DNA of 63,413 bases, filler included, from Reticulomyxa filosa (GCA_000512085.1; 15 parts of 15 records of this genome joined end to end with filler, not necessarily neighbours in it), one strand, 5' to 3'. Shown: positions 1-63,413, counted from the whole stretch's first letter. Notes: generated by a model not told the origin, from the sequence alone. A program made the numbers and translations.

Positions 1-3000
1 TTTTTTTATTTTATTTTATCAAATGATTGTATGTTTGTCAATAGGCATGCCCCCATCAACAAAAAATTATGTTTACCCTCCCTCCCCGTTATAAAAGAAA
101 AAAATAGATGATTGGAATTGGAGCTTTTGGCTCCACAGCAAAAGTATGCATTTGTTTGTTTTTTTAAAATAAAAAAATCATTTTAATTTGTGATTGTGTT
201 TATAGTGTTCAACGCAAAAAAAAAGGATTGTAAAGTTTGTTTTTTTTATTTTTTTATTTCTATTTAAGATGATAGGAGAATTTGGGGGAAAAGAAAATGA
301 AGGGAAAAATAGATTGGAAAAAGGGATGGGAAAAGAAAAAAGGGTGGAAAACGTTGTGGGAAAATTTTTTTTAAGGAAGATGAAGAAAAATAAAAAAATG
401 AATAATAAGAATTTGAAAAAAAATGAAAAAAAAATGCTGAAAAATGTAAAAGAAATAAAATAAAAAATGATGGCAATGATAAAAAAAAAAAGATAGTAAT
501 GATAAAAAAAATGAAAAAAAAAAGCAAAAAAAAAGAGCAAAAAAAAGAGTAAAAAAGACAGAAAAAGATAAAAAAAGATTAAAAAAATTAAAGAAATTGT
601 AAAGAAAAAATGGAGACTGTTCCATTGAAAACTTGGAAAATGTGCGTATTGCCACACGCACGAACATCAAACTGATGAATATAAGTGGCCAGAGTCGTGG
701 ATGCAACGAGAGTGTTGGAGAAGTTTGCGAGCCGACGAACAAGAAAGATTTTATCGTTGTGGAAATTCGAGCCAATTTTATGTCGAACCAACAATCGAGG
801 AGCGTAGATCGATCAATATCGAACTTAGCGTGTACGTGCGCGTATTCGCAACTTTGGATTTATTGTCGTGATTGTACCAATGAATGAGCGCGAGTGAAGC
901 ATGACAAATGGAGAAAGAGCAAGAAATAGAAAAAATTGTTGTGTTTTTTTACTCCATAGTTGCAAGGGTCGCGTGAATTGCATTCATCAAACAAGAGTCG
1001 ATTATCTTCGTTGAACAGTATCCGGATCAACTGTGAGCGGACTAGCGACTATTGGATGCGACGCAATACTTTCTATTCGTTGCATTATTCCAGCGTTTGG
1101 AGGACAATGGATCGTCATTGCAAATATATTCGTATCATCAACATGAGCCCGTTCGACAATTTAAAAGAATAATAAGTCGATATCGCGTTGAATGTCTTTG
1201 AAATTATTAAGCAGACCGCCGGCTTGGAGCAATCATCAATTCACAGCAGCGACATAAACAAAGCATTAGTCGCAAAAACAGCTGTACAAAATGGATCTTT
1301 GTGAGAAAAAATTGCGCTACGACGTCGAGTTCAAAGGCCTCTGTCAAGTCTATCAATTGGCCTAATTCAACTATCATTACGCCGAAATCGACGATATGGT
1401 CAGACATAAGTCTAGCACGACGGGTGATGCGTAACATAGCTGTTGTCGGTTATGCCGGAAATTGGACCAGTTGACTTTTCAAGATATGTTCCGGATGATG
1501 AAGACAACTACTCATTTCAAGTTGGAGAAAAAATTTAGTTGGCACCGCAAAATTGGTGTATTCGTTTTAGGAACAAGAGCGCGATAAAACCTTCGTTTCT
1601 AGAAAAACCGATTTTCGCAAGATCAATTCGCTATTGGCATCGAGTTGGATGAGTGGTAGTAGCATCGCAAGAAATTGTTCAAATGCAAAGGCGGATATTT
1701 TGCAAGTCGAACGAATTGGAAGAGAACTTGGGCCAGTATGATGGAGCCACCTCAAGCAGCAAAGCACGTACTCAAAGTTGGTAAAGTAAAAATTGGCTCA
1801 TGGCAAAATTAGGAGAGATTAAGTTCATTGAACTTTTGCAAATGCGAAAAAGTGATCTGTTTGTAGTGGTTCAATTGACACATGGGCTCATGATGGAAAA
1901 GTCAATGATATGGTAGTAGCCGACGACGATGATTGGATCCAAGAAACAAAAATATCAAATTTGGCGACTGTGTTGAATTGGATCGTGATCATAAAGGTGC
2001 TGTGAATAAATTGGCGTAACTGACTTTAGTCGCGGCGAAATTGGAATCGGGTTCGATGATTGGTGGATCAATGATTATGATGGAATAAATATTTCCAAGT
2101 TCAATAAAAAGAAAAAGGCTATCCTTATGTTGTATTGTTATGTTTGTTTGTGTTCTAATACAGTGTACCAAACAGTAGATACTTTGCTCGTCGACGTTCG
2201 GTGGCAAAAATGATAGTGAAAAATGTGAAGGAGGACCCCGTAAGCAAAGAGTTAAATCAACGAAAGAAACGCAAATGTTTTCGAAGTCCGGATATTCAAG
2301 AAATGGAAAAGCACTTAGCCAAAAATAACTCATCGCATAAAAATCAAATTGAAAAGACCAATTCAAAGAAAAGCTGCAACATTTGGAAACAGTCCCTTAT
2401 CCAACTCTGCAAGACTTGTCGTGAAAAAAATAATACGAGAAAGATACTCGGCCGGTGAATAGAAGCGATGACGAAATATCTTTGGATAATATCAAAAAAG
2501 CGATTAATGACAAAGAGCGGAAATGCGACGAAGAAGTAGAAGTGGATGACAGCGCCACCTCTGCAAACACCATTATCAAAAATCCAATCCAAGATTGGAG
2601 ACCACGTGAAGTTTTATCTCGAGGGAAAGCAGGATTACATTGGAAAAATCAGGTGTCATCAAATACATTGATCATCCTCCTTTTGCCGAGGACGAAGTTG
2701 TTGGGATTGAATTGGATGAGTAGTGCGCGAACACTCACGATGGCAGCACCAACGGCAAGATCATACTTGGACGCAGTATCTTTGCAAGACGAAACGAAAT
2801 CGAAAAGTTTAATCCAGAGCAAAAGAAACTAGAAGAAAGATCCAATTGAAAATTACAACAAGTACCGCTACTTTCATGTCTTTTTGTCTTTTTTTATTGT
2901 ACGATATTTGTTTGAAGTCAAAAGATATATATCAAATGAGAGTGACTTGGTCCGAATGTAAAATGTAGTGTCCCAAAGAATAGATACTTTCGCCAATTAC

Positions 3001-3870
3001 CACGATCCAATCGATTCCGGAAGTGGAAACCAGATCAACAGACGACAGCGATGACGAAAGGGAAGAAAGCAAATATGACCAGTGCAGACCGACACTGGAA
3101 AAAAAAATGAGTTAATTTGACTATTTTTTTTTTTAAACGATATACAATACTGAACTTTGAAATTGGAAAAATAGACAATACAACACATTAGAAAAAGATA
3201 CAAAGGGAGGAAGTATACAACATTGAGTTAGAAAAAAATACATAAATGTACATATTTGCAGTACATACTTCACATGCAAGGTTTGTTATCAACTGCCATT
3301 GAGATAGAATGGAGAGGAGGACAAATGAACAAAAATAAAAATTCAATATTTATGCTATCTTTTTTTTTTTTTTTTTGAAAAGACATTGGACGGAAGAAAT
3401 GGACGAATAAGCTTCTTAACTTGGTTGAGATCGTAAAATTGGCCAATGTCATGGTGATTACGATCCGTTTCATCAGTATCACGCATTTCGCAACAGAATA
3501 GCAGACAGTCTTGAAGAACGGGACAAGCATGATGGCACGTACAAATGAATATGTTACTCTACATGTCCCCCAAAGCGATGACTATTTGTGAAAGCAGTAA
3601 AGCGTCGCCGTAATGATGACCCGAGTCGCCAATATTTGAGACAACAATGTCCAGAGTGTGAAACCCCCCCCTAGAGCTTACAAAGGTGTCTGCATGGTGT
3701 GAGATCGCTTCTATCATCGTGGGGAGCAAATTCGCCAAGCAAGATTGGTTTTTCCAATGCTCGAAATGTGAGCAAGTCGATTTGTGTTTGGATTGCATGT
3801 TGAAGCTTCACCTGACGATGCCGAGAAGAATGACGTGAGTTTTGAATTGTGAATCGTGTGGAATATTGGG
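1..3870. repeat. Diverged inverted duplicate of ~10620-15290 (gene, introns and upstream region)
   Basis: 1-170 matches the reverse complement of ~15120-15290 (ATAGGCATGCCCC..CCCTCCCC..GATTGGAA.TGGAG..CTCC..AAAAGTATG). 2090-2600 matches ~12500-13250 and 2860-3400 matches ~11400-11890. Confidence 0.9.
610..3840 (+). pseudogene. Multi-CAP-Gly domain protein pseudogene (copy A) with C-terminal ZZ-like zinc finger
   Basis: Manual translation across frameshifts: IKFGDCVELDRDHKGAV..GVTDFSRGEIGIGFD (~1950-2080), GVIKYIDHPPFAEDEVVGIELDE*CANTHDGS (~2650-2750), IRFISITHFA..DKHDGTYK*ICYSTCPPKR*LFVK (~3460-3595, GKNDG-like motif), then FQCSKCEQVDLCLDC (~3750-3797). Many stops and indels; introns retained. 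Confidence 0.85.
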
Positions 3871-4052
3871 CGCACTCCAAAATCAAGTTGAGCCATGGCA
3901 CGCGAGAAAACAAGAAAGAAAAACAACAACGAATACGTCCAATAACGAAGAAGAAAATAAAAATAGTACCAGGAGGAGGAGGAGGATGAAAGAAAGATGA
4001 TTCCGCGTTTGATTTGTTTTTTTTTAAAAAAAAAAACGACCGTTTGTCGACT

Positions 4053-5400
4053 TTACTTTGGTATGGAATGATTCTTCACACCAGCGAATGGCGACTTTGC
4101 GCTTGACATTGTCACACATGTCAAGTAGCTTCCATTGGAGGGCGCACTTTGTGAAGATAGCCCATGTCTAAGGATGCGCAGTGTCAATGATATAACGATG
4201 ACGATAACAAAAACGCAGTACATGTTCTCTTTTACGCATTTGTCAATTATTTCAAGACATTTGTGCACCAATATTTGGTTGCCGCTGCTGTCTTACAGAG
4301 ACTTTTGATTTGGTGCGTGGAAGAGCTACAAAAAGCAGCAATGTCGTGCCAGTCGATAATTGGATCGACAATTCAAAGTCGCTTCGTTATTGGCAATATG
4401 TTAGTGGCGTTGGGGGCCCTGCTGGGTGGATACGTGAACGATATTTTATGTCAGCAGTCGAGCCCCCTCCACTATCAAAGGCGTCGTCACTATTGTTACT
4501 AATTGTTCGGTTACCAAAAAAACGCATCACTCGGATTCGAAAAGTAGAAGGACCTGCTATTGACAAGACCGCCACTTAAAAATGGTAGCTCTAGGGGACG
4601 AACTTTTCAATGATACCAACTTCCTCCAAGTCTACTCAATCGTGCAAAATGACGGAATACTTGATGGAAGAATTATCATTGAAATCAAAGCGCACATTCG
4701 AACACAAGAACCCAAGGAATTGCTTTATTCTGTTGACCGTTTGTGCTTGGGTCCATTGCTTGAAAAAGTTTTTTTTTGTGTACATATTCAACATAACATC
4801 TTATACGTATATTGATTATTTATTTGTATGTGTGTGGTATGCGTTGCTTGATATTTTTGAATAGATATTTAAAGGTGTACAAATGGAAATGGACGTACAC
4901 TACATGAAGTTTAGATTGCAGATGGACAAGTTGTTGCTGTTACATTGCTATTGGTGCAGCGTAAGTCCCCAGCAATGATGGCAATCGTGATAGCAACGGC
5001 GTGCATTAAGTATGGATCATGGCATTGCGCTTTGAATGGCGTATAATTTGAATGTCCACATAATGTAATGTGATGTATGATGGGTTGAAAGAAAATTGAA
5101 CAATTTGAAAATAGTAAGTTGTTTATTATTATATGAGCAACCTATGTTCCAAGTTATAATATTTTTTTAATGTGATTGGAAATAATTGAAATATGTTTGA
5201 TCGATATACACGTACATGACATAGACCTCAAGAATACAATACCTGTCTATCAACAATTGGAAGTGGCTGTGGTGGTTGCTGTGCTAGCAAGCAAATGGGA
5301 AGCGAAGTTCAAACAACGTCAAGTTTGTGGCATACATTGCAAGTATTTTACACTTTGCCAAGTTTTTTGTATGCGAATTATGTTTTCTTTTGATATTTTT
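4053..5400 (-). pseudogene. Fibronectin type III-containing surface protein pseudogene
   Basis: IIEKFVP*SYHF*VAVLSIAGPSTF(S)NPS (~4530-4615) fits the FN3 C-terminal signature, followed by HPAGPPTP and a hydrophobic stretch near 4190-4225. A homologous copy lies at 62820-63390. Confidence 0.55.
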
Positions 5401-6989
5401 TTGGAATGATAATTTCACGTTCCCATCTCCAGTATATGATATCTTTCTCATCAACTTAGATTTCTCGCAAAAATTTCTCATTTTTTATTTTAAATCTAAA
5501 AGAAAGTCGAAAATGTCCAGATATATTCAATTTGGTTTTCACTGGTGTCCCAAAAGAGTCACGCTTAAGCGTCGACTGTGCGAAATATAGATTGATTCTT
5601 TCCACTATTCCTGCAAAAAAGACTTCGAGTACTATCCTCTTGCCGTCATGTGGGAGTAGGTGACAAGAGGGATACGTATAACAGAAATGAACAAAAGACG
5701 ACAAAGAAAAATAAAATGAGGAAGAAGTATAGACTGAATCCAATTAAACCAATGAGAACACACATGGTAGTAATATTGGTGATTGGAAGTTGGGAAGATG
5801 TAAAGTTCTTTGGCCATAAAAATGAACAAAGGACTCTGAAACTCAAAAAAAGAAGAAGAAAAAGAGGAGATGAAGAAGATGAATAGTAAAACAAGACTAA
5901 AAAAAAAAGATACGAATGAAAATGAAGAAGAGGCCAACAATGATGACAATGATAGTCATAATGATCGAAACATTTAAATTATTGTATATTATGTTTTATG
6001 TGTGGATTTCTCGTGACTGCAAGGCAATAACAAGAATGATAATTAAAGAAGGAATGTATGCGATAAAAAGATATTTTGAAGGAGATGCCAGAATACTCTA
6101 TTTTAAGTCCTTATGATTGAAAAATAAGGAACAAAGAATCAAAGGCATGACGAAACTGGTAATGGCATTAATCTGTCGCATTCAAATGTGAGCATCAAAC
6201 TGTATTCAATTACAGTAATTTGCAGGAAAAAATAGCACAACACAACAATTGAAATCAGTCTGTTTCTTGCACATATACACACTTTCACGATACTCACAAA
6301 CAAAGTGAATGCTTAATATATTGTTATTGCATTGTTAAACTCTTTTATTATTATAAAAAAGCGAAACATATGAAGAAAACATTTTCTAAGCAATAATTTC
6401 GACAAACTGTTACAAAACATAATAGAATTTTGTATTAGTTGGAACAATCTTTTTTATTCGGACTGGGTCATGGAAAAAAAAGTGACAATTATTTTTCTAA
6501 ACCTTGAGGTTACAATTGATAGCAAATTTTAATTGATCTGCATAAAGAAAGCCGATGTGTCAACAAATTATGGCCAATTTGTTGTCACAAAAGTACGAAC
6601 AGAGGACTAAACGCAAAAATATGAAGGAAAAGTTTGATCTGCTTAAAATTCGGTTGTTAAAATTTCATACCAATAACTGGAATCTTAAACCAGATCCTTA
6701 AGTTCTCTTTTTTTTTTTTTTTGAGGTGTGCGTATGGGTATGTATTTTGATAAAGAAGAGTCCTTGAAATAAAATACCAAGCGTTTACTTTCATTGGTTA
6801 ATTCCAATGGGAGATTAAACATAACAATAATGACAACGATAAAAAAAACAAAACAAGCAAAAGAAATGAAAAACTCAATGAAAAAAGATGATCCAAACAC
6901 GCGCACCGAGGATTGTTTGTCTTGTCGATTATGGGCTGACAAGGATAGCGTGGCTATTACATAACAATAACAAAATTATAAAAATAAGA

Positions 6990-8992
6990 AGAAGAAGAGT
7001 GTCAACATTAATTTTATTGTTTTGTATTTGTAATTTGTTTGAACCAACATGATGGCATTGGTAACAACGATTGCACTTGATCTGACCAACGTCAATGCCA
7101 CAAACTATTCGAAGCAATACGATGTATTCGTCATAGATGCGCACAATGTGTTCAGCGGCCATCCATTGGTCCTTATCTTCGTAAATGTGGTCTCCGTAAT
7201 ACGTATTGCCATTCGAATGCATGCGGGCCTTCCAGCGTGCTGGTGGTTGTCTCGACGTGCAAGTGGCAGTTGCTGTCGTAGTCGTTGTTGTGAATGCTGT
7301 GGCCGTGAAAAAGAAGAAGAAGAAGATGATGATGAATTCGATTTGGCCTCCATTTTGGCAGCAGAACACTGTTTTGCGGTGGTTGTAGTGATCCTTCGAC
7401 TGTTGTTGATAGGTGCATTCGAAAAGATTACACTCAATGTCATTGTCGAAATCGATTCGGGCATTGTAGTAAGAAAACAGCAGTTCTTTATCACTGGCTA
7501 TGGCGACACCCTGCTTTTAAACATACACACATTTGTATTATTTATAACATGTTTACATATACACATATACACGTACATGTATGTGCTATGCATGTATATA
7601 GTTGTATGTTTTGTATTTATCATCTCTTATTTGATTATTGCTACAGTCTATTAAAAAAAAATAATAAATAAATGGAATTTGTATTTAGCAAGACAAAACG
7701 TGATAGTTGTGATAATGTCTTTTCAAACTCATTTTCCCACGATATACGTACCCTGCTTTGGCAGAACGCACTGACGCTGGGATGTCTTTGCTTTGCGTGC
7801 AAACGCGACACACCCCCAGCGGTATAACCCATGTGCTCCACCACGATGTTGTGGCTTTCAAATTTGTACACGCTTTGGTTGGTGTAATAGCAATCCTTCA
7901 CTTTGCACACAAACTTTTTTTATGTTTTCGTTTCTTACTGCTGCAAGTCGCGGGTCCATTATGTTGTGTACAGTTTCTTTTTTTTTTTTTTTTACATACA
8001 TATCACACAGACACTTTAGAATTTTTTTTTTTTTTTTAAAAAAAAAGGGGGTGTCAAAGGAAAGGGGTTTCGAAAAAAAAAAAAAACTTAGTTTTTCCGG
8101 CTCCTGGTGACTTGGAAAGAAAATCGCAATCAAACAAAAAAGGATCTTTTTGGGAGGGGCAAATGTGGTGAAGGGATTGTGGATTGAACGAGTTGTTGAT
8201 ATGATCGCTTTCGAGACAAGTGTTGATCGAACAAGGACTTGCGTTTGTGCTTAATAGGTGGACAAGGCTGTTCCATCGAGTCACTATCGTACATTTCCAA
8301 TTCGTCCACAATGTGCAATGATAAGCACAAGTAAGTGCTCCATTTGTTTACCCATGCTTTTAACTTCTCTACCTAAACGACAATGTTTATTTGTATTTAC
8401 GTATACATAAATATATATATATATATAAATATATTTATATATATATGTAATTGATTCTACAAACTGATGGCTTGGATGCTTCACCCAACCATTAAATACT
8501 TTTCTAATTCTGGGATTGATACTTGCGTTTCCAAGTGCAGTTGATCGGTTTCTCTTGCCAACTTTCGCACACACACTCACTCAATGGCTTGTAGTTGTCC
8601 GGGAGCTTTAGTAGATGCAAATCTTTTCAAAGTCACATTTTTTGTTGTTTGTTATTATTGTTTGTCCATGTTGACGTCATTTGATTAGTCCATACATATA
8701 AGAAATAAATACATAAATGCACAAATTGAAATTATGTATTTATTTATTCACTTTTTTTTTTTTTTTTTTTTTTAAGGAAAATAAACATACCATTTTGTTG
8801 TTTTATTGTAAATGAATACACGTCCGCGAGATTATCGCCGGTACACAGCACATCCACAGCCCATTTTCGACTGCAGTTCTTAAAGTGACACTGCACCTTA
8901 TTATTCTTCATTTTTCCTACTATTTTTACTACAAACCAATCCCCTTGCACATCCTTCAAATCGTAATACGTGTCCACTTTCACATCTAGCAT
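6990..8992 (-). pseudogene. Degenerate multi-exon gene with Tudor/MBT-like N-terminus, C2H2-like finger and WW domain
   Basis: Exon 1 reads YDLKDVQGDWFVVKIVG..VQCHFKNCSRKW. Further relics are CKVKDCYY..FESHNIVVEH (~7835-7910) and QPPARWKARMHSNGNTYYGDHI..QW (~7160-7250, WW-like). Frameshifts and stops between them. Confidence 0.55.
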
Positions 8993-9559
8993 TGTTTAAG
9001 TCAGCGTTCAAAAAAAACCCTTCTTGCGTGCCTTTGTTCCACAAAGCTTCCTAGTACAAAATATCAAAAATTTGAAGATAATTTTCAGCTTAAAGTAAAG
9101 TTTAGTTACTTCCAAAAAGTAACATTGAAAGATCTCACTCAAACATAGCACACTAACTCAACATAAAAGTAAATACTCAATAATACCTTCGATCTTTGGT
9201 AACAAAGCACAAATTGGTACAACATTAAAGTTTGAAAATTATTTATTCAATAATTTATAAAAGAGGTTAACAATTTCTACATAATGTCAAAGTTTGCAGA
9301 TTTAAATGCTTTTGATTTTACTGTAAAAGTTATTTGCATAAAGTTAGTTGCTAATGAGTGACTTTTTTATAGTTATTATGTAGTTTTTATTGAACAGTTA
9401 ATCTTGTTGATGAAAGGTTTTCACAAAATGAAATAAATTTATTAAATTTAAACTTAAGATAGAACGACAAAAAAATAACAAGTATTCAATAAAAATGACT
9501 GATTGAGAAGCACGAACAACAAGAGTCTTTTTTACAGGTCAAAAAGAAAAAAAAGGGCA

Positions 9560-10500
9560 ATCAAACATTTCTCATTTGCACGCTTCTTTTTGCTGTTCAA
9601 GTTTCTCAATTTCTAGGTTTATCGAACTGTTCTTGCAGTTTCACAAACTACTCGTCATGAATTTCCTTTCGTCATTTACTTGCACTATCAATTCTTTTTT
9701 CTGGTTTTCCAGGTGATGATTATGCAAAGCGCTCAATTGCTCAGATTGATAAAGGGCAGTGTCACCAAGTTAGCACAATTTCCATCTCGAAACGTGTTAA
9801 TACTTGTTTCAACTGCTGCAAACTTTGCTGTGTGTTCAAAGCCGAGGTGGATATCGGTTTGTTCTTCGTAATCTTCTTTCATTTTTTTAATTTCGCCTGC
9901 AATTTCTTGTTGCAATTCTTTGTTCTCTTTGTTAAATTTTTCGATTTGTCCATTGCTGTGGCGATCAATCTAGAGCGATTGTCAAACCCTTTCGAAGTTT
10001 TTTTCCGTGACCTTGCATCACTATGGACCCCATCAAGCAATTTTCTTGCTACTTCATCCTTTCATGAGTTGTTGGTTCATTTCTTGCGCTGTGTCAATAA
10101 ATCAGTTATTATTAACGAAAACGCATGTCTTTCTCTTTCACCCAATCTATGCATTTGCAAACATTCTTCCGACATTGTTTGATAGGACACACGTATGAAA
10201 CAGTAAGGTACATCGACAACACGCAATTGCGCATGTAATTTCAATCGGTCAAGCATTGGCTTTGTTATTTCTTGTCACAACGTCTGCAATCGAGATAAAA
10301 ATTTAACAAAGTGGCACGGTGGATCAAACTATTTTCTGCATTGACCGATTCAAAATGACACGCTTACCAAAGGCATCATTCTGATAGTGTCCTTTATTGA
10401 CAACGATCAGTCCATATTTCGATCAAAGTACTCAAACAAGTCTTTACATTTGATAAGAATTCCATTGATTACGACAGTCTTTTTCATATTGTCGCCCCAC
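9560..10500 (-). pseudogene. Degenerate coiled-coil coding relic, family not recognised
   Basis: Coding-like fragments (IEKFNKENKELQQEIAGEIKKMKEDYEEQ) broken by stops. Confidence 0.35.
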
Positions 10501-10639
10501 CACAAAAAAAAAAAAAAATTTTAAACCATTACAATGTAAAGTACTTTCTATCAATACAAAGTAACTTGAATATTTTTATGGCCCTCCACATGGTTCAATC
10601 ATGACTTTGTAACATCAAATGAACATTCGTCCCGATATC

Positions 10640-13600
10640 TTGGAATTACTCAAACTTGATCAAATGCAAGTCGAATTTTGCTTACATTTCGAGCATTGGA
10701 AAAACCAATCTTCTTTGGTGAATTTGTTCCCCATGATAATAGCTGCTGTCACACACAATACCGGCGCCTTTATAAGCTCCAGGATGATTTCGCAAATCGC
10801 CTTCACATTTTGGATGCTATTATTTCAAATATTGGCAACTCGGATCATCATTGCGGCGACGCTTTACTTTTTCAAGTAATCATCTTTGGTGGACGTATTC
10901 CTTTGTGCGCACCATCGCGCTTGCTCAATCCATAATGTAACTTCACACATATCTGCTCGTCTGTGCGAAATGAGTGGTTCCAATGAACGGATCGTAGCCA
11001 CCATGCCATTGATCAGTTCCACAATCTCATCCAGCTCAAGAGGCTAATCGTCGTTTTCTTCGATCCATTTTGAGACTTGTTCGAGTTGCATTATTGTCTT
11101 GGTTGAACATGGGCATCAAATTGGCTGTAATGCTGAAGCTTGAGCGAGTTATGATATGTACGTGCTGAAACGCCTTGTTCGCCCCACACTGGCATTTATT
11201 GCCTCTCCGGTCCACATGCCGAGCTCAATGCTATAGTTTATCATTCGTCAATATTTACAATTTATTTTGTGTCCATGACATCCAAGGCTCAATTCACTCA
11301 GCTTCTCGATGCATTTTGGGGCATCGTTTTCGTCGATTGCCATTTTGATCATACATTTTCGCACAAATATGCCGCCAGGTCTTTTTTTTTTTAAAAAAAA
11401 AAGACCATAATTATTGAATTTTTGTTTTGTCCATTTGTCTTCCTTCGCCTTCTATCTCTTTGGTAATTAACAAACAATCACAAACATGAAGGTGAAGTAT
11501 CTCTATTTGATCTTACTGCCCACCAGTATACGTCCTCTCATTTCGTGTCTTTCCAATGTGTCGTATCCAAATTTCAAAGTTCATTATTGCATCTCGCTTG
11601 AAAAAAAAATAGTCAGATTAACTACTCTTTTTTTCTATATCAATTTTCATTCGCTGTCCAATATTGTGTTTGCTTTCTCTTTTTGCCGTCGCTGTATTTG
11701 TTGCTCTGGTTTCCACTTCCGAAATCGATTGAATCGCGACAATTGACCTTCGTTTGACGAATTATCTATTCTTTTTGGAACTGCATTTTAAATTCAAATC
11801 AACTCGCTTTCAATTGGTATACGTATTTTGGCTTCAAACAAGTATAGCACAACAAAAACAAAAAAACAATCTGAAAGTGGCGGTATTTGTTGTACATACT
11901 ATCATGAGCAACAGGAATTCATACATCTATAAAGAAAACACGACATAGCACTACATATCAAAAAAATTATTTATGAAAAAACAAACCTAATTCAATTCAA
12001 TGCTTTCTTGGTCAATAGGTGATCCGAGCAAATATATTTAACAACTCTGGAACAATTCTTGGTCGAATTGACTTTGTCTCCAATTTTCAATTGCCAGGTA
12101 ACGTGTCAAAGATAATATCGCTGTTGGCGCTGCCATCGTAAGCATTCGCGGACCAATCATTCAATTCAATGTCAACAACTTTGTCCTCGGCAAATGAAGA
12201 TAGCCAATGTATTTGATGATACATGTTATCCATCCAGTGCCGAAAACTAGGCGATCGTTGGGTTTGAACGATTTCAATTGAAAGGTCGCGTTGGAGATTT
12301 TCAGGTCCAATTGCATCACCAAAGGGATCACTACTTGATAAATGGAGTCTCTTCGCGTGAAATGGCCACGACGTGTGTTGGCTTTAAAGTATTTCTTTCT
12401 TCGAGCTTTGCCATTGTGTCGGCAAGTATTTCATGTATCCAAATCCAAACTGATAATCTCCATTTTCGCGAAATCTGTCTCTCCAATGTATTTCACGCAG
12501 TCTCCAATCTTGAATTGGATTTTCAGTAACTGCATTTGCGAGGTGGTGATGTCTAGTCTTCATTAGCGGGGTCTTTGTCATTGTTGCCGCCAATTTTTTT
12601 TCAACATCAAGACAAATTCCAACGCACAGTTTCAGCAGTGTGTCAGGATACCAACTTATCCAATTCGATTTCAATAAGTTTTTCATTGGAAAATTTCACA
12701 TCGCCAAGACAACGCACGACTTCCCAAGATTCGAACCAAATCCTCAACAATATTTTTTGCACGTCCATGTTCGGTTTTGTCGTCTTCGTCCGCATCTTCA
12801 TTTACTTTTACTTTTCATCGCTTTTTCGATATTCCCTTTTTTTGATATTGTCGTCCAAAGATATTTCATCGCTTTCGATAACTGGCCGATGTCTTCTTCG
12901 TATTGCCTTTCAAGTCTTGCCGAATTGGATGAGTGGACGTTTCCAAATGGGTACAGCTCTTTGAATTGATCTTTCGTCCAATCTTTTCGATTTGATTTTC
13001 TTTGTTGGCCAAACACTTTTTCATACTTTTCAATGTCTTGTAAATATTTTTTGAAGTCGGGATATTCGCTGTTTTCGTCGGCTTGTCTCTTTGCTCACAG
13101 GGTCCTCCTTTACCTTTCACTATTCTATTATCTTGGCCATTGAACGTCGACTAGCAAAGCATCCACGGTTTTTCGCACACTGGTTGAACTACCACAACTA
13201 TGAATAACACAATGTAAGTATAACCTTTTTTTTTTTTTTGTGATGAACTTAGAAATTTCCCACTATCTTGGCTTCCATTATGACAGTTGATCCACCAAGC
13301 ATCGAGTTCGATTTAAACCCTGCAACTAGGGTCGACTCATTTCACAACACCTTTACGACCCGATCCAATATCCAACACGATCGCCGACTTGATGTTTTTT
13401 TTTTTGAACCGATCTTACCATCATCATCATCGGCTACTCCCATGCCTTTGGATGCGTTCGCACTCTGCAATGTCGGACACATATTTTCCGTGATATTGCA
13501 CTTCGCACAGAAATAGCCTCTTGAGCAACGACAGTCAAAGTACCTCTTCACATCCACGCTGCAGTTGTTCCCATTAATGACCATTTATTCAACTCGATGC

Positions 13601-14758
13601 CAACCACTTCTTCATCTTTGAAATGTACTGGACCAACAAATCTAACATATATTTGATTTGAGGAAATATGACAATCAGTTATATACATATATCTGTACGT
13701 ATATATTGTTTTTCAAAACTCCAGTGCGTCCTTTTTCAGTTCGAACTCGATCTCCAACAAACATTTGAATATTATCGGGCAGCGAATCAAGTTGAACAGA
13801 TTGGGTGCACTAGAGTATGGCGAGCCCCTTTTTGCATTAAAGTAATGGACTCCGCTGTTGCAATTGCCACTAAAGTTCTCCAATTCAATTCTGAGCACAT
13901 TCTCACACTTTTCTACGCCTTCTCTGGAGGGGATTGTTACTTTCCAAACCACAGTGCCTTCTCCTTCGCTCGTGCGGACTTTATCACTAATTTTGATGGT
14001 TCATGGAGTTTGGAATCTTATGTGGCATTGACTGACTTGCGTCGGCTGGTGGATCTTGTGGAACAATATTGGGTCAATTTCTTCGAGAAAGCAAAATAAT
14101 CCAAATGATCATCTGCTTTGGAAAACTCTTTTCTATCCAATTCTCCATTGTAATAATTTGGATTGCTTTGATCCATCAATATTTCAATCACTTCATCTGC
14201 GAAATGAAATTTTTCCAATCCATTTCAACACCTGTATTTCCATTTTCCAATTTGACCATATCATTCACTTAACTGGCACGCTCATTTTCTCGACGTCAAA
14301 TATATTGTTGATTTTCTTTCCAACAAGTTCTGGCGTTTCTTTGTGTTCTACTTGCTTCTGTTTATCGTGAATTCCATCATCCGACGTCTCTATTTCCAAT
14401 TGTTGCAGCACTCTTGATATTGTTGATCTCACGTCGAAGTTGAACTGCACATTGATCGACTTGACTATCCTTTTCCAGTCTTTCTTCGGGCAACACCAAG
14501 TTCATAACGATTCTTTCGAGTGAAATAGCCACTGACACACCTTGCCTTGAAATAATCTTTGACATTGATCTCTCCGTCATAAGTCACTGTCCGTTGAGCC
14601 AACTCCAAACCAATCACTTCATCGCCTTTGAACTTGACCTTGCCAATTTTGCCACGTTGACTTTGTGAGTGGCTTTCTGCTGTCGTCGACCAGTCTCGAC
14701 AATGCGCTCAATGCGATTATGCGCATTTCCACAACGTTTTTTTGGGATAACATCCCAT
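10640..14758 (-). pseudogene. Multi-CAP-Gly domain protein pseudogene (copy B), about 8 degenerate CAP-Gly repeats
   Basis: Minus-strand relics: GKIGKVKFKGDEVIGLEL..YDG..DYF (~14640), FVGPVHFKDEEVVGIELNKW..KRYF (~13640), QVGDRV..RKGVVK (~13380), KYIGETDFAKMEIISLDLD..HNGK..KKYF (~12490), IIKYIG..EDKVVDIELNDWSANAYDGS (~12200), ELDEIVELINGMVATIR (~11030), then KEDWFFQCSKCKQ (~10700). Numerous stops and frameshifts. Confidence 0.85.
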
Positions 14759-15334
14759 TTTTCTTTTTCAAATTCCCCACCCTTTTTCCATTTTCTTTAA
14801 TTTTTTTAATCTTTTTTTTTCTTTTTCAATTATTTTTTTTTCTTCTTTTCATAATTATCATTTTTTTTTCTTTTTTTCTCATTTACAACTTTTTTTTCTT
14901 TCTTATTTCTTTCTTTTTTCTTTATCATTTTTCTTTTTTTTTATTTTTCTTAAAAAAATTTTTCCAACCATATTTTTTTCCCATCCCTTTTTCTTTTCTC
15001 CCAAATTTCCCATCCCTAATCTCAAATAAAAAATATATAATATAAAATAAAAATAAACTTTCCAATACTTTCTTCTTGCAATCCTATGAACACACATATT
15101 ATATAATTTTTTTATTTTTTAAAGAAAAAACAACATACTTTTGACTTGGAGCTAAGACTCCATTTCCAATCAAACTATCTTTTTTCTTTTGTCTCGGGGA
15201 GGGGGGTACATATATTTTTTGGGGGGGCATGCCTATTTAAACACAAACAAACATTTGATAAAAAAAAACATAAAAAAAAATTAATACAAACCATTTTATT
15301 TTATTTTTCAATGAGGGATGACTTCAACTCTAAT

Positions 15335-15640
15335 TTTTTCTTGGAGTGTGGGGACGCATATTTTTTTTTAATTGACGGGCTGATGCTGTTATTAAAAAAA
15401 AAGTTAATTTATTCCAAAAAAAAATTTATACAAATACATATCAAACCGTTTTTTCTCCTTGCGGAGACGGGGGACCTTACCCCATATTCAATTTTTTTTT
15501 TTTGACAGATGGGCTGCGGCTGTTATATACAAAACAGAAAGTTAATTTGTCAAAAAAAAATAATATAAATATATATAACAAACCTTTTTTTCTCCTTGCG
15601 GAGACGGAGCATTACCCCGTATTCAATTTTTTTTTTTTCT
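15335..15640. repeat. ~140-bp degenerate tandem repeat (about 2.5 units)
   Basis: TTTTTTCTCCTTGCGGAGACGG..TTACCCC.TATTCAATTTT occurs at ~15450 and ~15586, and GA.GGGCTG..GCTGTTAT..AAAGTTAATTT at ~15373 and ~15508. Confidence 0.85.
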
Positions 15641-16799
15641 CTTTTGCTGAAGGATGCAAGACATCCATAAAAAACCATTTTTTTTCAAGTTGGTGGTCTG
15701 TTAAAAAAAACACCACTTTTTTAAGTTGAAAAGTTATAAAAAATAAAAAAGACGTACTAGTTTGTAGAGGGCGTATATCACCCTAATTTCGGGCTAGTGC
15801 TAGAGACAACAAAACAAAAAGAAAAAATCCTTTTTTTCATAAATGCACAACTCATAAATGTTTATAAAAAAAGATTCCAAAATTGCAATTTTTTTGAATA
15901 TTTTAACGTTTTTGACAAAATAACTTGAAATAAAGAATTTCTAAAATTTTTATATATTATTCATTTGTGGTTCTACAATTGTGATGCCAAAAACAGGTTA
16001 ACCACATATAATTGAAAATCAAAATTTTTTTTTTGGTGAATACTTACTCTTTCTTGAGTAAAGATTTTTCTCTCCCAAGAAAAGTTTCCCTTTTTAGAAA
16101 AAGTTCTCTTGGACATTATAATTGTGTTTTGGTTCTTTTCAAACAATCTAACAATCCAAACGTATACAACATGGAGAGTTCCTTCAGCACTGCACCCCTT
16201 TGCAAAACTGTCACAGCTGCCGAAAAAGAAAGAAGCTAGTCAGTGTGAACACAAGACACTCAAAATGAATAAATTAGATATTCGATCATATGCCCTTTTC
16301 ACAGCCAAAAATAAAATCTACAATACTATCTTTTATCCATCGATCGAATTGGTGGTTTATAATAATCGGTACGTAGAATTACAAAAATTCATCACAGCAT
16401 TGGAGGGGTCAATTGTTACAACGAAGTTTCTAAATGTCAATGTACGTATTGGCCTTTTTTTTGTGAGCACTTTTTTTAACATAAAACTTTTTTTTATTAG
16501 ATCATGTTTTTATGTATTTTTTTTGTCATTGTATTATGATCAAATAAAGAAACAAGCTAAAACTCATTTCAAATCCAATGCGTCAATAGTTTGACTTTCC
16601 AAAAAAAAACAAAAAACAAAGTTGAAAAAATGTTTGATACCAAAAACAAGAAAATGTCATCGGGTTGATCGTATTGCAAACCTACACGTGGCACATTATC
16701 AAAACATGTAAAATATTCAACCGGGCAAACAGAACGAAAACGACGTTGTGACAAAGAGACACCTATCAAACAAAGCTATGAGCCCGTCAGTCCATTTTT

Positions 16800-18120
16800 G
16801 GCAGGTGTAAACAAAATCGCAGATGCAGTGGAAACCACACACTCGGTCCTCGAGGACGAAATGTGGCAATTGAAAGCAAATCGTGGAGTATGATAAGCCC
16901 GTCTTGTTATTCGTCGACAAAAAAAGTGTCAAGTGGTGTTGCTTTGGACAGTCTTATGGAACAAGTATTATATATGTATACATGTATATATTATATTGAT
17001 GAGTATATGATCCATGTATTGGCATACACAACACAACATGGTATAATAAATAATAAATAATAAATAATAAATAATAAATATAAATAATAAATAGTGTCAT
17101 CATAGCGGACATCCATTAGTGATTATTGCGGAAGATATTGATGGAGAGGCACTATCGCGTGCGCTGTCAAAGTTTGTTGGGAGGGACTAATAGGCTTGTA
17201 TTTTGCAATATATATATATATACATATATATTTGTATGTTAATTTACAACTTCACAATTGCACGATGAATACACTCTTTTATAGTCTAACTTATACATTG
17301 TTTGCAAAAATGATAGTCAGGCTCCGGGATTTGGAGATGTGCGAAAAAACAACTTACGTGATATGGCGATATTAACCGGCTGCCAAGTTGTGAGTGAAAA
17401 TCTTGGACAGAAAACTGAGGATGTGCAATTGAGTGACTTGGATTGTTGTGGACGCATAATGATAACAAAAGATGACACGACGATATTGAATGGACCTGGG
17501 AAACGTGAGGACATTGATGAACGTATATCTCAGCTTCGCACACAAATAGAAGAAACAGACAGTACTTATGAAAAAGAAAAGCTGGGCGAACGCTTGGGAA
17601 AATTAAGCAGTGGAGTAGGTGTAATTCGAGTAGGAGGAAGTAGTGAAGTCGAAGTCAATGAAAAAAAACATCGAATAAATGATGCACTGAATGCCACTAG
17701 AGCAGCTGTTGATCAAAGTGTTGTGATTGGAAGAGGTATTGTCTTATTGTACAGTACCAAAGTATTAGACAGTATTGAATTTGACAATGAAGATCAAAGA
17801 GTAGGTATTGATATTGTACGAAAAGCTATCCAATTACCAGCTATTGCAATTATTCAAAATAGTGGTAAAGAAGGAAGTGTATTTGCTGGAAAATGCTGGA
17901 AAATTCAAAAACAGATTCGAGATATGGTTACGACTGTGTCACTGATCAATGATGTGATTTACACGAATTGGGAGTCATTGACCCCATCAAAGTGGTTCGT
18001 ACTGCTTTGCGAGATGTTGCAAGTGTTGCTAGTTTGATGACCATAACTGAAGCTTTTATTACCCAACTTCCAAAGAAAGATGTTCCAAAAATGGATATGG
18101 GAGGCGCCAGAGCCTTTTAG
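16800..18120 (+). pseudogene. HSP60: Mitochondrial chaperonin Hsp60 pseudogene (intron-retaining, internally deleted)
   Basis: ADAV..TLGPRGRNVAIE jumps directly to EYDKPVLLFVDKK. Further motifs are IIAEDIDGEAL, APGFGDVRKNNLRDMAILTG and EKEKLGERLGKLSSGVGVIRVGGSSEVEVNEKK. Frameshift at ~17890 and in-frame stop before [13 protein letters not shown]. Confidence 0.93.
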
Positions 18121-18324
18121 AGACATGATCTCTACATTTGAACTCGACTGAATAAAAGATATTGTGCGAGGAATAAGCTAAAAGAGAAACAATTAAATAC
18201 ATCGTTTACAGAGTGGCAATTTAATATTTTTTTGATTAGAGCTAATCCATAACCAAAAAAATATGTCGTTTGTAAGGACGTGTATTGATCAGACATATTT
18301 GTTTGGTTTTTCCTTTTTTGTAAA

Positions 18325-18424
18325 NNNNNNNNNNNNNNNNNNNNNNNNNNNNNNNNNNNNNNNNNNNNTTAATTAATTAANNNNNNNNNNNNNNNNNNNN
18401 NNNNNNNNNNNNNNNNNNNNNNNN
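18325..18424. other. Artificial contig linker N44-TTAATTAATTAA-N44 (first of 14)
   Basis: Identical 100-nt spacer with six-frame stops starts at 18325, 21487, 24677, 33220, 40289, 43618, 46193, 48134, 49721, 51392, 58146, 59622, 60786 and 62004. Adjacency across linkers is not biological. Confidence 0.99.
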
Positions 18425-18549
18425 ACACACACACATAAAATGTTTAATAATCTTGTTTCCCCCCCCCCCCCCCCCTCACTTTGTATACGTAATGTATATA
18501 AAAAAAAAAATAAAAAATAAAAACAAAACAAAATGGTAATCTCCACACA

Positions 18550-21422
18550 AGATTGCATTTCGTTGCAGCATTTTTGAACCTCAATTGGAACTCCTTCACA
18601 TATTGGAAAACACGGCCAATCGCAGTGATGTGGCGAATGACAATGTCTTGGAAGACGCGATTTCGACGGTCGATTCGGGTGTCGAGGAGAGTGGTGGGGA
18701 CGAAGAGCGTCCGCAGTCGCATTCATTTGGCAACCTATCAAACGCAGGGAAGACGACCACACTGCGACTACGATCGTTGCCGGCACAGGGTAGTAGTAGT
18801 ATCTACAGCATGCCTCACATGGTAGATCCCTTTGTCGCTCAAAAGTCCCTGCCCTCGCAGGCGCGTTCACGCAGCGAAGATCACTATGGTCCGCCCAATG
18901 TCGTCCGCGCTGTCAGCGGAGAAGACTCTCTCTGTGTCAATGAAAATCCTGACAAAAGTCACGCCAATGAACATGCTTTTCATGCCACTCATCACAACGA
19001 CCTGAAACGCACTCATTCGCTATTGGGAATGCGTTTGCGAGCAAGGACCTTGGTTTTCGAAACCAATTTTTACAAACTGTCTCATCTCATGTCGATAGTT
19101 GAGTCATTTACCTCTTTTTTTTTTTTAATAGTAACGTATACACAAAGTATATATTTGTTTATTTATTAATCTATTTTAAACATACATAATAAATATATGT
19201 ACATGCCTTTAATAAAGCATAATCAACCCGACAAATGGATTTTGAAAAAGAAACTGCTGAGTTTGAAATATCCGCGAATGGAATTAATTGTTGCTCCACA
19301 TGCCAATGCGATACCCAAAACAAATGGAAATGCCACTTTTGCTTTCCACTTTCATGCCGTGCAAAGTCAAACTTGCGATTATAGCAAGTCGCCATTTCGG
19401 AAAGGAAATTGCTATGACTCCTTTGAACAAATTGGTTTTGCCAAGGCTGATTTTTTATCTTTTTCGGATATGGGTTACAAGTGTGTGTGTGTGTGTGTGT
19501 GTATTTTTTTGTTGTTACTTCTTTTTGCTTATTTCTCCTTACATTGTGTGTACATGTTTCATTTTTGTTGCTTTCTTCTGTCGTCCTCAAACGCAACAAA
19601 AGATCGAATTATCGTCCAGAGTCCTTTCCTGATGCTACGTATGAACTCTTTTCTTTTTGCATATCTACACACTCCAAATTTATACGTATATAATATATAC
19701 ATATATACGTATGTATCTTTGCCAACCTTAGAGAGGAAGGGAGGAAAAAAAACAATACAAAAAAAAAAAGAGAGGCATATAATGGACCGACTGCAGCCTT
19801 TCCTCCTCCCACTCCACGTGGCTTGTCAAGACCCAATATCTACAGCCAACCCAGCGTCACAGAACAATCAACACGCGATTTGCTCTCCCGTAGTGAACAG
19901 ACGGCTGCAAACGAAAAGGCCAAGTCCTCACAGATCGTCACCGATCCAAACACTCCGAAAAATACCTTGGATTATGACATTGTTGAAAAGATGGGCACTG
20001 GAATAGATCCAACATTAGCTGCTTTCGATATGACCCCAAAAGAAATGGATACACCAATGTATTACGCATACATTTCACACTTTTTATATATGTACATATA
20101 TATATATATATATGTATATACACATATCAATAGCTATAGCTTGCATTATATGCTTTTTTTTTTTCTCATGCTTTTAAATGACAATAGGTTTTATCGCTCC
20201 AATTCCACAGAACTGTTCTTGCGACAAAATTTGAAAAAGTCAAGCGAAGTGGTGATTGATCGTTGCGATTCCATACTCCAAACTTCCAATGATTGCAAGT
20301 TATCAACGATAGAGCTTCTTGACTTCTTTTTTTAAATTAATTAAAAAACAAACAAAACAAAACAAAACAAAACAAGGGATGACGAAAGGACAGAAGATGA
20401 AAGAACAAAGAGTCTTTTGAGTCCACCGATCCCAACCACGAATAGCACACCGAGCTTGGATGAGAATCAACAGACACCACAGAAAGACGACGGACTGTTG
20501 AAAACAAAGTCGTCAATGAAATTAAGTTTGAAATATTTGCAACATGCACAAAGTGCTTCGATGCAGTCTTCCGAAACCAGTTCACCGAACAAACTCGCTC
20601 CTGCAGACATTACTCAAGAGATTCCTGGGTTTAGAAATGTCACTCCAAGTTTATTTTTTTATTTCTTTTCTTTTTTTTTTTTTTTGAGCGATTTTTAAAT
20701 TGTATTGGACCGAACAAACATATACATATACATATATATATATATATACAATATATGTGCATATATGTATATGTATATGTGTTTGTACAGAACATGTGGA
20801 GGAAACCAATCCATTGGAAGAAATCAGTGTGTCGTCACAGCACTACGATACGTGGGTAATCGATGACTTGCGTTTGTTGTGGACGGAGCCAATCCGTGAG
20901 GCTATATTAGACTGGTGGCCTCTATTGTTTGGTCAATCCTCTGCCGAATCCACTGCAGCTGCGACATCGGACGATAAAAAGGCAAAACACTCCAACAGCA
21001 ATGACGAAGAAAAGTCAAAACCGAGCATCCAAAGTTTCGACTTACTTTTGTTTGTGTGTGTGTGTATACTTGGCTCCCAACTAGTATATATGTATGTGAC
21101 TACATTTGTGAAAATAGCAACAAACAACAAGAAGTCAACAAACGGCAAAGCAAAAACTAAAGCTAGTTCTGACAACGGAGACGCGGGGTCCAATGTGCAT
21201 ATTCTATCCAGGTACGTGTCACGCGAGAGTGTAATTACCGAGCCAATGCACAATTTGCTGAAGAAAGAGGCGGAAGAAGACTCGCCGACGTATGTATCCA
21301 AGACGTACAGCAGTCTTGGTCCTTTAAACAAAGCCACAAGTATTGCGTTGGACGCCAGTCAACCCATTGTCCTCGAAGAGTTTAAGCGACGATTGTGGTT
21401 GGTCAACTGCGAAAGACCACAA
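18550..21422 (+). CDS. Internal multi-exon fragment of a bridge-like lipid transfer protein (BLTP2/Hobbit/FMP27/SABRE-like)
   Basis: WVIDDLRLLWTEPIREAILDW and RRLWLVNCERPQ resemble the SABRE/KIAA0100 motifs (LKLLWT..RDAVW..; F.VNVIEPQ). GT-AG introns; both ends cut by contig edges. Confidence 0.7.
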
Positions 21423-21759
21423 GTTTGTCTTTTCATTTCATAATTTCACAGAGCATATATGTACATATATATATATATATATATATNNNNNNNNNNNNNN
21501 NNNNNNNNNNNNNNNNNNNNNNNNNNNNNNTTAATTAATTAANNNNNNNNNNNNNNNNNNNNNNNNNNNNNNNNNNNNNNNNNNNNAAAAAAAAAAACGA
21601 TTTACAGAACGCAGATTTAATGATCACTAAAAGCGATACAAAGTCAAATGATAAGACAAAACGTATGTCTTTTTTTTTCCCTCTCCCCCCCTTTCCCTGT
21701 CCTACAGGGGTTTTCGAAATACTAAAAAAAAAAAAATGGATTGTCTGTGTTTGGGATAA

Positions 21760-23016
21760 AAAGTGAAAAAAGAAAAGAAGAAAAAGAAGAGCAAAAAAAA
21801 CAAAGAAAAACACAAACACAAAACGAAATCGGGAACGAAAAAGAAAAAGAAGCGCCACAAACACGACAGCCCAGCCGAAAGCAATACGGCAAATCACATC
21901 GATAAACCCGATTCCACTACTACTGCAGTCACAAGCAATGAAATGCTTTTCAATGGTAGTACCAATGGAAACGCAAATGTGTTCTCTCAGCCAAGCTCCT
22001 ATCTTGCAAACCAAGGGAGTGTTATCAACAATGCCAACAGTGTCAACAATGTAAACAATGACATCGCCAAAGCCACTGCACCTAATCTCTTTGGGTTATG
22101 TCCGTATTATTTTTGTAGCACTGATGGACAAGGTTTAACAAGCGGAATCGCACCAGTTAATTTTTTTATGCTTGCTCCCCCCCCCCAAAAAAATAAAATA
22201 AAACAAAAACAACATTTAAAAAAAAAAAAAGACTGTGTATCAAATTTATAACAGTATGGCTATTATCCCAATTATTACCAATATTATTACAACACACCAG
22301 GACCTGTTTTCAACACGTTGTGGTCCACTTCTGCGATGGGGGCAAACAATGGTGGTTTCATACCGCTGATGGCACCTACAACGGCAGCAGCGGCAGCACC
22401 AATGTGCAACTCGGGCGGGTTTGCTAACAATGGAATATTTTCAATGCCGTCCTTGTGTTCCAACAGCGCAAATAGTAGCAGTGTTGCAAGCACAAATAGC
22501 GTCGGAAATGTTGGCCTCGAGTCTACTCCAAGTTCCACAACGAGTCCGAATAGCACCATTGGTGGAGGTTCAATCAAACCTGGCACAAGTGATCCAACTT
22601 ATCACAGTTATTTGCAATACTATAGACAATACTACCATATGATGAGCCATCATGGCAACATTGGATCGACTGGAATCGCGCAGCAGACACCTGGCGTGTC
22701 GCCAATGTTCATAGGCAATAATCACAACTTTCCTTTAAGCTTTTGGGGTATAAAGAATAATATAGATAACAATGTGGGATCGGAATCCATTTTACCTGTA
22801 TTTAACATGGAAGGAATCTCTAAAAAATGCAATCCAAAAGACACAAAATCAAACCACGAAAACAATAACTGCGACTCAAATAAAGATAACCCCAATGATA
22901 ATATGGTTTTGTCCTTTTATGATCCACTTGCTGGTAATGAAGTCACACATCACATGATGTCCACTACAAATGGAAATAATGAACTGGCAACCTTAGATCA
23001 TTTGGATGTCTCCTGA
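21760..23016 (+). CDS. 3' part of a low-complexity (K-rich, then N/S/G-rich) protein, function unknown
   Basis: Open exons ~21760-22150 and ~22255-23016 separated by a probable intron. Confidence 0.6.
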
Positions 23017-24196
23017 GTATTCAATGTTTTTTTGAAATTACTATCGTCTTTGCCAGCATAAACCAAACAACAAGAATGAAGATCTGTGTCTGATGCTGTG
23101 CGGATTTTTGTTTGTTGATGTTTGTTTTTGTCAGTTTCGGGTGTGGTTTTTGTCTTTTTTTTTGTGCTTTCTTTGTTCTGTTTTCCTCTTTTCTTCTTTT
23201 TGGCAGTGGTGACCTTGAAAAGAGGGCTGTCATTGTTTGTTAGTGCATTTACATGTAATATTACCGCCGCCACGCTTTTGATATATGCTTTTTCAAAATT
23301 TTTTACTTTAAAAAGTTAAACTTGGGCAATCAAATCTTCCTTTTTTTCTAAAGAAAAAATTAAAAAACGTCGAATTACGACAAACTAAACATTGATGTAT
23401 GTTTTTTAAAAGATGTCAGGATTCTTCGTCAATAAATTTAGACAGTCTTTGTTAAACACTAAGATTTTAGAATTTTGTCGATAATCTGTTATATCTCAAA
23501 ATACATTTTAAGACAGTCACAACATTTATTTGGAGTTTCTTTATATGTGACGATATTTTGTTGTTGAGACTAGTGTCCCCAGTAAAAACAATTATGTTGT
23601 TTGTTCGTTTAAAAAAAGATCATTCTGGGTACGACAGATGAAATCAAATTGAAATTTTTTGCAACTTTTTATCATAAAAAAATTTGATAACATTTTGACT
23701 TAGTTTTTTGCTTCCCAATTTTCTGTTTTTTTAAATTTTGATTTATTGAATTTGTTATAGGTTTAAATGCGAAGAGCTTAATGCAAAAAATATTTGAATT
23801 AATAAAATAACGTGTAAAACTGTTTGTAAAGTATTTATTTGATTTTTTTTCTATGACAAATTGAAGAAATATTTTTAATGTGTTGACCAATTTTCGCAAT
23901 TTCTCAATCTGTGCAATTAAATTTTGAAAGACATAAGTATCAATTTCATGAACGGATTAATTGATTTCCAAAACGAAAGTCGTTTTAGACTACGTTGCAA
24001 AAAGGGACGAATGAATTTTTTGATTTAAAAAAAAACTGTATGTAATCTTGTCTCCAAGACTTTTCTGATTGCAAGATAAACCACTTCTAATTTCTTAGAA
24101 ATATGGAGATTCTAGTAAAACTTTCTGTTATATTGGTTTTGGAACAGAAAAGGTTAAAAAAAAACACAACTACCACAACAATAACAATAAAAAAAA

Positions 24197-24676
24197 AAGG
24201 AAAAAGTAAAAGAGACAAGCGAACCTACAGACAGTCCAAACATAGAAAACGAAGAATTATCCAAGGACAAGAACGAGAACGAAGAAAAAGAAGGCTCAAT
24301 ATCTGAATTTGGTCAACGAGCAGTGAAAATAAAAAAATTAAATGACAGCAATAAAAAAGCTACAAAAGTTGAATCGACCAGTATGCCAAAAGGTAAAACT
24401 AAAATGGCTCAAAAATTTGCTACTTTCATTACCAAAACCGCTGATACTCTCGAATTTAACAAAAATGATAACAGCTATTTTTTGAGAGTTTAGAAATTAT
24501 ATAAATATATATGTATATATTTTTTAAATTAAAACAAATTATTATGTTTGTTATATGTAATTTTAGTTACCAACACCTGGTTTGAAAAGGGTCGTTGTTC
24601 AAAAATTTAAAGGCAAAAATTATGTTGGAGTTCGAGAATTTTATCAAAAAGATGGACAAGAATTACCTTCTCCTAA
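24197..24676 (+). CDS. PC4/Sub1 (p15) ssDNA-binding domain protein, 3'-truncated by contig end, 5' end uncertain
   Basis: Exon ..NSYFLR, GT-AG intron 24488-24566, then LPTPGLKRVVVQKFKGKNYVGVREFYQKDGQELPSP (PC4 signature). Missed by the ORF track. Confidence 0.85.
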
Positions 24677-24888
24677 NNNNNNNNNNNNNNNNNNNNNNNN
24701 NNNNNNNNNNNNNNNNNNNNTTAATTAATTAANNNNNNNNNNNNNNNNNNNNNNNNNNNNNNNNNNNNNNNNNNNNTCTATATTTGTAATGAAGAAAATT
24801 TAAAAACCAAAAGATATATAATCATTGTTATTGCTTACATACCTTTAATGTTTTTTTTTAATTATTTTATTATATGTACTTCATATTA

Positions 24889-26689
24889 CTAATAATCATT
24901 TTCATTACCTTTTTTTTGATTAATTAATTTGTCAATGACAGCAATTTCTTCTTTCATAAATTCATCTTTTAAAATATCGCATTTATTTGAGAAATAGTCC
25001 TTAAATGCCTCCAAAATATCTACTTGTGATTTCAACTGCTCACCATCACTATTTTTACCTTCATTGTTCGAAGATACGTTCTTTTGTCTGAGTCGAAACT
25101 GAATCCCAGAAGCTGTATTAATTGTTTGTCCGGCAACTACGGTACGACATAAATTGACGTAATGTGTCAATGCAATTACTTTGTGAACACCGTGACTTTC
25201 AAACCATTCTTGTTCGAAAGGATAATTTAATGCAGCACTGGGCGGTATAATTGCAGCGAATTGTTGAGATTTTCTGTTCCTGTAATAGCATTTTGATAAG
25301 TGCATTTAAACTGAACAACTACACTCGCACTATCATTTTTTTCAATATTATCATTGCGTTTGAGTTTCAAAAGCAGCATACACCCCTTTGTAATTCCTTC
25401 TTCATTCACATTTGAAGGAAACAGCGTTTTAACCGTCATTAAAGTATCTGTTGTTGACCCACGTTCGCGAGTTCCGTATACCTCATCCAACGTATACATG
25501 GACTCGAAGGCAGTTAATTTTGATTCCGAGCATTGATTGTTCTTTTCATTTTTGGCAATTTCGAGTCTTTTTGTTTGTGCGTGTATACCAATTGGACACA
25601 AACATATTCCAAATATTTTGTACAAATCTTGAAACAAACTAGTTAAATAATATGTACATACGTATATGTATATTTTTTTTTTTTGTCAAATGATTATTTA
25701 GTAAATCAAGTACGTGAAATCAAAAATAGTGGGAAAAATGCTGTATTCAAAATTTTCATTCATGATATCTTCAAATTCCTTAGCAGTTCGAACGGTCATA
25801 TACTGTGCTCCTTTCAAATTGGTAGATATGTACTGTGCCAATTCGCTTCCAAAATCTTCTCCAATGCCAACGAAAGTAGTGTAAATGTGCTGTTTACTGC
25901 AGCTGTTCGCCAAGCCAAACAGTCCCTTTTCACTTGTCTCACCGGAATTAGGCCTCATATCTGTCATAAATAAGATGCGATATTCCGTGGATGTGGAATT
26001 TTTTGTTTTTTTTGTTCGTTCTTCTTGATGTGTTCATTCAGCAATTGGCTTGCACCCTGGAATGCAACCGACAGATCAGTTCCACCACCAGCAGCAAGCG
26101 ATATAATTTTTTGCTTCAAAGACTCAGCATTAGCTTGTTTCCAAGGCGTCAGTGGAAAGACTACTTGACATTCGCTAGTGAATGTGACAATTCCCAATGA
26201 GTCATTATCTTTCAATTGTTTCAACATCGATACGAGACTATATTTGGCGACATCCAATTTGCTCGTCAACGTAGTGTCGCCTTCACCGGAAGGTATGTCG
26301 CAACTCATTGATCCGGATACGTCTAAGGCCACCACGAGTGCCACATTTGGACGACCATATTTAGCAATACCTTTTTTGCCATCGTATTTGCTATGCATTC
26401 CAATACCTAACCATTCTTGCATCTCATTCGATATCGGATCTCGACTGCGCGCATAATTGGTTCGAATGGTGAAAAAAGCCTGCTCAATATCTTTTTTTGA
26501 CTGCTCTTGTTTTGCTTCCAAATCATTTTTCTCTTCCGCGCTTATCTCACCAGCGTTTTCCACTTTCATCCCTAACGGATATGTGTCGAAATAATACCGC
26601 CCAAATATTCCCTCATGTTCAAAATCGTGCACTGAAAACACAGACTTTGATTTATGTAATGACGTTCCCAAAGTAGATGCGCTTTGCAT
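24889..26689 (-). CDS. von Willebrand factor A domain protein (prokaryote-like family)
   Basis: MIDAS motif VALDVSGSM, GGGTDL, YRILFMTD, TTFVGIGEDF, VKTLFPS. One intron ~25567-25712 and two single-base frameshifts in A-runs (~26005, ~25272). Confidence 0.85.
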
Positions 26690-28276
26690 TGCTTATTCTT
26701 ACAGTCAGTTAGTTTCAAAGGATCCTACAAAAATTTTACTACACCAAAAAACAAAACACTAGTTTGTTTTTAAATCAAAAAAAAACTTTATGTGTAGTAC
26801 TTGGCCATCCATTGAAAAGCATCGCTGATATGTTTTTTCTAAAAGCTAAGCATTAAAATAAAAAAACAAGCACACTCATTACTTTGAAGAGTTATATCCC
26901 GAAAAAAGCCACAAGTCAATGCGCTTTACATTTCTATTGTTTGATTTTTCTTGATAATTTATTAAATATTTAGTTAGATGATCCAAACAAATACTAAACT
27001 TGAGTAATTGAGCCAAATGTGTAAACAGATTCACGTACATGCTTGGTTCAACTTCGCATCGGAAGAGTACATAGTATTTATTTATCACATCCAACAATCT
27101 CAAAGTGATTTTATACGGTTCTTTGCAAGAAAGATGCAAATAAAATAGCAATAATCGTACATGTCGATTGCTTTATGCATACATATACTCCCATAGTTTA
27201 GTTATTCAAATACTTTTGGATTTTTGCCCTGTCAAAGTTCTGTCAATTGAATTTGCTGTTTCTTGTCTCAGAACTAATATACGCTTTAAAATTGATTATT
27301 TTCAAAATTTACTCACTTTTGTGCCAGTATTTTTATTGTACATACACAGAATCTATCGAAAATTCTTCAAAGAAAAAAGATGTCATAATATAAATATAAT
27401 AGCATAGCTTCAAAAATAACATTAAACAAGCCAAAACAATAAAAAAATAACCAAACACTATAATTCTATATTTACTCATTTGTGATAAAATTGATCAGCC
27501 AAAAGGTTACTTAAAAAGGGCTTAGTTCCATTTTTTTTATTTTTTTATCTATCATCGTCATAGCTCTTTCGTTATTTCCAAGGATTATGACCATATTTTT
27601 TTATTTCTTGAATGTCGACAAGTCGTGTGCACATCCAGTTGAAGTAGGTCGGTACATTGTTGACTGTTTTTTTACAAAACGACAATATTTATTTTATAAT
27701 TAAAAGAACAAAAATTGTCATTGTTTCTTTGCAAAACAATGTTTGTGAACAGTGATGTAAAATATCATAATGTAAACTCTTACCTTTTTTTCTCTTTCAA
27801 AGGAAAAATTGTTATTTATTGTATTGCAATATTAAATAGTGATTTGCTTTAGTATTGATACTTGTTATACGTAGTTTTTTCCTTTTTTGCAATGATTCCC
27901 CTTTTTGTTTTACTTGAATCACAAACGAGAGTTAGATAAATGACAAGGCATAATTACCGCATTGTGTTTCCCAAGATATGCATTTGCTAAGTTAAATACA
28001 AAAACATTTTCGACTATAAATGAATAATAGTATATTTCTTAAAAGCAACGAAAAACATTTTTGCAAGAATTTGTTGAAATGTACAATACAAAGATGTATT
28101 TAAAACATTGAATTCTCAAGTAAAAAAAAAAAGGAATTGTTTCTCCATCAAAACCACAACGAACAACAAAGATATTTAAATATTTTAGGGTGGTTGATTG
28201 GACCGGCTTGATGTCGATAAGTGTAAATTGCTGGATGACGTAAACACAAATCGTTAAATAATGGCATAGTATAAGA

Positions 28277-29142
28277 TTAAAGAGTATCACCAGTGGGATT
28301 TGTTTTTTGTGTTTTGGATTTATTTTTTTTGCGATTTTTGGATTCCGCAACCGCAGTTTCCTGAGCTTTTGTCAAGACAATCGGTTTGAAAAATTCAGTA
28401 ATTTCAATATCCCCATTTTCATTGAACGGAAGAAACCCCCCTTTACAAACAGCAAAAATTTGCAAAACCAAAGAAGACACTTCATAACATTCGTACTCTA
28501 ACACCTCACTGTCAAGCGTATTCAAATCATCACATAGCCAATACAAATCATTTGTATCTTTCCATAGATAGGCAAAATCGACATCAGGAGCATCTTTTTG
28601 TTGGTTTGTTTAATGACTCTTTGGAAAAATCCAAAAATAATTTTTTATTTTTAAAAAGGGAGCGCACCCAAAAAAAGTTCTGTTTTGCGTTCTTGTGTTT
28701 CTTTCCTATAAGAAAACGTAACTTTTCACTGTGATGTATTTAGAAGCATTTTGCGACTTTTTGGAATTAGTCTTCTTTTTTTTATTTTTTTCCTTGTTCC
28801 AGAGCTCTTCTTCAGTTTTCAACATTTGGCTCATGCGTCGATCAATTTGGAACAAAAGCTTTTTGTACAGTTCCAAATCATTTTCTTTGAATTTTAGCAA
28901 ATCTGTATTTGGAATTGTTATTACCACCGGCAGCATTATTGTTCCTATTGCCAATTTGTTGTTCTTGTTTTTTTGTTTTGTTTTCTTTGAAAAGCACATG
29001 ACTAACCGAGACGCATGTGTTCTCGCTGGACTGTAAAGAGAGCGTTACGCTTTATTGACGCTGTTCCTACAGCCTCACTCACTTCACATTGTTCAGTAAT
29101 GTCTGTAGCTTCTTCTGCTTTTTTCTCCTCTTCACAAAGCAT
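28277..29142 (-). CDS. Hypothetical multi-exon protein
   Basis: ATG at 29142 and three coding-like segments separated by probable introns; no recognised domain. Confidence 0.5.
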
Positions 29143-29385
29143 GGCGAAATAAGTGTTTGTTTGTTGTAAAGTTCAGTTTGTTTTAGACAAGACTGTTTGC
29201 AAAGAGGTAGAAGGCACGTGTAGTTACTAACTTTTTCAGTTAATTTAATAACCAAATATAAAAGAGTTGTTGTAAGCGTTTTCAGATTGTATTACAGACT
29301 CAAGAGAAAAGGAACGAAACATTCATAAATTCAAAACAAAAAACTTTGCAACATCATTGATAAAATTTTCTTGATAATTTAAGAG

Positions 29386-30616
29386 ATGTTGAAATGGTAT
29401 TCCTATTTCTTGAGTTTTGCGTTTTTGCTCATCTTTGGAATCGTGTCACATCGTATTAAGCGTCGGGTGCCTCGTGACAGTTCTCACCACGGCTTCAACG
29501 TAATAATAACTGGAGGAAGCAAAGGGATTGGCTTGAATTTGGCACATCACTTTTTGAAACTAGGGGACAATGTATTATTAGCCTCCAGAAACAAAAAGAA
29601 TTTGGAATTGGCAGTGGAAAAACTAAAGAAAAAACTTCCATCAATTTGCGAACAAGAAAAGTCTCGACTGCACAGTGTGTCAATCGTTTCTATAAGATTT
29701 TTGCTGACAAAGACAATTTGTTGTTGTTGTTGTTGAAAAAAAGCCATCTCTTGAACAATAATGACACACAAATTTTGGTATAGGTACACAATGTGATGTA
29801 ACGAATGAAAAGGATTTGGAGAAACTGTTTGCGTTTGCACACAAAATATTTGATGGCAAAATTGATATTATAATAAACAACGCAGGGATATCAACGCCAC
29901 ACAAACACGCAATGAATATGAATAATGACGAAATTCGTCGAGTAATTGATGTCAATTTAATTGGCATGTTCTCGTGCTGTCGACAAGCTATGTTATACGT
30001 AGACTCAAACGCAAACCAAAGCACAGATCATCATTTGTTCGTCTTCAACATGTGGTGTGTACAAAATATACATATATATGTACACATATATATTGTCGAG
30101 TATACGTACATGTGCGTTTATTTATGTGAACTTTTTTTTTTTATATGTTGCTTGTGCTATGATGTGATGGGGATTGAAATTTGTAGTGGCTCTGGTTCTG
30201 ATGGACACTCGACTCCACAGCATGCAGCATATGGAGTGTCCAAGGCCGGACACTTGCAATTGATGGACTCATTGAACGATGAGATTTTGAGTTGTAAGAG
30301 CCTCGAAGGCAAAATTAGTGTTCATAGCTTGCATCCAGGAATGGTGGCCACTTCTGTGTTCTCCAGTTTTGTCCATGAGGATAGTGACCTCATTATGGCC
30401 AACTCGCGGACCGAAAGTGCGGACGTTGTTTGCAACTGGCTCTGCGAAAAAATTAGAGGGGTTGTTTCTAATGCTGAAACGTTCAAAAATGGAGGGGTTT
30501 ATATTGAGTGGCACAATCCGACCAATGCTTTGCTCCGAATTTTGAAGGGGATGCTTGGCTTCCACAAACACAAATTTTTTGATTCACAAGGCAAATGCAC
30601 TGTTGATTTAGACTAA
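29386..30616 (+). CDS. Short-chain dehydrogenase, chlorophyll(ide) b reductase NOL/NYC1-like
   Basis: Introns 29675-29783 and 30055-30186 give NVIITGGSKGIG..FLKLGDNV, TQCDVT, INNAG, FNMCGSGSDGHSTPQHAAYGVSK and VHSLHPGMV. N-terminal hydrophobic anchor. Confidence 0.85.
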
Positions 30617-30866
30617 AGTCAAAACTTATGAAATAAGGCTGTTGTCATGCTTCTTCCATGTTTTGTTCTCGAAACGTATTTTTTTCTTACTTTTAGAAAT
30701 TATCGCATTTTTCTATGCCAGTCATAACTTTTCGACACATTTTTTAGAAAGCTTGTGAACAATAGACGTGTTTTTGTTTTATTCTTTACCATTAAACTGC
30801 TTGGTATTGAAGTAACTAAAAAAAGGGGACGACGAACTTTTCTAACTTCAATTTTTTTGTTTTCTA

Positions 30867-31784
30867 ATGTCGTTATTTTGTAACATGACGTTTTTTGGGA
30901 TTGGCTTGATTCAACTTTTACCTGCTATTGTATCGGGTTTATTCTCTCTAGCTTATGATATTGTTTGTGGACATCCGTTGTACGTCCTAAAGACACATGA
31001 TCAAATGAGTGACGAATTTCTAGGACTTAGAGATTTGGTGGATAAATTGATGAAAGAGAAAGGGTTAATTGGTTTTTGGAATGGCTATTTGCCTTGGGGC
31101 ATTTTGATATCATTGACGACAGGTATTTCGTTTCAAATTGGCAAACAGTTAGTCCTCCAAACTTATTCACTCTTCTTCAGAGGCACTCCAAACTCGATTC
31201 TAACAGCTGCATGCGCAGGATTTTTTGAGTCGTTATTTGTATCCCCGTTAGTGCTATTAAAAAACCGGGCCATAACAAAAAATATTTTGTCATGCCAAAC
31301 AAACAATTATGCACGAGTGTCCAAAAAAGCAGATGCTGTCATTATTTCACCTCAATCTTCGTTGTCATTTGTAACGAAGATTTGTCATTTATTCAAAGGA
31401 AGTGATATATTCGTGATAAAGAGAACAATGGATTGGTTTCTTCGACATTTATTTATTGATTTCTGTTTTAAGTATGTGAGCAACAATTTGTTAATAAACT
31501 CGCTCATTGGATGCACTGGCTGTGTGTATTTGACCATGTTTTTTGACTACTCACAAACTGTCATTCAAAGTGAGCAGTATAAGTTTGATGATAGTATTTC
31601 TTTGATTACTATTGTTAAGACTCATTTCAATGACAAGTCTTTCCACGATGTTATGACAAAAGGATTGAAATACAAAATTTTGAACACAGCTTTGTCCACT
31701 ATTGTTTTTAAAGACATCATCCCAGTAATTGTTAAATTTGTACAAACCCAAAATAGCAAGCATGAACTCAAATTTGACCTTTGA
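30867..31784 (+). CDS. Mitochondrial carrier (SLC25) protein, Yhm2-like, intronless
   Basis: 305 aa, three-repeat layout with GHPLYVLKT, SPLVLLKNR and degenerate TMFFDYSQT. GFWNGYLPWG resembles Yhm2 GYYQGLIPW. Confidence 0.75.
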   Translation: MSLFCNMTFFGIGLIQLLPAIVSGLFSLAYDIVCGHPLYVLKTHDQMSDEFLGLRDLVDKLMKEKGLIGFWNGYLPWGILISLTTGISFQIGKQLVLQTYSLFFRGTPNSILTAACAGFFESLFVSPLVLLKNRAITKNILSCQTNNYARVSKKADAVIISPQSSLSFVTKICHLFKGSDIFVIKRTMDWFLRHLFIDFCFKYVSNNLLINSLIGCTGCVYLTMFFDYSQTVIQSEQYKFDDSISLITIVKTHFNDKSFHDVMTKGLKYKILNTALSTIVFKDIIPVIVKFVQTQNSKHELKFDL

Positions 31785-32485
31785 TTCAAATTTTTTTTTT
31801 TTTTTTTGTAAAGCCGTTCCAAAATTTTTGTGCTGCTTTGTTTTGGAAGCGAGTTTCTTGTTTTTGTTTGTGTGAGAGTTAAAGAATGTTGATTTTGTTG
31901 TTTCTTGTGTGATTAGTTTCCCTTCCTTTCCTCTGGCTGCCTCCATTTATTTTGACCTTAGTCAAAAGTGTGAAGAACACAATTTTAAGTTATTGTTAAT
32001 GTGTGTTCTTGTTGTGTAGGAAAAATTGCACTGCAGAAGTGCAACACAAAAGCTGTGCTCTTTCAAACAAAATTCCAACAAAAAGCAAAAGAAAATTAAA
32101 ATAGATCAAAGCAAGAATGAAAAGAAAATTAGTAAAAACTTAAAGCAAAACATTTAGGGAGAAAGATTTTAATATTCCTTTGGAACTTTATGACTGAACG
32201 ACGGAACCTTAAGGGTAGTGCGTCGATTTTTCAAGTGTTGAGTAAAAGAAACAATGTAGATTAGTAAATGAAGCCAAAGTAAAAGACAAGTTGCTTAAAT
32301 TTGAAGTGTGAAAGTGTATTGCCAAAAGTAATCTGCGTCGTAATTATCGAATGTTTAAAAGTAAATGTGCTGAAGTAAACACAAGCAATATAAACATAGG
32401 AAAAACAAACAAATAACAGATATGATAATCGAAAGCTCAAATTTTGAATTCTCAGCATTTTCAAAAACAAAAATAATTTTTTTTT

Positions 32486-33219
32486 TTACAACAATAATGG
32501 AATGGTGTTGGGAACGACTTCAATTAATAAGGGCGTCTTTAGTCCAATCTCGCCATCAATACCAGCACAACTGTCTAGCCCATGGAAAGGGATCAATTCA
32601 CACTTTTTGCAACGAATATACATAATGCCATTTTTCTCATAGCTGGAGTTCAGAAAAGACTCACCAGTCGGGAGCTTGCTGAACAATGCAGCAGTGCTCG
32701 CCCTTGTCGTTCGGCACAAAAGTGCAAGATCCATATATTCGCTATCCATTTTGGCAAAGGGACAAATCATCAGACCTTTGCCAAAATACTTTCCATTCAA
32801 AGCCGCGAAAACAATCAGGTCCAAGTCGATCATATATTTTCCGTCGTCAATTTTCAGTGTGACAAAACGGGAGGAAAACTTTAGAATTTGATACACCGCG
32901 CAGATGTCATAACGAGCCCCGCCAAAGACATTTCGCATTAGCGGGTGATTCGAGTTCTCCGCGGTGTCACTAGGAACCCCCCAGTACACCATTGACGATG
33001 CATACAATACATTTCCTTGTTTATCTGTCATTTTCAAACACGACAGCTTTTTCAACTCTCCATTGCCAGATATCACTTTTTTCCAGATACGTGTCATTAT
33101 TCTAACAAACAAATGTGCCCCCCCCCCAAAAAAAAAAAAGGGGGAGAGAAGGAAATTAAAGCAAATTAAACCAAAATCAAAACCAAAATTATTTAAGCCA
33201 TATATCTCTCCGAGTATTC
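32486..33219 (-). CDS. C-terminal part of a DAG kinase/sphingosine kinase (YegS-like) protein
   Basis: FGGARYD, ALNGKYFGKGLMICPFAKMD..MDL, GIDGE; 5' part beyond the contig edge. Confidence 0.85.
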
Positions 33220-33321
33220 NNNNNNNNNNNNNNNNNNNNNNNNNNNNNNNNNNNNNNNNNNNNTTAATTAATTAANNNNNNNNNNNNNNNNNNNNNNNNN
33301 NNNNNNNNNNNNNNNNNNNTG

Positions 33322-33543
33322 ACATTTGAAGAACTCTTTCGTCAAGTTCATAATTGTCTAGAATGGAAAGACTTACAAAAAATGAGAAATGATAATTTAA
33401 AGCTTGAATTGGCTGTTATGAAAGATAATATGATTGAATCAGATGAAGCTGTAAAAAAAGAATTTGAAAGTAATGAACCAACATTTAAAGTAATTTGGAC
33501 TACATTTCAACCAATAATAATAGGAAGATTGGTTATCCATTAA
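33322..33543 (+). CDS. Terminal fragment with a PB1-like acidic motif; possibly a truncated member of the Kelch/caspase family
   Basis: TFEELFRQVHNCLEWKDLQKMRNDNLKLELAVMKDNMIESDEAVKKEFESNEPTFKVIW. Family link is from recall, not verified. Confidence 0.4.
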   Translation, partial: TFEELFRQVHNCLEWKDLQKMRNDNLKLELAVMKDNMIESDEAVKKEFESNEPTFKVIWTTFQPIIIGRLVIH

Positions 33544-34799
33544 GTCAGACGCTAAGGGAAGTTCGAGGAGATATTAAGAAAAAAGGAGGTGGAGAATGGT
33601 ATTGTGTCAAGACACCATTGATTATGATATTTCATTTCAACAAAGAAAGCTTGTATAAAAGCTTTTTTTTAAACAAATAATAAGTAAATAGTTCATTTGA
33701 GACTTTCTTTTTTTTTACATTGAATTATTTTGTCTCAAATATTTGAAACACACACAAATTCAATTAGCTCTTCGATCATAAAAAAAAAACAAAAACATTT
33801 TTATCTTTTCTTTCAATTGATTGATTAAAAAATCAATTTCATAAAGTGCAACAACTTTATATTTTTGCTTCCATGAGATATATTTTTTCATTAATTTTTA
33901 ATTTACCAACTATGTTTTTTTTTTCCTAAAAAAAAATTCTACATGACTGTTTTTGTGTGTAACATGCTATATATTAACTTCATTCAGATAAAATGATAAT
34001 ATGACATAATTTCATTTTTACAAACAAATAGATTATCAAATCTCTTAAAAAGATCAATTTGCATAATTTTAATAGATTTGAACATTTTCAATTTTTCAAA
34101 AAAAAACTGTTTGATTCAAAAGAAAATCTTCAATTTTAAAAAACTAGATGAAAAATTGGATTAAAATTGACTCTTTGAGTCAAATAATTTGTAGTTTCTA
34201 TTTTAAAAATAACAAAAAACTTACTAAACTATTTCAAATTAATTGACGAAGACATATAATTTATGCAATTACATAGCAGTTTTAATGTTTTATTTAAAAT
34301 CTTTGAAATATTGCCATTTTCATTGAATCTTTTCAAAGAATACAATGACAGATATAGAAAAAGTTTGAAAGTAATTCAATCAATAAATGTGCTTTGAAAA
34401 GAATTGAATTGAATTGTATTTTATGATTATTTATAAAAATTTTACTCAGATATAAGGTATTGATGACTTTCCTCAACAAAACATATATTAACGCAATAAC
34501 TACGTGACAATTAAAAGAGGACAAATTTATGATTTAATTCTTTTTATTTAAATAAATATGCTAACACTTCCAAAAAAATATTTTTCAATAAATTTTTATC
34601 TATTGAAATATTTCATAGGTTCGAAAGTGTTTTTTTACATAATATGAACTTAGCTTTTGTCATGCATCAAATAAAGGGCAAATTAGTTGGCTAATGAAAA
34701 CAGTAATTTGTTTTGAAAGTATATTGAAAATTATCGAACTATGAAGAAGTATTTGCAAATATCTTCACTCTTCTATATTCAACCCTTTTTTGTCACTTG

Positions 34800-35240
34800 A
34801 TTTGTTTCCACAATGACATAATAAGCAAAGTATGAATTGCACACAACATTAAATGAACTGTTTTTTTAATAATAATTCCAGTTTCTTGATTATTACAACT
34901 GATATTAGACAGAGAGCATGTTCTTATTCCTTATATTGTCATCAGACAATTTTTTCATATCAAATTAAATTTGATGAATAGGATCAAAATAAAAAATTAA
35001 AGTGTTTTTATTTCAATTATTCATAACAGTGTTCAATGACTATCAGTTGATCTAAATAAAAAAGGAAAAAAGAAAAAGGAAAAAATCATTTAATTTCATG
35101 ATATGAAATGACTGTTTAAAATATTTATCAAATGAACAAGTGTACCTCTCCAAATAGAATATTCAAAAGCAAATAATTTAATGCATTTCTTTCTTTTTTT
35201 GTTTTCAACAAAATTGTGAACATGAAAAACTTGAAAATTG
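34800..35240. repeat. Diverged dispersed repeat, partner at ~39930-40270 (blocks in different order)
   Basis: AAATATTTATCA..AAGTG.A.CTCTCCAAATAGAA.ATTCAAAAGCAAAT (~35120 vs ~39932), TTCCACAAT..TATGAATTGCACACAACAT.AAAT (~34805 vs ~40085) and TTCTTGATTATTACAAC (~34883 vs ~40254). Confidence 0.8.
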
Positions 35241-35379
35241 CACAGTTTCTATTACTCAGATGTAGTCATTAAAAGTTCTTTGCTTTTGACTTTTTTTATT
35301 GATTGCACTATTCACGTAGACTCTTTTCTTTGAAGGGGAAGGAATTTTATGTCCAGAAATAGTTTAGTTGAGAACTTTC

Positions 35380-35730
35380 TAATTCCCTCTTGCAAATGAA
35401 AACAGATTGAAAAAGGGCAAGCAGTGATGATTGATTTTTGTAAGTTTGGATTTCTTTTTGAACAGGAATATCTTCAAAAGAAAGTTCTTCTGCTTTGCAT
35501 AAAAAAAAAGGAATTACATTCTTCATTTAATTATTCATTTATCAAAAACACAGATTTTTCCAAAAATAGTAATTTATTCATATTAAGTATTTGTAGACTT
35601 TTTTTTAGAAATTATTTCTTGAAAATCACAAATAACTCTTGTCCAATTCAATTACATGACAAGTGTCAATATTCAAGGAATAATGTAGCACGAAGACAAA
35701 TTAGTGATTTAACAGTGATGTAAATAAGGC
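35380..35730 (+). pseudogene. RING/TRAF zinc-finger family relic
   Basis: NNSCPIQLHDKCQYSRNNVARRQISDLTVM is typical of the RING-to-TRAF junction; disrupted upstream. Confidence 0.55.
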
Positions 35731-37201
35731 AATTTGAACAAGAGTCAAAGACTGGATATAATAACGATGGATTTTTTGACCATTTGGTCAGCTACACAAG
35801 AACATCAAATTGTGGGTCCAAATGATCCATTTGAGACTTTTGTTGTTTTTTATTTTATTCATGTTTCTAAGTTTCAAATATTTTTGCAAAATTCAATGAA
35901 TTACTTTGACCACAAAAATACTATATCCTTTCATGAGCAATTGGATAATAATTTTGTTTGATTTGCTAAATCAAAAATTTTTAAAAAAAAGAATTAATAA
36001 TATCTGTAATAGTTTAAAATTGAGTTTAATACGCAATTAGAAATTAGTTTTGATAGTGTATTTAGAAATGTAGACAGCTAAGTATCTGGTCATTTTGAAA
36101 ACAAGATGTTAACATAATTATCCTTAAATCTGTTTCAATAAACTTTTAACTTGAAAACATAAAATATCGACATTTGTGTACTTGAAGAAGCGAAGATGAG
36201 ATAGTTGCATTACACTGAGATTGTCTTTTGAAAGGTGATTTTATCACCTCATTTTTTTGTCACGTTCCGTTCGATTGAACAACATTTACTAAATTCGCAA
36301 AAGAAAGTAAAAAATTTGAACTTCTAACGTTAACTCGCCACCACAAAGTGTCTAGTGCCGTTCACGGTCGATACATACTCCTCTGAGATTGAAGAGAGGC
36401 ATGGGGCTAAGATGGGCGTCTGTGTTGTTGCGTTCGAGTAGTGTAGGCATGAATCCAGATTCAAAGGGGCTACAACTTAAAAAAATTACTTAAAATACGA
36501 TTTTAAAAAATACATCTTCTCGACAGAAAACAAAAGATCCATTTTGTTTCAACACTGAAGAAATTTTTTTTCTCAGTTTCAACAGTTTTTTTGTTGATTC
36601 AACCCAATAAAAGGCTAGTAGAACAATCTTCATCAAACAAATACTTCAAAAAAACCTTCCAAAGGAGTTTAATTTTGGGCGATAAACATTGTTGTTGTGA
36701 GGGAGCACAAAATGTGAGTTTGAAAAAGATCCTCAACCTATTGAAGTTTGTTCCCCTTTTGCAAAAAACAAAAAAAGCGTGTACAGTCCTTTCCCAAAAA
36801 AACTTCATTGAAATTACCAAAATGAGTCCCGCTTTGAATGAATTATAATTGTAACAAGTAAAAAATTGCTTTCGTTCAACTTCAATTGATGCTAAGGAAT
36901 TTTTTTAGCTAACTCTCCAAATTAAAAGAAATTTATTTAAGTAAGCTTGGATGATTAAGATACAAAATTTGAACTTTTACCTCTCTTTTTCGTTTTCTTT
37001 TTGTTTGTTAATTTATTTTTATGATTTTCTTCTTAAGGATTTTTTTTGTCATGTCTTTTTTATTCTCAGAAAAGTTATGTTGTAATTAAAAACAATTGTA
37101 ATATCATTACTGTTTGTTGTTTGACTTTGTAAATGAAATATTTCGTCAAAGACAGCTATAACCCCTTCAAGACAGAAAAGTTCATATATTTTTTTTCTCT
37201 T

Positions 37202-38632
37202 ATGTCCGCTAAGATGAGCTCAAAAAGAAAAAAGAATATTCGTGTCAATAAAAAACCAATTTCAGCTCAGCAATCATTGGTAAACTTCGTTGAAACTTTA
37301 GGAAAGTTGGTTTCTTTATGTTATTTATTGTGTGATTTGTGATTGACAGTTAGAAAAAATAGAGATCGAAATTGTGATTGCAAATTGGATTCGAATATCA
37401 AACATTAAATTAGGATGGATTCATGATTTTGATAAACTTGTTGTTAAATACGTTATGTTTTCTTGTTTTTTGTTTTTCATTTAATGCCAATCAAATGCTA
37501 ACTTATGATTATAGATAATAATGAAAATAATTAAACACAGATAACTACTTTCCTCACGCTTGGCATATTTCTTTCATCTTCTAAATTACGGAATACTTTT
37601 TGTAGACATACTGGTTATGTGTGGGGTATTGATTATTCGATAGTCGATGGCAATCACTTACTTTGCTCTGGATCAGAAGATAACACAGTTTGTGTATGTG
37701 ATGTTGAAAAAAAAGAACAAATCCGATTATTCAACGAACATCTAGGTCCTGTGTATTGTGTGAAATTTTCATCATATCATTGTCGTAACGTAATTTGTTC
37801 TTCATCTTATGACAAAACCATTCGTTTTTGGGACTTCAAACATAATCGACAATTAAAAACGCTCAATGAACATACAGGTTGGATTGGTTGCATTGAATTC
37901 TCATCATTTAATGGTGGTAGATATTTGTGTTCTGGATCAAGAGACAAAAATATTCTTTTATGGGATGTTGAAACATACAAAGTATTGCATGTTTTCAAAG
38001 GACATAAAAATACAGTTAGATGCTTGGCTATTTCGCCATTGCAAAGCTATAGTAGTAGCATTAATAACAATAAAAGTAATAAAATTGGTACAATTGGTGG
38101 AAATGGGCACACTATTTGTTCTGGATCATATGATAATACAATTCGTATATGGGATATTGAAACAACCAAACAATTGAACATTTTCAGAGGACATAGGGAT
38201 CAGATTATGAGTGTAAAATATGGATCAAATGAATTAGGAATTAATGGTGGGGCAAATACAGTATTATCTGGATCATATGATAAAAGTGTCCGTTTGTGGG
38301 ATATTCGATCTGGTCAACAAATCCAAGAGTTCTATGGGCACAAGTATGCCATTTTTACTGTTGAATATTCACCATTTGTAGGAAACAATATTGAAGTTAG
38401 TCGTAATTCAAACGTAATATGTTCTGGATCGGCAGATAATACTATTTGTTTTTGGGATATTCGATCAAATAAACAGAAATTATATGTAATCAAAGGATCT
38501 TATGAAGATAAAGGAATAGCATGTTTTAAATTCCTAAAATTAAAAACTGCAATCAAAAGCGCTAATAATCCTGAGCATTGTGTTAGTCTGTGTTATGGTT
38601 CATACAGTGGTTTTGTTCGTATTTGGCAATAG
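37202..38632 (+). CDS. WD40-repeat protein of a lineage-expanded family
   Basis: Seven GH/EH..WD repeats in 37619-38632, preceded by small exons including EIEIVIANWIRISNIKLGWIHDFDKLVVKY. Confidence 0.9.
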
Positions 38633-40388
38633 TATTATTTTGCAACAATAAACAATTGTATGATTTTCTTCAGTCATATGAAATGATGTACTTTTAAAAA
38701 ATACTAGTTCTTTTGCTTTGTTTTCTAAAGTAAAAACTATTTTCGAGCATATAAAAGGATACAAGAGATTACTTCAAATTTCGTACCCATTTACAAAAAT
38801 TCGGCAAAATCAAGTTGCAACCGGTTGTCAAGTTTAATCAATTAGACTATCTATGCCTCTGATTATTATTGTAATTATGTACAAGAGTTTATGTGAAAAG
38901 AATTTATAAACAAAATTACCGAGTTAAAGTCATAGTATCTTTCCTCGGGGAATAGATTTTCATCTTTCCAATCCAATTGCACTTTATTTTCTCCGATGTT
39001 ATTGACAAGATGCATCTGTCTGTGCAAATCCAATCTCAAACATAAACTACAAGCTTTCCGTTTGCATTTTGCAAATTTTTTCTGCTTGAATGAATTTTTG
39101 CTTCTGCAAAGCGCAAGATCTAAAAAAAATCATTTCCTTTTAAAAGAGTAGCAACACAACATTAGTGTTTTCACTTTTTCAGTGTGCAATTGCGATTGCA
39201 ACTCTTTGACAAATTTAATAATTTGTTCAATTGAAATTAATTGATATGATTTATCCAAATGATCTTTCATTTCCTTTATAACTGCATTGGCTTTTGCGCT
39301 CTTTTTCTCCTAATATTGTCTCATCTTTTTCAAATCATATTATCGAGGACAGATTATCAATAGGTCTGAAATTTGTTGTATTGAAATGAATTACATTTTT
39401 TATTGCAATTATTTTATGCATTGTTTTCTCCAAGATTTCTTGTGAATAACAACAAAGATAAGAAGCAATTGACACCAAATGTTTTTGTTAATCACATAAC
39501 ACAACAAAGTGAATACAAATGTTCTATGTGGACGTTTGTTTGAAACCAATTGTCATATAATTCAACAAATTTATAATTTTCATTTTTTAAAAGAAAGCAA
39601 ATAGTCATTTGTGCAAAGATTTAATAGTCTTTCCTGTTGTTGCAAAAAAGAGTTTAACTCAGTAATCTTTTGTTGTATTTTGAATTTGGACATAACAAAA
39701 GGCTCTTCAATAAAATATAAAAAGTCACATAAATATGTTATATATGTGATTACTTTTCTCAAACAATATTTATATCCATTAATTTATTTTCTTTGAATTC
39801 GATTTGTTTCTTTCTCCTTATGTTTTGTCATTTCGTTTGTTATTTTATTGTCCAGAGTCTCTTTGTATATTCCATTAGGTGCAATTTTGGCGTTCAATCA
39901 TTGAATTTCATTGGTATGAAATGATTGTTGAAAATATTTATCATATAAATAAGTGCATCTCTCCAAATAGAACATTCAAAAGCAAATGATTCAATGTATC
40001 TCTTTCTTTTTCTGCTGTTTTCAACAAAATTACAAACATGAAAAATTAAAAAACATCACAATGACAAACAAAGCATTTTTTTTATTCCACAATCATATAA
40101 TAAACAAATATGAATTGCACACAACATCAAATTAACTTTCAAAAATCTTGTGTCCCTTGTCTAACGAAAATATGCACTCTGTTGAGTGTAATTTTAGTCA
40201 ATTTTTAGATTATGTTTTGCGCAAAGACATTGACTGTTTAGAATATTTCCATTTTCTTGATTATTACAACAAAAAGCATTGAACAAGANNNNNNNNNNNN
40301 NNNNNNNNNNNNNNNNNNNNNNNNNNNNNNNNTTAATTAATTAANNNNNNNNNNNNNNNNNNNNNNNNNNNNNNNNNNNNNNNNNNNN

Positions 40389-43300
40389 TCTTTCTCTTTT
40401 TCTTTTTCCTTGTCTTTTTCGTTTTCTTTTTTTTTTGGAAGCTCTTTCGATTTTTCTTGGCTCAGTTGGGACTGAGACTGAGAGTGAGGCAGAGATTGAC
40501 CGGTCTTGCCAACACTTTTGGAAGAAAGAGTAGACGTTAAGTTTGGAACAGAGGCATTCGCGGCGATGTTACTACTAGTAACAGTGGCTGTTGTCGCAGC
40601 TGCACTTTGCAATGGCTTATTCGCTTTGGTTTGTATTTTAAGAGTTTTGGGATGGAGTTCCGTTTGTACTTCTTTCACTCGACTTTTTTTGTCTTTGTCT
40701 TTTTCTTTTTCTTTTTCTTTCTCTTTCTCTTTGCTCTCCTTTTCCTTCTCTTTCTCTTTTTCTTTATCTTTGTCTTTTTCTTTATCTTTGTCTTTTTCTT
40801 TGTCTTTTTCTTTTTCCTTCACTTTTTTCTCTTTTTCAAGTTCCTCTCCCTCCTCTTCGACACCTACTTCCTTTTCTTGGTCTTGGTCTTCTGCCCCTTT
40901 AGACTTCCCTCTTGATTTCCCTTTTGCCAAGTTGACACTAACAGCGCTGTCTTTATTGCTTGTATTAATCTTTTCATCGCCTTTGTCTTGTTTGTTGTCG
41001 GTTTGCATGGATGCAGGGTTTGGAATGATACTGAATCGATGATGTCTGTACTCGCTCTCGTTGTCGTCATCGGAGTCAATTGGTTCCGGCGTTGGCGACA
41101 TTGTATTCAATTTTGCGCCAAATGCGTCCAATGACACCAACAATCCATTTAATCCATTTATGTCTCCTATTTCATTACCCCCCCCCCCACAACAACAACA
41201 AATAGTTATATGATTTTATTGTCAAAATAGAAACACAAAAAGATAATGTGTGTCAGTAACCTCTTTTTACAGTTAAATTGTTGACATTGGCAGCAGGAAA
41301 GTTTTGTTCACTCGGCGTGGAAGCACTTTGTTCATCAAATTGGCTGATGACAATGGAGGGATTTATGCTGATATCGCGACGCGCGCTCAAAGGAGGTTTC
41401 TCTTTTTCTTTGTCTTTTTCTTTGTCTTTGTCTTTATCTTGCTCTTGTTGTTGTTTCTGCAATAATCTGTCTTGGTCGAGTAGTCTGTCTTTCCTGTACT
41501 GTTCCATAAGTTTGATAGGCTCGTCGGAGTTGCCCATAGGCGAATCTTCAAAGGGAAGATGTGGCAGATCATCCATGACAGAGAAGCGAACATTATGCAT
41601 TCCGCTTCCACTTCCACCTCGCTGTATAGTCGGTGCGAGTGAGGTTTGTCTTTTCAATGGCGCTATCTCCGTCATGTTGAGCGAGGGAGTTCTTTTCTGA
41701 CCAAAGTCAGAAAGGGACTCTCTGGTGGGCACATGACGATGCTGTCGTTCCTGTTCGGCCTGCTCGTGATTCAAGTATACCAAGTCGTTGACCATCACAA
41801 GCAAATCATCTCGTTCCGTCTCTATGGCCGCAATAGCTTCGTTCAGACGCTGGTTCTCAACTTTCAATTCATTCGTTTGATTTTCCAACGCGTTGTTTTG
41901 CTCCTCCAGCACACGGTTGTCGCTTTCCAATCGCGACAATTTACTGGACAATGTTTCTTTCGCTGACACTTGTTCCAGCAATTGCTACATTCAACCAAGC
42001 GAATTAGAATGAACACAAACTGAATATGTCGACAGTGTTTACATATATACACACATATGTATATTAAAACCTTGTAAATTTCGTCTTTGTTATTTCTCTC
42101 CGCGTCTAATTTATCACTCAGTTTATTGATATACGCATTCATGTCGCTCACTTGTTGGAACGTGTTTTTGGACGCTCCTTCTTTTTCCAATTCTTTTTTT
42201 GAGACTTGGCTTTGCAATTCCGCCTTGTCTGCACGCAATCTCTCGACGGTCAATTCCAATTGTGCAAATCGTTCTTTCCATTTTTGTTCGTTTTCCAAGT
42301 GTTCTTTGTAGCGTTTGCTATCGCCTTCATGAAATGGCTGATCACACACACATATATACATATATATACATATATATACATATATATACATATATATACA
42401 TATATATACATATATATACATGTATATATACAACTAGTTAACACATACACACAAAAACAAAAATCAACTGTAAACACATCTTCTCCAGAAGTTTCCAACA
42501 TTGTCAAGCGCATGCTTCGGTGCTCCAAACGACTTTTGAGTGACTCGATTTCAATCTTTTGCATTTCGACCATATTTTTTTGTGTTTCGAAATCCGCCAA
42601 TTCGATTTTAAATTGCTGTCTTTCCCGTTCAAATTGCTCTTTTTCCGTTTCAAAAAAAAATTTGTCCCATCGAGTTACATTTTTTTCAAATCGAACTTTG
42701 TATTGCATTGCCTTTTTATACACATATACATATACATATACATATACATGTATATATATATATATATATTGTCTCATTCAAGCAAATAAAAAAAAAATCC
42801 AAACTTGCAATTCTGTTTTTTTCTTGTCGTAATTCATTTGTTGGACTTTCGCACAGATTTTTTGAAACAAATTGGACTCATCGCTTTGGGCCTTTTGCAA
42901 GCGATTTTCCACTTCGGTCAGTGCATTTCCGGCCTTTTGTACGACATTCAGTTGTACCCATTGTCGATTTAATTCGTGTTCTTTTTTTTGCATTGTAAGT
43001 TCCCGTGTGCGTACTTCTTCCCATCGTCTCTTCAAATCTTGGCGAATAGCTTCGATGTTTATATCGGAAGGAGGCTGTTTGTTTGCGCCGAGCATAAGCC
43101 CTATCCACAAAAAGATGTATTGCTTCACTTTGTATAATGATTGATATATACAAGTAGATAAGATTTTTTTTTTTTTTTGTTGATAAAAAGTACACGCAAA
43201 TACACAAACATGGCAAATAAGTTAGTTGTGATTTTTCTTTTTGCAAGTGTCGCATAAAGGCCTGTTGCTGTGAGGTGATTTGTTCTTTCATTCGTTTGAT

Positions 43301-43570
43301 CCCTTTGAACTGTGTGTTGACATGTTCATTGAACGTGCTCATTTCGACAAATAGTCGTTGGCAATGGGAAAACAGCTTGGCTCCTTTTTTTTCAAACTCG
43401 ATTGCGATTTCTTGTTTTTTTTCCACGGCGATCAGCTGTTCTTTCACCTCTTTCTTTTTCGCCTTCCAATACGTTTCATTCACAGAGTCCCAGTTTTCTT
43501 CCATTTGTTCATCTAGTATTTCTTTATATGCATCTTCGAGTAGCATTTTTATTTTCTCACATTCCTTTGT

Positions 43571-43575
<5 letters not shown>
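40389..43575 (-). CDS. Internal multi-exon fragment of a long coiled-coil protein with KEKD-rich tail
   Basis: About six heptad-rich exons in series with GT-AG introns; both ends open. Confidence 0.8.
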
Positions 43576-43608
<33 letters not shown>

Positions 43609-43718
43609 GGGGGGGGGNNNNNNNNNNNNNNNNNNNNNNNNNNNNNNNNNNNNNNNNNNNNTTAATTAATTAANNNNNNNNNNNNNNNNNNNNNNNNNNN
43701 NNNNNNNNNNNNNNNNNA

Positions 43719-43749
<31 letters not shown>

Positions 43750-43795
43750 TTTCAAAACTCAACTCTTGTTTTGCTGACAAATCAAAAATGTGCAA

Positions 43796-45122
43796 ACATC
43801 CACCATGCAACCTCAATAGTAAGAACAGTGTACTCTCTTTGCGAATGTTATAATCAGCAATTGTGCGACTGTTTTCGAGATTTCTCCCGGCGAATACAAG
43901 TCGAATGCGATCAGCGGGGAAACTATCACCATGTTCATATTCAATCCGCTCTTTCAATTCTTCTATCATCATTGAGGGCGCGACGTGAATAGTTAAAGTT
44001 CGACCGGTCAGTGTTTTGATAAATCTGATACAATCGGGATTGTTTAGTTCATACCAATTTTTTTTTTTTTAAAAAAAAATTTTAAAATATGTACGTATAC
44101 ACATATATGTATACGTATACGTATACATATAAATATAATGTGTACATACAATCCCATGCCTCCACCGCTCGATTTATATTGTTTCTGCAATTGTTTTCGT
44201 CGTTCTTGTGCATTTTTTTCTTCTTGAATTTTTTTTTTTTCATCCTCAATTTCCATCTCTTTCAAAACTCGCTCTTGTGAACCTTGGTGGAAGTACGTAT
44301 TCCAAAAATCGACCCTCGACTTTGCGTGCTTCCCAAAGGCGAACAGTCCGCAGGTCTCTTTGGCAGTTCCAAGAAATGGAATCAGGCACTGCTGTACTAA
44401 GTCGGCTGGCATTAGTCCAAACTCCGTACATGCATGAGTCACAGTCGCAAGCATTTTGTAATAGCTTTCCATTGTCATCTGCGGAAACGTATAATAGCAA
44501 GGCTTTGGTCCCTGTCCAATTTCATGGTTTTTTACACTCGCTTCGTGCAAAAACTCGGGCAAATTTCTCTCATATTGCAACTTCAATTCTTTATTTACTT
44601 CCGTTTCAAGACCATAGCCCCCTTTTATATTTGTTGCATATTGTCTGCTACCACTTTCTTCATTTTGTATTAATACTCACACACACACACACACGTACAC
44701 AAAAAGCCACCTGTGTGAAAGGTTTCGGAAATACACGTTTCAAAAAGCTTGTCAAAAGTTATTGCTGCACTCCATTGGTCTGACAATATTCTTAGGCACA
44801 ATTCACCCATTTTTTTTACATTCATCACATGTGGAATGTTCACAAATTTTGCTTTTGGCGCTGCAAATTGGTCCACAAACATTAGCTCCATTTCATACAC
44901 ACCCTTTTCATAAGGAGTCCCTTCGGGACCCTGGATCAACACTTTCCATTCTTTTGTCCAGTCTTTTGGATCACTTGGATAAAACTTTTGCACTAATGCA
45001 AGTTTTTGAGAGCTGCTTTCCCAAGCCTCGTATTTTTTTTGCAACCATTCCGGTGACATCTGAACTTCAATTTTACCGCAAAGGAGGAGGTTCTTTGCTA
45101 CGAACAGTTTGGAAGTTGTCAT
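43796..45122 (-). CDS. E2 ubiquitin-conjugating domain fused to a C-terminal ubiquitin-like domain; continues beyond contig
   Basis: WKVLIQGPEGTPYEKGVY..PKAKF..PHVMNV..GELCLRILSDQWS (Cys 44796-44798). After an intron comes EVNKELKLQYERNLPEF, a linker and SSGGG. Intron 44025-44149 then joins MGL-FIKTLTGRTLTIHV..IRLVFAGRNLE..YNIRKESTLFLLLRLHGG-C. Confidence 0.88.
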
Positions 45123-45435
45123 AACTTTTGACCAAAAAAACTGTGCTTTACACAAAAAAATATGGATTTTACGTTTTCAGCTCTTTCTCTTTACACCCAA
45201 TCGGTTTTCTAAGAGCTAAGAAAATAATTCTTATTTTTATTTGGAAAGTCTATGAAGAGTATTATCTGAAGTGAATAGACACTACTTGTACTGTATTTTT
45301 TTAATGAAAAGTATGATTATTTTTAATTTTGGTGAATATCAATACAAATCCAACTTAAATGGTAGTTGGTCTAAAGAAAACTTAGTTTTTTAAAAGTCAA
45401 AGTGTTTAAAACAGGGGCAAAATGAAAAAAATAGA

Positions 45436-46111
45436 ATGAACTCTCTCCATTGTAGAGCATCTTCTCCTAAAGTTAGCAAAAGTTTTCCAACAGTATTGAT
45501 TCATAAATATTTTTACCAACAAAAAAAGCCGGAATTTTCTCAACCCGTTTTATATGATACACATCCCAATCCAAATCCTTACGAATACTGGCAACGGTGG
45601 GCGCGTCGTAAAGGTATCCGCACACCAAACCTCGTTGGTGACCCTGAAAAAAATGATCTCAGAAAAGTTGACAAACTTTCACCCCATTATCAGTACCGAG
45701 AGCCAGAAAAGCCAATCGAACAAGCATACCGTTTGGTGACAGCAGGGACAGGAGTGAGCAGTCGGAAACGACTACGAGATGGTGTGAAGGAGAGTAAAAA
45801 AAAGGCAACAGCAGAACCAAAGTAATAGCTGACGATCTGACAACAGAAAAACACATTAAAAAGCAATTGGAGTTGTTGGTTCGGCAGTGTAAATCACTAG
45901 AAATAAGCGAGGTGGAATTGGCCGACATAATAAAAATATCCAGAAAATTCCAGAATCTTCTGGACCTTGCCGATTCATTGCAAGACCCCACGTGCGCCTT
46001 CTCAGCGTTCGACACGGTGTTTTTTACATATCACAAATACGGCATCATGGGAGTTAAGGCATTCAATCAAATGATCGGTCAATGTGAGCGTCGCGAGAAG
46101 TACCCTCAATG
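45436..46111 (+). CDS. 5' part of a probable mitochondrial PPR-like protein
   Basis: Basic/Ser-rich N-terminus; frame restored across the A8 run at ~45796-45803; VKAFNQMIGQCERR is PPR-like. Divergent from the E2-Ubl gene. Confidence 0.5.
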
Positions 46112-46299
46112 GTACGTGCATGTGTTTTAAACAAATGTAAACTAAGTGTAATAACAAATAAATATATACATATACATATATATATATATATANNNNNNNN
46201 NNNNNNNNNNNNNNNNNNNNNNNNNNNNNNNNNNNNTTAATTAATTAANNNNNNNNNNNNNNNNNNNNNNNNNNNNNNNNNNNNNNNNNNNNTTGTAAA

Positions 46300-46870
46300 A
46301 GAAGTTTAACCCACTGGGGGTTCCTTGGGTCCTCCCGAGTTCAAGACTTTAGAATAGGGACTTGTACTACAAGTTAAAATAGCAAATCGTTATAAGAAAT
46401 AGAACAAACAAAAACAAAAGAAAGAATTTTACAACGACCAAATACACGAAAGTAATTAAAGGAAAACATTAAAGTTAATCAGTTAATATTAAAATTTGAT
46501 TGAAAAAATTTAAAACAAATTTTTTGCTTGTATAGATTACAAACTTGGCACTGCTGCAGTGTAGTTCTTAGAACATTAATATTATATCAAGAAATATGAA
46601 ACAGTATATTTCACAAAATATGATCAGAAAAATATGATCTTTGGATAATAATCATTTAATATAACTTTGACAATAAGTAAACAATATAAGATATTTCACG
46701 TGATAATATTTATTCAGGTTTGGTTGCTGCAGTGTTAATTTATCTTTGTGAATTTTTTCTTGTTCTGATGGCTGAATGTAATGAATTGAGTTTTATCGGT
46801 CGCGAGCAACATTTTCAATCTATTCGAACAAATGGATATTAAAAAAAATCATTTCAGCACTATTTATAAT
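46300..46870 (-). mobile_element. Non-LTR retrotransposon (LINE) RT C-terminal relic with putative 3' end
   Basis: KMLLATDKTQFITFSHQNKKKF..VKYL (RT domain 7/thumb), and a terminal hairpin motif shared with 58794-58868. Confidence 0.6.
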
Positions 46871-46959
46871 CGATATTAGCTTTTGTTAAAAAAGTCGTAT
46901 TTTGAAGGTGAAACGTTCTGAACATGTCAGATACACCAACATTTGAAATTTTTGAAAGA

Positions 46960-47500
46960 GATTTTGAAAACTTTCATTCAAAATTTCGAGACTAAAATAA
47001 TCAAAATTTTTCGTGAATGTTGGAAAGTACCAAGGAAAGAAATCAAGATAAAGCAGAAAAGAAGAGACTTTTTTCAGGGAAGTGCTAACAATAAAGCCGT
47101 TTAACAAGGCTTTGATGAAGTTAAAAGACAGTCAATTTTTGAGTTTACTACAGAGTACTGTTGCAATTGATTGCTTAGAGTAAAATACTGTTAATTGAGA
47201 TATTAACTCTTTTGCTGGAATGGGGCTTATGGGAGAAGATCAAACCTTGCTTAAGAGTGCCAAACCTTTGCCAAATTTGCAATTTTGCAAGGGAAAGTGC
47301 CATAAAAATCATATTGCTGAATGTCCAAAAAAAACGCAAAGTTTGTAAATATTGTGGCCTGGCCAATCGTGAAGAGGTAAAATATCGTCACAAGAGCAAT
47401 GCAGAAACACATAGTTGCGTCTTGTGAAGTAAACAACATCCAAGTGACTAAGTACAAGAGAAAAGCTTGAGACAAATAACAGGTTTTGTGATTGGAGAAC
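46960..47500 (+). mobile_element. LINE ORF1 gag-like relic with three zinc knuckles
   Basis: CKGKCHKNHIAEC / KVCKYCGLAN(R)EEVK(Y) / HSCVL*SKQHPSD, a degenerate triple CCHC array. Confidence 0.65.
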
Positions 47501-47899
47501 TCCGAGGGTCGGGTAATTTCTACCACTCGCTGATAACTTTTTTTGTCAAAATGAATTTTTTTTTTCCAAACGTTGTTATCTTTGAAGTAGATTGAAAAAA
47601 AAAAAGAAGTAGATTGAAGCAACTAGATACTGCAACATAGCAGTATCTGAAAGAATTTCGAAGATGCAACTCAAAGATTTTCAACGATTTCGTCAGGAAA
47701 CAAATTATTAAAAATTTTTTTTTGTATAGCAACGCTACCACAATCCAAATCACAAGTGAAATTTTGTCATCGTTGGATCTTGATTGCATTTATTGTGAAT
47801 CGCAAGAAAAAAATTTTCAAAAATGATTGTAGTGGATAGTTTTATATAAACTTTTCTTTTTCAACATTCCAACAAGTTTTTTGTTATTCTTTGGCTTCT

Positions 47900-48133
47900 A
47901 GTCATGACTCACAAGCTGTCTGGGATATAACAAGAAATTTTATTTGAAAAAATACGTACGGGAATGTCGTATCGTGAGGCTGGTCAACAATTTGGGATAA
48001 ATCATGACAAAGCAAAAAAAGTTTACCTCAGCAGTGGAACGATTACGCACAAAAGAGGCTCTGGATGTCCTAAAACGTGGACTGATAGAGATGCGCTTAA
48101 TTTACTCTGGAGAGGCACAAACAGCAGTAGATT
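47900..48133 (+). mobile_element. Tc1/mariner-IS630 transposase N-terminal HTH relic
   Basis: GMSYREAGQQFGI..AKKVYLSSGTITHKRGSGCPKTWTDRD (GRPR-like linker); cut by the contig end. Confidence 0.7.
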
Positions 48134-48399
48134 NNNNNNNNNNNNNNNNNNNNNNNNNNNNNNNNNNNNNNNNNNNNTTAATTAATTAANNNNNNNNNNN
48201 NNNNNNNNNNNNNNNNNNNNNNNNNNNNNNNNNTGCAAGACAAACATTGGCATGGCTTTGTGTTGATCAAGGGGAAAGACATTTGCTGTATCATTGCAAG
48301 TCCTTTTATATACACATAACCATATATACACGTACATGTTATATACATATATGAAGACAAGTGGATATTTGAAAGCACGTACACATACACGCACACAAA

Positions 48400-49537
48400 G
48401 AAACTGATGGAAACAACACCAGAAAATGGACGTCGTCTGACGATGAAAAGCAATGCGGCGATTGCAAAAAAAGCCATGATTGGAGAATGAGAAAGATATT
48501 GTTCAAAAAATTTTCCAAAGTAAAAGCAGCAAAGACATTCCAGATTGTGTGAATAACATGTTATTGTTATTGCCACAAAGCAATTGGAATACGGAATTGT
48601 TCGATGCTTGGCTGCACGTCTTGTTATTAGTGTTTTTATTGTGGACAAAATGCCAACAGTTGATTGGACAGAGACACATTCCAAAGACTGCAAAAATATG
48701 TATCTCTAAGCGTTTTGCGACAGTGCAAAGGAGCGAGAACCTCGAAAACAAGTCCAAATGGGTAATGACGCGAGAACAGTGAGAAATCATTGTTGACGTC
48801 ATTCTGGCTGTCTGTAAATGTGTATGATATGCGAAATGTGGTGATCAAGGCGGCGATTGGTAGTAATGACCCCAGTCTTGATTCCAAATGCGTATACACT
48901 AACAAAGATTTCTTGCAAACTTTTAATGACCAGTTCAATGGAGCAAATAAAGAAGAAGCGTGTTTGGCGCATATGGAATGGGCTATCGAGACATTCACAC
49001 AACATTGTATTCTATGGTCTGAAAGATTACTTCTTCAAATATTGCTGATCTTATTGCAAGTTTGAGAAACAGCCATCAATTTTTTAATCCGGCTGTGTCC
49101 AATTGTATTTTTTTCTTCCCAAATTTGTGTCTCTTTTGAGTTGGGAATCCAATCGACAAATCAATAAATAATATACTTATGTGGCTAATTTTTTTTTTTT
49201 TTCCATGTAATTTTGTAAAGGCCTTTTCCGCTCGGAATTGATCAAAATAACGACTACGACAAAGCACTTTTTGACATTGCATTTTAAGATCATTATCGAA
49301 GAGGAAGAGCGCAGAAAAAATGAGATACTTTGTCAATGAAAATTTCGTGGTCATATCGAGCAACGACGGCGACATGCTTAATCGCAAATTATTGTTAGAA
49401 CATCTCTGTAATGTCAAATTGGAGCAAGACATAGTCTGCATCCTCATTTCTGCATTTGCTTTGCCAGAGCTGCAATATCACGCTATTCGATGGCTAAAGA
49501 CTTCTTCTGGTATTACTTTCCGAATTCAGCTGCAGGT
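48400..49537 (+). pseudogene. Disrupted helical protein coding region, family unknown
   Basis: Successive coding-like frames (48480-48782, 48790-49065, 49320-49537) broken by stops and frameshifts. Confidence 0.4.
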
Positions 49538-49820
49538 GTGATAAATATTCGAATAGAATCATTTCACATGTGTACACAAACACACGCATGTATGTATACG
49601 TATATATAATTTTTTTATACCCTTTCTTGGAAATATTAAACAATTTGTTATGTCCCCCCCCTTTTTTTTTTACAACAGTTTTGGAATAATTGCTTTTTTT
49701 TTTTTGTATCAAATGTAATTNNNNNNNNNNNNNNNNNNNNNNNNNNNNNNNNNNNNNNNNNNNNTTAATTAATTAANNNNNNNNNNNNNNNNNNNNNNNN
49801 NNNNNNNNNNNNNNNNNNNN

Positions 49821-49948
49821 TAAAATCGGGAAAAGAAATACAAAGATTCAAAGCTCATTCTGATGCGGTTGGAGCGATAGATATTTCACCAAATGATCAA
49901 AAAATTGTATCATGTTCTATTGATGAAACAATTAAAATCTGGGGATGA
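49821..49948 (+). CDS. 3' end of a WD40 protein
   Basis: KSGKEIQRFKAHSDAVGAIDISPNDQKIVSCSIDETIKIWG*; same subfamily as 54574-55440. Confidence 0.85.
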
Positions 49949-50599
49949 AACAAAGTTTACAAAACAAACATTGCATTCCAAATGGACTTTTTCTTTTTTG
50001 ATTAATTTATTCCTTTTATCACAATTTTCAAGCTTTTTTTTATAAGTGAGAAATCTACCGCTCAAAAATTAGTTGTCCTTATTGTTTATAATGTTATGGG
50101 ACAAATAACCACTTTTTTCCTTTTGCAAAATAATAGGAAAATTCACAAACATTTTATTGTGGAAATCTTTTGAATATGAAACTTGCAATTTAAGCTGTAG
50201 TTGCCATTATCCATCGCTTGACAAGTTTGTTTAGCGTAAATACTATCTTGCTGTTAAATTATATTTTTGACTTAACATATATGCTGTCTGTAAATAAAAC
50301 AATAAAAAATAAAAAGTTAATCAAATTAGCCATATAACAACAGCAAAAAAAGGGAAATAAACACAAGAAAATTAACTTTCAATGATATCGTGTAAAAGCA
50401 CATTTGCACACAGCTTCCACATAGAGAGAAGCATTTTAAGACAAACTATTTCTGAGATATTGCAGAATCTCTTTATCTGATTGCAGTTCTTTAAATTACT
50501 GATCATTTTTATTTTGATTCAGAAGAAATATTGTCTTTGACAATGCATCCTGTTGTTCTTTTTATTTATCTTGTTTTGAGTGTTCGATATTATACAAAA

Positions 50600-51100
50600 A
50601 GCAATAGCAAACAGACATAAAAAAACAATCTAAAACATTAGTGTTGATTTGCAATGAAAAAGATATATTCCATTATCTCTTTTACAATATATAATTCATT
50701 CTTATTTGATCAAATATCTCAAAAACGAATTGTATTATCAAATGATTCACAGTTGAATTACTATCTGCTATTTTTTATACAATGACAAATGTTCAGTATT
50801 CATATAATTGGCATGTCCATTGAACACTCGAATTTGTTTACCAGATCGAATATCTCGCAACAATTATATCCGCAACATATCCAGCGTGCAATTAAATTTC
50901 AATTGTTGATTGTTGAAGTCTCAAAAACAAGTCGTTTTATCAAGTGGTGAAGAACAAATGACATTGCGACGATTGTCATCAAGATTATATTGTGAAAATT
51001 TTGCACAATGCACAATTTAGATGAAAAACTACCAAATGTGAGACATTCCTCCATATATTCAATTATCTTCATGTGTTGACAGTACGATATTTTTATCATC
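50600..51100 (-). pseudogene. WD40 family pseudogene
   Basis: Relics such as ICSSPLDKTTCF, DIRSGKQIRVFNGH and SFDNTIRF parallel the 37619-38632 gene, with stops and deletions. Confidence 0.7.
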
Positions 51101-51558
51101 ATGACTTTCGATTATAGCAAGTACGAAGATGATGTTTGCCTTAAATGACATAGTGTGGTTGCATCAGTAGTAGTCTTATGATGTAGCGGGGACGATTTCG
51201 GTTGATGCGTTATATGTTTTTGACTTGATTTTGTGTAGTACAATGGGCCGTACCATCCCTCAATGTTCGTGTTATGATCGTGGAAATACGCAGAGTATTT
51301 ACCTTCAAAAAGTATTTTATTTAATTGCTCCGCAACCGCTGTACGTTGATCTCTCAAGTACCGCATTTTTTTTTTGTCACAAGCATTATATNNNNNNNNN
51401 NNNNNNNNNNNNNNNNNNNNNNNNNNNNNNNNNNNTTAATTAATTAANNNNNNNNNNNNNNNNNNNNNNNNNNNNNNNNNNNNNNNNNNNNACAACAACA
51501 ACAACAATTATTAAACTTATCAATACCATCTGATTGGTATATTTCTGATTGGATCGCA

Positions 51559-53067
51559 TTGCGACGACAAGTATTGCTATTGACACAATCATTACCACAA
51601 CACTATACCTTCGAACCTCCGGCCGTGCATGAATTTTTGCACGTGCTCGGCATGTCGATCGACTGGTCCAGCGAGTGGCTGCACCACGTGCCCTACTTCC
51701 TCGTGCACATCAGCAAGGCTGCTGGATCGACGATCTGCGAAACCTTGCAAAAGCTCGGCATCGACACCCCTTCGGACAATTGCAACTTCAAGCCCCACGG
51801 GGTACCCATTGGCGTGCAAAAGGACCCTGGCAGCATCACCTGTAATCAAATGCGTAGAGAAGCATTCTCCAAAGTGTTCTTCGCCAACGAGGCACCCTTG
51901 TCCGGACATGTAGTAAATGAAAAGATGGACGATCGTCCTTCTGCTCCTTCCAATCGCAAGCATGGACATGTCTTGAGTCATCATCCTCATATGTTCGATA
52001 TGGACAATTTCAAGATGATCCAAGGACTCCCCTATCTATGTCCCGAGTTCCAATATATCCTCCCATTGCGTCAGCCCTTGGAACGCATCTTCAGCTGGCT
52101 TCGCCAAATGAATCTGCGACTGACCTTTCCTTATGCGTTCTTGGTCCATCGTGAAGGCAATTGGACCCAATATCACGACAAGGAATGCCAAGATAATACC
52201 ATCCATTTTACGTATCCCAACTCGTTGAATGTGTCACGCACTTTCACGCGAATGACGTATGCGAAAGATATGAAAGGGTTCATTTCTGAACTGTTCTATC
52301 CGTATACCAATGCCACTGTGTACGTTCAAAAGATTAGCGGCCTATACAAACTCACGCATTTCGATAATGGCAATAACAATGACAATCGTTATGATCGCTG
52401 CGATACCTGGCATTTGACTCGCTATGTTGATAACATTTGGCTTTATCCATTCAAAGAAACCGTCTTCAACAGTCGATTTTTATGGAAGTCAATGGAGTCC
52501 ACGCATCCTCGTATGAATCTTCATCACATTCGTGGCTATTGCAACAACATTTACACACGCTGGCTTGGCTTTGAACACTCCACCGATGATATCATCTTCG
52601 ATACTATCCTCAGTGATGCAAACGATGAGTATGATTTACAAATGTATCGCAATGCTATCCACACTCTTCTCAAGGTCAATCATGTCCTCCCTTTTGGCAA
52701 GGAAACCAAAGGCGTTGGACATCCCATTTGGGATGTTCTTTTACAATGGATCCGGATTTTTGCTCAGACCACCTATCGACATACTCACTCGTCTGACGAA
52801 CATCGCACAACCAAAATGAAATTGTTTCGAAATCCTTATCTCACCAACTCTTCCAAAGTCATCAAGTGGCTCCATTCCAGAGACTCCAGTGATGACACCA
52901 CCTTCAGCACTGATGAAATTATGAAGTACGTCACTTCTGACGAGTGGGCGCTCTTGAAAAGATTCAATTATTTCGATATGAAGCTGTATCACTTGAGCAA
53001 ACGAATTGCTGATATCGATGTTTTCTTTTATGAATATGTTGGCCTCATTTCTTTGGCTTTTCATTAA
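51559..53067 (+). CDS. Golgi-type sulfotransferase (Sulfotransfer_2/Gal-3-O-ST-like), 5' end uncertain
   Basis: 5'-PSB FLVHISKAAGSTI, 3'-PB LRQPLERIFS, C-terminal NYFDMKLY. Confidence 0.8.
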   Translation: MRRQVLLLTQSLPQHYTFEPPAVHEFLHVLGMSIDWSSEWLHHVPYFLVHISKAAGSTICETLQKLGIDTPSDNCNFKPHGVPIGVQKDPGSITCNQMRREAFSKVFFANEAPLSGHVVNEKMDDRPSAPSNRKHGHVLSHHPHMFDMDNFKMIQGLPYLCPEFQYILPLRQPLERIFSWLRQMNLRLTFPYAFLVHREGNWTQYHDKECQDNTIHFTYPNSLNVSRTFTRMTYAKDMKGFISELFYPYTNATVYVQKISGLYKLTHFDNGNNNDNRYDRCDTWHLTRYVDNIWLYPFKETVFNSRFLWKSMESTHPRMNLHHIRGYCNNIYTRWLGFEHSTDDIIFDTILSDANDEYDLQMYRNAIHTLLKVNHVLPFGKETKGVGHPIWDVLLQWIRIFAQTTYRHTHSSDEHRTTKMKLFRNPYLTNSSKVIKWLHSRDSSDDTTFSTDEIMKYVTSDEWALLKRFNYFDMKLYHLSKRIADIDVFFYEYVGLISLAFH

Positions 53068-54305
53068 CTAAGTTTTTTTTTTTTCTTTTTTTTAAACACA
53101 ATTAACTAATAAATACAAAAAAATTGTAAACACAAATTATTTGTTTATTTATCAAAAACAACGTGACTGCTACAATTATAATGTCAACAAACAAAGCTTG
53201 TTTTTTTTTACAACTTTAATTCTCTTTTGAGATTGCTTCTTTTTCACAAAACGTTTCGTCTTTATGGAAGGCATGCACTCTAAAGACAGCCAAAACAAGT
53301 AAAGACAAAAAAAAAAACAAGTATGGAAGTTCAATAAATAATTTCCAAAAACCTCATTAAAATAATGCACTTTCAGCTCCAAGTAAATTCTAAAAAAAAA
53401 TTACAGCAGTACATTGAATGAATAATATTTTTTAAATGTTTTGGAAAGGCGTTCAACAACTGACCAAGATAACAAAAAATTTGCAACAGCATACAAGAAA
53501 TTCCAAGAGGAGAATTTACGTTTTTTAGGGTTTTTTGTTCAAAAAGAAGCGCATTTGGAAATATATCCAGAGAAAAGGATAATGTCAGGTATGAAGCTTT
53601 TCAAGTTTTTATTTTTTATTCTAAGTTGCCCTACCAAGAAATGTGTATTATTTTACTATATTAGGAGGCGAAATTCAGTTGAACGAACAAACTTTGGAAA
53701 AATCAGAAGTTTCTGAGCAATCAGGTAGCTTGAACAATCTTGAAAAAAAAAAAGGAATTTGTAATTTACAACAAAACAAACAAAATGAAATAAAAAAATA
53801 GGAATAGTCAACACACAACTGGCTGATTGTTTTCAGCCATGCAGCCTTGGCCTCCGTCATGTGATGCAAATGATGGAAAGGTACATTTTAGCGAAGCTCC
53901 CTCATCCACTATTATTTTATGTGATGTGACTTTTATCCCCTCTCAATAAAAACAACTCTACATTAGGTGTCCATCTTTAACCTTCAATATGATTTTGAAC
54001 AATGGAGGCGAGAATGCGAACTACGACCGTGTGGTATTGCCATTTCAATTTGAAAAAGGTTTTTTATTTATTTATTTATTATTGTAAAAAAAAAAAAAAA
54101 AAAAAAACAAATGTATTGACCAGTATCCAATCATGCAAAACAAATCACTTGGCATATGTGTGATTGCGAAACAGTTGGACTTTGTGGAGGTATGAACTCA
54201 GAATCAGAGAATAAGTACGAAGAAACAGAGCAAAAGATTCCAATGAAATTAACCAATTTGGTGAATGATCTCCCCCTTTTTTTTTTTTTATGACGCACAT
54301 ACGCA

Positions 54306-54339
<34 letters not shown>

Positions 54340-54341
<2 letters not shown>

Positions 54342-55440
54342 AAGAAAAAGATATAAGAATGGTATTGGAAAACTGGGTCCGAGCATTGATTGTCGAATGG
54401 AATTGGGTTGATGATCTCTCTACCATCATTTCACGATATGTTGAGTAATGCATAAAATAAATATATGTACATATATAAACATAGATAAACATATGTACAT
54501 ATTTATATTTATATATTGATATGTTTATATTTATATGATGTGATTGAAATGTTAGATAAAATATTATCGACCATTGAAAGTTTTGCAAGGACACACAGGG
54601 ACGATTCGACATGTAAAGTTTTCTCCAGACGGCAGCACGTTCGTGTCGACATCGAACGACAGAACGATCCGCGTATGGGACGCAACGACGGGCAAAGAGT
54701 TGCAAAAATTGGAAGGACATACGTTTTGGGCGACGAAGGCGCAGTACTCACCCGATGGCAAGACGATAGCGTCATGTTCAGAGGATAAAACGGTACGACT
54801 ATGGGATGTGAAGACAGGCAAAGAAATCAAAACATTGAATGGACATACCGACGGAGTGATCGCAATACAATTCACTTCCGACGGCGAAACACTTGCGTCG
54901 TGCTCGTTCGATGGCACGATTCGAGTGTGGAATGTGCCGACTGGAACGGAAGTCAAACGATTGGAAGGGTATTCGGATATTATTACCAATGTCAAGTTTT
55001 CACATGATGATCAAAAGATTATCTCTTCATCTGCTGAAAATGTCATTCGAATATGGAATGTCAAATCGGGAGAAATGACTTTGGAAATCACGGGACATAC
55101 TGGCTATGTCAATGCTGTTCATTTCTTACCCGATAATGATGTCGTTGTCTCGTGCTCCAGAGACAAAACCATTCGCTCTTGGGATGCCACCACTGGCAAG
55201 GAATTGAAACAAATGGAAGGACACTCGGATGAAATTCGAGATATGCAACTCTCCGTCGATGGCGAAACCATCGTCTCTTGCTCTAGTGATGAAAGTGTTC
55301 GCGTTTGGGATGTCAAGTCTGGAGAGGAAATGCAAAAACTGGAGGGACACACTGCCTGCGTGTCTGGTGTTGACATTTCACCCAATGGCAAGTTCATTGT
55401 TTCATGCTCTTTTGATGATACCATTCGATTGTGGGGTTAA
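54340..55440 (+). CDS. WD40-repeat protein (7 regular repeats); further upstream exons to ~53580 possible
   Basis: GH...WD repeats in 54574-55440, preceded by an exon MVLENWVRALIVEWNWVDDLSTIISRY. Confidence 0.92.
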
Positions 55441-56260
55441 GATAAAAGATTTAAATAAAGATGAAAGCATAAAAGGAGAAATCTGGGGAGAAAAAAAAAA
55501 AAAGTGTCAAAGAGTATTTTTTTGCAATTTACAAAGTATTCAGGTTAAATAAAAGATGTGTTGTTGTTGTTGCTGTTGTTGATTCGAGTATCAAATTGCC
55601 TTGATGAAAAATTTGGTTCGTTTGGGTTTGCCTTCAATACGCTTTTCATTCAATCTGAATAATTTGCTTCTTTTGTTTTTTTCAACGTGCTGTTTTCTTT
55701 TGATCAGTTGAAAATCAAAGCGTGAAAAATGGTAATACTCAGCCACACTACATTTGTTGTTCAATTGAAATTAAAATATATCAAACAAAATGAAATTTCA
55801 AAACCTTCATCTTTTTTCTTTTTTAAAACACACAGAAATATGCAATATTGCACATTAACGACTCTCTAATCATTTAAAAAAAGAAAAGGCCTAAAAACAG
55901 GTTTATTTAACATGTGTCCATTCCATTAATACAATTTATCGAATAATGTTGATGAAGATCGTATCTTGCAATGATATTGTTTCGTTTATAAAAGATGAAA
56001 CAGTTAATGTAAACATTAGCCACAAAATATAATTATTTGATTTTTAGAAGATGCAGCAAATAAATTTTCATCAGGTGAAATATCCATTCCAGAAAAAATC
56101 AGTATGTAAATGAAAAATTAACAATTCTTGTCATATTTTTTTGATATTATAAGTTCAAGATTGTTTTTTTCTCATTAAAATCGGAGTAGGTCTGAATTTT
56201 TTAAAAGGTATTTGATTGAACTGAAACTCCTCTCGCGTCCTTATTTAGATTTTAGTAAGT

Positions 56261-58145
56261 CTAGTTGTTGTAAAAATCAAAACGAACGAGGTTTTTTTCT
56301 AGGACGATATGATAATCAGTGGTGTCACTTATTTCTACGCAGTAAGTCGAGCTATCAGGTTTTCCTTTAACATTTACTCGAACTTCTTTTAGCATTTGAT
56401 ATAAAAAAGTATTTTCATACTTGGAAATAATTGTATCTTTAATGCTTTCGCTAAACAACGAAAGATCATCCACTTTATATCCGCTCGTTGTCGACCATAC
56501 AATTAAAAAACCATCGTCATTGTGCACATCTCCTCCTTCTTTCCCTCTTTTTTTGATGCTTTTAATGGAAAATGGTTTATTACCACGACAAATATCAATG
56601 AAAAATATTTTGGGATAGTCTTTAAACGATGGTAGTCGCTCTCTATCAAAAAATGATCGAATAGTATCAATTGAAATACTCTCTCCCTCACTTGTTACCA
56701 ATGCATTCCCTGCATCCCCATGTCCGCATATTATCAGTATCAATGCATCATAATTACTTAGATTTTTGAGAAGTTTATACATCAAATTTACTAAAAATTC
56801 TTGGACATCTTGTTTGTCCATTTTAGGCTCTTTGCATACAAATTTATAATTCAACTCATCTTTAAATAATTCTCTAAAATGCTTAATATCCTTTTCTTTT
56901 ACATTTGGAAGATTTTCGCATTCTGTATTATATTCACTAATAGCGATCATTACCACTAATGCATTTTTTATTACTTTCTATTTTATATTTTGTTATTGTA
57001 ACCTGACGAAATATTAGAATAAAAGAGCATAGAATTAACGGTGTTTTCGTCATCACTGGAATAGTTGTCAGCAAATGAACCGACTGCATCATAAAAAACA
57101 GAAATATTTTCTTTCGTTAAATCATTTTTCCATCTTTCCTGATCCAATAGCCACATTTTAAAATCCTTCTTTGATCCTTTAAATTTTGTAACAATTTCTT
57201 TTTTGTCTTTTTTATCACTTCTTTTCAGCCATTTTATCCATTTCTTCCTTTCTTTTTTCTGTTCTTCTTTTTCTTTTTCTTTTTCTTCTTTTTCTATTTC
57301 CTCTCCTTCTTCTTCTTTTTCTTTCTCCTTTTCTTCCTCTTCTCCCTCTTCTCTCTCTTCTTTCCTTTTCTTATTTTTTTCTTTTACACTTAATTGTTTC
57401 TTTATTTTCATTTTCTCCTCTTCAGCCAACCATTTTCTTACTTTCGTTTTCAAGTGTGTTGTCGCAGAGTCCCAGTTGGCACTTAGCACACCAATAATAT
57501 GTACATTCTTGCAATCTTTGCTCGACATTGCAACACAACCATCCAATGAAGTGGGCAAAGCATCTTGAAATGTCGTCCATTTTTTTTCTCGAATTGAATA
57601 TTTGTATACTGAGTTTGAAATAGCCTTAACACTCCATCCACCAAAAAACAAGATGATGTCATTGATACGCACATATCCATAATTCCAGAATGGCGCTATA
57701 TCTTTACAAACTTTTTTGGTATAATATCGAAAAGTGTTGTTGGTTTCATCATATCTAATTGATAATCCTGCCTTTTTATGAAACAATAGCATTTTAATAT
57801 TCTTATTTTTTTTATTTCCTTTCATCATTTCTTGTTCATTTTCTGATGTTGATACAAAGCAAGGGGAGTATATCTCATTATCAATTGGCAAAGTATCATG
57901 CTTAATAAATTGAAATGTATTTAAATTAAACACACTAATATTCTTCGGTTGATGGGTGATAAATAGCAAATGAGTATTGCTTCCACCAATCACTGCACGT
58001 ACTCCTTCATAACCATCTTCCTGTCTTCCAAGCTTGACTACTTTTTTCTTGTTGTCGGTAAAGGGAATCCATTGATTGTTTTTTTTAAATTTCTTTGATC
58101 TCTTTATTTCATTGTCATTATTGTCATCATTATCATCATTGTCAT
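56261..58145 (-). CDS. Kelch-repeat / charged linker / peptidase C14 (caspase-fold) fusion, 5'-truncated by contig edge
   Basis: Kelch motifs (AVIGG, LFFGGW..YKYS..KW). A 62-nt phase-0 intron 56978-57039 joins to KVIKNALVVMIAISEY..IICGHG (His 56720-56722)..PKIFFIDICRG (Cys 56588-56590). Confidence 0.88.
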
Positions 58146-58793
58146 NNNNNNNNNNNNNNNNNNNNNNNNNNNNNNNNNNNNNNNNNNNNTTAATTAATTA
58201 ANNNNNNNNNNNNNNNNNNNNNNNNNNNNNNNNNNNNNNNNNNNNGCAACTAGTAAGTGATGTATGTAGCATTATTGTCACAAAGAAATTACAACCACAA
58301 ATGTATAAGATTCAATAACAAGAAAAAATATAAAAATAATTTTGAAATATGATATTTAGCAATATTGTTCGTAGTTTTTAACCTAAATATCACCAATTCT
58401 TAAATAACAACTAAATATGATAACTCTTTTTTGGTGTAGTTACACATTAACTTTTAGAATTTGTACTAAAAATGTAAAGCTAAAAATTTGAATTATTCAC
58501 AAAAATTTTTGTTTTTTAAAAAATACGAAGGTAAAAAATGGAAAATGTAAAGAGAACTTAAAGTTCATTCCAAAAATGATCAATTATTAAAATTATTATT
58601 GATTGTGTGGAAGTATGCTGCCGATGAAATATTACACTAAATGTAATACGAAAGATTAATTAGCTCTTTTGAGCAAGTATCAATGAAAACAAGATTAATC
58701 ATTTCCACACATTTGTTTAACTTTTCTTTATTTACACTGAAACACCAGATTAAAACGAGAAAAGAAAATACTAGTGAGTTAAAAGTGTTAAGA

Positions 58794-59200
58794 AAAGTTT
58801 AATCCACCGGGAGTTCATCAGCTCCTTTAACGATTCTCTATATATAGTAGGAGCTTCTCCTACAATTGTGATGATAAATCTTTTTTTTTAAAATTACTCT
58901 TAAAATATTTTAATCTAATTTGAAAAGCAATAAAGGTTTAGTCTGTTGACAATTATGGTCAGATCAATTTAAGTGTATATTATAAAAACTGGGGTTTCAA
59001 TTGCCAATTCGTTAAGTTTGGCAAAAACATCATTGTGACAACCACAGTCACGACTATTAAATTCACCAAAGATAAGACTGCTCCCACAGTCAAAATTAGA
59101 TAAGCTACATTTAGTATTGCTTTTTTTGCACAATAAAAAAAAATGCAAAATTTCGTAATGACAAATACTTTGAATCATTATTTTCTTGATTGTTTTCGTT
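58794..59200 (-). mobile_element. Internally deleted LINE relic (APE endonuclease fragment plus 3' terminal motif)
   Basis: SSLIFGEFNSR resembles the APE GDFN motif; the shared 3' hairpin motif follows about 100 bp later. Confidence 0.5.
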
Positions 59201-59766
59201 TTCATCTATTGTTTGTTTTTTTTTTACACAAAGGAGTATTTGTCTTATTTTTGCTTGACATGTTTTGATCCAAAAAATTGGAGTACTTCAGAGAGTTTCT
59301 CATCCTTTCAGACCTTTTGGGTCTAGATCTGAAGACCTATTAATATTTCATCATCATTACAAAAAAAAACAAAATCAAAAAGATACTCATACCAGAAGAA
59401 TTTATACTGACGAACAATGACACACTAACAATCTTTAGAAAGAAGAACAAAAAAAACAGAAACACCTTTCGAACTTTCTATCCAAAAAAAAAACAAATTT
59501 CACTATTCTTTGGTATTTTTGTCCCAAAAAACTTGACAATGAAAAAATATCAAAAAAAACATTCAACAGAAAGCAACTTAAAACATCTAATAAATCTTTT
59601 TTATAGTTTGCCAGCTTCGTCNNNNNNNNNNNNNNNNNNNNNNNNNNNNNNNNNNNNNNNNNNNNTTAATTAATTAANNNNNNNNNNNNNNNNNNNNNNN
59701 NNNNNNNNNNNNNNNNNNNNNTTTTTTGGTAATAAAAATTGAAAAAAAAAAAAAAAGACAAAAGGA

Positions 59767-60582
59767 ATGAACAAAGAAATGGAAAAGCAGAAAAAAAAAG
59801 AGAAAGAGAAAGGATATGAAGAGGAGACAGTAAGCAGGATATTGAAGGAAATGGAAGAGAATGGCAAGAGGATGGAGCGACTGAGCATAGAACACAAACG
59901 GAAGGAAGAGGAATGGTTGAGGGAATTGGAGGACAAGCTAATAAAATTGGAGAAAGAAAAAGAAGTGAAAGCGTGGGAGATGGATAAACTGAACGAGTAT
60001 TGGCGCAAGCAAAACGAAGAGATGCAACGACTGAATGAGGAGAAGCAGCATGGAGCAAAGAGAAGGATTTGATGTCGAGCAGATACGAATTCCAAGTGAA
60101 AGAAATGGAGTCGTTGCAACAACAATATTCGCAATGCAAAATGCAGCAACAGCAACGTTTGCAAGCATATTTGAAACGTTACGAAAATGAATTAAAAAAA
60201 AACTTTCATCAAAAGGAAGTGGGCTTGCAGAATGAATTGAATCGTCATAAACAGCAGTTTGCATCAGTGCAAAAAGATATCAAAGCCTTGGAAGAAATGC
60301 TCGACGAAAAGGATGGACATATCAAAGGATTGCAGAAAGCCTTGGAACAATACAAGGTCAAGTTCCAAGACAAACTAAATCACCAACGCAATTGCTATCA
60401 CTACGTACATCACGCCTTGCTCAAATTCTCTTCGTCAGTTCACTTGATAGAACAAGTGTTTCAGCAAATGATGGTCTCGGTTCACACCGCGTCGCCCACC
60501 GTCCCTCCTTTCCTTCTCATCTCCCCACACAGTATAAGCGAATTTGATCATGATGGTCATGCTATCGACATACATGTTCTCC

Positions 60583-60625
<43 letters not shown>

Positions 60626-60656
60626 CGATGATGATGATGACAATAATATAAAATGA
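59767..60656 (+). CDS. Coiled-coil protein fragment
   Basis: E/K-rich heptads; one missing base at ~60048 joins the two ORFs (EEKQ-AWSKEKDLMSSRY). Confidence 0.7.
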
Positions 60657-60704
60657 TAATATAAAATGATAATATAAAATGACAATAATAACAATAATAA
60701 TAAC

Positions 60705-60785
<81 letters not shown>
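60583..60785. repeat. (GAT)n followed by long (AAT)n microsatellite
   Basis: Directly visible; ends the contig. Confidence 0.97.
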
Positions 60786-60885
60786 NNNNNNNNNNNNNNN
60801 NNNNNNNNNNNNNNNNNNNNNNNNNNNNNTTAATTAATTAANNNNNNNNNNNNNNNNNNNNNNNNNNNNNNNNNNNNNNNNNNNN

Positions 60886-61063
60886 ATATGCAACCTCCAC
60901 AGATGATGATTTCATGTTTATATAGCACACATTGAGACAGAACAAATGGAGTGGGTAAATCCTTCAAAACTTGAATGGAAGTCGAAGCAATAAGATATTG
61001 ACTTTGTTCAGTTTTCTCAGCTTGCTTTTTACGAGATTTCTGTGTCGTAGTTCGATTAGTCAT
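60886..61063 (-). CDS. 5' end of a Kelch-repeat protein
   Basis: MTNRTTTQK..LKDLPTPFVLSQCVLYKHEIIICGG; cut by the contig edge. Confidence 0.8.
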
Positions 61064-62819
61064 GCTATTAATGTTCCTGAATCTCTTTAGTATTTTTTTA
61101 AAAGGGGGATATGACCTGACTTTAAAAAAAACAACAAAAAACATATCACAGTGCAATAAATTATTCAAACAAAAGCTCGTTTTTTAAATAAAATAAATTG
61201 GCTCAAAAGTTAAATTGATGTTTTTTCGGTTTTTTTGTAAGGAAGAAAAAGTATTAGACTTACTGCTTGTTATCAGTAACTTGAACAAATATATTCTTTT
61301 ATTTTGTTGGTAGTCAGTTATAAATAAAAAAATTGCACATTATTAACAAGTTGTAGTGGTATGCATCGCATATGATTTGAAAAGGAAGCTGACCACTTTT
61401 AATAAAAATATCTACATTTTATCACAAACAAATGGAATAAAATTTAAAAACAATTTATAAAAAAAACATATCATGATGACTAACATAACATAGACATTAT
61501 CCTTTGATGTGTTGTATTGCAGACACAAGGCATTAATCCCTTTTGTAAAGATGTATCAAACATTATCTCTTACTTAATGTAGGAAAACAATCTTTGTTTT
61601 TAATTATTAGAAGCACAACAGAATACACACTCTCCTTGGGATTTTGTATCTATTCAAAATGATCGATTATGTCATTGTTTTATCAACAACAAAATAGCAT
61701 ACATAAAAATGCATGGTTGTTGATCCAATAAAAGTAACATCTGTATATATAAAAAAAAAATTTGCGTCAATGATTTTATTATTTTTCAAATGCAAAAATT
61801 ATCTTACATGTTACATTTTTTTATTGTAAGCATTTACTTGAATTAATATTGTTCTGTCTTTGTTTTTATGCGTGCATGTCCCGGTAGGGTGTGCGAACAA
61901 ACTTGAAAAGTTCGTTTATATGTTACGTTATGTTAGGAACGCTGTTATATAAACCAACACTTTGTGTGGCACTTGGTATCTTTTCAATCAGTTGCTGACC
62001 CTTNNNNNNNNNNNNNNNNNNNNNNNNNNNNNNNNNNNNNNNNNNNNTTAATTAATTAANNNNNNNNNNNNNNNNNNNNNNNNNNNNNNNNNNNNNNNNN
62101 NNNATAATTCAAAAGTATTCAACATGGAGTTCGCTTCTCGAGGACTCCTTCTCCAATGCACTCTCTGCAAAACTGCAACAGTTACCGAAAAGAAAGAGTC
62201 AGTGTAAACCCAAGACATTCAAAATGACAATACTATTCGAAAAAAAGATGCCGTTATCGCGGCCTAAACAAATGCGTTTTTCTATTGTGGTCTCTCCTGA
62301 CATTAGCAACATTCAGGTTGACACTGTGTATCTATCTTCACAATCAAGCGAGGATACCATTTTTTTGCTATGTTCCGAAAGCGCATAATACATGAAATTG
62401 TTAATAAATAAATCAGATATTCGATCGTAATAAAATTTTTTTATTGTACATTCCATCTGTTTAACGGGGTCATGTTTTTTATCACTTTGTTGTGATCAAA
62501 CAAGCTAAAAATTTACTTCAAAAAATTTTAATACTTTGACTATCATCCTTTAACTCTAAACAACAAAATCAATCTATTGCACTTGCAATTAATTTCAGCA
62601 ATCAGTTTTTTCAAAGATGCAAGTGAAAACTAGAGACGAACCAAATCAATTCATTTACACATTTTCGACTTTTTTTTAAATATTAAAGAAACTTTTTGCA
62701 GAAACTTAATTAGACTAAAGATATCAGGTGAGCTGGAGATTGAGAGTTGAAATTATTATTCCAAAAAAAAATGCACAAACAAATACAATTCAATTCACAC
62801 AAAAAGAAATTTTTTAATC

Positions 62820-63390
62820 AATTTGAGGCAAGTGTCAAATACTTGCGATAAATATCACACCAACTTGACGTTGTTCGAATTTCATTTCACTCTTGCTTGC
62901 TGGAACCACAATCACTGCAACCACTTTCCAATTATTCAATAGACAGGTACCTTTGGAGGTCTGTGTTATATACGTATGTATTAATTATACATATTTCAAT
63001 CACATTATAAGAAAATATTATAACTTGGAATATAGGCTGCGCATATGACACGATAATAATCAGCTCACCACTTTCAATATATCGTGCACCACATTACACG
63101 ATCTAGATCTTCAATTTTTTTTTTCAAATTATATGCTATTCAAAGCGCAATACCATGATCCATATCCGATTCATGCCTTCACTAAAATCGATATTTGTTC
63201 AGCGACAGGCACACGTGTTGTAGTGTGGCTCCATGATTCGTTATATTGGATTTCCATCAGCTGCAACTATCTATATCTATTGCAACTGTTTCTGTTACCA
63301 TTATTGCTGGGAACACACTGCAGCAATGGCAATATAAACAGTGACAACTGTCCATTTTCATTTGCACACTTAAATATCTATTCAAAATTT
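62820..63390 (+). pseudogene. Second copy of the pseudogene family at 4860-5400
   Basis: GCTATTCAAAGCGCAATACCATGATCCATA (~63135) and AAATACTTGC..AACTTGACGTTGTT..ATAGACAG|GTA match the reverse complement of 4860-5360, including an intron position. Confidence 0.8.
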
Positions 63391-63413
63391 CAAGCAACAC
63401 ATATAAAAATATA

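What the first reader, a model, noticed from the sequence alone, without database searches (positions are those of the whole stretch)
43796..45122. E2-ubiquitin-like polyprotein with GG-flanked Ubl, possibly followed by a Hint domain
Seen: splicing joins an E2 with intact catalytic Cys (HPN motif altered to HVMN) through a ~100-aa linker to a divergent ubiquitin. The ubiquitin is preceded by SSGGG|M and ends LRLHGG|C (TGT, or T plus a GTTTG donor). Known: diglycine sites are DUB cleavage points, and Ubl-GG-Cys is the junction in ciliate ubiquitin-like/Hint (BUBL) autoprocessing polyproteins. Inference: one gene may encode both a conjugating enzyme and its own dedicated modifier, released by DUBs or activated through a Hint thioester that could bypass E1. 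The downstream part is lost at the contig edge, so the Hint domain is unproven.
Basis: partly seen in the sequence, partly recalled or inferred. Interest (0 to 1): 0.82.

Follow-up and report, generated by a model that had tools for sequence, protein, structure and literature searches.

The report
Foraminiferal E2 enzyme fused to ubiquitin
A three-exon gene of the foraminifer Reticulomyxa filosa really does join a ubiquitin-conjugating enzyme to a ubiquitin-like domain with an intact diglycine end, and relatives show the same layout, but nothing supports a Hint self-cleaving domain behind it.

Summary
On the minus strand, three exons encode an E2 (Pfam UQ_con, catalytic Cys kept, HPN read as VMN), a conserved 75-aa extension, an E/K-rich helix, and a ubiquitin-like domain (55% identical to ubiquitin) ending LRLHGG. 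The frame then runs 18 codons into a T-run at the contig edge.

The contig is Reticulomyxa filosa. The deposited model (ETO22201.1) reads through intron 2 and misses the Ubl.

The same layout occurs in an R. filosa paralog where the middle region and the Ubl share one exon. It also occurs in a Nonionella stella transcript, a soil contig and three contigs from two other assemblies. Both intron positions are shared with relatives, so the fusion is real.

- The GGG|M junction before the Ubl is not conserved, so the Ubl is not released on that side.
- The residue after GG is Cys, Glu or Asp, so it is not a conserved Hint nucleophile.
- The paralog stops 17 residues after GG, and 69 post-GG residues of the soil homolog match no Hint model.
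- A short motif after GG (L-x-x-F-D-L/I) is conserved instead.

Most likely this is an E2 that keeps its own processable Ubl tethered. The mechanism is inferred and the true 3' end is unknown.

The parts
44711..45059 (-). Exon 1: N-terminal two thirds of the E2 (UBC) core, from ATG 45059.
   Evidence: Pfam UQ_con 5e-18. Best solved relatives are Ubc13/UBE2N at 4.5e-14. The start matches the paralog's M-A-N-V-R-W-L-Q-K. Coordinates.
44622..44710 (-). Intron 1 (favoured model): 89 nt, GTGGCT...AAAG, phase 1 after F-H-T-G. It contains a (GT)n run.
   Evidence: Of the frame-keeping GT-AG pairs, this one gives F-H-T-G-G-Y-G. That matches the uninterrupted L003 sequence F-I-R-G-G-Y-S. The donor position and phase are the same in L001 and L002. 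There is no RNA evidence. The deposited model uses a 32-nt intron instead.
44515..44621 (-). Start of exon 2: the last helices (alpha3/alpha4) of the E2 fold, with the Y-x-x-N-x-x-x-F-x-x-x-A pattern.
   Evidence: In the Nonionella homolog, the Pfam UQ_con match runs through the equivalent stretch to profile position 132 of 140. hhalign places it on alpha3/alpha4 of a canonical E2, but weakly at probability 2.7%.
44290..44514 (-). Family-specific 75-aa extension, predicted helical, with no known domain.
   Evidence: It is conserved in all relatives, with 11 invariant columns in A2. No Pfam or NCBIfam hit. An exhaustive HMMER search found only five clusters. The AlphaFold2 model has low confidence.
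44158..44289 (-). E/K/Q-rich spacer of 44 residues, predicted as one long helix, ending SSGGG.
   Evidence: Sequence. The helix spans 104-140 in the model. It is poorly conserved among relatives.
44025..44149 (-). Intron 2: 125 nt, GTATGT...CAG, phase 2, in the codon before F-I-K-T. It is full of TA/TATAC and A/T runs.
   Evidence: Splicing restores the ubiquitin N-terminus. An intron at the same position and phase occurs in L002. It is absent from L001, where the frame is continuous. The deposited model reads through it.
43799..44157 (-). Ubiquitin-like domain, spanning M-G-L in exon 2 (44157-44150) plus exon 3 (44024-43799), interrupted by intron 2. It ends LRLHGG.
   Evidence: Pfam ubiquitin 4e-13. 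PDB ubiquitin about 1e-21. Identity to ubiquitin is 54.8%. K6, K27, K63, L8, R42, R72, L73 and GG are kept; K11R, K29R, K33E, K48R, I44V, H68F, V70L and R74H differ.
43745..43798 (-). Post-GG tail of 18 codons, beginning C-L-H-I-F-D-L-S-A-K-Q. It carries the conserved motif x-L-x-x-F-D-[LI]-x-[SA]-[QK]-[QE].
   Evidence: The same motif in the same register follows GG in L001 and L003.
43718..43744 (-). Run of 27 T at the contig edge. The frame is cut off here, so the true C-terminus is unknown.
   Evidence: The whole deposited contig is 2475 bp, which equals this piece.

Best explanation
This is a real three-exon gene of Reticulomyxa filosa. It belongs to a small family, seen so far in foraminifera and a few unassigned environmental or draft-genome contigs.

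Shown: the polypeptide runs through five parts.
1. A UBC/E2 core. The Cys is present and the Asn of HPN is kept, but His and Pro are lost family-wide.
2. A conserved 75-aa helical extension.
3. A charged spacer helix.
4. A ubiquitin-like domain with a ubiquitin-type LRL(R/H)GG end.
5. A short conserved motif after GG.

Also shown: the junction in front of the Ubl is not conserved, and nothing Hint-like follows GG in the relatives.

Inferred mechanism, about 0.35-0.4 on its own: the product is a ubiquitin-fusion type precursor. A deubiquitinase trims whatever follows GG. The Ubl is not cut from the E2 on its N-terminal side and stays tethered to it. E1 can then activate the exposed GG and pass it to an E2 cysteine, either the molecule's own or a sister's. 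The enzyme thus carries its own donor and becomes attached, together with that Ubl, to a target or to itself.
For: Domain calls: UQ_con 5e-18 and ubiquitin 4e-13; PDB matches.

One gene:
- Paralog L001 has E2 exon, intron, then one exon covering middle region, Ubl, GG and tail.
- The Nonionella stella transcript product P0003 carries UQ_con plus ubiquitin.
- L003 has the E2 C-terminal part, middle region and Ubl without introns.
- L002, L004 and L005 show the same exons.
- Intron 1 position and phase are shared by the window, L001 and L002. Intron 2 position and phase are shared by the window and L002.

Processable end:
- R72, L73, G75 and G76 are kept in the window, L001 and L003, although the domains are only 55-77% identical to ubiquitin.
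- The post-GG motif shares L, F, D and L/I in register in all three. By my estimate, three invariant positions among 13 in three unrelated tails have a chance of about 4e-5.

Coupling of Cys and GG: the three members whose end is visible and that keep Cys also keep GG plus tail. The Nonionella member has Ser at the catalytic position, ends LRLPAG and has no tail.
Against: - There is no RNA evidence for this gene; no sequencing run was listed.
- The 3' end is missing, so the size and nature of what follows GG in this gene are unknown.
- The Cys/GG co-variation rests on four sequences.
- L002 has Ser at the aligned catalytic position and its Ubl end is not on the contig.
- The loss of His and Pro from HPN, and D to R after the Cys in this copy, may mean reduced or altered catalysis.
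- Structure models were of low confidence, and the complex test gave no verdict.
- Conservation of LRLxGG could simply reflect recent descent from ubiquitin.
Confidence: 0.6

Rival explanations
1. The Ubl is a non-covalent, permanently attached regulatory or targeting module. It would dock on the E2, on its backside or active-site groove, or on ubiquitin receptors. It would tune charging or processivity, much as MUB proteins bind E2 backsides. In this reading GG is never exposed, and the post-GG motif is part of the fold or of a binding surface.
For: The Nonionella member lacks GG and the catalytic Cys yet keeps the whole architecture, so the layout has a function that needs neither. The hydrophobic patch positions L8, I44/V and V70/L are kept. 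MUB:E2 backside binding that blocks E2~Ub formation is a documented precedent (PMC4996978).
Against: Ubl domains used only for binding usually lose the flexible LRLRGG tail. Here it is kept in three divergent members. The complex test gave no verdict, which is neither for nor against.
Confidence: 0.28
2. The tail after GG is a lipid or hydrophobic membrane anchor, making this a membrane-tethered E2. The paralog ends C-F-F-I-stop, which has the form of a CaaX box, and the window has the aligned-looking Cys followed by Phe codons.
For: L001 has a Cys at exactly -4 from a genuine TAA, followed by two hydrophobic residues. The window reads T-C-F-F-F.... MUB proteins are prenylated Ubl proteins that work with E2s (PMC4996978).
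Against: L003 has Lys rather than Cys in that region and continues for 69 residues or more. The window has at least nine Phe codons after the Cys, which is not a CaaX box unless the T-run is an assembly artefact. The T-rich ends may be untranslated sequence read as Phe.
Confidence: 0.08
3. One reading: a BUBL-like Ubl-GG-Cys-Hint autoprocessing unit. A Hint domain beyond the contig edge would form a thioester at GG|C and activate the Ubl without E1.
For: Cys follows GG in this copy, and the frame is open to the contig edge. In L003 a longer coding region does follow GG.
Against: The +1 residue is Glu in L001 and Asp in L003. L001 stops after 17 residues. L003's 69 post-GG residues hit no Hint, Vint or intein model at E up to 1. 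The window's tail aligns without gaps to those non-Hint tails. There are no tandem Ubl-Hint repeats.
Confidence: 0.03
4. Artefact or decaying copy: a chimeric assembly, or a pseudogene in a repeat-rich draft genome, whose exons only appear to join.
For: The contig is 2.5 kb and ends in homopolymer and microsatellite sequence. R. filosa contigs are fragmentary. L001 shows a possible one-base frame problem at its intron 1 acceptor, and L003 has a one-base frameshift inside the Ubl.
Against: All three exons have open frames, canonical GT-AG borders and conserved residues. The layout and intron positions recur in independent loci and species.
Confidence: 0.03

Closest known systems
Canonical single-domain E2 enzymes of the Ubc13/UBE2N - UBE2D - UBE2E cluster
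   Same: UBC fold match, with the G-x-L-C-L active-site context, the Asn of the HPN triad, and the G-P-x-G-T-P-Y-E-x-G motif.
   Different: His and Pro of HPN are lost in the whole family. The PNPxxP stretch between alpha2 and alpha3 is replaced by G-G-Y-G. A 75-aa extension, a spacer helix and a Ubl are appended. Subfamily assignment is not secure: Ubc13 is the top hit, but by only 1-3 orders of magnitude.
Ubiquitin-fusion precursor genes (polyubiquitin, Ub-eL40, Ub-eS31)
   Same: A ubiquitin-type domain ending LRLxGG is followed in frame by further residues. In the classical genes these are removed by deubiquitinases (established knowledge).
   Different: In the classical genes ubiquitin is the N-terminal part and is released free. 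Here it is preceded by an E2 through a junction that is not a deubiquitinase site. The short sequence after GG is conserved rather than arbitrary.
[quoted passage not shown]
   Same: The modifier and the conjugating enzyme are encoded in one polypeptide.
   Different: The order is reversed, with the Ubl first. The system is bacterial and works in an operon with a peptidase-E1 fusion. No sequence relationship was tested or seen here. The atlas search listed a bacterial UQ_con+YukD cluster only at a weak score of 0.85.
MUB (membrane-anchored ubiquitin-fold) proteins with their E2 partners (PMC4996978)
   Same: A ubiquitin-fold protein is dedicated to an E2. The paralog's end C-F-F-I has CaaX form.
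   Different: MUBs are separate proteins without a GG end. Here GG is kept, the Ubl is 55-77% identical to ubiquitin itself, and the CaaX-like end is not conserved (L003).
Ciliate BUBL genes (ubiquitin-like domain followed by a bacterial-intein-like/Hint domain; from my own knowledge, paper not in the held library)
   Same: A Ubl is followed in frame by more protein, and Cys follows GG in this one copy.
   Different: There is no conserved nucleophile at +1, no Hint match in the relatives' downstream sequence, and no tandem units. An E2 lies upstream.

Membership tests
UBC/E2 superfamily (Pfam PF00179) | Profile match above the curated cut-off | tested here: met
   65.4 bits against a cut-off of 27, E 5e-18. 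The paralog scores 66.1 bits and the Nonionella homolog 66.7 bits.
UBC/E2 superfamily (Pfam PF00179) | Catalytic Cys in the G-x-[LIV]-C-L context | tested here: met
   G-E-L-C-L aligns to the Ubc13 active site. Cys is also present in L001, L003 and L004. Ser is present in P0003 and L002.
UBC/E2 superfamily (Pfam PF00179) | HPN triad upstream of the Cys | tested here: not met
   V-M-N aligns to H-P-N, so only Asn is kept. The family consensus is [YH]-x-x-N.
UBC/E2 superfamily (Pfam PF00179) | C-terminal helices alpha3/alpha4 completing the fold | tested here: inconclusive
   No Pfam match on exon 2 alone. The homolog P0003 matches to profile position 132/140. hhalign is weak. The model has low confidence.
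Ubc13/UBE2N subfamily | Clear orthology to Ubc13 over other E2 classes | tested here: inconclusive
   Ubc13 structures are the top hits (4.5e-14 and 8.6e-15), but UBE2D and UBE2E follow within 1-3 orders of magnitude. No tree was built.
Ubiquitin family (Pfam PF00240), conjugatable type | Ubiquitin-fold profile match | tested here: met
   49.3 bits against a cut-off of 25.4 on the part of exon 3 tested. PDB ubiquitin at about 1e-21.
Ubiquitin family (Pfam PF00240), conjugatable type | C-terminal L-R-L-x-G-G that can be exposed | tested here: met
   LRLHGG here, and LRLRGG in L001 and L003. Exposure and conjugation themselves cannot be tested in silico.
BUBL / Hint autoprocessing units | Conserved Cys/Ser/Thr nucleophile directly after the Ubl | tested here: not met
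   Cys in the window, Glu in L001, Asp in L003.
BUBL / Hint autoprocessing units | Hint/intein-like domain downstream of the Ubl | tested here: not met
   L001 has a stop after 17 residues. L003's 69 residues have no Pfam hit at E up to 1. For the window itself this is not testable, because the sequence ends at 43718.
MUB-type prenylated Ubl | C-terminal CaaX box | tested here: inconclusive
   L001 ends C-F-F-I-stop. The window is cut off in a T-run. L003 has no such Cys.
MUB-type prenylated Ubl | No diglycine conjugation end | tested here: not met
   GG is present in the window, L001 and L003.

The most novel reading that the evidence does not exclude
A self-loading, self-conjugating E2. After the conserved tail is trimmed, the tethered Ubl's GG is charged onto the enzyme's own cysteine. 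The whole E2-Ubl chain is then transferred to a target, so an E2 itself becomes the cargo of a ubiquitin-type modification. The joint presence of Cys with GG plus tail in three members, and their joint absence in Nonionella, would be the evolutionary trace of that coupling.
Probability: 0.25. Interest if true: 0.75.

Novelty: new variant of a known kind. Interest (0 to 1): 0.5.

Why it matters
E2 enzymes are normally free-standing and receive ubiquitin from E1. A comparative survey found that E1 and E2 families use few, exclusive accessory domains (PMC4327156).

A natural, conserved E2 carrying its own ubiquitin-type domain with an intact LRLxGG end is a ready-made test case. It could show how tethering donor and enzyme changes charging, chain building or targeting. 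It also adds a lineage-specific piece to the little-known ubiquitin system of Foraminifera.

On the practical side, both R. filosa database entries are mis-modelled. One lacks the Ubl and the other lacks the E2, so the architecture is invisible to annotation-based surveys.

Tried and rejected
RNA evidence
- No sequencing run was listed for the piece.

Homology searches
- The word-index search with exon 1 alone found nothing.
- The search with a profile that included the Ubl was swamped by polyubiquitins and added nothing.
- A profile without the Ubl added only short fragments and one ordinary E2.
- NCBIfam gave nothing useful.
- Two metagenome scans, with the middle-domain profile and with the L003 tail, were blank, as was one viral scan.
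- An exact look-up of the L003 downstream product, and of P0003 on contigs, found nothing.
- The atlas search with the L003 tail gave no usable hit. With P0003 it gave only plain UQ_con clusters.

Structure
- The AlphaFold2 models had mean pLDDT 59 for the middle region and 53 for E2 plus extension. This is too low for fold searches, which I therefore did not run.
- Complex prediction, with E2 plus extension against Ubl plus tail, gave no verdict at score 0.00. This is neither for nor against binding.

Ideas dropped
- A link between a Ubc13-like E2 and a K63-only Ubl. K63 is Ala in L003, K48 is lost only in this copy, and the Ubc13 assignment is weak.
- A shared GTTTTG donor inside the tail of the window and L001. 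The positions and phases differ, and the window's tail aligns in frame to L003 beyond that point.

Literature
- Searches found no description of this family. The BUBL paper and the 2008 E2-fold survey are not in the held library.

Joined model
Exons were searched by reference, and the deposited model P0001 stood in for E2 plus extension.
- A script only enumerated frame-keeping GT-AG pairs and printed junction peptides.

Full report
**What is there**

The piece (43718-46192) is the whole of a 2475-bp contig of Reticulomyxa filosa. An exhaustive protein search with exon 2 returned the deposited product of this very contig: ETO22201.1, 'ubiquitin-conjugating enzyme family protein', 327 aa.

The gene lies on the minus strand and has these parts:
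- **Exon 1 (45059-44711)** matches Pfam UQ_con at 5e-18. Its best solved relatives are Ubc13/UBE2N at 4.5e-14.
- In that ungapped alignment the active site G-E-L-C-L lies on G-R-I-C-L. The HPN triad lies over V-M-N, with a His one residue earlier.
- **Exon 2 (44621-44150)** ends ...S-S-G-G-G-M-G-L, with the Leu codon split.
- **Intron 2** is a 125-nt GTATGT...CAG intron (44149-44025).
- **Exon 3** continues F-I-K-T-L-T-G-R. This restores the ubiquitin N-terminus.
- The exon-3 product matches ubiquitin at about 1e-21 and is 54.8% identical to it.
- It ends L-R-L-H-G-G (GG at 43804-43799), followed by Cys (43798-43796). Another 17 codons follow, and then 27 T at the contig edge.

**Is the fusion real?**

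No RNA run was listed, so the evidence is comparative. It is strong.
- A paralog on R. filosa contig ASPP01008054.1 (L001; deposited only as 'ubiquitin', ETO26140.1) has an upstream E2 exon and an intron. A single exon then runs uninterrupted through the middle region, the Ubl, GG and a 17-residue tail to TAA.
- A transcript-derived protein of the foraminifer Nonionella stella (P0003, EukProt) carries UQ_con plus ubiquitin in one 334-aa product, with the same middle region.
- A 1-kb JGI contig (L003) has the E2 C-terminal part, middle region, Ubl, GG and tail without introns, apart from a one-base frameshift.
- Contigs from two further NCBI assemblies (L002, L004, L005) show the same exons.
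- Intron 1 sits in phase 1 after F-x-x-G in the window, L001 and L002.
- Intron 2 sits in phase 2, in the codon before [FY]-I-K-T, in the window and L002.

The deposited model of the window's gene reads through intron 2 and therefore lacks the Ubl. It also uses a 32-nt intron 1. I favour an 89-nt intron (44710-44622), because it yields F-H-T-G-G-Y-G, which matches F-I-R-G-G-Y-S in the uninterrupted L003. That choice is not verified by RNA.

**The 'linker'**

The roughly 100-aa linker is three different things.
- Its start (Y-E-R-N-L-P-E-F-L-H-E-A) fits the alpha3/alpha4 pattern of E2s. In P0003 the UQ_con match runs through it to profile position 132 of 140. hhalign agrees, but only weakly.
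- Next comes a 75-aa stretch conserved in every relative, with 11 invariant columns. It has no Pfam or NCBIfam match. It has only five clusters of relatives among 1.84 billion representative proteins.
- Then comes a poorly conserved E/K-rich stretch of 44 residues, predicted as one long helix.

**The two diglycines**

The SSGGG|M junction before the Ubl is peculiar to this copy. Relatives have other residues there, and two lack even the Met. Deubiquitinases cut after a ubiquitin fold, not before one (established knowledge). So the Ubl should stay attached to the E2, and this is not a polyprotein that releases a free modifier.

The C-terminal end is different.
- R72, L73, G75 and G76 are kept in the window, L001 and L003, although the domains have drifted to 55-77% identity with ubiquitin.
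- What follows GG is conserved in register: x-L-x-x-F-D-[LI]-x-[SA]-[QK]-[QE].
- By my estimate, three invariant positions among the first 13 would arise by chance in about 4 of 100,000 cases.
- The tail is therefore coding and constrained.

**Hint?**

The evidence is against it.
- The residue after GG is Cys here, Glu in L001 and Asp in L003.
- L001 stops 17 residues after GG.
- L003 continues for at least 69 residues to its contig end. These are helical-looking and match no Pfam family at E up to 1.
- There are no tandem units.

The window's own downstream sequence does not exist in the data, so a Hint domain cannot be formally excluded there. The family gives no support for one. I put it at about 3%.

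**Further family features**

- His and Pro of HPN are lost in all members, while Asn is kept.
- The catalytic position is Cys in the window, L001, L003 and L004 (G-S-P-C-G).
- It is Ser in Nonionella and in L002 (G-S-P-S-G).
- Nonionella also ends L-R-L-P-A-G, with no tail.
- So the three Cys members with a visible end have GG plus tail, and the one Ser member with a visible end has neither. This is suggestive, but it rests on four sequences.

**How it most likely works**

Shown: the architecture, its conservation, the intact ubiquitin-type end and the conserved motif after it.

Inferred (about 0.35-0.4): the product is a ubiquitin-fusion-type precursor whose post-GG part is trimmed. This leaves an E2 permanently tethered to a Ubl with a free GG. 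E1 can activate that GG and pass it to an E2 cysteine, in cis or in trans. The E2 would thus carry its own donor and become conjugated along with it.

Rivals:
- The main rival (about 0.28) is a non-covalent cis-acting Ubl, as in MUB:E2 pairs (PMC4996978).
- A CaaX-like end (C-F-F-I-stop) in L001 suggests a membrane anchor, but it is not conserved in L003.

The AlphaFold2 models were of low confidence. The complex test gave no verdict.

**Comparison and novelty**

The domains themselves are ordinary. The combination is not described in the papers I could search.
- A bacterial Ubl-E2 fusion (BubAB) is the nearest concept, but in the reverse order (10.1101/2024.11.21.623953).
- A eukaryote-wide survey notes that E2s use few accessory domains (PMC4327156).

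I rate it a new variant of a known kind, of moderate interest.

The joined spliced protein was not submitted to any search or fold tool. Exons were used by reference, and the deposited P0001 served for E2 plus extension.

Noticed in passing
window 44025-44149 and 44644-44677; L001 4511-5687: Both R. filosa database entries are mis-modelled. ETO22201.1 reads through intron 2, so it ends in intron-encoded residues and lacks the Ubl. It also uses an implausible 32-nt intron 1. ETO26140.1 ('ubiquitin') starts inside the gene and lacks the upstream E2 exon.
   Followed up: yes
window 45436-46130 (+ strand): A second, divergently oriented gene sits about 380 bp upstream of the E2 start. It shows two ORFs of 129 and 87 aa, possibly two exons. 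Neither has a Pfam match.
   Followed up: partly
L002 about 440-480 versus L004 1-40: Two closely related members from sister assemblies (GCA_024449935.1 and GCA_024449835.1, organism unknown to me) differ at the catalytic position. L002 has G-S-P-S-G, with a Cys four residues later, and L004 has G-S-P-C-G. So Cys/Ser switching occurs within the family.
   Followed up: partly
L003 825-1031: In the soil or environmental homolog the frame stays open for 69 codons after GG, in AT-rich sequence, up to the contig end. The region looks helical and has no detectable relatives. Its nature is unexplained.
   Followed up: partly
L001 4885-5000; L003 about 675-685: Two possible sequence errors. With the conserved phase-1 donor, the L001 acceptor that would give the family's G-G-Y-S-K reading is off by one base, next to a G-run and long A-runs. 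L003 needs a one-base shift inside the Ubl. These are homopolymer errors or real lesions; I did not resolve which.
   Followed up: no
window 43718-43744, 44070-44140, 44680-44700, 46160-46192: Low-complexity DNA marks both contig ends and both introns: an A/T run, TA and TATAC repeats, and a (GT)n run. L001 also ends in (TA)n 55 nt after its stop. Assembly breaks at such runs probably explain why the gene's 3' end is missing.
   Followed up: no
L001 2164-4448 (- strand): The paralog's upstream neighbours are two protein-kinase genes, one with a PH domain. No link to the E2-Ubl gene is evident.
   Followed up: no
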